Made by a program: the position numbers and the translations under genes. Shown here one piece after another: positions 1 through 64,000 of a stretch of 64,000 nucleotides of DNA. The DNA lies in NCBI GenBank assembly GCA_963697965.1, contig OY969108.1:34455-98454 (forward strand), in the 5' to 3' direction. The DNA comes from an uncultured delta proteobacterium. Its GTDB lineage: Bacteria; Desulfobacterota; Desulfobaccia; Desulfobaccales; 0-14-0-80-60-11. The stretch's first letter is position 1. Each line of letters begins with the position of its first letter. Under the pieces are notes generated by a model, which saw nothing but the letters and a program-made list of their open reading frames with translations, ran no database searches and had not been told where the DNA came from.

Positions 1-1
1 T

Positions 2-685
2 TTGGTCCTATTTCGAGAAAGCTGTTTAAACGTCACAAAACATGACTTGAGAGATGATTTTAGTAAAATACTTGCTATAGAAGTTAAGAAACTTGAGAGA
101 ACATCTCAGGGTGGTGTTGCAAGGGCTTCGGGATTAGATTACAACACAACACCGCCATGTGGAATTGTTCGCGTATACGACTCAATTAAACATATTATTG
201 ATATTCGAGGTTTTTACCTTTTTGTTTGCTTAGAATCATACAAAGATGATCTATCAAAGGTCTTCTTGAGCGCCTTGGCTCTTGTTGATGGCAACCTTTT
301 AAATACAGATTTCACCCTTTATCTTAATATAGTTGGTGAGCGTCAGAAACGAATAGGTTTAGGAAGCTATGCAGATGGGGCCGACAGAGCGCGTCCTATG
401 TTAATATTTGCCAACCCACTTGGGGCTAAAGCATTAGATCATAATATTTCGCTGATTCATCCTTCTGCGAGCCTTGAAGATTCAAGACTTCGGTTAGTTT
501 ACGAAATCGAAAGATACTTGCCTGACGCAAAATCTAAAAATAGATTTTACTGCTATCGATTGTCCTCTGATGTTCCCCAAAAATGGCAGGTCTCTTCTTT
601 AAAAGACCCCTTCCCTATGCCTTCTAGAGATTCACGAACTCGTCCTCGCGGGCGATTTAAGCTTCCATTTAAGGTTCTTGGTTAA
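2..685 (+). CDS. 5'-truncated hypothetical protein, putative restriction endonuclease (PD-(D/E)xK-like)
   Basis: ORF runs off the window edge. It is AT-rich, has an IEVKK (ExK) motif and is convergent with a DNA methyltransferase gene. Confidence 0.45.
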   Translation: MVLFRESCLNVTKHDLRDDFSKILAIEVKKLERTSQGGVARASGLDYNTTPPCGIVRVYDSIKHIIDIRGFYLFVCLESYKDDLSKVFLSALALVDGNLLNTDFTLYLNIVGERQKRIGLGSYADGADRARPMLIFANPLGAKALDHNISLIHPSASLEDSRLRLVYEIERYLPDAKSKNRFYCYRLSSDVPQKWQVSSLKDPFPMPSRDSRTRPRGRFKLPFKVLG

Positions 686-695
686 GCGAATGATA

Positions 696-2900
696 TTAAA
701 AAAGATAAGGCTTGGGTGGGACCAAATTGGTTATTTTCGTTTCTTGAAGATCCCATAATAAATCAATTTTAAACTTATTTTGTAAAAAGATATCTTTTAA
801 TTCTTCATTAATATCATTCTCATATCTCCCGGCTGAAAATTCCACCAATAATTGACTAAATAATACAACACGTACATCACTTCTAGAAAGAAGTCTTCCT
901 AATGAATTAAACCGTGATATCTTTGATGCTGCTAATTTTTCAGAATTATATATTGCTTCTCTCGTCGAAAGTTTTGGCCTTTTATCTTTATTCTGTTTAC
1001 GACATACAAATAGAACATCAATATCAATTGGTTCTTTTGCCTGACTCTTCGGTGCAGCCACCGACATCTCTGATTTTACTGGCTGACTTTGGATAAAAGA
1101 AAACCCCGCTCCTACCAGAGCACTTGCAAGTGAAATCCATCCATCTTCTCGAGAATGATGGTAACTAAATACTAATAGACCATCATCTTGTAGAACCCTA
1201 TAACTTTCCTGAAATACCTGTTTAAGTTTTCTGGAAAATGATTCAGGTTCCACATCTTGCACTTCTTCTTTTCGTCTTGTGGTGCAGGCTTCAGAGAATC
1301 CATCTCCATTAAAATACAACTCTTGCCAGACATAAAAAAAGTCGGCAAGCTCTGAATAATGAACGTTGTCAAAAAATGGGGGGTCTGTCACTACCAAATT
1401 TACACTACTATCAGGAAGATCCATATGCGACGAGTCCCCGCAAGATAGATAAATCCTCCCTTTCTTTACTTTCATTTCCTCAAAAGAGTTGGCTATATAA
1501 GTTCCAATCGGTTGACTAATTCCAAATACCTTCCTTCCCTTCTTATGTTCGCCATTATTTTCGACGGCAACCTCAAACGGTGCGTCCCTATAATCAAGAG
1601 CACGTAAAAGTCTTGAGCGAAATAGCGTAGAGAAAGAACCCGAACTCTTTGGTGTGCCCCAAACATTAGCCTCTATTGGCGTTCTTTCAGGTTTCAAAAT
1701 GTGATGCGAGAACATGTGCCTCACAGCACCTGTACCCTCACCTTTAAAAGAAGCAAACATATTATTAAACTCAAGTGTTCCTGAAAATAAAGTACTAAAT
1801 GCATGCCGACTTTCATTATCAGGCAATTGCTGTATTGCCTTGGCTAAGAGTGTTAAAGCAAGAAGTTGACGTTCATTGAAAAGTTCATGCCAATAATTAT
1901 AGCCATAATTAAGGATTTGATTAGTATTATATCCGGGTGTTATACGAGCGCGAGGCAACGGAGGGTCTAAGGATATCAGTTTTTTTGCAGCATGCCGATA
2001 GGCACCTATATCCTCTTTAGTAATTTCAAGATATTCTTTATTACCGTCATTACGCAATATCATTTTAGCAAACATTCTGTGTGATGGGGGATGACCGACT
2101 TTTCGTATTGTTTTTGCAATCGGAAATTCATTTTTGCAAGATTTACAAATGGCAGTTATCCGTTTGCCCCATCCCTTTGATGGATTAAAATGCAAATTGC
2201 ATTTATCACACTTAGCTGCATTCGAATTATAAATAACTTTGATAATGGATGAACAATCCGGACAAACGGCATGTGCAGAAGGGTTAAGCTTAGCGTATGC
2301 ATGTTTTGAAAAAATAAATGATGAAAATAAATCTACCTGGTCATTACAGGCTGGACAATTAATAACTTTTACCCAATAATAATAAAGTACATCGCATATA
2401 TTCCCATTACTATCCTTACTTTTATAAAGAGATCGAATATCGTGGCCAACTATTTCATCAATCGAATGATAAGCCTCTATAATATTTGTACGAGACATTG
2501 GTCCCATAGCAGTTTTTACTGCACGATATGCGACTGGATTAATATCCCGGCCAATGACTGTGCAGCCTAGCTTATAGGCTTCTCCTATTGTAGTACCGCT
2601 GCCCATAAAAGGGTCAAATACTACTAAATCGGAAAGCTTGATAGGCTGGTAAAAAAGGTCGATAAGCGACGTCCCCTTAGGGAATGCGGAACCAAGAATT
2701 GCGGCACGAAAAACTGATCCAAGTCTTTGAGCCCACCATTTATGGATGTGGTAAATTGGTCTATAAATTTCCTTTCGCCAGCTTTCAACTTCGGCTATTT
2801 GGCTGATAGTTTCAAACGGAAATCCATCTTCGATAACTTTTGGAAAAACAGCATCTTCTGAATTTTCTTTTTTTAATGTATTTGTGCCGATGGTATTCAT
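696..2900 (-). CDS. Adenine-specific DNA methyltransferase with Zn-ribbon insert (DUF1156/COG1743-like)
   Basis: N-terminal HKWWAQRL, SAM-binding FDPFMGSGT, catalytic DPPF and four CxxC pairs (CPAC, CPDC, CDKC, CKSC). Confidence 0.85.
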   Translation of the reverse strand: MNTIGTNTLKKENSEDAVFPKVIEDGFPFETISQIAEVESWRKEIYRPIYHIHKWWAQRLGSVFRAAILGSAFPKGTSLIDLFYQPIKLSDLVVFDPFMGSGTTIGEAYKLGCTVIGRDINPVAYRAVKTAMGPMSRTNIIEAYHSIDEIVGHDIRSLYKSKDSNGNICDVLYYYWVKVINCPACNDQVDLFSSFIFSKHAYAKLNPSAHAVCPDCSSIIKVIYNSNAAKCDKCNLHFNPSKGWGKRITAICKSCKNEFPIAKTIRKVGHPPSHRMFAKMILRNDGNKEYLEITKEDIGAYRHAAKKLISLDPPLPRARITPGYNTNQILNYGYNYWHELFNERQLLALTLLAKAIQQLPDNESRHAFSTLFSGTLEFNNMFASFKGEGTGAVRHMFSHHILKPERTPIEANVWGTPKSSGSFSTLFRSRLLRALDYRDAPFEVAVENNGEHKKGRKVFGISQPIGTYIANSFEEMKVKKGRIYLSCGDSSHMDLPDSSVNLVVTDPPFFDNVHYSELADFFYVWQELYFNGDGFSEACTTRRKEEVQDVEPESFSRKLKQVFQESYRVLQDDGLLVFSYHHSREDGWISLASALVGAGFSFIQSQPVKSEMSVAAPKSQAKEPIDIDVLFVCRKQNKDKRPKLSTREAIYNSEKLAASKISRFNSLGRLLSRSDVRVVLFSQLLVEFSAGRYENDINEELKDIFLQNKFKIDLLWDLQETKITNLVPPKPYLF

Positions 2901-3128
2901 TTTCTTGCTCTATTTCTTGATGCGCTAGTATTCGGAATCCCGGCTAGTTTTCTTGAGCAATTTTTGCAGAAAAATTAATTAATCTCAAGCTCACTTGGCT
3001 TATTTTAGAATTTCTAAAGGCTGAATTCGAGTTATTTTTGCGTCTTGGAGGCCTATGTCGGTTTTTTTTTGAAAAAAGACATTTTGGTATGATATTAGTA
3101 GCTAAATGCAGGGGGGCATGGAGGAAAC

Positions 3129-4595
3129 GTGAGACCCGAACAATTCCCCGACGATATCCGGCCCTTTCTGATACCGAAGCCGGAAGGCGATCTGGTCTAT
3201 CGCTGTCTCGAATGCGGGGCGGAGTACGACATCAGCCGCCTCCTCTACACCTGCCCCAAGTGCCGGGGACTCTTCCTCCTGGAGGATAAGGCCGCCGGCC
3301 GCCTCAGAGAGCACCCCCCGGCTTTTTGGCGCCGGCTGTTCGACTACCGCAAGATGCTCAACCTGCCGGCCCTGAAAGGGGTCTTCCTCTTTTACGAACT
3401 GATTGCCCCGGTCATCCCCCTTGAGGACCTCATCTACCTGGGGGAGGGCCATACCCCGCAGGTGGCGGCCAATGAGGCGCTCCGGGAAGAAGTGGGCGGG
3501 GCCTTCTATTATAAAAACGACGGCCAGAACCCCAGCGCCTCTTTTAAGGACCGGGGCATGGCCGCGGCCTTGAGCTACCTCAACTTCCTGGCGCGCCAGC
3601 CCGGGGCCGGAAAAATCCTGGCCATCTGCGCCTCCACCGGCGACACCTCGGCGGCCGCCGCCCTGTACGCGGCTTACCTGGGAAGCCGGGTGGCCTCCGC
3701 GGTGCTCCTGCCCCACGGCAAGGTCACCCCCCAGCAACTGGCCCAGCCCCTGGGCCACGGCGCCAGGGTCTTGGAGATCCCCGGGGTCTTCGACGACTGC
3801 ATGAAGGTGGTGGAGTCCCTGGCGGACCACTACCAGGTGGCCCTGCTCAACTCCAAGAACGCCTGGCGCATCCGGGGCCAGGAGTCATTCGCCTACGAGA
3901 TCGCCCAGGGATTCGACTATGAGCTGGCCGGCAAGGTCGTGGTGGTGCCCATCGGCAACGCCGGCAACATCACCGCCATCATGCAAGGCTTCCTGCGCCT
4001 CCACGGCCTCAAGATCATCGAGACCCTGCCCCGGATCATCGGGGTCCAGTCCCGCCACGCCGACCCGGTGTTCCGCTATTACCTGCAGCCGGACCAGGCG
4101 AAACGGGTCTTCAAACCGGTGGCCGTGCAGCCCAGCGTGGCCCAGGCGGCCATGATCGGCAACCCGGTCTCCATGCCCCGGGTCATCCGCCTGGTGGAGG
4201 AATACCACAGCATTGCCGGCGAGGGCTCGGTGGCCGTGGTCCAGGTGAGCGAACAGGAGATCATGGACTCCATGCTGCTGGCCAACCGCCACGGCCACAT
4301 CGCCTGCACCCAGGGGGGCGAATCCCTGGCCGGTTTCCGGGCCGCCTTGAAAGAGAGGCTGGTGGACGCCAGGGAGACCGCGGTGCTGGACGCCACCGCC
4401 CACCATCTGAAGTTCATCGGTTTCCAGCAGATGTACTTCGAGGACTCCTTTCCGCCGGAGTTCGAAGTGACCCCCAAGGCCGAGTACCAGAACCGGCCGC
4501 AGTTGCTGACCCCCGGGACCGATGACCCGGCGCAGCAGACTGCCGACTTGGCGGGGCAAATCGCCGCCCTGCTGGAATTGACCCCGAAGGACTAG
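3129..4595 (+). CDS. thrC: Threonine synthase
   Basis: PLP motif NPSASFKDRG, plus ASTGDTS and PIGNAGN; N-terminal CxxC..CxxC ribbon. Confidence 0.93.
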   Translation: MRPEQFPDDIRPFLIPKPEGDLVYRCLECGAEYDISRLLYTCPKCRGLFLLEDKAAGRLREHPPAFWRRLFDYRKMLNLPALKGVFLFYELIAPVIPLEDLIYLGEGHTPQVAANEALREEVGGAFYYKNDGQNPSASFKDRGMAAALSYLNFLARQPGAGKILAICASTGDTSAAAALYAAYLGSRVASAVLLPHGKVTPQQLAQPLGHGARVLEIPGVFDDCMKVVESLADHYQVALLNSKNAWRIRGQESFAYEIAQGFDYELAGKVVVVPIGNAGNITAIMQGFLRLHGLKIIETLPRIIGVQSRHADPVFRYYLQPDQAKRVFKPVAVQPSVAQAAMIGNPVSMPRVIRLVEEYHSIAGEGSVAVVQVSEQEIMDSMLLANRHGHIACTQGGESLAGFRAALKERLVDARETAVLDATAHHLKFIGFQQMYFEDSFPPEFEVTPKAEYQNRPQLLTPGTDDPAQQTADLAGQIAALLELTPKD

Positions 4596-4651
4596 TGTCG
4601 TGTCTCAGATGTATCTTAATTAAATAATTCCATTATCCATGGGCATTTAAA

Positions 4652-4721
4652 ATGTAGTCGCAAGCTTTAGCTTGCGAAATAATTAGGAAAAATGAGCGCA
4701 GGCTAAAACCTGCGGCTACAT
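4652..4721. repeat. REP-like inverted pair (GTAGCCGCAGGCTTTAGCCTGCG family)
   Basis: ATGTAGTCGCAAGCTTTAGCTTGCG ... CGCAGGCTAAAACCTGCGGCTACAT; a related copy lies near 61089. Confidence 0.7.
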
Positions 4722-4799
4722 AAACGCCTGATATTTTGTTAAGATTTTCCTTAGACATGATGCTATCGTAATCAAAAAACCCTAAGTTCCCAGGGTATT

Positions 4800-4885
4800 A
4801 AAGTCCCACTTTGGAAAAGGGGGATTTAGGGGGATTTCAGGAAGTTATTTAAATCCCCCCTGCCCCCCTGTATCAAAGGGGAACA
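4800..4885. repeat. Palindromic intergenic repeat (TCCCCCTAAATCCCC..AAAGGGGG family)
   Basis: Related copies near 9005-9091, 12265-12320 and 14298-14362. Confidence 0.7.
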
Positions 4886-4995
4886 AGAAAGCGTAGTTTG
4901 AAATATCATAGCGATTACGAAGCATCACACTAGCGAGGTTGCTTCCCCGGGCCCCGGTCTTATCTTTTCTTCAGACCCGGAATGGAGGAGGGGAG

Positions 4996-5427
4996 ATGAG
5001 GAAGGCAAGATTATGGCTGCTGCTGATGGCGGTCAGCCTGATGCTGGCGCCGGCCTGTTCAGGTGGCCTCGGCCAGGCCCTCGGCCAGGAGGCTTATTCG
5101 CAGGCCCCGCGTCTGGACCCCGAAACCCTAAAAAGCTGGCTCTCCGACCCCCAGGTGCTCATCCTGGATGTGAGGCAGGGGCAGGATTGGCTAAGCAGCG
5201 ATAAAAAAATCGAGGGTGCGGTGCGCGAGGACCCCCATGATGTCAAAACCTGGGCCGCGAATCTGCCTAAAGAGAAAAAAATCGTCCTTTACTGCTCCTG
5301 ACCTGACGAGGGCACCAGCGCCCGGGTGGCGCAGCAATTGCTGGAAATGGGCTTCCCCCAGGTTTGGGCTCTGAAAGGAGGCTGGCGGGAATGGGAGAGG
5401 AAGGGCTACCCCACGGACTCGAAATGA
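4996..5427 (+). CDS. Rhodanese-like lipoprotein, probable selenoprotein (Sec at TGA 5299-5301)
   Basis: The frame continues past TGA as YCS-U-PDEGTSARVAQQLLEMGFPQVWALKGGWREW..TDSK, completing the rhodanese fold. A hairpin GCGCC-CGGGT-GGCGC lies at 5318-5332. The signal peptide has a lipobox-like LAPAC. Confidence 0.85.
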
Positions 5428-5530
5428 TAACCATAATTCTTTAGTGGCTAGTCGTCTAGGGCGGGCTGTGCCCGCCGAATTTTGGCGGCCACAGGCCGCC
5501 CTATGACTGCTGCAGAAAGAAAGGCATTGA

Positions 5531-6007
5531 ATGAATGAACCTGAACAGACGCCCATCACCGGGCAAGAAGACCGCAAGGGCCTGACGGCTCCTATCCGGG
5601 CCTTATCCGAGTTTTATGAGGCCTTCAACAGTCGCGACCTGGAGAAGATGGCCGCGAATTGGGCGGCTACTGACGACATCATCGTCATGGCTAACCCGGT
5701 CGGCGGCATCAAGCGCGGTTGGGAGGAAATCAGGGCGGTTTATCAAGGTATCTTTAGCTCGCCGGCGCAAGTCTGGGTAGAGTTCCACGACTATACCCTG
5801 CATCAGGCGCCGGAGATTTTTTACGCCGTAGGCCGGGAGCGCGGTGAGTTTCGCCGGGGCGACACAATCCTCAAACTGGCCATTCGCACCACTCGCCTCT
5901 ATCGACTACTGGCCGGACACTGGCGCCAGGTGCATCACCACGGCTCCTTCGACGGCCCGGAATTACTGGCCCGCTACCAGGAAGCCGTCAGAACGGCTAA
6001 AAGATGA
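5531..6007 (+). CDS. SnoaL/NTF2-like (DUF4440-type) protein
   Basis: FYEAFNSRDLEKM..W at the N-terminus and WRQVHHHGS at the C-terminus. Confidence 0.8.
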   Translation: MNEPEQTPITGQEDRKGLTAPIRALSEFYEAFNSRDLEKMAANWAATDDIIVMANPVGGIKRGWEEIRAVYQGIFSSPAQVWVEFHDYTLHQAPEIFYAVGRERGEFRRGDTILKLAIRTTRLYRLLAGHWRQVHHHGSFDGPELLARYQEAVRTAKR

Positions 6008-6160
6008 TCTACACCTCCCAAAAAGGCAAAACTTTCGACCTGGAGAAGGATTTTTCCTCTTAGAATCGATTCCAACCTTCAGGAACGATGTAAGGGGTAT
6101 TGACCAATTTATAAGCATTCAATTAATCAGCCAAACTATCTTTAAGAGGCCGGCCAACGC

Positions 6161-6628
6161 ATGACTGCTTCAGATCAAAACGCCGCCACCAGCGCCCCGG
6201 CGCCGACCCCCCTGGCCGACGACTACTGCTTCGTCTGCGGCAAAAACAACCCCAGAGGCTTTAAGATCACAGTGCGCTATTCGGAGGCGGACCTGGCGGC
6301 GGAGACCGAACTGGCCATCCCCAGGGAGTACCAAGGCTGGGCCCAGGTGATCCACGGCGGCATCCTCTCCACCCTGCTGGATGAACTGATGGCCCACGCG
6401 GTGTGGCGCTTCGCCGGGCCCGGTCTCACCCTGGGCATGGAGGTGCGCTTTCACCAACCCCTGAAACCCGGGGAGCCTATCCGGGTGCGGGGGGTGCTCC
6501 ACACCAAGAACGGCAGCCGCCGCCAGGCCGAAGGGGAGATCATCCGCATCGCCGACGGCAGCCGCATCGCCTCGGGCAAGAGCCGCTTTCTCCTCCTGCC
6601 GGGAAACGGCCCGGAACCGGAACCCTGA
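6161..6628 (+). CDS. PaaI-family hotdog thioesterase
   Basis: CFVCGKNNPRG and HGGILSTLLDE motifs. Confidence 0.88.
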   Translation: MTASDQNAATSAPAPTPLADDYCFVCGKNNPRGFKITVRYSEADLAAETELAIPREYQGWAQVIHGGILSTLLDELMAHAVWRFAGPGLTLGMEVRFHQPLKPGEPIRVRGVLHTKNGSRRQAEGEIIRIADGSRIASGKSRFLLLPGNGPEPEP

Positions 6629-6721
6629 GTCCGTTTATTATCGAGGCGTATTCTGCATGATGGCAGCCACTGGCCCCTTCATAATCCGTTTTCCCCGAGT
6701 TTCCCCGGCAATACCATTTCC

Positions 6722-7387
6722 TCATTCAATCCACTGCACCAGCTTCTCCAGCGGCTCCCTTTGGGTGCGGTAGGCGTTGGCCGGGGCCTGGGCATCGGGG
6801 TAGCCCAGGGCGATGCCCACCACGATCTTGTGGGTCGGGGCGAGGCCCAGGTGGTGCCGGATAATGTCCGGGTACCTGGCTATCTGGGCGCTGATGCAGG
6901 TGCCCAGGCCCAGGTCATGGGCCGCCAGGGCGATGGCATGGGTGATGGCCCCCAGGTCGAACATGGTGTAAGGCTCGCCCAGTTCCACATTGAAAATCAC
7001 ATAGATGATCACCGGCGCCCCGAAGGCCCGGGACATGTTAGCCAGGTGGGCCAGGCGGCAGACCTTGTCGTCCCGGGCAACCCCCATCTTGTCGAACAGC
7101 CCGGCCGCGCAAGCCATATAGCGGTCCTTGTAGGCATCCGGGAAGCTTTCCGGCATAGCCACGTCGGGGTTCGCCACCACCCTTTGCTCTAAAGCCGCCG
7201 CCATCTCCGAGGTCAGTTCCCGGACCTTATCGCCCTGCACCACCACCAGCTCCCAGGGCTGCGTATTCCCCCAGGAGGGGCTCCAGCGGGCCGCCTCGAG
7301 GATGCGGGTGATGAGCTCCCGGGGTACGGCCTCGTGCTTAAAGGCTCGGATGCTCTTTCTGGTCTTCAGGGCTTCCAATAGTTCCAT
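6722..7387 (-). CDS. Nitroreductase family protein
   Basis: RKSIRAF, SPSWGNTQPW and GIALGYP motifs; start moved to the ATG after a GGAG RBS. Confidence 0.9.
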   Translation of the reverse strand: MELLEALKTRKSIRAFKHEAVPRELITRILEAARWSPSWGNTQPWELVVVQGDKVRELTSEMAAALEQRVVANPDVAMPESFPDAYKDRYMACAAGLFDKMGVARDDKVCRLAHLANMSRAFGAPVIIYVIFNVELGEPYTMFDLGAITHAIALAAHDLGLGTCISAQIARYPDIIRHHLGLAPTHKIVVGIALGYPDAQAPANAYRTQREPLEKLVQWIE

Positions 7388-7607
7388 GGACTCCTCCTTG
7401 TCTCTCCCGTTTTCTTGGGATATTAATAGAAATTTAAGGGTGGGGCTGTCAAATGATTTTTTTCGGAGATGCGGCTGGCTTGCCGGTGGTGGATGGTCCA
7501 CGGCCCTAACGCCGGTCATCGCCAGGGAGCGCCTGGCGGCTCCGATTTTGGGCCTCATCTACCGCAGTCTTAAAAAAAAGAATAAAAGGCGATAAAGGTG
7601 GTGACAA

Positions 7608-8561
7608 ATGACAGCGGCCCGGCTCGTGGCCTTCCCTTTGATTCTCCCCTGGCGGCAGGAGTTTTGGACCCTCCCCCTCTATTTCCCTGATCTCTGGGTG
7701 GGGGTGATCCCGGGGTGGCCGGCCCAACTGCCGTACCAGGGAATGGCCTTGCCTTTGGAGGCCCAGCCCCCCGCCCCCGGGCTCAAGCACGTTAAGCCCG
7801 GCGACTTCTTGCAGTGGCGGGCCTTTGAGGAGTATCGGCAAGCCCAGGAGGGTGAGGGCGATCTGCTGCGGGCCCTGCGCGATTACGGCCGGGCGGAGGC
7901 GCCGGAGAAAGATGTTTCCCCGGACCTCTGGGCTCTCGCCTGGCAGTTGGAAAAGCTCCAGGCCGACCAGGAGGCCCAATTGCAACTGGTGGACCAGGGC
8001 CAGGAATGGCTCAAGGAAGTCCTGACCCCGGAACCCTGGGAGCAGCCCACGGGCCTCGGCCCGGTTCCCGGGGTCCCGGAGATGGTGGACCCGGATTTGG
8101 CCAAGATACGTTACCGGCTCTGGCAGCGGGTTATGGGCCCCCAGTTGCAAGACCCCTGGGTTCCCTTTCTCCTGGGCCGCACCGCCCGTTCTCTGTTCCT
8201 CACTTTGCGCGGCTGGCCGGAGCAGGCCGAACCCGCAAAGGTGAGGCTCTCCCTGCCCGGCTGCCGCAGCCCCCAGGAATAGTTGGCGGTGCGCGGCCAG
8301 GGGGAGGCGCCCCCCTGGCAGGCTCCGTTCCAGGAACGGTTGGCAGGTTTGCTGGATGCCGCCGCCGCTCGAAAGGACCCTGAGGCGGCAGCCCGAGGTT
8401 TGGCCGAATTTGTGGCCGACCGGGTAGCGGCCTCCTGGCCGCTACCGGTAATCTGGGAGATGGAATTGGAAGTCTGGCTCCCGGAGTCTGGGAAGGATAA
8501 TTCGCGGCCGCCGGTGCTCTGCTGGTCCGGAGCCGGGGCCGCCGATGTCTTGCCGGGATAG
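7608..8561 (+). pseudogene. Hypothetical protein interrupted by an in-frame TAG (8280-8282)
   Basis: ORFs 7608-8282 and 8283-8561 are in the same frame and separated only by TAG. Confidence 0.55.
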
Positions 8562-8579
8562 GGGATTGTCAGCCGGCAG

Positions 8580-8834
8580 TCAATGGGCCGCTTTTTCCCC
8601 GGTCTCCGGCAGGAGGTCCGCCTCCGGGGTCTCCGTCAGGGCCGGCAAGGGCTTGGCGGCGATGATCTTGCCGGCGGCGATTTCCCGCAGGGCCATAACG
8701 ATCTCTTTATTGTCCCCCTTTACCAACACCGGGGCGCCCCGGTAGATCTGCTGCACCCGCTTGGCGGCCAGGTGGACCAGGCCGAACCGGGTGGGAACCC
8801 GCTGCAGGCAATCCTCAATGGTGACGCGCGCCAT
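8580..8834 (-). CDS. rpoZ: RNA polymerase omega subunit
   Basis: [29 protein letters not shown]; GGAGG RBS upstream. Confidence 0.95.
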
Positions 8835-9150
8835 AATATCCCTCCTCCAAAATGCTGGATGAATTCGATCCAATCGGGGTCAGGCAGAACCGCCCCTATC
8901 CATGATAACACGAAAACCGGGGCGGCGCTATGATTTCCGGCGCCGCCGGAACCGGAACTAGCGGTCTGTTCCGCAATTGATTATCCATTTAAAAAGACTG
9001 ATTTTTACCCCCTTTGGAAAAGGGGGGTAGGGGGGATTTAGTATAACATCTTGAAATCCCCCTAAATACCCCTTTTTCAAAGGGGGACTTAACATGCCAA
9101 ATCCGGCCTTCCAGTCGTATATTATGTCAAGCTAATTATGAAACACTCCA

Positions 9151-9432
9151 CTAACTCCCGGGCCTTCCACCTTTCTCCCCGGCCAGGCGGACGAACTCCA
9201 GTTGGTCCCCCTCCTTGAGGACCAGGGAGGCGGACGCTTCCCGGCCATTGACCAGGGCCAGGGCCCGGGGGTCGATATTTAAAGGCTCCTTCAGGGCCTG
9301 GCGCACTTCCCCCACCGATTTGCCGGCGATGGCGGCCATAAGCACGTGCACTCCGTAGCTGATTTTCACCTGGCCGGTGGGGGCCGCAACCGGTGGTTGC
9401 CGGCGGGTCAGATCCGTTAACCGGGCGCTCAC
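9151..9432 (-). CDS. Ubiquitin-like (beta-grasp, MoaD/ThiS-like) protein
   Basis: GKSVGEVRQAL..ALVNG..LKEGDQLEFVRLAGEKGG followed by an RPGS tail. Confidence 0.75.
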   Translation of the reverse strand: MSARLTDLTRRQPPVAAPTGQVKISYGVHVLMAAIAGKSVGEVRQALKEPLNIDPRALALVNGREASASLVLKEGDQLEFVRLAGEKGGRPGS

Positions 9433-9552
9433 CGGGGTTCACCTTCCCCTTCTCAGGTGGTCTGCATCGTAATTTCCCCTGTGGGACCATGAAGGCAATT
9501 CATCTTTTTAGCCAATTCGCTCGTTTTGAGATCCAGAGGAAAGAAAACTTTA

Positions 9553-10302
9553 TTAAAAATACCGGGACAATTGCGGCAGGGAGGGGTCCACCTGCCGGCA
9601 TTCCCGGAGCAGGGCGTTCAGGTAAAGCCAGGCAAAACTGAGCAGCAATTCCGGGGCGTACTTGCGGGCGCCAACGCTGTCGAAGGCGAGGGCGGCGGAG
9701 CCTGCCATCCGGAAGCGGCAGGCCAGGTCCCCCAACAGGGGCCAGACCACCTGCCAGCCGCCGGCGACCCCGGCAAAGGTGCCGCAATCCATGCGCCGCA
9801 GCCCCACCTCCACCACCTCCGGGGAGAGCAGACGCAGCACTTCTTCCCGGGCTCCCAAGGAGGCGCCTTCAATGGGACCTGCCGCCGCCGCGAAATCGGA
9901 GAGAGCCAGCCAGTCCTTCCCGGGAGCGGCCGGCCGCAGCGCATATTCCCCCCGCCCGTAGCGGGCCAGCAGGGCCACCAGGTCCCAGGCGAAGACATAG
10001 GCGTCCTCGGTGGGCACCGCCAGGCTTTTCCGGGCATAAAAGAGACGTAAATCCGCGCCGAATTCCGGGTCCAGGTCGAAGAGCAGGTAGAGTTCCAGAG
10101 GACGGAAGGGCTTGAGCCGCAGCACCCACTCGATGCTGGTGTAGGGCTGGCCATGAACCACCTCTCCCCCCAGCAAACCGGCCAAGACCGCGGGGGCCAC
10201 TTTGGCCAGCCCCGCCAGGTCCCGCTGATACTTCTTTCTGACATACTGGCGAATCTGGGCCTCCCAGCCCCAGCCGGCCTCGAACTGCCCCAGAGATACC
10301 AA
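9553..10302 (-). CDS. DUF3786-like protein
   Basis: LKPFRPLELYLLFDLDPEFGADLRLFY..PTED resembles the DUF3786 core. Confidence 0.55.
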   Translation of the reverse strand: MVSLGQFEAGWGWEAQIRQYVRKKYQRDLAGLAKVAPAVLAGLLGGEVVHGQPYTSIEWVLRLKPFRPLELYLLFDLDPEFGADLRLFYARKSLAVPTEDAYVFAWDLVALLARYGRGEYALRPAAPGKDWLALSDFAAAAGPIEGASLGAREEVLRLLSPEVVEVGLRRMDCGTFAGVAGGWQVVWPLLGDLACRFRMAGSAALAFDSVGARKYAPELLLSFAWLYLNALLRECRQVDPSLPQLSRYF

Positions 10303-10327
10303 GTCATACGGGAAATCGAGATTTTTC

Positions 10328-10735
10328 TTAGGGGCGGCGCCCTGATTCAGCTCTTTTGGCCTCCACTTTCTGATTGAATTTCTCTGCGTTAATTATAAAC
10401 CGCTCGTGCACCGCCTCGCCAATCTTTTCCTTTTCGTCAAAGCCCTCCACCTTGCAGGTAATTTTCCTGCCATCCACTTGACTCACTTCGGCGACCGCCC
10501 GCACCTCCATCCCCAGGGGGGTGGCGGCCAGGTGTTTCAGGTTCATGGAGATGCCCACCGACTGCTCCCCGGCGCCCAGGTGCGCGGCTATCAGTTCAGC
10601 GCAGACCCCTTCGAACAGGCCCCCGAGAAAGGGGGTGCCGAAAACCTCGGGGACGCCCTGGAAAAACTTGCGGGCCGAATGTTCCGGCCCGGTCTGCAGC
10701 CGCTTCTCATGCTTCATGCCGACCTCAATCGCCAT
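10328..10735 (-). CDS. Fluoroacetyl-CoA (FlK-like) thioesterase family protein
   Basis: VFGTP, SVG..HLAATPLG and HERFII motifs. Confidence 0.85.
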   Translation of the reverse strand: MAIEVGMKHEKRLQTGPEHSARKFFQGVPEVFGTPFLGGLFEGVCAELIAAHLGAGEQSVGISMNLKHLAATPLGMEVRAVAEVSQVDGRKITCKVEGFDEKEKIGEAVHERFIINAEKFNQKVEAKRAESGRRP

Positions 10736-10841
10736 ACAGCCTCCTTTTTATAGTAGTCAGTAGTTGGTTTTTGCTTTTTGGTTTTTGCTTTTTCTGGGAA
10801 CTGGCTACTAGCTACTGGCTACTGGGAACTGCCAACTTTTC

Positions 10842-11447
10842 TCACACCGCCAATGGCGCCATTTTGATGGGGGTCAGGAATTCGCCCCGGCCCAGGCGGC
10901 GGCCCAGATCCCTGGCCTCTTCCAATGGCTGGGGTTGTTCCAGGATAGCCCCTTTGGCGTCGGCGCCCCGCACCAGGATTTCCCCGGCATAGCTCACGTT
11001 GATGGCGTCGAAGAAGTATTTGGCGGTAAGGCGGACCCCCACGAACAGGAGCTTCCCCTTGGTGGCCCCCACCGCCAGGAGGACCCCCTGGCGGGAGCCG
11101 CCGGGAAAATCCTTTTTCACTGCGTAGCGCCGCGCCCACAGGGCCTGGGTGCGGTCGATCATAGCCTTGGCCTGGGCCGTAACCCCGTAGAAAAAGACCG
11201 GAGAGGCCAGGGCCACCACGTCGGCCTCCAGAAGCTTGTCGTAGATTTCCCGCATGTCGTCTTTAATGGGACAGGTGCCATCCTTGAAACAGTGGTAGAT
11301 CTCCAGGCACGGGGAGATCTTGAAGTCCCGCAGGTTAATCTCCTCCACCTCCGCCCCGGCCCCGGCGGCCCCTTCCAGGAAGGCCTTGAGGAGGATTCCC
11401 GAATTGCCGCCCCGGCGGGGGCTGCCCAGGATGCCCAGCACTTTCAT
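10842..11447 (-). CDS. Flavodoxin-like iron-sulfur flavoprotein / NADPH-dependent FMN reductase
   Basis: GSPRRGGNS, Cys cluster C..C..CPIKDDM, and ASPVFF. Confidence 0.85.
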   Translation of the reverse strand: MKVLGILGSPRRGGNSGILLKAFLEGAAGAGAEVEEINLRDFKISPCLEIYHCFKDGTCPIKDDMREIYDKLLEADVVALASPVFFYGVTAQAKAMIDRTQALWARRYAVKKDFPGGSRQGVLLAVGATKGKLLFVGVRLTAKYFFDAINVSYAGEILVRGADAKGAILEQPQPLEEARDLGRRLGRGEFLTPIKMAPLAV

Positions 11448-11706
11448 GGTGATCTCCTTCCGGTATTGCCTAAACAATATGGAAACTCGAGGGGGGATGT
11501 CAAGCGCTGATGATTTCTTTATGGTTTTCGAATCCCGGTCGAGCGGCCGCCCCGGGCCTCCATTCGCACCCGCGGGTACCGTCGCGGCCCCGACTTTATT
11601 TTGAGGAGGCATATTTTTCTTAAAATCGAGCTTGGCATGGACGGTTTTGGTATTATCTTACTAATAGAGTGATGGTGGTTTTAACTCTCATTTAAGGAGA
11701 ACTTCA

Positions 11707-12207
11707 ATGACTAACCGGTCTACTAAAACCCGGATGCTGGTCATGGGCTTGCTGCTGGCCCTGGGCCTCCTGGTCATGCCGTTGGCAAGCTGGGCAGCGC
11801 CCGCAGCCGCGGACTTTACCCTGAAAGACGTCCTCCAGGGGACGGATTACTCCCTGAGCCAATTCAGAGGCAAGGTGGTGTTGATTAATTTTTTCACCTT
11901 CTTTTGCGGGCCTTGCCGGGATGAGATGCCTGAGCTCAACCAGATCTACCACCAATACCAGGGCCAGGGTTACCAAACTCTGGGGATCGCCCTCAGTTCC
12001 GACCCCACCCAGATCAGATTTCTAGTGAAGCAATTGGGTCTGGACTATCCGGTGCTTATCGGCAATGACAAGGTGTCCGATGCCTACGGCAGCATCGCGG
12101 TGGTTCCCACCACCTTCATCATCGACAAGTCGGGCAACGTCGTCCAGAAGATCGAGGGAACGCGGAGCAAGGCAGAATTTGAGAAGATGATTCAGCCCTT
12201 GCTCTGA
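11707..12207 (+). CDS. TlpA/ResA-like thiol-disulfide oxidoreductase, exported
   Basis: Signal peptide, CGPC active site and cis-Pro motif VPTTFIIDK. Confidence 0.9.
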   Translation: MTNRSTKTRMLVMGLLLALGLLVMPLASWAAPAAADFTLKDVLQGTDYSLSQFRGKVVLINFFTFFCGPCRDEMPELNQIYHQYQGQGYQTLGIALSSDPTQIRFLVKQLGLDYPVLIGNDKVSDAYGSIAVVPTTFIIDKSGNVVQKIEGTRSKAEFEKMIQPLL

Positions 12208-12435
12208 TCGTACCTTTTTCCCGAAAAATACCTGGATGATACCGGATAGCTCCCGGGGATGAAAAATCCCCCGCACTCCCTTTTAAAGAGGGGGATTTTT
12301 AAAGTTCCCCCCTGGGGAACGGCGGATGAGGGTTTTACAGGAAAGTCCGGGAAGGCCGCGGCAGGGCGAAAAGACGCAGCCGGTCCAGGCGGCGTCCCAG
12401 GCCCTGCGGCTGCAAATCTCCCAAAGGAGTCCCGC

Positions 12436-14178
12436 ATGGGACCCTGGAATAACTTGCCGGATTGGGCCCAAGAACTGGAGGAACATCTCGAGGAGGGGGA
12501 AGCGGCCCTCTTCATCCTCCACGGGCAGGTCTATGATTATACTCGGGTAAACGGCGACTACCTCCCCTTTCGCCACTTCCTGGGCCAGTGGCTGGACCGG
12601 GAACGCCACGTGGTCTTTTACAACCTGGGAGCGGGGCTGGAGTTCGGGGATGCGGCGGGGGAGGAATCCTTCCGGGAAGCCCTGGAGCCCCAGGAAAAGC
12701 AAGAGGACGGCGAGGCTACCGAGGATGTCTCCCTGATCCGGGCCCTGGGCCAAGAACCAGTCCCAGCCCCCAAACCTTTACCCCAGAGTCCCCGGGAAGT
12801 GCTGCTTTTGTGCGAGCGGGTCATGGCTGCCCCGTCCCACCCTCCCCTCGGCAAGCCCCTGGCCCTGGTCCTGGAGTACGCCGAAACCATCGTCCCCGCG
12901 GTGGACCTCGGTTCCATGGGAGAGCCGGACCGGGCTGCCCTGGTCACCCTGCTGCGCTGGGCCCGGCAGGCGGACCTGTCGGAGCACGGCCATCTGGTAA
13001 TCCTCACCACCGGCAACCTGGCCGATTTAAACCACAATCTCCTCCTGAGCCGCCATGGGGCGCAGGTCCTGGAAGTGCCACCTCCGGACCGGGAGGCCCG
13101 GGTTCAATTCATCGATAAGCTTAGGTCCCAGGACAAGTATAATCTGACGATCACCTCCCAGGAGCTGGCCAACCTGGCCGCCGGTTTGAGCCTCAGGGTG
13201 CTGCACGCCTTGCTGCGCCGGAGCCTCATGCAGCCCCTGACCCCGGAGATGGTGCGCCGCCAAAAAAAGGACCTGCTGCGCCAGGAACTGGCGGGACTGG
13301 TGGAGGTCTTGGAACCCCGCTTCGGCCTGGCGGATATCGGCGGACTGGCGCCCGTCAAGGAATATTTTGCCCAGATTGCCGCGGCCCTGCAAGCGGGGGA
13401 AGTCAAGCTGGTCCCCCGGGGTATCACCATGATGGGGCCTCCCGGGGTGGGCAAAACCGCCCTGGCCGAGGCCCTGGCCCGGGACTCGGGTTTCAACTTC
13501 GTCAAGCTCCTCAATCCCCGCACCAAGTGGGTGGGGGAGAGCGAACGCAACTTCTTCAAAACCCTCCAGACCTTGCGCAGTTTGACGCCGCTCGTGGTGG
13601 TGGAGGACGAAGCCGACCAGAGCGAACACAGCCGGGATGAATACTCCGGCGACACCGGGGTGGGCAACCGCCTGCGGCAGATGCGCTTCGAATTCATGGG
13701 TGACCCCGCCATCCAGGGCAAGGTCCTGTGGATCAGGATCACCAACCGGCCCGACCGCCTGGACAAGGCCGATCTGCGCTCCGGCCGCTCCAGCGAGCGC
13801 ATTCCCTTCTTCCTGCCGGATTTCGCCGAGAAATGCCACATCCTCCAGGTGGTGGCCAGACGCAGCCTGATCCCCTGCGATCTGGACGACTTTGCCGAAG
13901 TGATCCGCTATCTGGACCAGCGCCATCCGGAAGTGATCACCGGCGGGGACCTCGAAGAGCTGGTCTTCCGGGCTTATCGCCAGGCCCGCCTGGCGGGCCG
14001 GGAACGGGTAACCCTGGCGGAGTTCCGGCAGGTGATCGATGATTTCCTGCCGCCGCACCAGGTGGAGGTGCTGCGGCAGCTGGAACGCCTGGCCCTGCAC
14101 CAATGCTCCTCTCGGCGCTTCGTGCCGGAGCGGGTCTGGACCTGGGCCGCCAGGGGCGAGGAGGGGGCGGAAGGTTGA
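12436..14178 (+). CDS. AAA+ ATPase (Ycf46/SpoVK-like, degenerate N-terminal module)
   Basis: Walker A GPPGVGKT, Walker B VVVEDEAD and SRH TNRPDRLDKADLRSGR; AAGGAG RBS before ATG 12436. Confidence 0.85.
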   Translation: MGPWNNLPDWAQELEEHLEEGEAALFILHGQVYDYTRVNGDYLPFRHFLGQWLDRERHVVFYNLGAGLEFGDAAGEESFREALEPQEKQEDGEATEDVSLIRALGQEPVPAPKPLPQSPREVLLLCERVMAAPSHPPLGKPLALVLEYAETIVPAVDLGSMGEPDRAALVTLLRWARQADLSEHGHLVILTTGNLADLNHNLLLSRHGAQVLEVPPPDREARVQFIDKLRSQDKYNLTITSQELANLAAGLSLRVLHALLRRSLMQPLTPEMVRRQKKDLLRQELAGLVEVLEPRFGLADIGGLAPVKEYFAQIAAALQAGEVKLVPRGITMMGPPGVGKTALAEALARDSGFNFVKLLNPRTKWVGESERNFFKTLQTLRSLTPLVVVEDEADQSEHSRDEYSGDTGVGNRLRQMRFEFMGDPAIQGKVLWIRITNRPDRLDKADLRSGRSSERIPFFLPDFAEKCHILQVVARRSLIPCDLDDFAEVIRYLDQRHPEVITGGDLEELVFRAYRQARLAGRERVTLAEFRQVIDDFLPPHQVEVLRQLERLALHQCSSRRFVPERVWTWAARGEEGAEG

Positions 14179-14400
14179 GTTAGAGGGGAGCGGGGAATTC
14201 TTTGCAAGTGATTGGCAAAAGAAAGAAATCCATTTTGCCTATGATTTAGCTCTTCTATGGTTAGTTTCTGAGCCGCAGGCTCTATTTTGAGAACTTCAAA
14301 TCCCCCTAAATCCCCTCTTTTCCAAAGGGGGACTTAAAACCCCTCTTTTTCAAGGGGGGGGACAAAAGCAAGGGGGGAAAAGTGGCAAGGAAGGGCAATT

Positions 14401-15192
14401 ATTAGCGACCAGATCATCATCGAGGGCAGCGAAGTTATCCTGATGGAGAAGGAGGGCCCTTCGCCGGCCCGGGTGGCCCGGCGGGCGCCTCTGGCCTCCC
14501 TGCTGCGTTACGTCTCCCGGGTGATGCCGCCGCCCCTGCCGCTTCTGCCCCCAGGAAGCCGCTGGCTCCGCCAAAGGAAGGACTTGCTGCTGCTGGCCGT
14601 GGAAGACCCGCCCCAGTGCCGCACCCTCAGGGTGAGCGGCGGCAGGAAAGGGGAGGACGGCTACCGTTCTTATCGCCTGGCCTTTCCGTACCTGGTCTAT
14701 CTCCTCACCTTCCATCAGGGCAATTTCGAGGAGATGAAGATGTTTTTCCGGGTGGCACCCCTCGCTTCCCAGGAAGACACCCTTTACCACACCTGCCTGC
14801 CCAATGTCCGGGGAGAGCCGGGCCATTACGGCTCCCAGAGGGTTTGCCTGCGCTACCGGCCGGAGCTGCTGGAAGGCGTTCCCCTGGCGGAGGCGGTGCC
14901 GGCCCTCCTGGACTTTTTCTGGAGTACCGGTTTCAACCAGGACATCAGCAACAGCGCCTTTGCGCGGGCCGCGAGCCTCTTGCCGGACCCCCGCCTGGCC
15001 GACCTGGCCGCCTGGGAGAAGGCCACTGCGGCAGATCCCCTCTTCCCCCTGGAGGTCGATTGGGAGGCGGCTGACCGGAAGCTCCCGGATTTGTGGGCGG
15101 AATGTTTGAAACTGCACGGCGAGACCGGGCAACCGGTGCAAGACGCCATGGAGCTGGCCGACATCCTCTTCCGCTTGCCGGTGGAGTATTGA
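14401..15192 (+). CDS. Prokaryotic E2 family D-like (PRTRC protein B-like) protein
   Basis: YRLAFPYLVY..LYHTCLPNV..G..RVCL..FFWSTGFN pattern. The first ATG is at 14443, but the frame is open from ATT 14398/14401. Confidence 0.65.
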   Translation: MSDQIIIEGSEVILMEKEGPSPARVARRAPLASLLRYVSRVMPPPLPLLPPGSRWLRQRKDLLLLAVEDPPQCRTLRVSGGRKGEDGYRSYRLAFPYLVYLLTFHQGNFEEMKMFFRVAPLASQEDTLYHTCLPNVRGEPGHYGSQRVCLRYRPELLEGVPLAEAVPALLDFFWSTGFNQDISNSAFARAASLLPDPRLADLAAWEKATAADPLFPLEVDWEAADRKLPDLWAECLKLHGETGQPVQDAMELADILFRLPVEY

Positions 15193-15320
15193 CCCAAGCG
15201 GCGCCTTGCAACCCTGGCCCAGCAGTCCCTCCTTCCCCCAACCGGTGCCCGGTGCGTCCGGGCCCTTTACCACCCCCCAAAAAATCGCTTTCAGGAACCG
15301 GCCCGGCTATTTTCCTCAGA

Positions 15321-15509
15321 TCACTCGATCTTGGCATGGGTTTGAAAGGTGAAGGACACCTTGGTGCCGGGATGGGAACCATGCAAGGAGACGTCCATCA
15401 GTTTCTGCACCGCCCCCAAGATCTCCCTCGAGTTGCTTCGGTTGAAATCGCCTCTGAGCTTCAGATAGAAGTTTTCCCGCTTCCGGCGAATCGATATTTG
15501 CGGCTGCAT
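15321..15509 (-). CDS. Small STAS-like hypothetical protein
   Basis: FYLKLRGDFNRSNSREIL resembles a STAS N-terminus; GGAGAGG RBS-like sequence upstream. Confidence 0.45.
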   Translation of the reverse strand: MQPQISIRRKRENFYLKLRGDFNRSNSREILGAVQKLMDVSLHGSHPGTKVSFTFQTHAKIE

Positions 15510-15923
15510 GTGGAAATCCCCCTCTCCAGGGTTCCTTTAACCTCTTCATAACACAACCCTGGATAACTGCATTTGGGACATTCCTAATTTCGTCTCCAAT
15601 TGGTGCCGGATTAGGGTCACGGAATATCTCATAGCAAAGAAGAAAGGTGATATTTCCTGTATTACATCAAACAATATCCGGTACTTATCCGGAAGCCTGG
15701 GCCGGGCGCCGGCCCTTTTTTCAGCCATAATAAATAGCGGTCCCAATCCGCACCGCTACCGTTGGGAAGGAGAGGCGCAGGCCAATTTCTGCAAATTGGC
15801 CGAGACCTACCGGGTTTTAAGCTCTCCCAAGCCGCGGGTTGAGCCCCCGAGGTCCGCAAGTCACCTTCAGATTTTCCCAATGGCGGCGACTGCGATAATA
15901 ATGGGCGAGCAAAGTTTGCGGGG

Positions 15924-16577
15924 TCATACTCCCAGGGAGGTCAGGCCCTGGCGAATGGCATATTTGGTGAGTTCGGCAACGTTGTGAATGCCCAGCTTGT
16001 TCATGATCTGCTTGCGGTGCGCTTCCACGGTCTTGCTGCTGAGGCATAAGGTATTGGCGATTTGCAGGGTGTTTCTCCCTTCGGCCATGAGCTGCAAAAC
16101 CTCCCGTTCCCGAGGGGTCAGCAGGGTATAGGCCGAGCAGGGTTCCTCGGCCAGATTGTGGGCGAAGTCCTTGATCAAAATATCGGAAACCCCGGGGCTG
16201 ATATAGGTCTTATCCCGCATCACGGTGCGGATGGCCTTCACCAATTCTTCCAGGGCGCAGTCCTTCAAAAGGTATCCCCAGGCCCCGGACCTGAGCATAT
16301 TCAGCACGAATAGACTGTCGGAGTGCATGGAGAGGGCAATGATCTTCACCTTGGAATCAGTGGCGACGATCTGGCGGGTAGCATCAATGCCGTTTAAATC
16401 GGGCATGGAGATGTCCATGATGATCACATCCGGTGTCAGTTCCTGCGCCAGCTTCACGACATCGCGGCCATTGTCGGATTCCCCCACCACCTCCATGTCA
16501 GGCTCGCAGGCCAGCAACATTCGCAATCCCTGGCGGACTATCTGATGGTCATCTGCCAAGAGGATTTTAATGGGCAC
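15924..16577 (-). CDS. NarL/LuxR-family response regulator
   Basis: REC domain (LADDH, MDISMP, YLLK) plus HTH LTPREREVL. Confidence 0.93.
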   Translation of the reverse strand: MPIKILLADDHQIVRQGLRMLLACEPDMEVVGESDNGRDVVKLAQELTPDVIIMDISMPDLNGIDATRQIVATDSKVKIIALSMHSDSLFVLNMLRSGAWGYLLKDCALEELVKAIRTVMRDKTYISPGVSDILIKDFAHNLAEEPCSAYTLLTPREREVLQLMAEGRNTLQIANTLCLSSKTVEAHRKQIMNKLGIHNVAELTKYAIRQGLTSLGV

Positions 16578-16677
16578 GATATGATCCTCGAATCATCTCA
16601 GGAGACAGGCGGGAGAAGAGGAGCTTGGCAGTTCCTCAGGACGAACCCGGTCCAGGTGTAACCCCGGAAAACATAGC

Positions 16678-16756
16678 TACTTTTTTCCTAAAATTCACTT
16701 AGGAAAATCCTAATTCTGGATGGGAATAATCCTGCATTCAGCTTGGGAAAAACCCT
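16678..16756. promoter_or_regulatory. Phased pseudo-palindromic sites, candidate response-regulator operator
   Basis: TTAGGAAAATCCTAA (16699-16713) with related 12-mers starting at 16678, 16700, 16722 and 16745. Confidence 0.5.
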
Positions 16757-16821
16757 CATTCATGGATTAAATATGAATAATAACAACAAGTTATCCTAGT
16801 TCTCCCACGAAATGGGGGCCC

Positions 16822-17485
16822 CTATTCCTCCAGAGAGGTCAGTCCTTGCCGGATGGCGTATTTGGTCAACTCGGCCACGCTGCGAATTCCGGACTTGCTC
16901 ATAATCTGCTTGCGGTGCGATTCCACCGTCTTGACGCTGACGCAGAGGCAGTCAGCAATCTGATTGGTGGACTTGCCTTCCGCCATAAGCTGCAGCACCT
17001 CCCGTTCCCTGGCGGTCAGCACCGAAAACGCCCCGGCAGGGTCAGCGTGTTCCCAGCCGCTGACAAAGTCTCTGATGACCACGTTCCGAGATGCCGGGGC
17101 TCAGATAGGTCTTGTTTCCCATGACGGTGCGAATGGCCCTGACCAGATCTTCCAGGGCACAGTCTTTCAGGAGATATCCGGAAGCGCCGGCCTTGAGCAT
17201 GTTTAACACGAAGAGACTGTCGGAGTGCATGGAGAGGGCAATCACCTTGACCCCGGTGCGCTCCGCCAGGATCTGGCGGGTCGCTTCGATGCCGTTTAAG
17301 CCGGGCATGGTGATGTCCATGATCACGATATCGGGTCCAAATTTTTCCACCAGCGGCAGCACCTGCCGGCCGTTATCCGCCTCGGCCACCACCTGCATAT
17401 CCGGCTCTGCCGCCAACAGATTGCGCAACCCCTGGCGGACGATTTGATGGTCGTCCGCCAGCATGATTTTAATGGTCATCCCCAT
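16822..17485 (-). pseudogene. NarL/LuxR response regulator with a +1 frameshift near 17084
   Basis: The REC half (17042-17485) and HTH half (16822-17082) are in different frames; removing one base gives SPGISDVVIRDF. Confidence 0.85.
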
Positions 17486-20136
17486 TTCCTTGTACGACTT
17501 TTTTTAGCATAGTCCAAGGGCAACATCAAGGTGACCTGGGTACCTGCGTCTTGCCCGGAGACCACATCCACACCCCCTCCAAGATAATGCAGGCGCTCCC
17601 GAATGCTGAAGAGACCGAAGCCTCTCCCGTTATCTTCGCTGACGGCACCCTGGGAGCCGTTAATCCCCACCCCGTCGTCCTTCACTTCGATGCAGACCCG
17701 GCCGTCATTGCGGCGAATGATATTGACCCAGGCGTGCCGGGCCTGGGCATGTTTGACGATGTTAATCATCAACTCCCGCACCGAGCGGAAGAGGAGCACT
17801 TTCAGTTCGTCATCGACGGGGATGGGAACCGTGTCCGGGGTAAATTCCACCTGCAGGCCATGCTGGGTCCTGATGTGCTTGGCGAACCATTCCACCGCGG
17901 CCTCGAACCCCAACTCATAAAGCACCGGCACACTCAGCTCGAAGGTCAGGGACCTGGTGTCCTGGATCATCTTTTCGATGAGTTCGCGGACCTCCCTCAA
18001 GGGGTTGGCGATATCAGGGACAGTTACAGTTTTCTGTAAAACCCCCAGCTTGATCTTGGAGACGGCCAGGGTCTGGCCGATATGATCATGGAGATCGTTG
18101 GCCAGACGCCGCCTTTCCCGTTCCTCCGTCAGCGAGAGTTCCGAAGCCAGGGATTGAAGGCGCGCCTGATTTCTCCGGATCTCGTCCTCGGCCTTCCTGC
18201 GCATGGTAATATCTTGGCTCATGACGATGGCGAACTGGGACTCTCCCCCGGGCCCCCGCAGGACCGAAACCGTCACCTGGCCCCAAACGGTTTGGCCGTC
18301 CTTGCGGATATAGCGCGTTTCCCGGCAGAAGGATTCCCGTTTCCTCAGAACCAAATCCTCAAACAGCCCCACGCTTTGAGGGGCATCGTCCGGATGGATG
18401 ATGTCCTTGAAAGACTTCAGGAGCAGCTCTTCTCCGCCGTAACCCAGCATTTCCTGGAGGGCGGGATTGCTGTCCAGGTGGTAGCCGTCCATATCCATCA
18501 GGGAGATGCCGATAGCGGCTTCCTCAAAGATTTTCCGGGAGCGCCTCTCCGTTTCCCGGAGAGCGGTGATGTCGCTGAACATGGCAAAGGCCCCACTAAA
18601 CTGGCCGTTTTCGAAAAGCGGCACCGAACTCATGATCACCGCGGCCAACCCCCGGTTTTTACAGAGCAGTTCCAGTTCCTGCTGAGCCACGTTATTGCTG
18701 CGGTTCTCCTCCAGGGATTTCTTCATGAGCTTCCAGTTGTCCCGGTTGAACAACTTCTGGATATTCTTATTCTCCAGGTCCTCATGGCCGGTGATTTCCC
18801 GCATGCGCCGGTTGGTGAATTTGATCAGGCCCTGCTCGTCGATGATCCAGATGCCCTCGTGGGCGTTTTCGATGAGTTCCCGGTACTTGCGCTCCGACAT
18901 CTCCAGCTTGCGATAGAGGACGGCGTTCTCCAGGGCAATGGCGATCTGGTTGGCAAAACTGACGATAAAATCCCGGTCCCCTCCGGTGATCATAGCGCCC
19001 GGCTCAACCCGGTCGGCCAGCAGCACCCCGATCACTTTGCCCCTGACGGTGAGGGGCGCCAGGATAAAGGCCTGGGGCTTGAAATGCTCAATCAAGGGAT
19101 TCTTCATGTTGAGCTTGCTGCGTTCCACATCCTGGACCACCACCGGAATGCCGGTCATGGCCACCCGGGCGATGATGTTGTCCACCTTGGAAATGGGGAT
19201 CTGGTAATTTTTTACCTGTTCAAACATCTCGGGGTCGATACCCTCGGCAAAACTGAACTCCAAAACCTCGCCCTGCTCATCCAGCAACAGGATGGCGGCC
19301 CTATCCAGCTTGGCGGAATTGATCAGCAATCGCAAAGTCACTTGCAGGAGCTTCTCCAGATTGAGCACTGACAGGGTGGCCGTGCTGGTCTCCTGGAGGC
19401 AGATGAGCTGGTCGATCTTCTCGTTGAGCTGGATATTCAGACGGTGGACCTCATCGAACTTTCTCTTCAACAGCTCCTTGTCACGCTCCAGCTCTTCAAT
19501 GGTGTAGGTGAGGGCCCGCCAGGGCACCAGGAGCTTCATCAGGTAATCTTTCAGGAAGAACATCTTCTGCCATTTCAGGTGGTATTCGCAGTAATCGTCT
19601 CCCTTGAAAAAACACTTGGTCTCCTCCAGGATCAGGGGCGGCATGTTCCAAATAGTGGGAATGCCCGTGTAGATCCCCTGATTGAACAGGCAAAAATCGA
19701 CGCTCGCCGGAATATCTTTGAACCAGTGGAGGCGCACCACCGCGCTGTCCCGCGTGGTTTCCACCAGCTCGATGGTCTTATTCCTATTGAATTTATCGTT
19801 GATGGCCTGCACTCGGTGCAGCGTGCGGCGGGGACTTTGACAAGCCAACATGAGAATCCGCTGCACATAACCCAGCTTCTTCCGGGAGGCGGATTCATAA
19901 CCGATCTTAAAGGCTATCTCTTTGTTTCTCGCCACCTTTTTGGCATTATCAAACATCGTGGTGACCACGTCGCTGGACACCCAGTTGTTGATTTCCATCA
20001 AAAATTCTTGCGGATTGAGCAGTCCTTCGATTTCCGGTCCCAGGCCGTGGAAGAGTTTAGGCAAGTCCTCCGGAATGGTCTCCTGGAAGTATTCGATGAT
20101 GGCACGAGTATTGATGCAGCTATTATGCTTTTCCAT
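17476..20136 (-). CDS. Sensor histidine kinase, V4R-like + GAF + 2xPAS + HisKA_3/HATPase
   Basis: ETKCFFKGDDYCEY (V4R-like), ERRRLANDLHDHIGQ, DDGVG and GFGL motifs. Confidence 0.88.
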   Translation of the reverse strand: MEKHNSCINTRAIIEYFQETIPEDLPKLFHGLGPEIEGLLNPQEFLMEINNWVSSDVVTTMFDNAKKVARNKEIAFKIGYESASRKKLGYVQRILMLACQSPRRTLHRVQAINDKFNRNKTIELVETTRDSAVVRLHWFKDIPASVDFCLFNQGIYTGIPTIWNMPPLILEETKCFFKGDDYCEYHLKWQKMFFLKDYLMKLLVPWRALTYTIEELERDKELLKRKFDEVHRLNIQLNEKIDQLICLQETSTATLSVLNLEKLLQVTLRLLINSAKLDRAAILLLDEQGEVLEFSFAEGIDPEMFEQVKNYQIPISKVDNIIARVAMTGIPVVVQDVERSKLNMKNPLIEHFKPQAFILAPLTVRGKVIGVLLADRVEPGAMITGGDRDFIVSFANQIAIALENAVLYRKLEMSERKYRELIENAHEGIWIIDEQGLIKFTNRRMREITGHEDLENKNIQKLFNRDNWKLMKKSLEENRSNNVAQQELELLCKNRGLAAVIMSSVPLFENGQFSGAFAMFSDITALRETERRSRKIFEEAAIGISLMDMDGYHLDSNPALQEMLGYGGEELLLKSFKDIIHPDDAPQSVGLFEDLVLRKRESFCRETRYIRKDGQTVWGQVTVSVLRGPGGESQFAIVMSQDITMRRKAEDEIRRNQARLQSLASELSLTEERERRRLANDLHDHIGQTLAVSKIKLGVLQKTVTVPDIANPLREVRELIEKMIQDTRSLTFELSVPVLYELGFEAAVEWFAKHIRTQHGLQVEFTPDTVPIPVDDELKVLLFRSVRELMINIVKHAQARHAWVNIIRRNDGRVCIEVKDDGVGINGSQGAVSEDNGRGFGLFSIRERLHYLGGGVDVVSGQDAGTQVTLMLPLDYAKKSRTRKWG

Positions 20137-20711
20137 TACCGGGCCAAACCCAAGGACCCGATTCCAGCCGGGCCCCAAAACTTTGCCTGATTAGTAACGA
20201 GATTCCCTGTTACGCTTCGCCGGCGGGGGCTCCTGCCGCAAGCATTTCCCCCGGCAAAGGGCACCCCCACAAAAACAAGAAATTTCTTCATCCGGCAAAC
20301 CAGAAAATCTCGAGCCTCCCAAGACAAAATCAAAGAAAAACTTGCTTATGATAAGTATACTATAATAATAGAAGTACTGCTTGTGTCAAGTATAACATTA
20401 GGGGGGATTTTTGCATGGGACCGAAAATAAGGATAACTATCTGATATATCAAGATAATGATTTGCAGGGAATCCGGTTTCTTCCCAAAAATGCGGGTAAT
20501 TACGAGGATTTCCGTGCCTTTTCCCGATTGCCAGAGACTAGGGTACCCTATTATAGAATAAAGTCGGGGATTATTTTGCCCCACTGACAAGAGAGATCGG
20601 ATGGTCTAAAGCGGAGCTCTCGCTTCTCCTGGGCTAATCTCAGGAGTATCCGGTCTCTCCCGGATATCATTTGGTTCTTCGGCAGAATGGCCAGTTCCAG
20701 GAGGTGGCAGT

Positions 20712-21713
20712 ATGTCTTCTTTCAGGTCTTGGCAATCTCTTTTGGGGAAACCGACCTTAAGCAAGTTCCTCCAACTCAAGTTCAATAATCTTCTTTTCCG
20801 GTTTCTGCCCTTCTTCCTATCGAGGTGGTACATCGCCTGCATGGGGCACTTGTACTACCTGCTGAACCGGCGGGATAAGGCCCTGATCGTCGCGACCATC
20901 CGCCACGTATGCCGCGGCAGGATCTCCTCCGAGGAGACCCGCCGGAAGACCAAAGGGGCCTTTAGGGGGATCTTCGACCATTATCATGAAAAACTCTTCG
21001 TCGGGTATTCCAACTTTCCCAAGTTACTCGATTTCTTCAGGACCCGGCTACGGTTCCACGGTGAGGAACAGCTGAGGGAAACCCTGGCGGCCGGCAAGGG
21101 CGTCATTCTGGTAACCGGCCATTTCGGTGCGGTGGAATTACTGCCGGGCACCCTGGCGGCAAACGGCTTTCCCACCACCATGATCTGCCGCTTCCAGACC
21201 AACCGGCTCCGGGAAACCCTGGGTCGCCGGGCCGAATGGATCGGCTTGCAACTGATCGACGCGGATCGAGGGAACAGCTTCCTCGCCGCCACTAAGGCCC
21301 TCAAAGCGGGGAGGGTCCTCATCACCGAGTGCGATGAATTCGATGAATGGCGGCCCGACCAGGGGCAGGGAGCCTCCTTTCTCGATAGCCGGCTCACGGG
21401 GGACCGCACCCTGGAAATTTTGGGCAAGCGTTCCGGCGCCCCGGTGGTCGCCGCCATGGTGAAACGGGATGGGGGGCAACAATATACCTGTCACCTCACC
21501 CCGCTGGACAATGGCGCCCCTCCGGTAAACATGTCCATCAGCCAAAGGTGTCTCAATATCCTGGATGCTTCGGTGAAGGCCTATCCGGAGCAATGGTATC
21601 AATGGAAGAAGTTTGGTAAACTGATCAACATTGAACCGGGGGTGGGGCGTGATCGTCCGCAAGCTGGATATTTGGCACCTGAAATTGCCCTTTCTTTACC
21701 CGATCAGGCATAA
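20712..21713 (+). CDS. Lysophospholipid/lipid A (LpxL-like) acyltransferase
   Basis: GVILVTGHFGAVE and PEQWYQW motifs. Confidence 0.85.
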   Translation: MSSFRSWQSLLGKPTLSKFLQLKFNNLLFRFLPFFLSRWYIACMGHLYYLLNRRDKALIVATIRHVCRGRISSEETRRKTKGAFRGIFDHYHEKLFVGYSNFPKLLDFFRTRLRFHGEEQLRETLAAGKGVILVTGHFGAVELLPGTLAANGFPTTMICRFQTNRLRETLGRRAEWIGLQLIDADRGNSFLAATKALKAGRVLITECDEFDEWRPDQGQGASFLDSRLTGDRTLEILGKRSGAPVVAAMVKRDGGQQYTCHLTPLDNGAPPVNMSISQRCLNILDASVKAYPEQWYQWKKFGKLINIEPGVGRDRPQAGYLAPEIALSLPDQA

Positions 21714-22782
21714 CCTGATGACCCACCAGGGGTCTGAAAACCTGGTGGTCAAGGTGACCGCCGACAGTCCCCGGCCGGGGTATGGGGAAGGGGTTCCCCG
21801 GAGCTTCGTCACCGGAGAGGACCTGCCGTCCAGCCTCACCTTCCTCAAGGGGACCCTGGCCCCTGCCATCGTGGAAAAGGAGTTCACTTCACCTCCGCAG
21901 CTTCTGAAGGCATTGACCGAGCTGTTTCGCCAAACCGGCGGAGAGCGGCATCCCGGGGCCTTTTGCGCCCTGGAAACCGCGCTGCTGGATGCCGCCGGCC
22001 AGGCTTGGGACCTGCCTCTGCAGGCCTTCCTGGGAGCCAAAGGTGACGCCCCCCTGATCTACAGCGCGGTGATCCCCATGGGGACGCCGGAGAAGATAGC
22101 TCAGTTCCTGCACCTGGTGAAAAAACTGCAGATGCCTTTCCTGAAGCTGAAGGTGGGGAGCCAGGGCGATCTGGAAAACCTGAAGCTGGCCCGGGAGATC
22201 CTGGGTGAGCAGGTCGATATCCGGGTGGACGCCAACTGTGCCTGGACCGCTGCCGAGGCCGTCCAGCGCCTCCGGGAGATGCAACCTTACCGGATCAGCG
22301 CCGTGGAGCAACCGGTGGCCAAGGATGATCTGGAAGGCCTGCGGGAAGTGGGCGCCGGGACCGGGTTGCCCGTCATCGCCGATGAGTCATTGTGCCACGA
22401 AGGGGACGCCCAAAGATTGATCGACCTTAAGGCTTGCCAGATCTTTAATATCCGTCTGTCCAAATGCGGCGGCCCGGGGGCCGCCACCCGGATCCGGCGG
22501 ATGGCCGCGGCGGCGGGGATGCGCTACCAGGTGGGCTGCCACGTGGGAGAAACCAGCATCCTTTCCGCCGCCGGCCGCCACTTCGCCCTCTGTGCCCCGG
22601 CTCCGGCCTATTTGGAAGGCTCCTTTTCCCCTTTCCTGTTTGCCCGGGAGCCGGTGGCCCAGAGCGTCATTTTCGGACCCGGGGGAGCGGCCCCGCCCCT
22701 TCCCGGCCCCGGCCTGGGGATCGAAGTTCTCGAGGCCGCTTTGCCTGATCTCGCCCTCGCCCACTTCCAAGTGGGCGGCTAA
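21649..22782 (+). CDS. Enolase-superfamily enzyme (muconate cycloisomerase/dipeptide epimerase-like)
   Basis: KLK, VDAN, EQP and ADES metal/catalytic motifs; the GTG start overlaps the upstream gene. Confidence 0.85.
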   Translation: MIVRKLDIWHLKLPFLYPIRHNLMTHQGSENLVVKVTADSPRPGYGEGVPRSFVTGEDLPSSLTFLKGTLAPAIVEKEFTSPPQLLKALTELFRQTGGERHPGAFCALETALLDAAGQAWDLPLQAFLGAKGDAPLIYSAVIPMGTPEKIAQFLHLVKKLQMPFLKLKVGSQGDLENLKLAREILGEQVDIRVDANCAWTAAEAVQRLREMQPYRISAVEQPVAKDDLEGLREVGAGTGLPVIADESLCHEGDAQRLIDLKACQIFNIRLSKCGGPGAATRIRRMAAAAGMRYQVGCHVGETSILSAAGRHFALCAPAPAYLEGSFSPFLFAREPVAQSVIFGPGGAAPPLPGPGLGIEVLEAALPDLALAHFQVGG

Positions 22783-22958
22783 TCGCCGTGGTGAGCGGTG
22801 AGCAGTGAGCAGCATGCTTCTTAACTCAACCCTTATTCTTCACGGATTAAGGGAATTTGATAAGTAATGAAAGTGATCCTAATGTCAAATCAATTTGCGG
22901 TCAGCAGAGAGAAGTCGGATTTTTCTGCTCACTGCTTCCTGCTTACTGCTCACTGTTA

Positions 22959-24386
22959 TCAGAAATGGTAGGACAGACTCGTGGCGAGGACTTGGGTGCT
23001 GCTGTTATAGCGGCCATCGGCCTGCAAAGGCGCGGGCACCCCGTTGTAGGTGATGACGCTGCTTTTATCGCGGCCTTCCTGAAGGATATAATTATAGGCG
23101 ATTCCCAGGGTGAAGCTCTTATACGTATAGTCGCCCCCCACGGTGAAGATGTGCCGGTTGGCATCCGGCAGCTGGGGGCTGAAGGTGTCATCGGGCACCG
23201 GGGTCAGGTCGTAAATATAACCGGCCCGGATCTTCAGGCCTGCCATGATCTCATAGTTAACCCCGAAGCGAAAGGCGAAGGCGTCATGCCATTTCTCCGG
23301 GGTGGTAACCACCGAGCTGGGAACCCCGTTCACCGGGATGGTACTATCGAGTTTCGCCTTGAGGTCATTGTAGGTGGACCAGCCGGTCCAGGTGGTGTCG
23401 AACTCGAAGGTGAAGGGTTTAAGACGTGCATAAGCGATACCCCAGGTCACGGAAGGGGGAAGGGTGAGGGGGGCCGAGGCGCCGAATTCGGTAGGAACCA
23501 GGTTCGAAAACGGCGGCGGCAGGCTCAGAGTCAGGGAACCGAGGTACTTTACCTGGATGGCGCTGCGATACGAGGCCCCCAGTTTCACGCCGGCCACCGG
23601 CTCGTAAAGGGCGCCGAGGTTATAGCCCCAGCCGCTGCCACTCCCTGCCAGACTGGCTTCGCCGTCGGGAAACTGGAAGCCGTGCACCACATTGGGGGTG
23701 TTTCTAGTGATTTCCACGCTGGACCACATGACATCGAACCCTGCCGCCACTGACAGGTTATCCAGAACTTTGACGGAGGCCACCGGGTTCACGTTATAAG
23801 TTTTCAAGGACGAGTAGGTGCTGAGGTATCTGCCGGGCCAGCTGGACGGCCATTCGGTACTCAGGCCGAAAGGGCTGAAATAGCCGATACCCAAGGATAG
23901 CCGCGGGTTCACCGGGTAGACAAAATAAGCTGACATGGTCTCGGATAACTGGTGCTTGGTCTCCGAGGACAGCCCGCCTCCATCGTATTCCCGACTGGGG
24001 TAATAGAGGAACCCGTTCGTATAAAACGTGGGCCGCTTGATCTGGTTCAGGCCGGCGGGATTGTAATAAATGGCCGAGGGGTCGTCGGCTTCAGCCACGA
24101 AGGCGTTCCCCTGAGCCATGCCCGCGGTCCCCTGGTTCACCAGGGCAAAACCCGCTCCCCGGGCTGCCGGCGGGGCGCCCAACAGGTAAATAGCGGCCAC
24201 CAGCAAGACCAGCCCTAACCAAAGATTCTTTGCCGGGAAATCCGCACCGAAGAAGATTGGTGCATTTCTTATTCTTCTTGGAAAATGGCGGCGATGACCT
24301 GCATCCTGGCCCCAGCGGCGGCCCAAGGGTTCGCAAGCGCTGGAAGCCGGAAAGTCTTTTTCCCGGTTTGACTTAGAGTTCACCAT
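22959..24386 (-). CDS. FadL/OmpP1/TodX outer-membrane long-chain fatty acid transporter
   Basis: ADDPSAIYYNPAG, SPFGL and a C-terminal YHF. Confidence 0.9.
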   Translation of the reverse strand: MVNSKSNREKDFPASSACEPLGRRWGQDAGHRRHFPRRIRNAPIFFGADFPAKNLWLGLVLLVAAIYLLGAPPAARGAGFALVNQGTAGMAQGNAFVAEADDPSAIYYNPAGLNQIKRPTFYTNGFLYYPSREYDGGGLSSETKHQLSETMSAYFVYPVNPRLSLGIGYFSPFGLSTEWPSSWPGRYLSTYSSLKTYNVNPVASVKVLDNLSVAAGFDVMWSSVEITRNTPNVVHGFQFPDGEASLAGSGSGWGYNLGALYEPVAGVKLGASYRSAIQVKYLGSLTLSLPPPFSNLVPTEFGASAPLTLPPSVTWGIAYARLKPFTFEFDTTWTGWSTYNDLKAKLDSTIPVNGVPSSVVTTPEKWHDAFAFRFGVNYEIMAGLKIRAGYIYDLTPVPDDTFSPQLPDANRHIFTVGGDYTYKSFTLGIAYNYILQEGRDKSSVITYNGVPAPLQADGRYNSSTQVLATSLSYHF

Positions 24387-24791
24387 TCCCTCGTCCTTAA
24401 GGAAATGGATTAATATTAGAGATACTTTTTCGGAAAAATCAATTTATTTTTTGTTATTTTGCTATAGCAGTTGTATTAAAACTCTTTCCGCTCCATATAT
24501 AAAAACAATAAAATATATTGTCACTGCTTGGGCCCAAAAAACCTAGCGGCGTTTCCATGTCCAGGGATTTGTAGTAATTTCTTTGACAGAAAAATCACAT
24601 TTCCTGGGATTTTTAGTTGGCCTCCGCCTTGATAGCCTTATACGATATAAGCTTGCTTTCTTTCCCGGGCGCTGCCTGGATACCTTAAGGAAGATACAGA
24701 CAACCTAAACTCTGATTCAAACCCCTCTTAACCGCCGGTTTTCCGGGCTCCCCAACGGCGGAGGGCGGGGTTTACGGAAAAGGAGTCACCA

Positions 24792-26345
24792 ATGAAGACA
24801 GTGGCAGAGAAGATCCGGGAGTTGTCGGAGCGGGAAGCCGAAGTGAAGGCCATGGGTGGCGCCCCGGCGGTGGCCAAGCAGCACGCCGCGGGTAAGCTCA
24901 GCGCCCGGGAGCGCCTGGAGCTTTTTTTCGACCCCGGGAGCTTCCAGGAAACCGACCTGTTCGTCACCCATCGCTGCGTCAACTTCGGGATGGAGAAGGT
25001 GGAGATCCCGGCGGACGGGGTGATCACCGGTTTCGGCAAGGTGGAGGGCCGGGTAGTCTTTGCCTACTCCCAGGACTTCACCTCCCGGGCCGGTTCCCTG
25101 GGGGAGATGCACGCCAAGAAGATTTGCAAGGTGATGGATCTGGCCCTGAAGGCCGGGGTGCCCCTGGTGGGATTGAACGACTCGGGGGGGGCCCGCATTC
25201 AGGAGGGCGTGGACTCTTTGAGCGGCTACGGCCAGATCTTTTATAGGAACGCCATCTCCAGCGGGGTAATCCCCCAGATCTCGGCGATCATGGGTCCCAC
25301 CGCCGGGGGGGCAGTCTACTCCCCGGCCATGACCGACTTCATCTTCATGGTGAAGAAGACCTCCTACATGTTCATCACCGGGCCGGAGGTCATCAAGAGC
25401 GTCACCGGCGAGGAGATCAGCTTCGATGATCTGGGTGGGGCGATGGCCCACAACGTCAAGAGCGGGGTGGCCCAGTTTGCCTGCGAGGACGACGCCGATT
25501 GCCTGCGGCAGATCAGAAAACTGCTCTCATTTCTTCCGGGCAACAACCTGGAGGACCCGCCGCTCGCTGCCTGCAATGATCCGGCAGGCCGGGAGGAGCT
25601 GGCCCTGGACGCCATCATCCCCGACGACCCCCGGGCCTCCTACGATATGTGCGAGGTCATCCGGGCCCTGGTGGACGAGGGTGACTTCTTCGAGCCGCAC
25701 CATCACTTCGCCCAGAACATGATCACTGCCTTCGCCCGGTTGGGGGGGCGGCCTGTGGGGATCATCGCCAACCAGCCGAAGGTCCTGGCCGGCTGTCTGG
25801 ACGTGGACGCGGCGGACAAGGCTTGCCGCTTCATCCGTTTCTGCGATGCCTTCAACCTGCCGCTATTGACCATTGCCGACGTGCCGGGGTATCTGCCGGG
25901 CAGCGACCAGGAGTGGCGGGGCATCATCCGCCACGGAGCCAAGTTGTTGTGGTGCTACTCCGAGGCCACGGTGCCCAAGATCACCCTGATTACCCGTAAG
26001 GACTACGGGGGCTCTTATCTGGCCATGTGCTCCCGGGACCTGGGGGCGGACATGGCGCTGGCCTGGCCCACCGCCGAGATCGCGGTGATGGGGGCGGCGG
26101 GCGCGGCCAACGTCATCTTCCGCAAAGAGATCCAGGCGGCCCCGGACCCGGCGGCCAAGCGCCAGGAGATCATCGATAACTATGAGAACCTGCTCTACAA
26201 TCCCTACATCGCCGCCTCCCGGGGCTATGTCGACCAGGTGATTGCTCCCCGGGAGACCCGGCCGCGCCTCTTGGCCGCTTTGGAAGCCCTGGCCGGAAAG
26301 AGGGAGACGCTGCCGCCCAAGAAACACGGAAACATCCCGGTATAG
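24792..26345 (+). CDS. Acyl-CoA carboxyltransferase (methylmalonyl/propionyl-CoA, 12S-like)
   Basis: GKLSARERL, DSGGARIQEG, GGAVYSPA and KKHGNIP motifs. Confidence 0.93.
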   Translation: MKTVAEKIRELSEREAEVKAMGGAPAVAKQHAAGKLSARERLELFFDPGSFQETDLFVTHRCVNFGMEKVEIPADGVITGFGKVEGRVVFAYSQDFTSRAGSLGEMHAKKICKVMDLALKAGVPLVGLNDSGGARIQEGVDSLSGYGQIFYRNAISSGVIPQISAIMGPTAGGAVYSPAMTDFIFMVKKTSYMFITGPEVIKSVTGEEISFDDLGGAMAHNVKSGVAQFACEDDADCLRQIRKLLSFLPGNNLEDPPLAACNDPAGREELALDAIIPDDPRASYDMCEVIRALVDEGDFFEPHHHFAQNMITAFARLGGRPVGIIANQPKVLAGCLDVDAADKACRFIRFCDAFNLPLLTIADVPGYLPGSDQEWRGIIRHGAKLLWCYSEATVPKITLITRKDYGGSYLAMCSRDLGADMALAWPTAEIAVMGAAGAANVIFRKEIQAAPDPAAKRQEIIDNYENLLYNPYIAASRGYVDQVIAPRETRPRLLAALEALAGKRETLPPKKHGNIPV

Positions 26346-26566
26346 GGCGCGGCAGCGGCTAATCGGGGATCGAGTGTAGCTCCACTTAGGGAAGTGGTGG
26401 GCAGTGCCCACCCTACAGGTTGTGTTTTCTGTTTATTGTTTTCTGTTGCGTTAAGGGGCCTTTGATTTTCATTTTGCCTTCACCGAAAACAGAAAACCGA
26501 AAACCGAAAACCGCCTTTATAAGGTTTTTAGCTGTCAGCAGACAGCATTAACGAGGAGAAGACAAG

Positions 26567-26758
26567 GTGAGTGCCATCAAACCCCAGATCCTGGCGGCTA
26601 TCAGCGGAGCCCTAACGGCCTATTTGGCCGAGGAGGAGACCCCCGCCCCCATGGTTCAGGCCGCAGCGGCGGGGCCGCCGCTAAACCTTTGGGGCCTGGC
26701 GGCCCGCAGCCAGGCCATGCAACTTAGACTGCTGATGCAGCGCCGCAGCCTGAGATGA
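26567..26758 (+). CDS. Small carboxylase accessory subunit (epsilon/delta-like)
   Basis: ILAAISGALTAYL..W..AAR pattern, between the carboxyltransferase genes; GAGGAG RBS. Confidence 0.6.
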   Translation: MSAIKPQILAAISGALTAYLAEEETPAPMVQAAAAGPPLNLWGLAARSQAMQLRLLMQRRSLR

Positions 26759-26849
26759 GTGAGCAGCAGGTTCGGGGGAAACGATCCCGACCTGTTTACT
26801 GCTCACCGCTCACTGCTCACTAAGAAAGCCGACGACAAAGGAGTCACCA

Positions 26850-28811
26850 ATGGCAGGAAAAAACCCCATCAAGTTCACGGACACCACCTTCCGGGATGGA
26901 CACCAGTCGCTGCTGGCCACCCGGATGCGCACCGAGGACATCGTGCCCTTCATGGAACGCATGGACCAGCAGGGCTTCTTTGCCCTGGAGGTCTGGGGCG
27001 GCGCCACCTTCGACACCACCCACCGCTTCCTGGGGGACGATCCCTGGGAGCGCATCCGCACCATCAAGTCCATCTTGAAGAAGACCCCCACCATGATGCT
27101 GCTCCGGGGCCAGAACCTGGTGGGCTATCGCAACTACGCCGACGACCTGGCCTACCGCTTCGTGCGTTACGCCGCCGAGGCCGGGGTGGATATCTTCCGG
27201 GTCTTCGACGCCCTTAACGACATGCGCAACTGGGAGGTCTCGGTTAAGGCCCTGATGGACGCCAAGAAGGCTGGCCTGATGGCCCACTTCCAGGCGGCCG
27301 TGTGCTACAGCATGACGCAGCGGCGCATGGGAGGTCCCATCTTCAACCTGAAATACTACCTGGACTTTGCCAAACGGTCCGAGGCGATGGGGGCCGACTC
27401 CTTCTGCCTCAAAGACATGGCCGGCATGGTCTCCCCCTACGACGCCTATGAGATCATCAAGGCGCTCAAGGAGACCATCAAGATCCCGGTGGAGTTCCAT
27501 ACTCACTACACCAGCGGCCAGGGCTCCATGAGCTACCTGAAGGCCATCGAGGCGGGGGTGGACGTGGTGGACACCTGCCTGTCGCCCTTTGCCCTGAGGA
27601 CCGCCCAACCGGCCATCGAGCCGCTGCTGGTGTCGGTGGAGCAGACGGACCGCCAGACGGACCTGGACCTGGCCCAGCTCATCGAGATCGGCCAGGACCT
27701 GGAGAAGGTGGTGGTGAAATACCGGGATCTCCTGGATACCTCCAAGATGGCCCAGATCGACACCGGGGTGCTGCTGCACCAGATTCCCGGGGGCATGTAC
27801 TCCAACCTGGTGAACCAGTTGAAGGAGGCCAAGGCCCTGGACCGCATCCATGAAGTGATGGAGGAGCTGCCCCGGACCCGTAAGGAACTGGGGCAGCCGC
27901 CCCTGGTAACCCCCACCAGCCAGATCGTGGGCACCCAGGCGGTGATGAACGTCCTCTTCGGGCGCTACAAGATGGTGTCCGCGGAGGCAAAGGGAGTGGC
28001 TTTCGGGCTCTACGGCAAGACCCCGGCTCCCATAGACCCGAAGATCCAGAAGACCATCCTCAAGGGCTACGAGCGGGGGGAGACCCCAATCACCGTGCGT
28101 CCCGGAGAGATCCTGGAGCCGGAGTGGGACAAGGCGGTGGCGGCCACCAAGGGCCTGGCCAAAAACGACGGGGACGTGCTCATCTACGCCCTCTATCCCA
28201 CTACCGGAAGCCGCTTCCTGAAATGGAAGTATGGGATGGAGGCGGTGCCGGAGGAAGTGAAGGGCAAGACCCTGGAGCAGATCAAGCTGGAAGACGAAGT
28301 CTACAAAACCATCAAGCAAAAGAACCTGTTTGCCAAGGTAAAAGAGCTGCTGGCTACCCTGGAGAAGGCGCCCCCGGCCAAGGGAGCGGGTCTGAGGACC
28401 TTCAACGTCTTTGTGGATGGCCAGTATTACGAGGTGGAGGTAGAGGCGCTAGGCGGCGCCCCGGTGCTCACCGCGGTGACCCCCAAGGCCGCGCCTGCGC
28501 TGGCGGCGGCTCCGGCTCCAGCTCCGGCTCCAGCCCCGGCTCGGGCCCCGGTGTCCACAGCGGCGGCAGCCTCCCAGCAGGCCCTGGCCGCGGGGGATGT
28601 GCCCCTCAAGGCCCCCATGCCTGGGATGATCATCAGCTACAGCGTCCAGGTGGGGGACAAGGTGGCCAGCGGCGATCTGGTCTGCGTCCTGGAGGCCATG
28701 AAGATGCAGAACTCCCTGCCGGCCCCAGCCGCCGGGGTGGTCAAGGCCATCAACTTCGACCCCGGCGCCTCCGTGGCCAAGGACACCGTCATCCTGGTCA
28801 TCGGTAAATAA
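26850..28811 (+). CDS. Pyruvate/oxaloacetate carboxyltransferase (5S-like) fused to a biotin carrier domain
   Basis: RDGHQSLLATR, WGGATFD, KDMAG and HTH motifs; Ala/Pro linker; biotinylation site EAMKM. Confidence 0.92.
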   Translation: MAGKNPIKFTDTTFRDGHQSLLATRMRTEDIVPFMERMDQQGFFALEVWGGATFDTTHRFLGDDPWERIRTIKSILKKTPTMMLLRGQNLVGYRNYADDLAYRFVRYAAEAGVDIFRVFDALNDMRNWEVSVKALMDAKKAGLMAHFQAAVCYSMTQRRMGGPIFNLKYYLDFAKRSEAMGADSFCLKDMAGMVSPYDAYEIIKALKETIKIPVEFHTHYTSGQGSMSYLKAIEAGVDVVDTCLSPFALRTAQPAIEPLLVSVEQTDRQTDLDLAQLIEIGQDLEKVVVKYRDLLDTSKMAQIDTGVLLHQIPGGMYSNLVNQLKEAKALDRIHEVMEELPRTRKELGQPPLVTPTSQIVGTQAVMNVLFGRYKMVSAEAKGVAFGLYGKTPAPIDPKIQKTILKGYERGETPITVRPGEILEPEWDKAVAATKGLAKNDGDVLIYALYPTTGSRFLKWKYGMEAVPEEVKGKTLEQIKLEDEVYKTIKQKNLFAKVKELLATLEKAPPAKGAGLRTFNVFVDGQYYEVEVEALGGAPVLTAVTPKAAPALAAAPAPAPAPAPARAPVSTAAAASQQALAAGDVPLKAPMPGMIISYSVQVGDKVASGDLVCVLEAMKMQNSLPAPAAGVVKAINFDPGASVAKDTVILVIGK

Positions 28812-28818
28812 AGCGAGG

Positions 28819-28851
28819 AGCGGGTAAGGGCCGTCCGCCTTTACCCGCTTT
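28819..28851 (+). terminator. Hairpin, candidate intrinsic terminator
   Basis: AGCGGGTAAGGG..CCTTTACCCGCT followed by TT. Confidence 0.45.
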
Positions 28852-28866
28852 CCTTAGGAGGCCGCG

Positions 28867-29148
28867 GTGGTCAAAGTATTGCTGGAGAGAACTATTAAAG
28901 GCAAGCATGTCAAGGAAATAACCCGGCTCCTGAGGATGCTCCGGGTCTTGGCCATGCAGCAGCCGGGATATATCAGCGGGGAGACCCTCCACGAGATTGA
29001 CGCTCCCAATAATTACCTGGTGATCAGCACCTGGAACTCCCTGGAGCAATGGCAGGCATGGCTTTCCAATCAGGAGCGCCAGAAACTCCAGGCCGAGCTC
29101 GACGGTTACATGCAAGCGCCCACCCGGACCCGAGTCTATACCTATTAG
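28867..29148 (+). CDS. Antibiotic biosynthesis monooxygenase (ABM) family protein
   Basis: QPGYISGETL..YLVISTWNS motif. Confidence 0.85.
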   Translation: MVKVLLERTIKGKHVKEITRLLRMLRVLAMQQPGYISGETLHEIDAPNNYLVISTWNSLEQWQAWLSNQERQKLQAELDGYMQAPTRTRVYTY

Positions 29149-29250
29149 CCGGTTTGGCTTCCCCGGATGCGCCCGGGCCCCATACGGGTCCTGGCCTGAA
29201 GAGAAAGGATCGGCCCGCTAGTGCCCGGCAACGAACTTGCTTGGAGAAGA

Positions 29251-29525
29251 TTAAGTTATCTCGCAGTTAACTTTAGAACCTGGTAGTTTCAACGATATAA
29301 ACATATTATACCGATGCAACAAATCCCCTCACTCCTTAGAGGGGACAACACCGGGTGAGGGGTGGCTTTGCATGGTTTTTCGTAGGGGCGGACCCAGGTG
29401 TCCGCCCTGTAGGGGCGGGTTTGAAACCCGCCCCTACCTACTGCCCCCACTTTCGTAGAGGGGGCGCACACATGGGTGCGCCCCTACAAGACCCTTCTAC
29501 CCCCCAAGGGGGCGAGGGAAAAAGC
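29251..29525 (+). repeat. Composite REP/MITE-like element, copy 1
   Basis: ATATTATACCGATG followed by three GTAGGGGCG..CGCCCCTAC-type palindromes; shared with copies at 37700, 41428 and 56140. Confidence 0.85.
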
Positions 29526-29583
29526 TCCGCAAGACGCCTTTGGGTGTCTGAACCAGGCAGGTCATCACAAGGAGGAATATTTT

Positions 29584-30513
29584 ATGGCTCGCCCAAAGAT
29601 AACCGTGGTGGGGGCCGGCAATGTCGGGGCTACCTGCGCCCACTGGGCCGCGTCCCGGGAGTTGGCCGACGTGGTGTTGGTGGACGTGGTGGCGGGCATG
29701 CCCCAAGGCAAGGCCCTGGACCTGATGCAGGCCCGGCCCATCTTCGGCTTCAACGCAGAGGTGGTGGGGTCCAACGGCTACGAGGCCACCAAGGGCTCCC
29801 AGGTGGTGATTATCACCGCCGGCATCCCGCGCAAGCCGGGCATGAGTCGCGAAGATCTCATCAATACCAACAAGGAGATCGTGGCCGGGGTGACCCGGGA
29901 AGTGGCGGCCAGGTCCCCCAACGCCTTTCTGATCATTGTCAGTAACCCCCTGGACGCCATGTGTTACGTGGCCCGGAAGGTCAGCGGCTTCCCCAGCCGG
30001 CGGGTCATGGGCATGGCGGGCATCCTGGATAACGCCCGCTATCGCTGCTTCATCGCCATGGAGCTGAAGACGGCGGTGGAAGAAGTTCAGGCCATGGTGC
30101 TGGGGGGCCACGGCGATGACATGGTGCCGGTGGTGAGCGCCACCAACGTCTCCGGGGTGCCGCTCACCAGTCTGCTGTCCAAAAAGCGGATTGCCGCCCT
30201 GGTGGCCCGTACCCGCGGCGGGGGCGGCGAGATCGTGGCCCTGCTGAAGACGGGCTCCGCCTTTTATGCCCCGGCGGCGGCGGCGGTGCAGATGGCCGAG
30301 GCCATCCTGAAAGACCAGCGGCGGCTGGTGCCGGTGTCGGCCTACCTCGACGGCGAATACGGCCTCCATGACCTCTATTTCGGGGTGCCGGTGATCCTGG
30401 GAGCCCGGGGCATCGAGAAGATCATTACCCTGAAGCTGAGCCGGGAGGAAGAGGCCATGCTGCGGAAGTCGGCGGCGGCGGTGGCCAGGACCCGGGATGA
30501 CCTGAAGCTGTGA
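29584..30513 (+). CDS. mdh: Malate dehydrogenase (LDH-like)
   Basis: [21 protein letters not shown] and LGGHGD motifs; AAGGAGG RBS. Confidence 0.93.
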
Positions 30514-30568
30514 GCGGCAGCCTTCGAGGCCGCCGGCCCCCATGGTCCTCTGGAAAAAGAGGCAGACC

Positions 30569-30832
30569 CAGTAGTGTCCGGCAACAAAATTGCATGGAAT
30601 AGGTTACATTATCTCACTATTAAGCTCTAGCCCATGGCAATTTCAGCGATATCACCATATTATACCGATGTAACTAAATCCCCTCTCCCCTGCGAGGGGG
30701 CGAGGGAAAAAGCTTGTAAATTCCATGAATTGATTTGCCAGTGGGCATGCCTAAGCTCAAAAAGATCTCTGGTTTTGGTGGGCAGTGCCCACCCTACAGG
30801 TCTCATAGCAAAAACCCTGCCGGACACTACTG
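30569..30832. mobile_element. MITE-like element with perfect 15-bp terminal inverted repeats
   Basis: CAGTAGTGTCCGGCA (30569-30583) and TGCCGGACACTACTG (30818-30832); no transposase inside. Confidence 0.75.
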
Positions 30833-30871
30833 ATTCAGGCCAGGAATGAAGCAGGCATAAGTGAGAAGAAA

Positions 30872-31519
30872 ATGAATTGGATCTACCGCACCTTTTCCTC
30901 CTCGGTGGGCAAGAAAGAGTTGCAGGCCGTTACCGGCCTGTTGTTTCTGCTGTTTCTGGCGACCCATCTGCTGGGCAACTTGAGCATCTATGGAGGGAGC
31001 GCCGCCTTCGTGGCCTACGCCCACCACCTGCACGCCTTGGGAAAACTGCTGGCGGCGGCGGAAGTGCTGCTGGCGGCGGCTTTAATCGTTCATGTGGGTC
31101 TGGGGCTAATCCTCTTCGTCCAGAATCGCGGCGCCCGGCCGGTTGGGTACACCATGGATAAGAGCGGCGGCGGCCGCACTTTCAGCTCGCAAACCATGCC
31201 CTATACCGGCCTGCTGATTCTGGGCTTCATCGGGGTCCACCTGAGCAATTTCTCCCACCACCTGGTGGATCAAACCCACCGGACCATTTTTCAAATTACC
31301 GTGGCAGTCTTCTCCCAAAAGGGATATCTGGCATTTTACCTGTTCTCCATGGTCGTCATCGCCCTTCATGTCCGGCACGGTCTCTGGAGCGCCTTGCAAA
31401 CGGTGGGGGCCAACCATCCCAAGTACATGCCCTTCATTGAAAAGTTGAGCATCGTCTTTGCGGTGATCGTGGGGATCGGCTTCGGCTCGCTGCCCCTGGT
31501 CATTTTGTGGCAAAGATAG
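30872..31519 (+). CDS. sdhC: Succinate dehydrogenase/fumarate reductase cytochrome b subunit
   Basis: SSVGKK..AVTG..HLLGN, several TM helices, conserved His residues (HVRHG). Confidence 0.9.
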   Translation: MNWIYRTFSSSVGKKELQAVTGLLFLLFLATHLLGNLSIYGGSAAFVAYAHHLHALGKLLAAAEVLLAAALIVHVGLGLILFVQNRGARPVGYTMDKSGGGRTFSSQTMPYTGLLILGFIGVHLSNFSHHLVDQTHRTIFQITVAVFSQKGYLAFYLFSMVVIALHVRHGLWSALQTVGANHPKYMPFIEKLSIVFAVIVGIGFGSLPLVILWQR

Positions 31520-31531
31520 GGAGGCCATTTA

Positions 31532-33442
<1,911 letters not shown>

Positions 33443-33446
<4 letters not shown>

Positions 33447-34237
33447 GCGGCAAGGCCATCAATCTCACCCTGAAGGTCTGGCGGCAGGCAGGGCCCGGCA
33501 GCCAGGGGCGTCTGGAAACCTACCAGGCGGAGAATATTCCCACGGCTGCCTCCTTCCTGGAGATGCTGGACATCGTCAATGAGCGGCTCACCCTGGAGGG
33601 CCGCGACCCCATCGCCTTCGACCATGACTGCCGGGAAGGGATTTGCGGCATGTGCGGGACTGTGGTCAACGGCCGCCCCCATGGACCGGAGAAGGAAACC
33701 ACCCTCTGCCAGTTGCACATGCGCCATTTTAAGGACGGCGATACCCTGGTCGTCGAGCCCTACCGGGCCCGGGCCCTGCCGCTCATCAAGGACCTGGTAG
33801 TGGACCGCAGCGCCCTGGACCGGATCATCACGGAAGGCGGTTTCATTTCGGTGAATACGGGTCAGGCCCCTGAGGCCAACTCGCTGCCCGTCCCCAAGAG
33901 GGACGCCGACCTGGCCATGGACGCCGCGGCCTGCATCGGCTGCGGGGCTTGTGTGGCCGCCTGTCCCAATGCCGCGGCCATGCTGTTTTTGAGCGCCAAG
34001 ATCTCTCAATTCGCCTTGCTGCCCCAGGGGCGGCCCGAGGCGGCGCGGCGGGCCCTGTCCATGGTGGCCCGCATGGACGCCCTCGGCTTCGGCAACTGTA
34101 GCAACCATAAGGAATGCGAGGCGGAGTGCCCCAAAGGCATCTCCATTGCCAACATCGCCCGCCTCAACCGGGAATTCATGAAGGCCGCCCTGGCCTCCCG
34201 GGAAGAACCCCTTGAGGTCTCCGGGACTGAGGACTGA
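33443..34237 (+). CDS. sdhB: Succinate dehydrogenase/fumarate reductase Fe-S subunit
   Basis: [21 protein letters not shown] and C..HKEC..CP; the GTG start overlaps the sdhA stop. Confidence 0.93.
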
Positions 34238-34296
34238 AACGGCAGCGTGGGACTGCAACCTATCTTTTCCCTTCCTTCGGGGCCGAGCCTGTACCT

Positions 34297-34490
34297 AAGT
34301 ATTGTGTCCCACGGAAACGTTGCATAAATGCTTTGCTTTTTCCCTCCCCCTTGAGGGGGCGCCACCGGGTGGGGGTGGTAATTTATCTTTCATTTACCAG
34401 ATGTTGCCACCCTCCCCCCAACCCCCTCCCCTCTCAGGGAGGGGGGGTATCTCAAATCTTTTGTTAAAATAATTGTGGGACATAACACTA
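34297..34490. mobile_element. Degenerate MITE-like element
   Basis: Imperfect inverted ends AAGTATTGTGTCCCAC / GTGGGACATAACACTA enclosing C/G-rich hairpins. Confidence 0.5.
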
Positions 34491-34744
34491 TTGTCCGGTT
34501 GTGAAAAAATCGGGTTATAATTACTTAGGGGGCTGACGCCCAGGCGGGGTCCCAGAAATAATCATCCGGTTTTCCGCCCCCGCGGTCCCGGCTTGCCACC
34601 TGAAACCCGGGGTACAATACCTTCCCCCATGAACCAAAAACGGCCTGGCAACCCGGCTGTTTCGGCAAACGCCCCAGGGTTACAATCGCCTAAGACCTGG
34701 GACGCCACCGCCTTGATGCACACACCGGGCCGGAGCTGAGTCCT

Positions 34745-36427
34745 GTGAACAAGAGAACTGTCAAATTAGCCAAGAAATTGGCCGGAGTTCCCCCGAACCC
34801 CGCCGGGGTGGCCGAATTGAAAACCGAGTGGGAGCGCGCCGGGGAAGCCTGGCAAAAGGCTTACGACACCCTGGAGCAGCGCCTTGAAGAGCGCGCCGCC
34901 GATCTGGTAAAGGCCAACGAACACCTGCTGGCCGAGATCGAAGAGCGCAAGAAGACCGAAAATGAGCTGAAGACAATCAAGGAATACCTGGAAAATGTCA
35001 TAGATAACTCGGTGGACGCCATCGGCATCGTCGACCGGCTGGGCCGCTTCCTCCTCTGGAATCGGCGGGCCGAAGAGATCTATGGCTACTCGTTCCAGGA
35101 ATTGGCCGGCAAGACCGCCTTCGAGCTCTACGCCGACCCCGCCACGCTTAAAACCATGCTCCAGAAACTGCGCCTCGACGGAGTGGTGCGGGAACATGAG
35201 ATCGCCATGAAGAAAAGGGATGGCAGCATCGTCTCCATGGACATCTCCATCAGTCTCCTCAAGGATGACCAGGGGAAGACCATCGGCAGTGTCTGCGTGG
35301 CCCGGGATCTCTCCCCGTGGAAAAAATATGAAATGGAGCTGAAGGGCACCCGGGACGAACTGAGCCGCTATTCCCGGGACCTGGAACGCCAGGTGCGGGA
35401 AAGAACCAGAGAAATCAACGGTATTCTCCGTTACACCCCGGCCATGGTCCATATCAAGGACAAGTACGGTTATTACCGGCTGGTCAATCCCCGCTTTGAG
35501 GAGTTGTTGGGTATCAAGAATGAAGATATTAAAGGGAAATCGGACCATGATATCTTTCCCCCGGAGGTGGCCGGCCAATTCCGGAGCAACGATCTGATGG
35601 TCCTCACCCAGAAACGGTCCTGGCAGGGAGAGGAACGGATACCCTTAAAGGACGGGGTGCATACCTATCTATCGGTAAAATTTCCCCTTTATGATGAGCA
35701 GGGCCGGGTCGACGGCCTGTGCGGCATTTCCACGGACATCACCGAGTTGCAGAAGGCCCAGGAGCAACTGCGGCTGCTGTCCGGCAGCATCATGGCCGGG
35801 CAGGAAAAGGAGCGGGCCGCCATTGCCAGGGAACTGCACGACGAACTGGGGCAGGTGCTCACCGCCTTGCGCATGGACGCCGTGTGGCTGAGCGAACGCC
35901 TGAAAGGCCAGGAGGCCCAGGCCGCGGCCCGGGCCTTGACCATGTGCGACCTGATCGATCAGACCATCGACGAGGTGAGGGCCCTGGCCACCCGGCTGCG
36001 CCCCGGGGTGCTGGATGATTTCGGGCTCATTGACGCCCTGGATTGGTATTCCAAATATTTCAGCCAGCGGACCGGCATCTCCTGTATCTATAAACATGTC
36101 AATATGCCCGCGGTGGACGACCTGGTGGCCACCGCCGCCTACCGGATTACCCAGGAGGCCTTGACCAATGTGGCCAGGCACGCCTTCGCCACCCAGGTCA
36201 AGATCAACCTGCAGGTGCGGGGGGGCGTGCTGACTCTCTCGGTGGCTGACAATGGCAAGGGCTTCGATCCCCAGAATTTGTCGCAGTCCCATTGCCTGGG
36301 CCTGGCGGGCATGCGGGAGCGCGCCGGCCTGTTGGGCGGCCGTCTGGAACTGGAGTCCAAAGCGGGGAAGGGAACCCGGGTCTATTTCCGGCTGCCCCTG
36401 AATGAGCAGCGAGGCGCCTTGCCATGA
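34745..36427 (+). CDS. PAS-PAS sensor histidine kinase (HisKA_3)
   Basis: ERAAIARELHDELGQ and DNGKGF motifs. Confidence 0.9.
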   Translation: MNKRTVKLAKKLAGVPPNPAGVAELKTEWERAGEAWQKAYDTLEQRLEERAADLVKANEHLLAEIEERKKTENELKTIKEYLENVIDNSVDAIGIVDRLGRFLLWNRRAEEIYGYSFQELAGKTAFELYADPATLKTMLQKLRLDGVVREHEIAMKKRDGSIVSMDISISLLKDDQGKTIGSVCVARDLSPWKKYEMELKGTRDELSRYSRDLERQVRERTREINGILRYTPAMVHIKDKYGYYRLVNPRFEELLGIKNEDIKGKSDHDIFPPEVAGQFRSNDLMVLTQKRSWQGEERIPLKDGVHTYLSVKFPLYDEQGRVDGLCGISTDITELQKAQEQLRLLSGSIMAGQEKERAAIARELHDELGQVLTALRMDAVWLSERLKGQEAQAAARALTMCDLIDQTIDEVRALATRLRPGVLDDFGLIDALDWYSKYFSQRTGISCIYKHVNMPAVDDLVATAAYRITQEALTNVARHAFATQVKINLQVRGGVLTLSVADNGKGFDPQNLSQSHCLGLAGMRERAGLLGGRLELESKAGKGTRVYFRLPLNEQRGALP

Positions 36428-37062
36428 TCAAAGTCCTGTTGGCCGACGACCACAGCATCGTCAGGGGCGGGCTGGCCCGCATTGTCAAAGATTCCGGTGA
36501 TATTGAAGTGGTGGCCGAGGCCGCTGACGGCCAGGAGGCCATTGAGCAGGTGCATCGCACCTTGCCGGATGTGGCCATCATCGATATCTCCATGCCGGGC
36601 CTGGACGGCCTGGAAGTCATCGGCCAGCTCCGGCAATACTATCCGAAATTGCCCATCCTGATCCTCACCATGCACGAAGAGGAGCAGTACGTGGTGCGGG
36701 CCATCGGCGCCGGAGCCAATGGCTACATCACCAAGCGCTCCGCCCCCGAGCAACTGGTGAACGCCATCCGCAAGGTCCACGCCGGCGGCCGCTACCTTAG
36801 CGACTCCGCCGCCGAATCCCTGGCGCAGCATATGGCCACCGGGCCCCGCAACCGCACCCCCCTGGACACCCTGTCCAACCGGGAAATTCAGGTATTGCGG
36901 CACCTGGCCCTGGGCCATACGGTCCGGGAGATTGCCCAGGCCTACCACCTCAGCACCAATACGGTGCACACCTACCGGCTGCGGCTGCTCAGGAAACTGA
37001 ACCTGCGGAACAATGCCGAAATCTCCCTCTTTGCCATCCAAAACCGCCTGGTGGAACTCTAG
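36424..37062 (+). CDS. NarL/LuxR-family response regulator
   Basis: REC domain plus LSNREIQVL HTH; ATGA overlap with the kinase. Confidence 0.93.
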   Translation: MIKVLLADDHSIVRGGLARIVKDSGDIEVVAEAADGQEAIEQVHRTLPDVAIIDISMPGLDGLEVIGQLRQYYPKLPILILTMHEEEQYVVRAIGAGANGYITKRSAPEQLVNAIRKVHAGGRYLSDSAAESLAQHMATGPRNRTPLDTLSNREIQVLRHLALGHTVREIAQAYHLSTNTVHTYRLRLLRKLNLRNNAEISLFAIQNRLVEL

Positions 37063-37213
37063 AAGCTGCTGCCAAACCTGATTGCACCGTCATCCCGAAC
37101 GAAGTGCAGGATCTTCAATCCCATTGTCCATAATCTCGATGGTCCTGGTAGCAAAACCATAACCATACCATTACAATACCAATGAACGCTCCACATAAAT
37201 AGGAGATAACATC

Positions 37214-37618
37214 GTGCCAGAGAGCACAGGTTTTATCGGTATTATTGGCGTTCTTCTTGGGGCACTTTTCGGTTATTTTCTTTCCTTGAGAGCCGCCAAA
37301 CTCCAATGGCGCAGAGTCGCTGGCGCAAAACTGCGGGCCGCTTTTGCTCCTGAAATCGCTAAATACTATCTCAATATGGAGAGGGGTGATAAATGGCATA
37401 TCAACATGATGAATGATATGTTTAAAGAAGCTCTCCCCCAACATGCTGCCGCTATTGAAGAATATCGCCCTTTCGTTCCCCGCAAAAGCCAAGAAGCTTA
37501 TCAACAAGCATGGGATAATTATTATCGCAACTTTTTGGACTACTATGATACTGGCGAAGGAGAACAAGCTGTTTTTAAACAGAGGATAGGTGCGATTTTT
37601 AAATTTAGTAAGATTTAA
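37214..37618 (+). CDS. AT-rich hypothetical protein with an N-terminal TM helix
   Basis: AGGAG RBS and FIGIIGVLLGALFGYFL segment; atypical composition. Confidence 0.6.
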   Translation: MPESTGFIGIIGVLLGALFGYFLSLRAAKLQWRRVAGAKLRAAFAPEIAKYYLNMERGDKWHINMMNDMFKEALPQHAAAIEEYRPFVPRKSQEAYQQAWDNYYRNFLDYYDTGEGEQAVFKQRIGAIFKFSKI

Positions 37619-37699
37619 TCCGTACATAAAATTTCGATTTTAAAAACTCCATGGTTTCCCGACTACCTTCATGGTATGTTGATTTTGCGGAATCACATA

Positions 37700-37984
37700 T
37701 CTAAGGGGACATGAGGCAGGCGTAGAGAATGGTTTTAACTTCGGCTTGCCCGCTAGCCATCAATTTATGTAATTGACAAACTATTTCCCTCTCCCCCTTT
37801 GGGGGGAGAGGGCAGGGTGAGGGGGGTATGAATGGTCTTGTAGGGGCGCACCCATGTGTGCGCCCGTTACGAAAGCGGGGGCAGTAGGGGCGGACACACG
37901 GGTCCGCCCCTACGAAAAAACCAGGCAAAGCCATCCTCACCCGGTGAAACACTCCCCTAGATTCGGCGCCTCACTCAGAATGAC
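37700..37984 (-). repeat. Composite REP/MITE-like element, copy (reverse)
   Basis: Same GTAGGGGCG palindromes and CCCTCACCCTGCCCTCTCCCC hairpin as the other copies. Confidence 0.85.
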
Positions 37985-38121
37985 AATTTGAGCTATTCCT
38001 GGGCAATTCCGGAAAATTATGTTAAGATATTAGACAAAAGACCCTCCCCGACCTCCTGGGGCCTAGTTAGCCCTGGTGGCTTGGGTCAAGGAAAGATTTT
38101 CACCACTTCCCGGAGTTCAGT

Positions 38122-39312
38122 TTGATTCCTGCCCCTGGCAAACAACTGGAAGAGGCCCTTCGGCAAGTCCAGGCAAAGAGCCGGCAGCTGCTGAAGGAGG
38201 CCATCCAGGGTAAGACCTTCCTGGAAACCATCCTCAACGGCATCGAAGATCACATGATGGTGATCGACCTCGACTACCGGATAGTCGAAGTCAACCGTGC
38301 CCTCTTGAAAATGCTGGGCTTGGAACGGGGAGAGGTGGTAGGCAAGCATTGTTACGAACTGTCGCATCACCTGCAAGAGCCCTGCGCCAGCCCCGACCAT
38401 CCCTGTCCCTTGAAAGACACCGTGGCCACCGGTAAGGCCGCTTCCGCGGTCCACATCCACTTTGACAAGGACGGCCGGGAAAGTTATGTGCACGTGGTCC
38501 ACCATCCGCTGTTCGATGAGGCAGGACGGGTCCATCAAGTGGTCGACCTGTCCCGGGACATTACCCAGGAAATCACCCGCGTCCGCATCATGCACGACGA
38601 CAAGATGGCCTCTTTGGGAAAGCTATCCGCCAGCGTCATGCACGAGATCAACAATCCCTTGACCGGCATCCTCAATTTTGTCCAATTGATCCAGCGCCTG
38701 CTGAAGAAGGGGCCGCCCGGCGAGCCGGAGTTGGCCAAGATGCAGGAATACCTGGATACGGTTTTTAATGAGACCCAGAGGGTAAGCAAAACCGTTTCCA
38801 ATCTCCTGCCCTTTGCCCGCAAGTCCAAGCCGGAATTCAAGCCGGTCTCGCTCAGCACCTTGCTGGCCGAGACCGTCTCCCTCACCGACTATCAGCTGCG
38901 GTTGCAGGGAATCGCTGTAGAAACCCGCTTTGCTGCGGACCTGCTGCCGGTACGAGCCGATCCGGGGCAGATGAAGCAGGTCTTTTTGAACCTGTTGCTC
39001 AATGCCCAGGATGCCATGCCCAAAGGCGGCACCCTGACCCTGGCCACCAGAAATTCCCGGGGCCGGGAGGTGGTGGTACAGATCAGCGACACCGGGGTGG
39101 GCATCCCCAAGGAAAGCCTTTCCCAAATTTTTGAACCGTTCTATACCACCAAGAACGCGGGCTCCGGGGTGGGGCTGGGCCTTTCCGTGGTTCAAGGCAT
39201 CGTCCGGGACCACCAGGGCACCATCAAAGTGGGAAGCGTTGGGGGCCGGGGCGCCACTTTCACCATCCGTCTGCCCGCCTATAAACCGGGAGTAGACCAT
39301 GTTGCCTCATAA
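38122..39312 (+). CDS. PAS sensor histidine kinase (NtrB-like)
   Basis: HEINNPL, QVFLNLLLNA and GVGLGL motifs. Confidence 0.9.
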   Translation: MIPAPGKQLEEALRQVQAKSRQLLKEAIQGKTFLETILNGIEDHMMVIDLDYRIVEVNRALLKMLGLERGEVVGKHCYELSHHLQEPCASPDHPCPLKDTVATGKAASAVHIHFDKDGRESYVHVVHHPLFDEAGRVHQVVDLSRDITQEITRVRIMHDDKMASLGKLSASVMHEINNPLTGILNFVQLIQRLLKKGPPGEPELAKMQEYLDTVFNETQRVSKTVSNLLPFARKSKPEFKPVSLSTLLAETVSLTDYQLRLQGIAVETRFAADLLPVRADPGQMKQVFLNLLLNAQDAMPKGGTLTLATRNSRGREVVVQISDTGVGIPKESLSQIFEPFYTTKNAGSGVGLGLSVVQGIVRDHQGTIKVGSVGGRGATFTIRLPAYKPGVDHVAS

Positions 39313-40642
39313 GAAGATCTCCATCCTGGTAGTGGATGACGAGCTGAGTATCCGGGAATCTCTGAGCGGCTGGCTGGAGCAGGACGGCTACGCAGTGGAA
39401 AGTGCGGCCGACGGGCCCGCGGCGCTGGCCAAGGCCCAGGAAACCCATTACGACATCATGCTCCTGGACGTCAAGATGCCCCGGATGGACGGGATTACGG
39501 TGCTCAAGAATCTGAGGGAAGGCAATGTCGATACCGCGGTGGTGGTCATGACGGCCCACGGGGCCATCCAGGACGCGGTGGAGGCCATGAAGCTGGGCGC
39601 TCACGATTATCTGCTCAAACCCTTCGACCTGGAGGAAATGAGTCTCATTATCGAGAAACTGGTGCAGGTGCAGACCCTGGCCATGGAAAATCTGATTCTC
39701 AAAGACCGGGTGGCAACCATTAGCCGCTTTGAAAACCTGGTGGGCCAATCGCCACCCATGCTCCAGCTCTTTGAGACCATCGTGGACGTGGCGCATAGTG
39801 ACGCCACCGTATTGCTTACCGGGGAAACCGGCACCGGCAAGGAGTTGGTGGCCCGGTCCATTCACGCCCAGAGTTCCCGCGGCTACGGCCCTTTTATTGC
39901 CACCAACTGCGGGGCCTTCACCGAACATCTGCTGGAGAGCGAACTCTTCGGGCACGAGAAAGGAGCCTTCACCGACGCCAGCTACACTAAGAAAGGCCGG
40001 CTGGAAATGGCCCAGGGCGGCACCCTCTTCCTGGATGAAGTGGGCGACATCTCTATAAAAATGCAGATCGACCTGCTGCGGGTCCTGGAAACCCGGGAAT
40101 TTACCCGGGTGGGCGGCACCGTCCCGTTACACAGCGACTTTCGGGTCATCGCCGCCACCCATCAGGACCTCCAGGAAGGCATCCTTAAGAAAACCTTCCG
40201 TCAGGACTTCTATTACCGGCTGAACGTCATCCATGTGCAGGTGCCGCCCCTAAGGGAGCGACCGGAGGACATCCCCCTGCTGGCCCAGCATTTCCTGAGG
40301 CGCTATGCCACCGAGACCAACAAGAAGATGGACTCCATTCATCCGGAGGCCCTGGAGGCCATGCGGCAGTACTCCTGGCCGGGGAACGTCCGGGAGTTGG
40401 AAAACGCCATCGAGCGGGCGGTGGTGGTGGGAAAAGGCCGGCAGCTCAAACCCAAAGACCTGCCCTTTGGGGCGGCCGCGGCGGAGGAGCCGGCAGGCCT
40501 GTCCCTGGAGGACGTGGAGCGCCGCTACATCGCTCAGGTGCTGGCCTCAGCCAAAGGCCACATCTCCAACGCCGCCAAGGTCCTCCGGATTAACCGCACC
40601 ACGCTTTACCACAAGATCAAGAAATATGGCCTGGCGCCATGA
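39299..40642 (+). CDS. Sigma-54-dependent response regulator (NtrC/AtoC family)
   Basis: REC domain, GETGTGKE, GAFTDA and Fis-type HTH. Confidence 0.93.
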   Translation: MLPHKKISILVVDDELSIRESLSGWLEQDGYAVESAADGPAALAKAQETHYDIMLLDVKMPRMDGITVLKNLREGNVDTAVVVMTAHGAIQDAVEAMKLGAHDYLLKPFDLEEMSLIIEKLVQVQTLAMENLILKDRVATISRFENLVGQSPPMLQLFETIVDVAHSDATVLLTGETGTGKELVARSIHAQSSRGYGPFIATNCGAFTEHLLESELFGHEKGAFTDASYTKKGRLEMAQGGTLFLDEVGDISIKMQIDLLRVLETREFTRVGGTVPLHSDFRVIAATHQDLQEGILKKTFRQDFYYRLNVIHVQVPPLRERPEDIPLLAQHFLRRYATETNKKMDSIHPEALEAMRQYSWPGNVRELENAIERAVVVGKGRQLKPKDLPFGAAAAEEPAGLSLEDVERRYIAQVLASAKGHISNAAKVLRINRTTLYHKIKKYGLAP

Positions 40643-40686
40643 ATATGGCTGGCCCAGCAGCCTCCCGGCCCTAGGGCCTTAAGCAC

Positions 40687-41321
40687 ATGCCGCGCCTTCC
40701 GGTTTTGGGTTTGGTCCCCTTGGGACCGGTGGATCCGCAGATCCTCCGTCATTTACGCAGGGCCATCGCCAGGATGCTGGGCCTGCCGGTGCGCATCCTG
40801 CGCCCCAGACCCCTGCCCTCCCCTAGCTACCACCTGGGGCGTAAACAATACCTCTCCACCCTGCTACTCGAAAACCTCCTGGAGGGCTCCGGGGGACCTT
40901 GGCGGGTTCTGGGAATAACCGCGGCGGACCTCTACATCCCGATATTTACCTTCGTATTCGGAGAGGCCCAATTGGACGGGAAGGCCGCCGTGGTCTCCCT
41001 CTTTCGCCCCCGGGGGACGCCGGTGGCGTCCGGCCGCCTCAAGCTCTCCTGTTAAGGCGCCTCCTCCTGTTGAGCCTGCATGAGTTGAGCCATACCTTCG
41101 GCCTCGGCCACTGCCGGCAGCCCGGCTGCCTGATGGGTTTTTCCGCCAACCTGGAAAAGTTGGACCAGAAGAACCTGGCCTACTGCGAGTATTGTCAAAT
41201 CATGCTGGGGGATTATCTGTTGGAGCAGGGGGTGCTCCCCCGACTCCGGCGGCAGGCGGAGACCAGGGCGCCGGGGGCACCCCGCCCCGTTTGGGATAGG
41301 GACAGTACCGGGCGGCGCTGA
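40687..41321 (+). CDS. Archaemetzincin-like Zn metalloprotease, apparent frameshift in the G-run at 41012-41016
   Basis: DLYIPIFTFVFGEA in the first frame and HELSHTFGLGHC..CLM..YCEYC in the second; one extra G joins them. Confidence 0.82.
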
Positions 41322-41427
41322 TGGCCGCGGCTGCTGGCTGGGGCCGCAGGCAGCGCTTCTGCCTGGAAGGGGCGCACGGGTAGAGGAAACGTTCTGGCCG
41401 CAGCCGAATCCGGCCTGCGGCTCACTA

Positions 41428-41777
41428 CTATTGTTATGCCCCTACAATTATCTTACCAAAAGATTTGAGATAACCCCCCCCTCCCTGAGAGGGGAGGGGA
41501 ATGGTGTGAGGGGCGGTTTTGTATGGGTATTCGTAGGGGCGGACCCAAGTGTCCGCCCTGTAGGGGCGGGTTTAAAACTCGCCCCTACAATGCCCCCACT
41601 TTCGTGGGGGGCGCACACATGGGTGCGCCCCTACAAGACCATTCATGCCCCCTCACCCTGCCCTCTCCCCCAATGGGGGAGAGGGGAGAAAGCAGGAGAA
41701 CTCTACAAGTTAATCAGAGAAGATTTGGTAACCTTGATTACAAAGGCAGTTCAGCAAAAACCTTGCCGGACCCTACT
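41428..41777 (+). repeat. Composite REP/MITE-like element, copy
   Basis: Three GTAGGGGCG-type palindromes; ends in AAAAACCTTGCCGGACCCTACT. Confidence 0.85.
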
Positions 41778-41791
41778 ACCCCTGCCCGCTT

Positions 41792-42406
41792 TTAAGACCT
41801 TTTCCGCCAGTCCCGGGTCACGTTGGTCAGGAGGAACTCCTTGACCAGGCGCCGCCAGCCCACATTGGGGAACTGACCGTAGACATCGTCGACGACCTCG
41901 CCGCCACTGGGGAGGGTGGCGCCCACGGTGCCTTCCATGATGAACAGCAAGCGGTGGGACTCTTGGTCGATCCAGGTGGCATTGGCCTCCCCGAAAAACA
42001 GCTTCTCCAGATTTTGCCTGAGATTGGCGGGTCTGACCTTGAACAGCCAGCCCTCTCCATAGGGATCGCGGTTAATCAGGCCGGGGTCCTGCCGCACCTT
42101 GGGATTGACGGCTTCGATGGCGCCATCCACCGGCGCCTCCAGGGAAGCCTTGTTTCCCTGTCTGAACAAGGCCATGCAAACATGATCCTGATAGTAAACC
42201 TTGCCGATCTCAGGAAACTTGAGCTCGTCGGCTTGACCCAGGAGCTTTTGGGAAAAGTCATCCAATCCTACCCGCACCTGGCCGCTCTCCTCCAGGACTG
42301 CCCAACTGTGCCCCCGGTGCAGGTAATAGAAGTTAACGGGCACCTTGAAACCAAAGACATTCGCCATTGGCGCCCCTGAAGGCGTCTTGGGATCCTGGGG
42401 ATTCAT
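41792..42406 (-). CDS. GcvH-like protein lacking the lipoyl lysine
   Basis: HSW..VRVGLDDF..APVDG..VN..DPYGEGW; the ESVK motif is replaced by FRQG. Confidence 0.82.
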   Translation of the reverse strand: MNPQDPKTPSGAPMANVFGFKVPVNFYYLHRGHSWAVLEESGQVRVGLDDFSQKLLGQADELKFPEIGKVYYQDHVCMALFRQGNKASLEAPVDGAIEAVNPKVRQDPGLINRDPYGEGWLFKVRPANLRQNLEKLFFGEANATWIDQESHRLLFIMEGTVGATLPSGGEVVDDVYGQFPNVGWRRLVKEFLLTNVTRDWRKRS

Positions 42407-42514
42407 GACCTGTGCCTCCTCGTTAAACAGGATGTGTTACTGAAGCGGTGGTCCCGGTGTGGCGCAGGAGCCGGCAACCTGACGGCCCTTCTCTCTTTCT
42501 AGATGTCAGGAGAT

Positions 42515-42530
42515 AGCAAGGAGTGGGCCA
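42515..42530 (-). promoter_or_regulatory. Sigma-54 (-24/-12) promoter for the GcvH-like gene
   Basis: The minus strand reads TGGCCCACTCCTTGCT (GG-N10-GC). Confidence 0.7.
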
Positions 42531-42628
42531 ACCTGGGGGGTAATTTCTTATCTATCATAAACCATTAGTAAATTAACCAGGACCATCGCCGCCCGGGATG
42601 ATTGACTATCTGGACGGAGTTGCTTTTA

Positions 42629-42742
42629 TGTTGAATAAATCAACAAAAATTTTTATCCATAGGCTATCTTATGGATATTACAATATTATTTAATGCTTAA
42701 TAATTCAACATTACCTTTTGCGTATTGTGTAAAATATCGACA
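42629..42742. promoter_or_regulatory. Three candidate enhancer (UAS) sites, TGT-N11-ACA
   Basis: TGTTGAATAAATCAACA (42629), TGCTTAATAATTCAACA (42694) and TGTGTAAAATATCGACA (42726). Confidence 0.55.
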
Positions 42743-42906
42743 CAAATAATGGTCTTCCTAGATTAATGGGGTGCTTAATATTCTTCGCTTGCATTTTCAC
42801 CGGATTCATTTTAGGTTTAGAAATTCGCCGAAAATCCGGCTTCTTTGCACAATTAACAGCGTCCTTTGTTAAAGGGCGGGAATAGACTAACAGAAAGGCG
42901 CGGACT

Positions 42907-44154
42907 ATGAAAAATCTGGTCGTTTTGGGTTATGGCGCCGGCGGCACCATGGTCGCCACCAAGCTTCGGGAAAAGCTGGAAGGGTCCGAATGGAAGATCA
43001 CCGTCATCGATCGGGATTGGCAGCACCACTACCAACCGGGCTGGCTCTTCATCCCCTTCGGCATTTACACCCAGGAAGAGTGCGTCAAGCCCAAACTCGA
43101 TTTTGTCCTCAAGGGCATCGAGTTCGTCCTGGATGAAGTGACCAATATCGACCCGGTCAAGAAGCGGATCAAGACCAAGAAAGGCCATTATGATTACGAC
43201 TGGCTGGTGGTGGCCACCGGCTGCCGCATCATGCCCGGGGAGGTCGAGGGCATGATGGAGGGCTGGCGGGGCGACATTCAAGACTATTATACCCCCGATG
43301 GCGCCGTGGCCCTCCACAAGAAATGGAAGTACTTCAAGAAAGGCAAAATCGTCCTCAATATTGCCGAGATGCCCATCAAATGCCCGGTGGCCCCCCTGGA
43401 GTTCATCTTTATGGCTGACTGGTACTTCACGGTCAACGGGGTGCGGAACGATATCGAACTGGAACTGGTGACCCCGCTCTCCGGCGCCTTCACCAAGCCG
43501 ATGGCGTCCGCGGCGCTGACCAAACTGTGCGAGGAAAAAAATATCAAGATCACCCCCAATTTCGATATCGCCGAAGTCAACGCCGGCGCCAAAATTATCA
43601 CCTCCGCCAAGGGTGATGAGGTCAATTACGATCTGTTGGTGGCCATTCCTCCCAACTTCGGGGCCCAGGTCATCATCGACAGCGAAATTGGCGACCCCAT
43701 GGGCTACATCGACACGGATAACGGCACCTTGAAGGCCAAAAAGTACGAAAATATGTACGTGGTAGGCGACGCCACCAACGTTCCCACTTCCAAGGCGGGG
43801 GCCGTGGCCCACTACGAATCGGACATCATCGTCATGAACCTCATCCGGGAAATCGAGGGCCAGGAGCCTTTGCCGGAGTTCGACGGCCACTCCACCTGCT
43901 TCATCGTCACCGGCTACGAAAAGGCCAGCCTCATCGACTTCAACTATAAGGTCGAACCCCTGCCGGGCAAGTACCCCTTCCCGGGTTTGGGACCCTTCTC
44001 CCTCTTGGGGGAAAGCTACGTCAACTACTGGGGCAAAATGATGTTCAAATGGGTCTATTTCAACATGATGCTCAAGGGCAAGGAACTGCCCCTGGAACCC
44101 CAGATGTTCATGGCCGGCAAAATGCTCAGCCATGTCTACCACGTTTATGGTTAA
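42907..44154 (+). CDS. sqr: Sulfide:quinone oxidoreductase-like flavoprotein (type III-like)
   Basis: GYGAGG, YQPG, IKCPVAPLE, GDA..SKAG and FDGHSTCF motifs. Confidence 0.8.
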   Translation: MKNLVVLGYGAGGTMVATKLREKLEGSEWKITVIDRDWQHHYQPGWLFIPFGIYTQEECVKPKLDFVLKGIEFVLDEVTNIDPVKKRIKTKKGHYDYDWLVVATGCRIMPGEVEGMMEGWRGDIQDYYTPDGAVALHKKWKYFKKGKIVLNIAEMPIKCPVAPLEFIFMADWYFTVNGVRNDIELELVTPLSGAFTKPMASAALTKLCEEKNIKITPNFDIAEVNAGAKIITSAKGDEVNYDLLVAIPPNFGAQVIIDSEIGDPMGYIDTDNGTLKAKKYENMYVVGDATNVPTSKAGAVAHYESDIIVMNLIREIEGQEPLPEFDGHSTCFIVTGYEKASLIDFNYKVEPLPGKYPFPGLGPFSLLGESYVNYWGKMMFKWVYFNMMLKGKELPLEPQMFMAGKMLSHVYHVYG

Positions 44155-44167
44155 GGGGGGCCAGGGC

Positions 44168-44836
44168 ATGACCGATAAAAACCCGAGCCAAGAGCAAATG
44201 CTCCTGGAGCGCCTGGACCGGATGGAGGAGCAGTTGCGGACCCTGGTCAAGGCCCAGCAGGGCCTGGCGGAGTTGAAGAACGATCTCTCCCCCCTGCTGA
44301 ACTCAGCCATCAAACGCGTCATCGACGAGCTGGGGATGGTGGAGGCCGGCTTTGAATTGGAAGACATCTTCGACCTGGTGAAAAGGGGTATGCGCAGCAT
44401 CCGCAACCTCACCCAGGCCTTGGAGACGATGGAGAACCTCTTCGACCTGTGGAACGCCATGGAGCCCATGCTGAAGTCCACGGTGCCCAATCTCATCAAC
44501 TACATGGACAACCTGGAGCAGAAGGGGGTGTTCCGGACCTACTCGGCCATGCTGGAGGTCCGGGCCAAGGTGGCGCAGCACTATCCCCCCGAGGAAATCG
44601 CCGCCATGGGGGATGGCTTCGTCGTACTCCTGAGCCTCCTCAAGAAACTGTCTAAGCCCGAGATGATCGATTTTATCAACAGGCTGATGGAGCTTCCCGT
44701 GGGGCTAAATCTACAGGCCGCCAAACCGGTGGGCGCCATGGGCATGCTCTCTGCCATGGGCAACAAAGAGACCCGGCAGGGCTTGGGGGTGGCCCTGGAA
44801 CTCACCAAGGCCCTGGGCAAGCTCAAGGCCGATTAG
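44168..44836 (+). CDS. DUF1641-like protein
   Basis: Helical protein downstream of sqr; C-terminal KPVGAMGMLSAM..RQGLG..KALGK. Confidence 0.75.
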   Translation: MTDKNPSQEQMLLERLDRMEEQLRTLVKAQQGLAELKNDLSPLLNSAIKRVIDELGMVEAGFELEDIFDLVKRGMRSIRNLTQALETMENLFDLWNAMEPMLKSTVPNLINYMDNLEQKGVFRTYSAMLEVRAKVAQHYPPEEIAAMGDGFVVLLSLLKKLSKPEMIDFINRLMELPVGLNLQAAKPVGAMGMLSAMGNKETRQGLGVALELTKALGKLKAD

Positions 44837-45070
44837 GCCCAGGACTGCGGCGCCCGCGCCTTCCGGCGATATCAACATACTATACCGATGCAGGCAAATC
44901 CTATCTCCCCTGCGAGGGGTCGAAAGTGGTTGAGGGGTGTTTTCAGCGGCCATTTTACCCCCCCCCCTCACCCTGCCCTCTCCCCCCCAAAGGGGGAGAG
45001 GGAAATAACTTGTAAATTCCATTGGATATGTAGGGGCAACCCGTTGGCCAAAACTGCCGCATAATCTCAG

Positions 45071-45655
45071 GTGAACATGGCAGTAGTAAAGAGTGTCATT
45101 GTAGAAAAAAATCAAATTATCAATACATATGCCCAACTGTGGAATGTAGCAAGCTTATTCTTAGAAAAGGCCGAAGAAGATCAAACTGGTTCAACTTGGG
45201 CATCGATGGCCAGCTTAGTTTTTACAGCTTTCTCTTTGGAAGCATATTTTAATCATATCGGAGAAAAAGTTTTTAAATCTTGGAACGCCCTCGAAAACTT
45301 ACCTCCTCTAAATAAACTCGACGTGATATGCGAAAAACTCGAAATTAAATTGGATTACTCACGCAGGCCGTATCAAACAATTAAGGCATTATTCAAATTT
45401 AGAAACGAATTGGCTCATGGTAAAACCGTCAGACTATCTAACAAAGAAATTCTTAATCTAAATGTCGACATAGATAAATATCTTGGTGAACACTTGAAAG
45501 CTTGGTGGCAAAAATACTGTACGCAAGATAGTGCGGTTCGTGCTCGTGAAGATTCAGAAAAAATCATGAGACTTGTTCACGAGAGTGCCAAAATTAAAGA
45601 CGACCCTTTATTCTTTCTTGGAATTGGATCTCACTCAGCTAAAGTGACTGCTTAA
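45071..45655 (+). CDS. HEPN-like domain protein
   Basis: AFSLEAYFN helix and RNELAH (Rx4H) motif; AT-rich. Confidence 0.65.
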   Translation: MNMAVVKSVIVEKNQIINTYAQLWNVASLFLEKAEEDQTGSTWASMASLVFTAFSLEAYFNHIGEKVFKSWNALENLPPLNKLDVICEKLEIKLDYSRRPYQTIKALFKFRNELAHGKTVRLSNKEILNLNVDIDKYLGEHLKAWWQKYCTQDSAVRAREDSEKIMRLVHESAKIKDDPLFFLGIGSHSAKVTA

Positions 45656-45797
45656 GGCAAATCCTCTTTCTCCCTCATTTCCAGGGCTGTGACCCGGCGC
45701 TCCATTCTAATTTTTATGGGCCAAGAACCATTTTTTACTGCGGAGGCCAAGGCTGCGGCAATGTCTGTTAATACTTATTTTTATAAGGGCGTGGCTT

Positions 45798-46470
45798 ATG
45801 TTTTGGGAATCAGTTTCTAAAGGGCTTTATGTTCTAACTTTCTGGCAGGCTTATGTTGCCTTTTTAATTTATTTTTTCCTTAGTGTCACACCCTTAATTA
45901 TATCCTATTCTATTATAAGAAACTTTGAAGCAGCGGGTTGCTTGGGGACATTGTTACAACCTTTTTTTTATGCTTTTGCCACTTGGGTATTTGTTTTAAC
46001 CATGGCACCAATTTTATTAGGCTTATCTGGAAAAGCCGCCTGGTCATTTCCATGGATAATTCTAATTGATAATCCATGGTGGACCATAAAGATTGTAGGA
46101 GTAATTCTTTTGGTGAGTATTGCCATTGCTGCTTTCATCCCTATCATTGGCGTGATGCCATCCGTGCAAACCTTGGTCTCAGGCACTATATCCATTATGT
46201 CAGTGCTTGGCCTAATTGACCAAATAAGACCTGATTTAAATATATCTAATATTTCTTTATTTCCTGGCTATTTGTATATGGTTGGCTTTTTGCTCATATC
46301 TGGAATTACTTTACGAGTTGGACTATTCATTACTACCTGTTCTTGTGTCTTTAATTGGTGATGAGTCCATGGGCATGATTCAGTTTATTGCCTTTTCTCT
46401 TGGGGGGCTATTTGGTTTCATGCCACTTTTCATTTATGCTGCCTGGCTGGGTTGCCAAATAGCACATTAA
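45798..46470 (+). CDS. Multi-pass membrane hypothetical protein, apparent frameshift near 46335
   Basis: Hydrophobic ORF 45798-46361 continues in another frame (VLVSLIGDES..YAAWLG) to 46470. Confidence 0.55.
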
Positions 46471-46706
46471 TCTACCCCATTTTCAAGAATGTGAGTTTGT
46501 TTCGTAATAAAAATAATTACCCAATAATTAGCTAGTGGGCACGCCTAAGTTCCAACAATTCTCCGCTGCCTGCCTCATAGCCTAAACCTTGCCGGACACT
46601 ACTACCCCGCCGTTTTCAAATGGGGTAAAATCGATCATTTTCATGGGATAGTCGATCGCGGCACAGACTAGGGCTAATATCTCATATCTGGAAGAGGAAG
46701 AGCATC

Positions 46707-47501
46707 ATGTTGGATATCAAAGACGCGGTGGCGGTCATTACCGGGGGAGCGGGAGGCATTGGCGCGGAGCTGGCCAGGTACTGGGTGCGGCAGGGAGGCA
46801 AGGTGGTGATCTCGGACGTCAGCGCCGCCGGGTTGAGCCGGGTTGCGGCTGAGATCCAGGCCATGGGCGGCCAGGTGGCCACCCTGGCCGCTGATACCAC
46901 CCGCGAGGAGGATTGCTCCAGGCTGGCGGACCTGGCCATTGAGAAGTTTGGCCACCTCAACCTGGTGGCCCCGGCCGCCGGCATCATCCGGGATGGCCTG
47001 ATGGTAGCCACTGACCGGGAAACTGGCAAGGTCGCCAAGAAAATGTCCCTGGCGGACTTCCAGGCAGTCATCGACATCAACCTCACCGGGGTCTTTCTCA
47101 CGGTCCGGGAGTGTGCGGCGCGCATGATCGACCATGGCTGCCAGGGGCTCATCTGCCTGTTTTCCTCCACCGGTTCCCTGGGCACCGCCGGTCAGATCAA
47201 TTATGCTTCCACCAAGGCGGCCATGAGCGTGATGCCCAAAGTGATCACCGCCGAGTTCTGCCGCCGCGGCCTGGCGGCCCAAATCCGCTGCGTGGCCATT
47301 GCCCCGGGTTATGTGGGCACTCCCATGGTTAAGGGCATGGATCAGAAGGCCCTGGGGAAAATCCTGGAACAGGTCCCCATCGGCCGCCTCGTTGAGCCTT
47401 CAGAAGTCGCCTCACTTATCGGGGAGATTTATCGCAACGAAGCCATCGCCGGGGAGACCTTTTTCATCCACGGCGGCCTGCGCCTTGGATCCAAAGGATA
47501 A
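46707..47501 (+). CDS. SDR oxidoreductase (FabG-like)
   Basis: TGGAGGIG and YASTK motifs. Confidence 0.9.
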   Translation: MLDIKDAVAVITGGAGGIGAELARYWVRQGGKVVISDVSAAGLSRVAAEIQAMGGQVATLAADTTREEDCSRLADLAIEKFGHLNLVAPAAGIIRDGLMVATDRETGKVAKKMSLADFQAVIDINLTGVFLTVRECAARMIDHGCQGLICLFSSTGSLGTAGQINYASTKAAMSVMPKVITAEFCRRGLAAQIRCVAIAPGYVGTPMVKGMDQKALGKILEQVPIGRLVEPSEVASLIGEIYRNEAIAGETFFIHGGLRLGSKG

Positions 47502-47602
47502 AAAGCAGGGGTAAAAGGTTAAAAGGGTAAAAGTTTAAGAACTGTCTTTTGGTTTCCCTTTTACCCTTTTCCCCTTTTACCCTTTTTCCCCCTTTCTGGA
47601 AG

Positions 47603-47630
47603 AAGGGGCGGCCTTCAACAGCCGCCCCTT
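47603..47630. terminator. Hairpin between convergent genes
   Basis: AAGGGGCGGC-N8-GCCGCCCCTT. Confidence 0.55.
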
Positions 47631-47672
47631 AACAAAGAAGGGATCATCCCGGGACGAGGGCCCGGAAGGCGC

Positions 47673-48704
47673 CTAAAAGGAATAGGTGGCGCTGATCATG
47701 GGGGTGTATTTCTTAACCCCGTTTTTACCGGCCAGATCGAGAGAGGAGCCGGCTTCGAAGGACAATTTATCGGTGGCCAGGAATTCGAGCCCCGGCATAA
47801 TCCCTATATAGGTCTCGGGTGTCTGATACCCTTGAGGGGTATAGATGTTATCCCAGGTCCAGTTGCTGTACATTTCCAGCAGGGCGACAAATTTGGCGCT
47901 GATGGGATATTCCGCCGCCAGGTTGAAGGTTATCGATTCCCGGGAAACGACATCATTTGGAGAATTGTTCTGAAAAGCGTTGATCGGGCTGTTGATCCAG
48001 ATGTTGCTATAGAGCAGGAAGGGCTTCACCCATTTAAACATGTTGACGCCGGTAGTGACGGTCAGCGCCCCGGTGCCGATGGCATCCACGCCCAGGAGGT
48101 TGGGGTTGAGGTGGGAGGCATGCCCGAGGGGAATGGTGTCAAACCCCGCCACGACGCTCACCGCCGGCATGATGTCGCCTTCCTCCAGCAGGTTGTATTT
48201 GCCCATCAGGGTCAGGTCGCCGGGACCGGCATAACTGGCTGAGTGGTTGCCGTTGGGCCCGGGAACGGTCACATCATTGCCCCAGTAGGAGATAAAGGGG
48301 GCAATCAGATAGACTTCCACATTCTTGGCGGGGCCATAGGTGACCTTCACCGGCATATAGTAGGTGTAAAAATTACCCCCGATGTTCGACGTCCGCCAGT
48401 TGGAGTTGAAGGTCCCCGGGTAGAAAGACAAGGCCGAGAGGACCGAGACGCTGGCATGGCCGGTGTCGATGGGGATGGTGGTGTCGGTGATCATGGGGCC
48501 GCCGGTGGAGGGAGCCGTCTCTTTTTTCTCCTCGGGTGCGGCGCCCCCTGCGGGGGCTCCCGCCGCGACCTCCGGGGCGGCGGTTTGTGCCAGGGCCGGC
48601 GCCGCCGGAGCCAGCATCAGCACGGTCAGGAAGCAACCCAGAAAGAGCCAGGCCGCAAACATTCTCAGATTTATCCCCTTAACCATAATGTGATACGGAA
48701 TCAT
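47673..48704 (-). CDS. Putative outer-membrane beta-barrel transporter (MetA-pathway/phenol-degradation family-like)
   Basis: Signal peptide, GPGDLTLMGKYNL, PLG..GTG and a C-terminal YSF. Confidence 0.7.
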   Translation of the reverse strand: MIPYHIMVKGINLRMFAAWLFLGCFLTVLMLAPAAPALAQTAAPEVAAGAPAGGAAPEEKKETAPSTGGPMITDTTIPIDTGHASVSVLSALSFYPGTFNSNWRTSNIGGNFYTYYMPVKVTYGPAKNVEVYLIAPFISYWGNDVTVPGPNGNHSASYAGPGDLTLMGKYNLLEEGDIMPAVSVVAGFDTIPLGHASHLNPNLLGVDAIGTGALTVTTGVNMFKWVKPFLLYSNIWINSPINAFQNNSPNDVVSRESITFNLAAEYPISAKFVALLEMYSNWTWDNIYTPQGYQTPETYIGIMPGLEFLATDKLSFEAGSSLDLAGKNGVKKYTPMISATYSF

Positions 48705-48786
48705 CGCAATTTCTCCTCTTTTTAGGACCCAAACTCCCTGGATAGCTCAAGGGAGGCCTCGCTATTCGTCTCCCAACCCCTCAAGT

Positions 48787-48823
48787 CTTCCTGCGCCGGG
48801 GCGCCCGACTCCGGCGCAGGAAG
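48787..48823. terminator. Strong hairpin between kdpC and the barrel gene
   Basis: 13-bp perfect stem CTTCCTGCGCCGG/CCGGCGCAGGAAG; no clear U-tract. Confidence 0.45.
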
Positions 48824-48919
48824 CTAAAGGCTGTCAACTTCCAGGGGATTCGTGAATAAGCAAATCGAGGTTAAGGCCAGGGCGCTTGGGCCTGGGCTAA
48901 CCCTGCCCCCATCCCGGGT

Positions 48920-49945
48920 TCAGGACGGGGGGGCTCCATAGAGCTTATGCAGTTCGAGATTTACTTCCAGCACGTTCACAAACTTCTCGCCCGCCAGCCC
49001 TTCCCAGGGCGCCGCGGCGTTTTTCTGCAGGATCTGTTCGATCTCGTTCCGCACCTCTTCCGGCTTACGTTTCAGGTCGGCGGCCCATTTGGAGGCCACC
49101 CGCTCGAGCTGAAACTCGGCGTTCTGGAGCGTGATATCCGGGTCGAGCCCGGAGGCGGAAGCGGTAACCAAATCTCCGGGGACGTCCTGCAAGTCGACAT
49201 CCGGGTGGTCCTCCCGCCACATCAGGAAGAAAATCGACTGAATATCTGAGCCCTCACCCACCGGTTCCACCACCTTTTCCTCCTGGCCGCCGGCTCCCTT
49301 GCGGGTGACGCTGGAGGGGAATTTTCCGGGGTAGGTCTCGGAGAAGTTCTTGAAGAACACCACCGCCAGGTCTGCCGGTTGGGGCTTCGGGGTGTCAGGG
49401 TTGTCCTTGATAAACTGGGCCACCACCTCGGGATGCGTCTTGGCCCAATTATCTACGTAGGCGGAGTTCATCGGGTCCGCCTTGACCCAGGCCTGGGCCA
49501 GGGAGTTGTGCTGGTCCGCCCATTGGTCCACCAGGTGCGGTTTGCCCGAGTAGTTATCCTGCTGGAACCATTTTTCCACATCCGGGGCCACCGGCTGTCC
49601 GTTCTTGGGGCCGCCGCGATAGGTCGCCAGGGGGCCCAGGGTGCGGGCCACCCGGTCACGCAGCGCATAGTTGGAGGCCGCCAGGCTCGACGAAGACGAG
49701 GCCGAGGCGTCGTAGGAACAAGCCGAGGGGCGGGGCTGAAAGTATTCGTCCTTGGTAAACGGCTGGGCGATGAGCTTCGAGCCCACCGGTTTGCCGTCGG
49801 GACCTGGCACCAGGCTGCCGTTAGCCTGGAAGGGAAAGAAGACCTGTCCCACCACCAATAAGGCCAACGGGTAAACGACGCAGACAATAAGCACCGAGAC
49901 GCACAATAACAGGATGCTCTTGGAAAGTATTTGCCGCATGTTCAT
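48920..49945 (-). CDS. kdpC: K+-transporting ATPase subunit C (long form)
   Basis: YP..QANGS..GSKLIAQ..YFQPRPS; VTASASGLDPDI; VNVLEVNL. Confidence 0.9.
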   Translation of the reverse strand: MNMRQILSKSILLLCVSVLIVCVVYPLALLVVGQVFFPFQANGSLVPGPDGKPVGSKLIAQPFTKDEYFQPRPSACSYDASASSSSSLAASNYALRDRVARTLGPLATYRGGPKNGQPVAPDVEKWFQQDNYSGKPHLVDQWADQHNSLAQAWVKADPMNSAYVDNWAKTHPEVVAQFIKDNPDTPKPQPADLAVVFFKNFSETYPGKFPSSVTRKGAGGQEEKVVEPVGEGSDIQSIFFLMWREDHPDVDLQDVPGDLVTASASGLDPDITLQNAEFQLERVASKWAADLKRKPEEVRNEIEQILQKNAAAPWEGLAGEKFVNVLEVNLELHKLYGAPPS

Positions 49946-49967
49946 ATCTCCCTGGGTAGCTGCAATA

Positions 49968-52124
49968 TCAGCTAACCATATGCAAATTCGCCATGATCAC
50001 ATCGATCAGTTTGATGCCGATGAAGGGCAGGACCACGCCCCCCAATCCCCAAACCAGCAGGTTCCGGCGCAGCAGGGCATCGGCGCCCAAGGCCCGGTAG
50101 CGGACTCCTTTAAGGGCCACCGGGATGAGGCACGGAATGATAATGGCATTGAAGATCACCGCCGACAGGATGGCCGAAACCGGCGAATGCAGGTGCATGA
50201 CGTCGACCACCTTCAGCCAGGGCAAAGTGCCCGCAAATAGCGCCGGGATAATGGCGAAGTATTTCGCCACGTCGTTGGCAATCGAGAAGGTAGTCAATGA
50301 CCCCCGGGTTATTAAGAGCTGCTTGCCGATTTCCACCACTTCGATCAGCTTGGTGGGGTCGCTGTCCAGATCCACCATGTTAGCCGCTTCCTTGGCCGCC
50401 TGGGTGCCGGCGTTCATGGCCAGGCCCACGTCGGCCTGGGCCAGGGCCGGGGCGTCATTGGTGCCGTCTCCCATCATGGCCACCAATTTCCCTTCGGCCT
50501 GGGCCTTCTTAATGTAGGCAAGCTTGGTCTCCGGAGTGGCCTGGGCGAGAAAATCATCGACCCCCGCCTTTTCGGCAATGGTCTTGGCCGTCAAGGGGTT
50601 GTCTCCGGTGATCATCACGGTCCTAAGCCCCATCTTGCGCAGGCGGTCGAAACGCACGGCCATGTGGGGTTTCAAAATGTCCTCCAGCACCACCAGGCCC
50701 ACGATCCGGGAGTCCTCGGCGACCGCCAGAGGGGTCGCCCCCTTGGAGGCGACGTTATCCACGAAGCCGCTGAGCTCATCCGGAATACTGCCCTGTTGGG
50801 CCTGGACGAATTCGATTATGGCATCCGGGGCTCCTTTGCGGATGCGCTTGCCGTCGGGAAGATCGACGCCGCTCATGCGGGTTTGGGCGGTAAACGGCAC
50901 AAACTTCGCATCCGGCGGCACCAGGATTGGGGTTTTGGTTTCCTCTACGAATAACTCCACGATACTCTTGCCTTCGGGGGTCGGGTCCGCCTCGGATGCC
51001 AGGGCGGCCAGCCGCCCTACCTCGGCAACCGAATATTCGCCGACGGGAATGAACTTGGTGGCGTGGCGGTTACCAATGGTGATGGTGCCGGTTTTATCCA
51101 GCATGACCACGTCGATGTCGCCGGCCAACTCCACCGCCTTGCCGCTCTTGGCGATAATGTTGGCCTGCAGGGCGCGATCCATGCCGGCGATGCCGATGGC
51201 GGCCAGCAAGGCGCCGATGGTGGTGGGAATGAGGCAGACCAGCAGCGCAATCAGGGTCGGCACGTCGGTGCCGAGACTGCGCAGGGGTTCTTTGAGGCCC
51301 AGATAGCTCCCCATGTATTGCTCGGCGTTCCAGGCCATGGCCCACAGGGGCATCACCACGATCAGGAAGGCCAGGGTAAAGGCGGAGAGCACCAGGGTCA
51401 GGGCGATCTCATTGGGAGACCGCTGGCGGATGGCGCCCTCCACCAGGGCGATCATCCGGTCCAGGAAGGAATCACCGGCGCCCTGGGTGATCTCCACTAC
51501 TATCCGGTCGGAGAGCACCACGGTGCCCCCGGTCACCCCGGAGCGGTCGGTCCCGGCGGCGCGAATTACCGGCGCCGACTCGCCCGTGATTGCCGATTCA
51601 TCTACGGACGCCATGCCCTCGATGATCTCCCCGTCGCCGGGAATCGTCTGTCCCGCCTCCACCACCACCAGGTCACCCTGTTTTAGGGTCGACGACGAGA
51701 CCTCCTCAATGGCCTTGGCTTTATTGAGACGATAAGCCACGGTATCGTGACGGGCCCGCCGGAGCGAATCGGCCTGGGCCTTGCCCCGGGCCTCGGCCAG
51801 GGCCGTGGCGAAGTTGGCGAACAGCACGGTCAGGAAGAGCCAGACGTCCACCCAGATGAAATAGCTGATGGGCACCTCGCTTACCGATTTGCCCAGCGCC
51901 GCCTGGAGCAGGTACAACAGGGTCAGGAAGGCGCCGACTTCGACCACGAACATCACGGGATTGTTCCACTGGAGGTCGGGCCGCAGCATGACGAAGGCCT
52001 GCTTCAGGGCCGCCAGCGCGGTTTCCTTCTCCAGCAGTCCTTTGGGTTTCACCCGGCGCTGTGGTCCTGGCAGCTTGGCAGCAATTTCGGCTGCGGGTGA
52101 TATATTCTTAGGCTGACTATTCAT
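49968..52124 (-). CDS. kdpB: K+-transporting ATPase subunit B
   Basis: TGES, DKTGT, KGA and [10 protein letters not shown] motifs. Confidence 0.96.
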
Positions 52125-52179
52125 TTCGATATCTCTCCATTTGAGGTCTCATCAGGTGAGCCTCACGGTTGCTCGAGGT

Positions 52180-54009
52180 TCAGCCCCCGAAGGGGATCGG
52201 ACCAAAGTGCTCCGCCATCGGACCCAGGACGGCCACCGGCAGGAAGAGCAGGGCGCCGATGATGATTATTGTCCCGAACAAGAGGATGCCAAAGGTGAGG
52301 CTGTCATCCCGCAGGGTTCCCAGGCCAAAGGGGCTCGATTTCTTCTCTCCGAGATAGGCCGCCATGGCGATGGGCGCCACAATCGGCAGATAGCGGCTGA
52401 AGACCATCACCAGGCCCGCGGCGATGTCCCAGGGGATGGCGGTGGGCGCCGGAGTCGGATTGCTGGCCAACCCGTAAACCACCCCTAAACCATCGAAGGC
52501 CGAGCCGTTATTAGCGGAGGCCGAGGAGAACTGGTAGAGCATCTGGGAAAAACCATGCGCCCCGGGATTGCTGACGGCCAGGAGTCCCCAGCTCGTTGCC
52601 GCGAAGATCCCGGTGGGCACGAGAATCATGAACGGATGCACCAGGAGGGCGACCACTGCCAGCTTCACTTCCCGGGCCCCGATCTTCTTGCCCAAATATT
52701 CGGGGGTCCGCCCTACCATCATACCGGCTATAAAAATCCCGATAATGATGTATAAAAGCATGTTGATCATGCCCACGCCCTTGCCGCCGAAGATACAGTT
52801 CACCCACATGCCCCACATGGGCGCCAGGGCGGCAAGCGGGTTGAGGCTGTCTTCCTCGGCGTTCACCGCGCCGCAGGTCACGTCTGTCGTCACCGCGTCA
52901 AAAGTGGCCCCGGCCGAGGTCCCGAAACGCATCTCCTTCCCTTCGAGATTGCCCAGGTGCTGGTCCACCGGCAGGCCGGCAACAGCCGGCAGGGATACCG
53001 CCCGCTTGCCGCCCGGCGCCATGGCGCTGGGAACTTCAAAGGTTCGGGCCTGGGGATGGGCGGTCAATCCCGGGTTCGGTTGCAGCGTGTCGTAGCAGAC
53101 CGACCAGACGACCGTGGCGGCCATCAATATCAGCATGACCGAAAAAATGACGTAAGCATGGCGCATCCGACCGATCATATGACCGTACATCAGCACCAGA
53201 CCAAACGGGAAGACCATCATGGCCAGCGTGTTGAAAAAGTTCGTCAAGCCGGTGGGATTCTCAAAAGGGTGCGCCGAGTTCATCCCGAAAAATCCGCCCC
53301 CATTGGTCCCGAGCATCTTGATGGACTCAAAGGCGGCCACCGGGCCTACCACGATGGTCTGCGGCTTCGCCTCGCCCTTGTCCGTGGTTCCCATGACCGC
53401 AGGTTCGAGGGTCGAAACCTGATAAGAACTTTTTAAGGTCATCGGACTGCCTTGCACCAGAAATAAGAGGGCTACGACAAAGGCGATGGGCACGAACATG
53501 TAAACCAACACCCGCCACATGTCCAAGAAATAGTTGCCTACCGTGGAATCGCTGCGCAAAGCCCGGATCACCGCGCAGAGGGCGCTTAAACCGACGGCTG
53601 CGGACAAGAAGAGATTGGCGATGGCAAAGAAGATCTGGCTAAAGTTCGATAAAATCACCTCCCCGGCATAGTGCTGGAGGTCGGTGTTCGTCATGAACGA
53701 GGTCACGGCTTGAAAGATGGTGCTGGGGAAAATCGCCCCCTTGCCATCCGGATTGAGCGGCATCCAGGGCTGGAGCGTCAGCACCAGATAGCCGAACACG
53801 AACAGGACGGCATTAAAAATGAGCAGAGAGGCGGTGTACTGCTTCCAGTTCTGGGGGCCGCTGTCCAGGCGCTTCTCGAACCAGCGGAAGACCGGCAGAG
53901 GCCGGTATTTCCCGTCCATGATCCACGCCATGTAACGGCCCAGGGGGAAGGCGACGAGGGTCGCCGTGGCCAGAAGCGCAAAAGGAATTAACCAGGTTTG
54001 GATAAACAT
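52180..54009 (-). CDS. kdpA: K+-transporting ATPase subunit A
   Basis: SFMTNT, LGTNGGG, NSAHPFENP and NNGSAF motifs. Confidence 0.96.
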   Translation of the reverse strand: MFIQTWLIPFALLATATLVAFPLGRYMAWIMDGKYRPLPVFRWFEKRLDSGPQNWKQYTASLLIFNAVLFVFGYLVLTLQPWMPLNPDGKGAIFPSTIFQAVTSFMTNTDLQHYAGEVILSNFSQIFFAIANLFLSAAVGLSALCAVIRALRSDSTVGNYFLDMWRVLVYMFVPIAFVVALLFLVQGSPMTLKSSYQVSTLEPAVMGTTDKGEAKPQTIVVGPVAAFESIKMLGTNGGGFFGMNSAHPFENPTGLTNFFNTLAMMVFPFGLVLMYGHMIGRMRHAYVIFSVMLILMAATVVWSVCYDTLQPNPGLTAHPQARTFEVPSAMAPGGKRAVSLPAVAGLPVDQHLGNLEGKEMRFGTSAGATFDAVTTDVTCGAVNAEEDSLNPLAALAPMWGMWVNCIFGGKGVGMINMLLYIIIGIFIAGMMVGRTPEYLGKKIGAREVKLAVVALLVHPFMILVPTGIFAATSWGLLAVSNPGAHGFSQMLYQFSSASANNGSAFDGLGVVYGLASNPTPAPTAIPWDIAAGLVMVFSRYLPIVAPIAMAAYLGEKKSSPFGLGTLRDDSLTFGILLFGTIIIIGALLFLPVAVLGPMAEHFGPIPFGG

Positions 54010-54051
54010 ATCTTAAGCTCCTTAGATATTGCAGGATTGCCGTTGCCTGGC

Positions 54052-54132
54052 TCAGAACCATTCCGGCCGGATCAGGGCCACCACCAGGTAAACAAACAAA
54101 AATATCACTATCGCCGCGGTCAAATAGAACAT
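54052..54132 (-). CDS. kdpF: KdpF small subunit (26 aa)
   Basis: MFYLTAAIVIFLFVYLVVALIRPEWF; GAGGTG RBS; directly upstream of kdpA. Confidence 0.9.
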   Translation of the reverse strand: MFYLTAAIVIFLFVYLVVALIRPEWF

Positions 54133-54147
54133 GCGTATCACCTCATC

Positions 54148-54243
54148 CTAGATTTTTTCGCAGCCTATCAGGAACAGGTAACATAATCCCATCGCCACAA
54201 GTCCCAAGAGAAACAGAGCGACCCACCAGATAAACAGGTTCAT
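54148..54243 (-). CDS. 31-aa hydrophobic peptide upstream of kdpF
   Basis: MNLFIWWVALFLLGLVAMGLCYLFLIGCEKI; AAGGAGG RBS. Confidence 0.75.
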   Translation of the reverse strand: MNLFIWWVALFLLGLVAMGLCYLFLIGCEKI

Positions 54244-54477
54244 CAGGGATTCCTCCTTTTCTTCCGCAAAGATGGCAATTTTTTAATTATCCCGCCTCCA
54301 AAGGTCAAGGGCCGACCCCAGAAAAGCGCCCCGGCATTTTGCAAGGAGCCTGGCGCCCACCGGTCAAAGAGACTGGGACCCGGCAAACGCCCATCCAGCC
54401 GAGGAGCAGCGGTCCTGCCGCTGGCGTGCTGAGTACCGGGATCCACTTGGACGCCATTTTCTCATCCCGGGCTAGAG

Positions 54478-54493
54478 AGCATAGTTCGTGCCA
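54478..54493 (-). promoter_or_regulatory. Sigma-54 promoter upstream of the kdp operon
   Basis: The minus strand reads TGGCACGAACTATGCT (GG-N10-GC). Confidence 0.7.
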
Positions 54494-54630
54494 TTCGCTG
54501 GTATTAGATTTTTATATGTAAATTAAGATAGTTACTATCAATGAGCCGCGAAACCACGGGATTGGAGGATTGCAAAATTCAAGAAAGGGGCATCCGGGGG
54601 ATTTCAAACTGAAATGCAGATTGAGTTACT

Positions 54631-56097
54631 TCAGGAGGAGATCAGGGGCAGGCTGAGGATGCAGGTGGTGCCGCAATTAATCTCGCTGTGGATGGCGATC
54701 TCCCCGCGGTGCAGGTCAATCAGGCCCCGGCAGATGGTGAGACCGAGGCCGGTGCCCCCAACCTTCGTGGAGAAAAACGGGGTGAATAGGGATCTCAGGT
54801 GTCCCGGGTCAATGCCCAGACCGGTATCCGCGATGGTGAGCACCAGGCGGTCTTCCTGGACCGCGGTGCTGACCCGCAGCACCCCGCCGTGGGGCATGGC
54901 CTCCAGGCTATTTTTAAAGAGGTTGATGAGCACCTGGCGAATCTGGCCGGGGTCGAAGGCGAAGGCCGGGATCGCCTCCGGGGCCGAAAGCTCCAAGGTC
55001 ACCCCCTGCTCCTGGAAGCCGGCCTCCATCAAGCCTATTACCTGCCGGATCAGGGCCAAAATGTCGCCGGAGACCTTTTGGCTGGGGGTGGGGCGGCTAA
55101 AGGTGCTCAGATCGGCCAGGAACTTCTCCAGCCGATGCACTTCCTGGCAGATAAGTTCCAGGTTTTGCCGGGCCTTTTCGGGAAAATCCTTCTGGCGAGC
55201 CAGTTTCTGGGCAAAGCCGCCGATGCTGGCCAAAGGATTCTTGATTTCATGGCTTATATGGGACACCATCATGCCCAGGGTGGCCAGGCGCTCCTGACGT
55301 ACCAGCTCCTCTTCCAGGCGTTTCCGTTCCCGCAGGTCCCGGAAAGAGCCGATGATTCCAACCTCCCGGCCGCTTTCCCGGAGGAGGCGGGCCGACAGCC
55401 AGACGGGTACCGAAGTGCCGTCTTTAGTGCGCACCAGGGTTTCATAATTTTCCAGGACGCCGGGGCCGCCGTAAGCCGGGGAGTAAATGAGCTCCTTGAT
55501 TTCGTGGGCCAGCCCTTCGGGATAAAAAACATCGACCTTAAATACCCCGATGACCTCTTCCGGCCGGTAGCCCAGGATGCGAGAGGCGCCTTCGTTAAAG
55601 ATGAGGACGTTGCCCAGCAGGTCGTTGACCACGATGCCATCCATGGAGGCCTGCACCAGCGTGCGCTCCAGCTCATCCATCTGGCGCACCTGGCACTCCA
55701 GGTTAAACATCTGGGTGACATCCCGGAAGTTGCACACCGTCCAGGCTTCTTCCTCACCCCCCTCCAGGTGAAAGAAGGTGCCTTCATAGATGAATTTCTG
55801 GCCGTCCACCTCCCGGGTGAGGATGTAGTGGGCCGGGAAGTAAGCCCCCAGATCCAGGGGGCAGAAGCCCATCTCGTTGCCGGAGGTGGTTTGGAAGGGG
55901 CTCCCCAAATCGAAACAGACCCGCCCGGAGATCGCCGGCCATTCCAGGCCAAAGTGCTCCAGGAAGGAGGCGTTGGCGTAAACGATGCGCCTCGTCTCAT
56001 CCAGTACCAGGGTGAAGACGTTCGGAAGGCTATCCAGCAGGCGGCCAAAGAGTCCGCGGGGTGGCCGCCGCCCGGCGGCTTCAGGTTTGCGAACCAT
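54631..56097 (-). CDS. PAS-PAS sensor histidine kinase
   Basis: HEIKNPL, QVLINLFKNS and GTGLGL motifs. Confidence 0.9.
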   Translation of the reverse strand: MVRKPEAAGRRPPRGLFGRLLDSLPNVFTLVLDETRRIVYANASFLEHFGLEWPAISGRVCFDLGSPFQTTSGNEMGFCPLDLGAYFPAHYILTREVDGQKFIYEGTFFHLEGGEEEAWTVCNFRDVTQMFNLECQVRQMDELERTLVQASMDGIVVNDLLGNVLIFNEGASRILGYRPEEVIGVFKVDVFYPEGLAHEIKELIYSPAYGGPGVLENYETLVRTKDGTSVPVWLSARLLRESGREVGIIGSFRDLRERKRLEEELVRQERLATLGMMVSHISHEIKNPLASIGGFAQKLARQKDFPEKARQNLELICQEVHRLEKFLADLSTFSRPTPSQKVSGDILALIRQVIGLMEAGFQEQGVTLELSAPEAIPAFAFDPGQIRQVLINLFKNSLEAMPHGGVLRVSTAVQEDRLVLTIADTGLGIDPGHLRSLFTPFFSTKVGGTGLGLTICRGLIDLHRGEIAIHSEINCGTTCILSLPLISS

Positions 56098-56139
56098 AAC
56101 TCAAGTTAAGTCTTAAATCTTCCCAATGCAATAGAGACG

Positions 56140-56447
56140 CAGTAGTGTTCGGCAAGGTTTTTGCGACGAGGCAGGCACAGGATGAGGGGGGTACGAACTG
56201 TCTTGTAGGGGCGCACCCATGTGTGCGCCCCTTACGAAAGTGGGGGCAGTAGGTAGGGGCGGGTCTTAAACCCGCCCCTACAGGGCGGACACATGGGTCC
56301 GCCCCTACGAAAAACCAGGCAAAGCCACCCCTCACCCGGTGTCGTTCCCTTTCAGGGGGAGGGGAATTAGAGGGCATCGGTATAATATATTGATATTACT
56401 TAAATTACCATGGCCTAGATTATAACTGAGAGATTTAGGGTAATTTT
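56140..56447 (-). repeat. Composite REP/MITE-like element, copy (reverse)
   Basis: End CAGTAGTGTTCGGCA, three GTAG palindromes and CATCGGTATAATAT. Confidence 0.85.
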
Positions 56448-56504
56448 CTCCAGGCACTTTTGCGGCGGAAACTAATGAGTGAGACCTGATTCCTGCGGCC
56501 CATC

Positions 56505-57152
56505 CTAAAAGAAATCGGTGAGATAGGGGTTGTGCAGTTTTTCCCGGCCCAGGGTGGAGGTGGGGGTCTCCCCGTAATCGTGGCCGGGCCAGACCCGGGT
56601 GTCATCGGGCAGTGGCATGATCTTCTCCTCCAGGGAGGCGAGGAGCTGGGGGAGGGAGCCGCCGGGGAGGTCGGTGCGGCCCGCGGCCCCCACGAACAGG
56701 GTGTCGCCGGTAAAGAGGTGGCCCGGGAAATAGAGGCAGATGGAGCCGGGGGTGTGACCCGGGGTGTGCAGGACCTGCGCCTCCTGCCTTCCCAGAGGCA
56801 GGCGCTCGCCGTCCTCCACCAGGAGATCGGCGCGGGTCAGGGGCGGGTAGCCCTCGGCCAGCGCCTCGGCCTGCCTCTCCGGGCGCCGGAAGAACTCCCA
56901 GTCCAGTCGATGGATGGCGATGCGGGCTTCGGTCTCAGCGGCCCAAAGGTCGTTGCCGGCGGTGTGGTCGGCATGGCCATGGGTGTTGACGATCCAGGAA
57001 AGGCGCCAGCCTTTCTGGTACAGGCGCTTGGCCAGAATCCGGGCCGGGCCCCCCGGGTCGATGAGCAGAGCCTCCCGGCTTTCGGAACAGGCCACCAGGT
57101 AGGTGAACACCCTTTGAGGCCCGGAGGGTTCGGTGAAGATACTCAGGGGCAA
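56505..57152 (-). CDS. MBL-fold hydrolase (glyoxalase II-like)
   Basis: THGHADH, TPGHTPG, FTGD and PGH motifs. Confidence 0.92.
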   Translation of the reverse strand: MPLSIFTEPSGPQRVFTYLVACSESREALLIDPGGPARILAKRLYQKGWRLSWIVNTHGHADHTAGNDLWAAETEARIAIHRLDWEFFRRPERQAEALAEGYPPLTRADLLVEDGERLPLGRQEAQVLHTPGHTPGSICLYFPGHLFTGDTLFVGAAGRTDLPGGSLPQLLASLEEKIMPLPDDTRVWPGHDYGETPTSTLGREKLHNPYLTDFF

Positions 57153-57165
57153 GGGCTAAACCGGA

Positions 57166-57714
57166 TTACTTGGCCAAAAAGCTGAAGAGCATCTGCTCCG
57201 TGCGCAGGGCGTAAATCATGGCCTTGATGCTGCGGATTTCGGCCTGCTCATTTTCTGACTCGGCCTCCCGCATTAACCGGTTGTACGTGTCCGGCTGGCT
57301 AGTCCCCAGCAAGGTGGCCTTCTTAAACTTCTCCTCGGCGGATTTCACCAGGCTATCGGCTTGAGTCTGTTCATCCGAGGTCATCTTCTGGTTGATGGCT
57401 TCCTGCTGCTGCTCTTTGGGGGTCAAGAGACGGTCTTTCTGATCCTGGCCGCATTCCTTCTGCAGGATGGCGAACAGGGACTTGGCCTCTTTGGCCATGG
57501 ACTTGGCCTCTGCGGTATAGTGGCCGCCCAGTTTCTTCTCGGCGTTGTCCAGCAGGGTTACCGCTCTTTTATAAATGATCTGGTGATCAGGACCGCAGGG
57601 CACTTTGGAGGCCGGGGATGGCGGGGGCGTCCCGGGTTGGGTCAGGGCCGCGCCCACCACGGGGAAGGCCAGCATGAGAGATAACACCATGGGTAGAAAA
57701 CGTAGTTGGCTCAT
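57166..57714 (-). CDS. Exported helical hypothetical protein
   Basis: Signal peptide MSQLRFLPMVLSLMLAFP; AAGGA RBS; host-like codon usage. Confidence 0.65.
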   Translation of the reverse strand: MSQLRFLPMVLSLMLAFPVVGAALTQPGTPPPSPASKVPCGPDHQIIYKRAVTLLDNAEKKLGGHYTAEAKSMAKEAKSLFAILQKECGQDQKDRLLTPKEQQQEAINQKMTSDEQTQADSLVKSAEEKFKKATLLGTSQPDTYNRLMREAESENEQAEIRSIKAMIYALRTEQMLFSFLAK

Positions 57715-57730
57715 GAGCGTATCCTTTGCC

Positions 57731-57988
57731 TTAGTGAAGTTTGAAGGTCTCGGTGATGGCCCGCTGGAACCGGGGCCGATAGATGATGTCAAAGGCGGTC
57801 TCCTTGCCGGGAAACAAACCCAAAGCCTGGGAGCGGACGTTTTCCACAACTTGTTCCGCCTGCTCCAAGGTAAAGGTTCCGGCCCGAATCTCCGCCAAGG
57901 CCAGGTCCACTAAAAAGCGCAGGTATTTCAGGTTGCGGTTCTCCTCCCGGATGGCCTGCAGTTGCGTCGGATCGTCCCGGTAGGACAA
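57731..57988 (-). CDS. Conserved hypothetical protein
   Basis: LRFLVDL..LFPGKETAFDIIYRPRF; fits within the operon. Confidence 0.7.
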   Translation of the reverse strand: MSYRDDPTQLQAIREENRNLKYLRFLVDLALAEIRAGTFTLEQAEQVVENVRSQALGLFPGKETAFDIIYRPRFQRAITETFKLH

Positions 57989-58044
57989 GGGGTTCTCCCG
58001 GATGGCTAGTAGGAGAACTGGATTTAAACCCGGCCCCCAGCTCC

Positions 58045-59031
58045 CTATTCTACCTTGGGTTTAGGGGGCTGTAAAGGAGAAAGCTGGACCTCCTGGGGGC
58101 TGGGGCGTTTGGCCGGGGAGGGCTGCAAGGGCAGCGGCTGCGGCGGGCACTTGGTGATCTCCCGGGCGATGCCTTCCTTGGCCTTCAGGATGGCGGGGAC
58201 CTTATCCCAATCGATGCGGTCACCCAGTTGGTAGCGCTCCGCCAGGTCCCGGAGGTAATCCAGGGGCGAATCCTGCATTAAATCATAGACATCGGGGTGC
58301 GCTTCCAGAAAGACGCGGCCCTCGGGGGTGACCGCCAGTTTGATGGGGCGGTAGATGATCTTCACCGGGGTGCCTACCGCTACCTGGGGAAAGAGCTGGG
58401 CCATCTCCTGGGGCAGCATGCGGATGCAGCCGTGGGACACGTAGCAACCTATGCTATACGGGTTGTTGGTGGCGTGGATGCCTATCCCCGAGGCGGAGGT
58501 CTCCATATAGTAATGGCCCAGGGGGTTCTTGGGCCCCGGCGGCACCTTTTCCTTCACCTCCAGGCCCTCCTCCTCCATCTCCTCCTGAATGGAGGGCGGC
58601 ACCTGCCAGGTGGGGTTGGTGCGCTTATCTTCGATCTTGTAGGTCCCGGTGGGGGTCTGCCAGGTAGGCTTGCCCAGGGCCAGGGAATAGCAGCGCTGGT
58701 AGGCGCCCTTCTCGAAATGGTACAGCATTAGCTCCGGCAGATTGATGACCAGGCCGTTGTCCAGCTCCGCCGGGACGATATGGGCCGTGTTGATCCTTAA
58801 AACCATGCCCGGCTTTAATCTACAAGGGTCCTTCAGACCGTTGCGCCTGGCCAGCACCGTAAATTTCACCCCTTTTTCCGCGGCCAGGAGGCCCAGGGTG
58901 GTCTTGCCCGGGACCTGGTAATCCTCTGGGCCGCCCACCACCTGGTGATAGAGGGGTGGGGGCTGGCCGGCTCCGGCCCAGGCGCTCTGGGCTAACAGGA
59001 TCATCAGCAGTAAGCAGCAGCGGCGTGCCAT
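58045..59031 (-). CDS. L,D-transpeptidase (YkuD) with LysM-like domain
   Basis: GPKNPLG and IGIHATN..SHGCIRM motifs. Confidence 0.9.
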   Translation of the reverse strand: MARRCCLLLMILLAQSAWAGAGQPPPLYHQVVGGPEDYQVPGKTTLGLLAAEKGVKFTVLARRNGLKDPCRLKPGMVLRINTAHIVPAELDNGLVINLPELMLYHFEKGAYQRCYSLALGKPTWQTPTGTYKIEDKRTNPTWQVPPSIQEEMEEEGLEVKEKVPPGPKNPLGHYYMETSASGIGIHATNNPYSIGCYVSHGCIRMLPQEMAQLFPQVAVGTPVKIIYRPIKLAVTPEGRVFLEAHPDVYDLMQDSPLDYLRDLAERYQLGDRIDWDKVPAILKAKEGIAREITKCPPQPLPLQPSPAKRPSPQEVQLSPLQPPKPKVE

Positions 59032-59033
59032 GG

Positions 59034-59795
59034 CTAAAGATCCACCTCCGCCTCATAAGGAAAATGATCGGAAGGATAGCGGTTATCCTGATGGTCGGTA
59101 ACGATGGCCACCCGGCGGACCCGGAAGCCCGGGGTCGCCAGAATCCAGTCGATCCTCGCCCCCCTGGGCTTGCCGTCAAAATAGTGCTGGGTGGTGGCTT
59201 CCTGCCCCTCAGGGTGCAAGGCCCGCCAGGTATCGAGGAAAGGCCGGCCCTCCCCGATCAATTCCCGATAAACCGGCCCCCCCGGCGCTTCGTTGAAGTC
59301 ACCGGCCAGGATCAGGGTGCGGCTCAAAGGGGCAAAACGGTCCCGGATCATCCTGGCTCCCTGGAGGCGGGCCTCCGGGGAGATGTTGTCCAGGTGGGTA
59401 TCGATAAAGTAGAAGGGCTCGGTCCATCCGGCCCTCCGGAACAGGCCATAGGTGGCCAGGCGGGGAAAGGCGCTGTCCCAACTGCGGCTGCGGTGCACCT
59501 CCGGAGTCTGGGAGAGCCAGAACTCCGCGCTCTCCTGGACGGTAAAGCCCTCGGCCCGGTAAAAGATGGTGGGATACTGGCAGGTTTCATCCACCTGGCG
59601 GTGGGCCGTCAGGGGCAGGTATTCCGGCAAATTTGCCGCAAGTTCGCGAAGCATGGGCACGGTGCCTTCCTGGGTGCCCAGCAGGTCCGGCCGGCGCCGG
59701 CGAATGACGTCCGCCACCAGATCCCGGCGAAACTGCCATTCGTTGGGACCGTCCAGGGGGGTGGCAAAGCGCAAGTTAAAGGTCATGACCAGCAT
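59034..59795 (-). CDS. Endonuclease/exonuclease/phosphatase family protein
   Basis: TFN, QE, THLD, GDFN and SDH motifs. Confidence 0.9.
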   Translation of the reverse strand: MLVMTFNLRFATPLDGPNEWQFRRDLVADVIRRRRPDLLGTQEGTVPMLRELAANLPEYLPLTAHRQVDETCQYPTIFYRAEGFTVQESAEFWLSQTPEVHRSRSWDSAFPRLATYGLFRRAGWTEPFYFIDTHLDNISPEARLQGARMIRDRFAPLSRTLILAGDFNEAPGGPVYRELIGEGRPFLDTWRALHPEGQEATTQHYFDGKPRGARIDWILATPGFRVRRVAIVTDHQDNRYPSDHFPYEAEVDL

Positions 59796-59802
59796 AATAT
59801 CC

Positions 59803-61002
59803 TTAAATAAACCCGGCCCGCAAGGGCTGCGGGAAGAAGAGTTCCTGGGAGGTGCGCAAAAAATAGGCGTCAGTCATGGAGGCCAGAAAATCCCTGACGA
59901 TCTCCGCAGGCTGGTGGGACTCCCGATAGGCAGGGTCCAGGGGGGCCAGGAACTCCCGGTAGATCTGGGAGTCGCGCCGGTCTTGGTCCAGGTCCTCCAA
60001 AAACCGCTGGAACAGACGCTGGCACAGGGCCTCAATCTTGGAGGTTTGCTCCTTGATGCGGGGATTGTTATAGATCCGCTGGTAATTGAATTCCTTGAGC
60101 TGCTTCAACAGGGCCCCCACCTCGGGGCTGTATCCCACGTAGTTCTTGTCGAAACTGTGGCGCAGCAGGTCGGTCACCAGGCTGTAAACGATGGCGCCGT
60201 TGGTGCGGCCCAGGCGGCCCGCCACCTCTGGGGGCAGCTCCTCCCGCTTGACCAGCGACAGGGTGATGGCGTCCTCCAGGTCCCGGCCGATGTAGCTGAT
60301 GGTGTCAGCCAGCCGGACCACGCAGCCCTCCAGGGTCATGGGCTTCAGAGAAAGCTCCGGGTCAGCCGTCTTGCCGCGGAGCTCTTCCTCCAGGTGGGCG
60401 AAGGTCTTGTCCCGCTGAGGGGAGAGGCGCTCCAGGTGGGTCTCCCCGTCGTGGCACAGGATGCCGTCCAGCACTTGCAGGGAGAGATTGAGCCCCCGGC
60501 CGTTTTTCTCCAGGCAGTCGAGAAAGCGCACTCCCTGGATGCTGTGGAGAAAGGGGCCGATGCCGTGGGTCTGGCAGAGGTCGGAGAGGATGTGTTCTCC
60601 GTCGTGGCCGAAAGGGGGATGGCCGATATCGTGGCCCAGGGCGATGGCCTCCAGCAGGTCTTCGTTCAGCCGCAAAAACTTGCCGATGGTGCGGGCGATC
60701 TTGGATAGGAGCTGCACGTGCAGCACCCGGTGGCTGATGTGTTCATGCTCGACGAGATAAAAGACCTGGGTCTTGTCGATATAACGGGTGTAGGCCCGGG
60801 AGTGGAGGATGCGGTCGGCGTCCACCGCGAACTCCTGGCGGTGGCCCCGGGCCACGGACTCTTCAAAGCGGCGGCGGGATGCCTGGACCGAGCGGGTGGC
60901 GTACGGCGACAGCCAGGTTTCCTCCTGCCGCTCCAAGATTTGCCGTAGTTCCGATAACTTGACCATTAAGGCACTATTTCCTAAATCACTATCATAGCAC
61001 AA
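59803..61002 (-). CDS. HD-domain dGTP triphosphohydrolase-like protein
   Basis: KTQVF, HDIGHPPFGHDGE and MTD motifs; start codon uncertain. Confidence 0.85.
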   Translation of the reverse strand: MCYDSDLGNSALMVKLSELRQILERQEETWLSPYATRSVQASRRRFEESVARGHRQEFAVDADRILHSRAYTRYIDKTQVFYLVEHEHISHRVLHVQLLSKIARTIGKFLRLNEDLLEAIALGHDIGHPPFGHDGEHILSDLCQTHGIGPFLHSIQGVRFLDCLEKNGRGLNLSLQVLDGILCHDGETHLERLSPQRDKTFAHLEEELRGKTADPELSLKPMTLEGCVVRLADTISYIGRDLEDAITLSLVKREELPPEVAGRLGRTNGAIVYSLVTDLLRHSFDKNYVGYSPEVGALLKQLKEFNYQRIYNNPRIKEQTSKIEALCQRLFQRFLEDLDQDRRDSQIYREFLAPLDPAYRESHQPAEIVRDFLASMTDAYFLRTSQELFFPQPLRAGFI

Positions 61003-61302
61003 GAGCCCGCACCCCTCAATAACGGGATGCCGGTAGCCCTACCATTGAAGTGTTTCAGAAATACCTTAAAAGATAGCGGCAGGTTCCGGTAGCCGCAGGC
61101 TTTAGCCTGCGCTCATTTTTATTAAAGGAAATCTGGGATATGACAATAGCAACAGGGAAATCTACCCGGAGATTCGGTCCATCGGGCCGGCAGGCCGAGA
61201 ATTGTTTGGTATTATGGCAAAGGTATGATATTTATTAAGTTTAAGGTAATTTCAGGCCGCCGGGCTTTAAGGTTTTTGGACGCCGGTGCCGGGCCGAATC
61301 TG

Positions 61303-62223
61303 ATGGACGACCGCGCTTATCTGGAAGATTTCCTGCGGTACCTGCGGGTGGAGCGCCAGATGTCGCCCCACACCCTGCGGAGCTATGGTCTCGATATCGG
61401 CCAGTTTTTGGAATTTTACCGCTCCCGTCCGGGAAACCCTGATTTGCGAGAGGTGGCCTACCCGGACCTGCGGGCCTTCCTGGCCCAGGCCCTCAAGGGC
61501 CGGCGCAAGGCCACGGTGGCCCGGAAGCTCTCGGCTTTGCGCACCTTCTGCAAGTACTTGCAACGGCAGGGGGTGTTGGCCGGCAACCCCGCCAGGCTCG
61601 CCCCCAGCCCCAAGCTGGAGAAGCCCCTGCCCCATTTTCTGTCGGTGGACGAGGCCTTCCATTTGCTGGGGTCCTGCGGCGGCGACGCCTTCGGGGCCTG
61701 CCGGGACCGGGCCATTTTGGAGGTCTTTTACAGCGGCGGTTTGCGGCTGTCGGAATTGGCCGGTCTCGACCTGGGGGACCTGGACCTGGACCAGGGGGTG
61801 CTGCGGGTCTGGGGCAAGGGTGGCAAGGAGAGGCTGGCCTTTCTGGGGAAGCCGGCCCGGGAGGCGCTGGCCACCTACCTGGCCCGGCGCCGGCCCCTGG
61901 CGGCCAAAACGGCCGTGGCGGCCCGGACCGAAGCGCCGCAGGCTGCTCCCCTGTTCCTGAACCGGCGGGGGGGGCGCCTCAGCTCCCGTTCGGTGGCCCG
62001 CCTGGTGGGCAAGTGGGCGCGGCTGGCGGGCCTCTCCCAGGCCCTGACCCCCCACGGCCTGCGCCACAGCTTCGCCACTCACCTGCTGGAGGGCCGGGCC
62101 GACTTGCGCACTGTCCAGGAGCTGCTGGGGCACGCCTCCATCTCCAGCACCCAGCGGTATTTGCATACGGACCTCGATTACTTGATGGAGGAATACGATA
62201 AGGCGCATCCCCGGAGTAAATGA
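61303..62223 (+). CDS. xerC: Tyrosine recombinase XerC
   Basis: GLRLSEL, GKGGKER, HGLRHSFATH and LGH..TQRY motifs; upstream of hslVU. Confidence 0.88.
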   Translation: MDDRAYLEDFLRYLRVERQMSPHTLRSYGLDIGQFLEFYRSRPGNPDLREVAYPDLRAFLAQALKGRRKATVARKLSALRTFCKYLQRQGVLAGNPARLAPSPKLEKPLPHFLSVDEAFHLLGSCGGDAFGACRDRAILEVFYSGGLRLSELAGLDLGDLDLDQGVLRVWGKGGKERLAFLGKPAREALATYLARRRPLAAKTAVAARTEAPQAAPLFLNRRGGRLSSRSVARLVGKWARLAGLSQALTPHGLRHSFATHLLEGRADLRTVQELLGHASISSTQRYLHTDLDYLMEEYDKAHPRSK

Positions 62224-62357
62224 AGGGGGAAAAGGGAAAAAGGGGAAAGGGCAAAATACCAGGCCAGGTCTTAACCGTTTAACCTTTTCGCCTTTTACCC
62301 CTGCCTGTTTACCCTTTTACCCTTGCTGGTTCAACCAGCCAGATAGGAAGTTATTTG

Positions 62358-62903
62358 ATGGACGATTATAAAGAAAAATTTCGAGGCACCACAATTTTAA
62401 TGGTGCGCCGGGGGGACCAGGTGGCGGTGGCCGGCGACGGCCAGGTGAGCCTGGGAGAGATGATCATGAAGCAGCGGGCCAAAAAGGTGCGCCGTCTCTA
62501 CCACGGCAAGATCATCGCCGGCTTCGCCGGTTCGGTGGCCGACGCCCTCACCCTCTTCGAGCGCCTGGAGGCCAAGCTGGAAGCCCACCAGGGCAACCTC
62601 ACCCGGGCGGTGGTGGAGCTGGCCAAGGACTGGCGCACCGACCGCATCCTGAGGCGCCTGGAGGCGATGCTGCTCACCGTGGACTTGAGCGGGGCCTTTC
62701 TCATCTCCGGCACCGGCGACGTCATCGAGCCGGATGAAGGGGTGATGGGCATCGGCTCCGGCGGGGCCTACGCCCTGGCCGCGGCCCGGGCCCTGCTGGC
62801 CCATACCGATCTCGCCCCCGCGGCCATCTGCCGGGAGGCCATGGCGATCGCCGCCTCCCTGTGCGTTTATACCAATAACGAGATTGTGATTGAGGAGTTG
62901 TAA
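62358..62903 (+). CDS. hslV: ATP-dependent protease peptidase subunit
   Basis: GTTIL..AGDGQVS, GFAG and GSGG motifs. Confidence 0.95.
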
Positions 62904-62998
62904 ATGGTGGGTAGTGCCCACCCTACATCTTAATTATTTGCTTTTTGGCTGAAAGCTGATTGCTGAAAGCTGACAGCTTCATAAAAGGACTTGTAAAT

Positions 62999-64000
<1,002 letters not shown>

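Follow-up and report, generated by a model that had tools for sequence, protein, structure and literature searches.

An AT-rich islet with two unrelated genes lies within an immobile MITE remnant of a Desulfobaccales bacterium

In the genome of an uncultured Desulfobaccales bacterium, within a stretch of 64,000 nucleotides (hereafter the window, to which all coordinates refer unless marked as genome positions), we found a copy of a MITE-family repeat that is interrupted by a foreign islet of ~1.47 kb (45041 to ~46520). The islet consists of two unrelated single-gene units, one for a protein of predicted HEPN fold (ORF1) and one for a putative membrane protein (ORF2), and each ORF is immediately preceded by an IS1380-family right-end motif (IRR motif) that faces it. 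The repeat is the older of the two layers, and it served as a landing pad for the islet. The explanation that we favor as a whole, and that we hold to be somewhat better than an even proposition, is that an ISEcp1-like carrier brought two separate gene units into a MITE remnant that could itself no longer move.

Results

A single copy of a MITE family carries a kilobase insert

The repeat family is a MITE: its inverted ends are 15 bp long and its target duplications 7 bp. An intact 264-bp copy in the window (30569–30832) ends in CAGTAGTGTCCGGCA and TGCCGGACACTACTG and contains CTTGTAAATTCCAT followed, after 14 nt, by GTGGGCATGCCTAAG; in a reverse copy near 37730–37790 the gap between these two motifs is 13 nt. 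Across the genome the family has 32 left and 34 right termini, and in 11 of the 16 adjacent terminus pairs the 7-bp flanks are identical at no fewer than six of the seven positions; shuffled flanks averaged 0.67 such pairs and reached 4 at most. Repeats of this family are abundant across the genus.

The earlier note on this DNA had observed that the two motifs, which are close together in other copies, are separated here by AT-rich sequence, and this proved correct: CTTGTAAATTCCAT has its last letter at 45022 and AGTGGGCACGCCTAAG its first at 46534, placing them ~1.5 kb apart, and the DNA between them has a GC content of 38.5% (measured over 45041–46505) versus 58.5% for the genome. At the same point elsewhere in the genome, eight copies had a spacing of 13–15 nt and four had a REP insert of 85–93 nt, as counted from copies with both motifs within 100 nt and from copies read by eye; the thresholds of the genome-wide scan were loose, and many of its left-motif matches arose by chance. 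REP modules have entered this point of the MITE family repeatedly, as well as other hairpins of the family. Only the islet-bearing copy has a kilobase insert in this genome, and its cargo is single-copy. Empty and filled forms of one repeat thus both exist, as had been proposed, and the observation of an islet within the repeat is confirmed as lying far beyond chance.

The islet-bearing copy is flanked by a DUF1641 gene and a short-chain dehydrogenase gene and sits in the spacer that separates them; all of its parts were mapped on the forward strand. The left part of the remnant (44861–45022), which ends in CTTGTAAATTCCAT, matches positions 78–158 of the intact 264-bp copy, and other copies as well, and lacks the left inverted end together with approximately the first 70 nt of the element; no left terminus for the remnant was found within 15 kb upstream. 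Adjoining it is a REP-hairpin remnant (45023–45040; TGGATATGTAGGGGCAAC) comprising the start and the hairpin 5′ arm (GTAGGGGCAAC, 45030–45040) of a 93-nt module. The intact module, TGGATATGTrGGGGCGAC AGTGG CACAGGCTTCCAGCCTGTG ... GTCGCCCC ... CCCTTG, occupies exactly the same position in paralogues at genome positions 419816–419907 and 570361–570453 and, in two sister species (G009 and G012), in the orthologous copies. What had been noted as a REP half-site at the left junction is the 5′ arm of a hairpin that is intact in these copies.

On the other side of the islet, alignment to the empty copy of G009 defined a right tail and junction (46471–46522), with the break between about 46513 and 46522: the match is firm again from AATAATTAGCT (46523) and possibly from TAATTACCC (46514). 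The right part of the remnant (46523–46604) is ~96–97% like the G009 and G012 copies and closes with the inverted end TGCCGGACACTACTA (46590–46604). The terminal inverted repeat with which the element had been said to end (TGCCGGACACTACT, 46590–46603) is indeed the right inverted end of the MITE family. It is also the only terminus that the islet-bearing copy possesses, such that this copy lacks the two ends expected of a MITE. In all, ~65–75 nt of the REP hairpin were replaced by the islet.

The remnant was in place before the islet

Among related genomes, G009 and G012 are the closest at the locus, their flanking genes having 95.5% and 96.6–96.7% identity, versus 91–94% for the others. At the same site both carry a one-ended remnant, truncated on the left as it is here, with an intact 93-nt REP module and no islet, and a third genome, G005, has only a spacer of the 20-nt scale. 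Because the two closest relatives have the remnant at this site without the cargo, it predates the cargo, and because it has only one inverted end, this copy cannot move as a MITE. The order of events, with the MITE followed by the REP module and then by the islet, makes the repeat a landing pad and not a vehicle; we are highly confident that it was a passive and harmless one. The MITE came first and had already lost part of its length in the ancestor that this genome shares with its two closest relatives; the REP module then inserted after TTGTAAATTCCAT, and the islet arrived in the present lineage only.

Among the matches listed for the 14 other genomes of the genus, no further filled copy appeared, and every left and right motif that could be paired lay 3–9 or 48–78 nt apart. 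Nor did cargo homologues have the same flanks: the sequences flanking the islet were present at 0 of 96 foreign loci with relatives of ORF1 or ORF2.

ORF1 is predicted to be a HEPN ribonuclease

ORF1 (45077–45655; 192 aa), characterized by alignment, an AF2 model and a structure search, contains at residues 109–114 the Rx4H motif RNELAH that had drawn attention to it. Residues R109, N110, H114 and E55 do not vary among the 15 aligned sequences, which share the motif RNxxAHG; in the AF2 model (pLDDT 89.1, pTM 0.82) this motif closes a helix spanning residues 99–113, and E55 lies in a helix spanning residues 40–65. The top seven rows of a wide structural search were HEPN domains, namely 3o10 (Z 11.3, rmsd 3.0, 125 aligned), 4nqf (11.3), 2hsb (11.0), 5yep (10.5), 1ufb (10.3), 1wol (10.0) and 7ae2 (9.8), all with Z below 13, the range in which, by the tool's own warning, matches between helical bundles may reflect a common arrangement. 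Foldseek with the ORF1 model returned no match at E ≤ 0.001. The Pfam scores of ORF1 are under the curated cut-offs (17.9 versus 28.4 bits for PF18735 and 19.3 versus 26.8 bits for PF18737), with sub-threshold matches recurring in 11/15 family members for PF18735 (best E 9.8e-5) and 10/15 for PF18737 (best E 3.2e-5), and an Atlas cluster named RiboL-PSP-HEPN gave a near-full-length structural match (TM 0.87/0.78).

Passages in PMC3710099 describe HEPN domains by an Rx4-6H motif with a polar residue after the R, located at the end of helix 3. ORF1 has a four-helix up-down bundle in its model, an Rx4H motif with N after the R, and an acidic residue in helix 2. Judged from sequence and model together, ORF1 is a HEPN-fold protein, which bears out the fold that the earlier note had suspected, and we predict for it a metal-independent RNase activity, with the RiboL-PSP and MAE_28990 groups as its nearest kin in the HEPN superfamily. 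With these groups it shares the four-helix fold, the Rx4H motif with N after the R, placed where helix 3 ends, and the conserved upstream glutamate; unlike them, it has no L-PSP fusion and is a solo protein of 190 aa with short beta strands at both ends. Just two neighbors of ORF1 recur across 82 ORF1 loci, rimO at 6 of them and a membrane protein at 5, and the ParB and methylase neighbors listed for the PF18735 and PF18737 groups in passages of PMC3710099 are not among these. With rimO being lineage-specific and recurrence limited to these two genes, we rejected the idea of a conserved partner gene.

The nearest relative of ORF1, at locus L010, has 89.6% nucleotide identity over 45074–45662 only, a match that begins 3 nt after the IRR tip and stops 7 nt after the stop codon, and its context differs, with no ORF2 and no IRR motif. 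The confinement of this match to 45074–45662 suggests that ORF1 may have been captured as a discrete unit. ORF1 had no match in 50,697 phage records. Kinship of ORF1 to a DUF6586 protein behind another IRR motif (L118) was considered and rejected, the hhalign probability being 0.2.

ORF2 is a putative six-helix membrane protein

In the assembly, ORF2 has 187 aa (45798–46361) and its conserved C-terminal helix lies in another frame (46282–46470), a split caused by one extra T at 46340. Homologues of 214–229 aa align to both pieces, this letter is absent from four of four short-read contigs, and without it an uninterrupted frame of 223 aa results, which aligns with its relatives from end to end. 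The extra T is likely to be a single-base assembly error, and with the letter missing from all four contigs we dropped the reading of ORF2 as a pseudogene. The multi-TM protein that the earlier note had recognized from 45798 onward accordingly extends to 46470, as mapped by homologue alignment, hydropathy and a model.

The model of the ORF2 family (pLDDT 85.2) aligned best with CysZ (3tx3_B; Z 8.8, which is middling by the tool's scale; rmsd 4.2, 177 aligned), then with PNS1 (Z 8.1) and CTL1 (Z 7.7), and the next unrelated match had Z 4.8. The alignments suggest that this six-helix membrane protein may have a CysZ-like fold; it would be akin to CysZ/EI24-like and choline-transporter-like proteins but, unlike the CysZ/EI24-like group, has no sulfate-assimilation context. 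No sequence family for ORF2 was found in Pfam, NCBIfam, PHROGs or PADLOC (NCBIfam and PHROGs gave chance-level matches only), and we rejected naming it from the Atlas, where the best scores were 0.79. Its relatives are found within variable regions, next to genes for toxin-antitoxin systems, methylases, ATPases and transposases; two of them are P0017 (87%), on a 903-bp contig, and P0019, on a 59.7-kb contig.

The two genes are probably separate units

It had been suggested that the cargo forms a two-gene defence module. A relative of ORF2 was present at 0 of 80 metagenome loci with ORF1 (of which 40 had at least 800 nt of downstream sequence) and at 0 of 5 ORF1 loci from relatives, and conversely a relative of ORF1 was present at 0 of 9 ORF2 loci at E below 0.1. 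Because the two genes never co-occur elsewhere, the module is unsupported. PADLOC-DB 2.0 likewise yielded no families at E ≤ 1 for ORF1, ORF2 or the ORF2 tail. ORF1 and ORF2 were probably acquired and expressed as separate units, not as a toxin and its partner.

IS1380-type ends precede both genes

The earlier note described the capture as proceeding without an integrase, and in doing so it overlooked the IS1380-type motif before each ORF, as it also did the missing left inverted end and the ORF2 frameshift at 46340. IRR motif 1 (45042–45071), facing ORF1, is truncated: it matches positions 26–55 of 56 in an nhmmer profile built from 22 other genomic copies (genome-wide E 4.8e-5) and lacks the inner ~25 positions, including the −35-like hexamer, having been cut at the islet junction. 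Its 15-nt terminus also ends IS1380 copies. IRR motif 2 (45719–45769), facing ORF2, is of full length with a decayed tip, as judged by nhmmer and blastn-short alignment; the nhmmer match (45719–45760) covers model positions 3–45 (genome-wide E 5.2e-6). The right-end motif resembles an outward sigma-70 promoter (TTGACT-N19-CATAAT), and a consensus promoter scan upstream of ORF1 and ORF2, which permits spacers of 16–18 nt only, returned nothing. Motif 1 retains CATAAT, at 45060–45065, but with its −35-like part gone ORF1 may lack a promoter.

The same motif terminates three near-identical 1.61-kb IS copies encoding a DDE_Tnp_1_4 transposase (E 3.8e-123). Moreover, a 2,398-bp unit is present twice in the genome at 99.96% identity, comprising a 1,612-bp IS with its own IRR, 785 bp in which a PilZ ORF lies, and another IRR-type end, and its copies are flanked by 5-bp duplications, GTAAC and TTCAA. 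Because an IS1380 element has elsewhere in this genome moved 785 bp of neighboring DNA as one unit, the likeliest carrier of the islet is an ISEcp1-like transposition unit whose transposase was later lost, an idea that we regard as evenly poised between right and wrong. Such a carrier would have had the form IRL-transposase-IRR-ORF1-IRR′-ORF2, and a single later deletion, reaching from the REP arm to within the first IRR, would account for the missing transposase.

The transposition step at this locus is our inference, its expected traces being gone. Beside the islet we found neither a transposase nor a left IS end (the genome has five full-length IS copies elsewhere); around it no 5-bp duplication is visible, and the event reads as a replacement. 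A third IRR-like end at the right edge gave no nhmmer match at E ≤ 100, and we rejected a candidate there that amounted to a mere 10-nt seed resemblance (CCATTTTCAA) with no profile match. The genome contains 48 copies of the motif, mostly solo and several in front of housekeeping-looking genes, so that the motifs in the islet could instead be baggage or independent mini-elements. At foreign ORF1 loci the motif was present in 0 of 87 cases.

Discussion

An ISEcp1-like carrier has to be weighed against other routes by which the islet could have reached the remnant. One of these, which we consider unlikely yet the most serious of them, involves no transposition: a pre-assembled IRR-ORF1-IRR′-ORF2 segment from another Desulfobaccales strain would have entered by illegitimate or microhomology-mediated recombination, or, following DNA uptake, by homologous recombination via repeat flanks, with the IS1380 motifs as baggage from the donor. 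The character of the event as a replacement, with ~65–75 nt of the REP module missing and no target duplication, fits this account, as do the short ambiguous overlaps at the left junction (GCAAC/CCGTTGG, resembling both a REP variant and the motif) and at the right junction (AATAATTA, which occurs twice), the plentiful homology offered by the repeats across the genus, and the failure to detect an IRR-like right end. However, it calls for a donor with the same arrangement, and none was found, the context of L010 being different and devoid of ORF2 and the motif; and IS1380 units that carry passenger DNA demonstrably move in this genome. We think it very unlikely that a REP-associated Y1 transposase (RAYT) cut at the foot of the hairpin 5′ arm and that the cut was then joined to foreign single-stranded DNA. 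The left break does fall at the end of that arm (GTAGGGGCAAC), REP modules have time and again entered one and the same point of this MITE family, as they have other hairpins of the family, and the genome has three Y1_Tnp-like ORFs, but their scores of 21.9–23.2 bits are borderline around the 23-bit cut-off, the 3′ arm of the hairpin was deleted and not retained, and the IS1380 motifs would go unexplained. No case in which RAYTs joined kilobase cargo is known to us.

The proposal of the earlier note, that the MITE/REP element itself captured both genes and acted as an integrase-free vehicle for a defence module of a HEPN and a membrane protein, is less probable again, and we regard it as largely refuted. 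It is true that the cargo sits exactly between two parts of one repeat with a REP arm marking the left junction, that the family is a real MITE with target duplications, and that three weak matches to Y1 (RAYT-like) transposases occur in the genome. Yet the islet-bearing copy is one-ended and G009 and G012 have its truncated remnant at the same site with no islet in it, the cargo is single-copy with flanks shared by none of the 96 foreign loci, no filled copy appeared in the 14 genus genomes among the pairs listed, and the two genes are never together elsewhere and have no PADLOC match. Repeats are also classic misassembly points, and the assembly and the short-read contigs disagree by one letter each at 44958, in a poly-C, and at 46340, which might suggest a chimeric join that put unrelated AT-rich DNA between repeat copies. 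The probability of such an artefact is negligible: short-read contigs from four runs of two studies bridge both junctions, and contigs X2, X1 and X5 cover 44811–46394, 45024–46800 and 44995–46377, respectively, with no other letters differing, which refutes the artefact, barring one erroneous source common to all.

To return to the ISEcp1-like carrier, ISEcp1 makes use of alternative right ends and provides a promoter. The islet resembles ISEcp1-type units in that an IS1380-family right end abuts and faces the captured gene, with a further IRR-like sequence downstream, and the duplicated 2,398-bp unit of the same genome, with its 5-bp direct repeats, resembles them too; passages in PMC9429958 credit ISEcp1, of the IS1380 family, with transposition units flanked by 5-bp repeats. 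The islet differs from such units in lacking a transposase, a left end and a duplication, in the truncation of its first IRR, and in having no IRR-like end that we could find at its distal edge; its cargo is not a resistance gene, and it resides in an environmental bacterium of the Desulfobaccales. REPs are targets of some IS families. The setting is reminiscent of REP/BIME and REPIN systems, in that there are many G+C-rich palindromes (GTAGGGGCG...CGCCCCTAC) nested in mosaic intergenic repeats and candidate RAYT genes are present, and unlike them in that the insert is a two-gene islet, not an intact IS, and the REP 3′ arm was lost in the event (for REP and RAYT background, see PMC2817692 and PMC3116915).

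The locus reveals no new kind of mobile element or defence system. It flags two uncharacterized and patchily distributed families, a solo HEPN protein of ~190 aa and a membrane protein of ~225 aa with a predicted CysZ-like fold, and it provides a before-and-after series that runs from no repeat, to a repeat with a REP hairpin, to the same repeat with an islet. In this environmental, sulfate-reducer-like lineage, layered intergenic repeats have become neutral docking sites for foreign genes, and ISEcp1-style capture, which is best known from clinical resistance genes, may be at work. More speculatively, and with little confidence, we suggest that IS1380 right ends could act in Desulfobaccales as portable, promoter-bearing cassette borders, with serial one-ended transposition building IRR-gene-IRR-gene arrays and REP hairpins in MITE remnants serving as preferred harmless landing pads. 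If this were true, loss of the transposase would leave integrase-free, promoter-equipped cassettes, such as a solo HEPN RNase and a CysZ-like membrane protein with a possible role in defence.

An AT-rich islet splits one copy of a mosaic repeat

The window, 34455–98454 of one 3.45-Mb contig, contains a mosaic repeat with two motifs, CTTGTAAATTCCAT and GTGGGCATGCCTAAG, that lie 14 nt apart in an intact 264-bp copy (30569–30832) and 13 nt apart in a reverse copy near 37750. In a third copy, as the earlier note had observed, the motifs are split, with the first ending at 45022 and the second beginning at 46534. The left part of this filled copy occupies 44861–45022 and the right part 46523–46604, and the REP half-site and terminal inverted repeat that the note had read there are present at 45030–45040 and 46590–46603, respectively. 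The DNA between the motifs, hereafter the islet, has a GC content of 38.5% (measured on 45041–46505), compared with 58.5% for the genome, and contains ORF1 (45077–45655, 192 aa) and ORF2 (from 45798). Another short AT-rich stretch (42500–42900, GC 0.30–0.37) lies upstream of a 415-aa oxidoreductase-like gene.

The filled stretch is present in eight soil-metagenome runs from two studies, and we compared Logan contigs from four of the eight with 44700–46800. Contigs with no other letters span 44811–46394, 45024–46800 and 44995–46377, which shows that both junctions are real, in runs that are not fully independent because they possibly include the sample behind the genome assembly. One letter is omitted at 46340 (a T in the assembly) in all four runs, and one in the poly-C at 44958 in two of the four, suggesting residual single-base errors in the assembly. 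One contig from run X2 links 44854 to 46703 with 38 other letters between; it represents a relative without the repeat, like the same-genus genome G005.

The islet entered a REP module within an immobile MITE

A genome scan with the 15-nt MITE end CAGTAGTGTCCGGCA, allowing up to two mismatches, returned 32 left and 34 right termini, among them 16 adjacent left–right pairs spanning 63–508 bp. The 7-bp flanks, taken one base outside the typed end, were alike at six or more of seven positions in 11 of the 16 pairs, compared with a mean of 0.67 pairs and a maximum of 4 in 2,000 shuffles of the flanks, indicating that members of the family duplicate 7 bp of target DNA when they transpose. Ends of this type fall in the window at 30569–30832, 41764–41778, 46590–46604 and 56140–56154, and across the genome the interiors of this family have grown by nested REP hairpins to 226–508 bp. 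The filled copy, which begins ~70 nt into the element, immediately past the stop codon region of a DUF1641 gene, has a right terminus and no left terminus in the same scan, and this stump is therefore unable to move as a MITE.

Between ...AATTCnAT and AAATAATTAGCT, the copies at genome positions 419733–420032 and 570279–570785 contain a 93-nt module comprising a nested hairpin (TGGATATGTAGGGGCGAC AGTGG CACAGGCTTCCAGCCTGTG ATCGG GTCGTCCC ...) and then a tail. In a genome motif-spacing scan, which used loose thresholds and counted copies with both motifs within 100 nt, two more copies carried different REP variants of 85–88 nt at the same point, and eight had a 13–15-nt spacer. Of the 93-nt module, the first 18 nt (45023–45040) survive in the filled copy, possibly along with the last ~9 nt.

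In a DNA search, each of the other 14 genomes of the genus had the flanking genes. The closest at this locus were G009 and G012 (95.5% identity for the DUF1641 gene and 96.6–96.7% for the dehydrogenase gene), with G007, G005, G013 and others at 91–94%. At the orthologous site in G009 and G012 the MITE has the same left truncation, but its 93-nt module is intact and no islet is present; G005 has only ~20 nt in place of the repeat. These empty copies and the G005 spacer establish the order of nesting: the MITE, then the REP module, then the islet, which arrived in this lineage only. The spacers of G007 and G013 (~330–360 nt) are unrelated. Relative to G009, ~65–75 nt of the module is replaced by ~1.47 kb. 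Among the matches listed, left and right parts in the 14 relatives lie either 3–9 nt or 48–78 nt apart, with no filled pair.

The G009 and G012 copies have an additional REP insertion of ~50 nt (GTAGGrGCGG...GCCGCCC) in the CCCCTGCGAGGGG hairpin of the left part of the MITE. The genome under study is without this insertion, which indicates that REPs keep entering hairpin loops of this MITE.

Both islet genes follow IS1380 right ends

From short blastn matches to the cargo we identified a 46-nt motif, AAAACCATTTTTGACTGCGGTGGCCAAGGTTCCCGCATAATCTCGG, which terminates three near-identical 1.61-kb insertion sequences encoding an IS1380-family transposase (DDE_Tnp_1_4, E 3.8e-123 for the intact 438-aa version). 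We built a profile of this right end (IRR) from 22 distinct copies, all outside the islet, and it matched the genome 48 times at E below 1e-3, whereas tblastn found just five full-length transposase genes (plus six fragmentary matches at five sites). Two of the 48 matches are in the islet, and both are IS1380 in nature. The first (45042–45071, model positions 26–55, E 4.8e-5) has its tip at 45070, seven nt ahead of the ORF1 ATG, and is missing its inner half, cut off where it meets the REP arm; the second (45719–45760, model positions 3–45, E 5.2e-6) lies 38 nt ahead of ORF2.

ISEcp1 uses surrogate right ends and carries its own promoter. By pattern match, the right-end motif here resembles an outward promoter (TTGACT, 19 nt, CATAAT) around an imperfect palindrome. 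An ORF, in many cases a predicted one, starts within ~45 nt of many motif copies, and the genes behind them include glmS-like and bacterioferritin-like genes. At genome 253800–258200, two same-orientation IRR motifs 1.47 kb apart each precede genes, the products being a DUF6586 protein with RDHSTH, a low-molecular-weight phosphatase and unnamed proteins of 203 and 152 aa. At genome 236208–236247, left and right IS1380 ends stand back to back in a 40-bp perfect-palindrome mini-element (CCGAGATTATGCGG...CCGCATAATCTCGG).

This IS is able to carry neighbouring DNA. Two stretches of the genome, 3321507–3323903 (301–2697 of extracted locus L091) and 1388481–1390878 (L092), are 99.96% identical over 2,398 nt; each begins with an IS left end, holds the 1,612-bp IS including its own right end, and continues for 785 nt with a PilZ-domain ORF (E 6.2e-6) to end at another IRR-type motif. 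The copies are flanked by 5-bp duplications (GTAAC/GTAAC and TTCAA/TTCAA), as passages of PMC9429958 describe for units of ISEcp1, an IS1380-family element. The duplicated 2,398-bp stretch is a transposition unit in the style of ISEcp1, and it has moved on at least one occasion.

ORF1 is a predicted HEPN protein, and ORF2 a predicted membrane protein

A word-indexed search placed ORF1 in a family of 15 proteins (itself included), all unnamed, and of 270 candidates from a metagenome scan, 97 were confirmed as relatives and 80 loci were retained. ORF1 had a match in five of 61 related genomes, its own included, and in none of the 14 other genomes of the genus. Residues invariant in the 15 aligned sequences include E55, N59, H60, R109, N110, H114 and G115. 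Ten of the 15 members match PF18737 (ORF1 at 19.3 bits vs a cut-off of 26.8) and 11 match PF18735 (ORF1 at 17.9 vs 28.4), both of them HEPN families, but at sub-threshold scores; ORF1 itself falls under the curated cut-offs for membership of a named Pfam family. The AF2 model (pLDDT 89.1) places RNELAH at the end of helix 99–113, the helix-end position that passages of PMC3710099 give for the HEPN motif. A Foldseek search of the PDB with this model returned no match at E ≤ 0.001, although its best rows were nevertheless HEPN proteins. In a wide VIA search the top seven rows were HEPN domains, at Z 11.3 to 9.8, a range (below 13) in which helical bundles may match through common arrangement, and lower rows included Csm6, AbiA-CTD, LsoA, AbiV and HepS. 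A near-full-length Atlas structural neighbour is named RiboL-PSP-HEPN (TM 0.87/0.78). We accept the HEPN fold proposed earlier for ORF1, with an intact predicted catalytic motif. Distant relatives (26–30% identity) occur on seven plasmids, and phage records gave no ORF1 match. In G047, a genome of the same order, an ORF1 homologue (L004, 1465–2941) is split at FKF|RNxxAHG by ~930 nt that, by eye, presumably encode an IS1595-type zinc-ribbon transposase.

ORF2 reads 187 aa in the window, compared with 214–229 aa in its relatives, whose conserved C-terminal helix (FGFIPLFIYGAWLG) appears in another frame at 46282–46470. Omitting one letter, as in the contigs of all four runs, opens a 223-aa frame that aligns to residues 1–225 of the relative P0018, so ORF2 is probably intact in the population, and the extra T at 46340 reflects either an error in the assembly or a rare variant. 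Hydropathy suggests ~six membrane helices. A model of the family (pLDDT 85.2) matched CysZ (Z 8.8) and choline-transporter-like proteins (Z 8.1 and 7.7; next row 4.8), a likeness that provides a lead rather than an assignment. In genome collections ORF2 has nine relatives, spread over highly diverse phyla; toxin–antitoxin, methylase, ATPase and transposase genes lie next to them, and no one neighbour is constant.

The earlier note's proposal of a two-gene defence module was not borne out. None of the 80 metagenome ORF1 loci had an ORF2 relative (40 continue for 800 nt or more downstream, and 57 do so on one or both sides), none of the nine ORF2 loci had an ORF1 relative at E below 0.1, and PADLOC returned no match. 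In G015 and G022, ORF1 lies without ORF2 between a membrane-protein gene and rimO. The nearest relative of ORF1 (L010, 86% amino acid identity) is 89.6% identical in nucleotides over 45074–45662, a match confined to the gene itself; its surroundings are a different AT-rich stretch. Together with the lack of the IRR motif at 87 foreign ORF1 loci and of the MITE flanks at the 96 foreign loci checked, these results indicate two separately acquired units rather than a conserved module. The 3,686-nt metagenome contig bearing L010 also encodes a 174-aa ORF and a 181-aa membrane ORF beside it, and the palindromes that bound the island are GC-rich, REP-like and also of the GTAGGGGCG type.

Origin of the islet

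The likeliest origin, in our inference, is an IS1380 unit that bore both ORFs and inserted into the REP module's AT-rich tail; a single deletion running from the REP arm to within the first IRR would then have taken out the transposase. This reading is weakened by our detecting no target duplication, IS left end or distal IRR at the islet. The main rival, in which a pre-assembled fragment entered by illegitimate or homologous recombination, strikes us as less likely. Joining at the hairpin by a RAYT is possible, though thinly supported; the three Y1_Tnp matches score ~22–23 bits. Capture mediated by the MITE, as the earlier note had it, was contradicted in every test that could be run.

On the IS1380 reading, the islet resembles, in how it works, the decayed remains of an ISEcp1 transposition unit embedded in REP/MITE DNA. 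Both of its proteins come from families that are uncharacterised. The findings can be explained without invoking a new class of element or defence system: the events are of known kinds, and the islet adds a new example of them from an unusual host.
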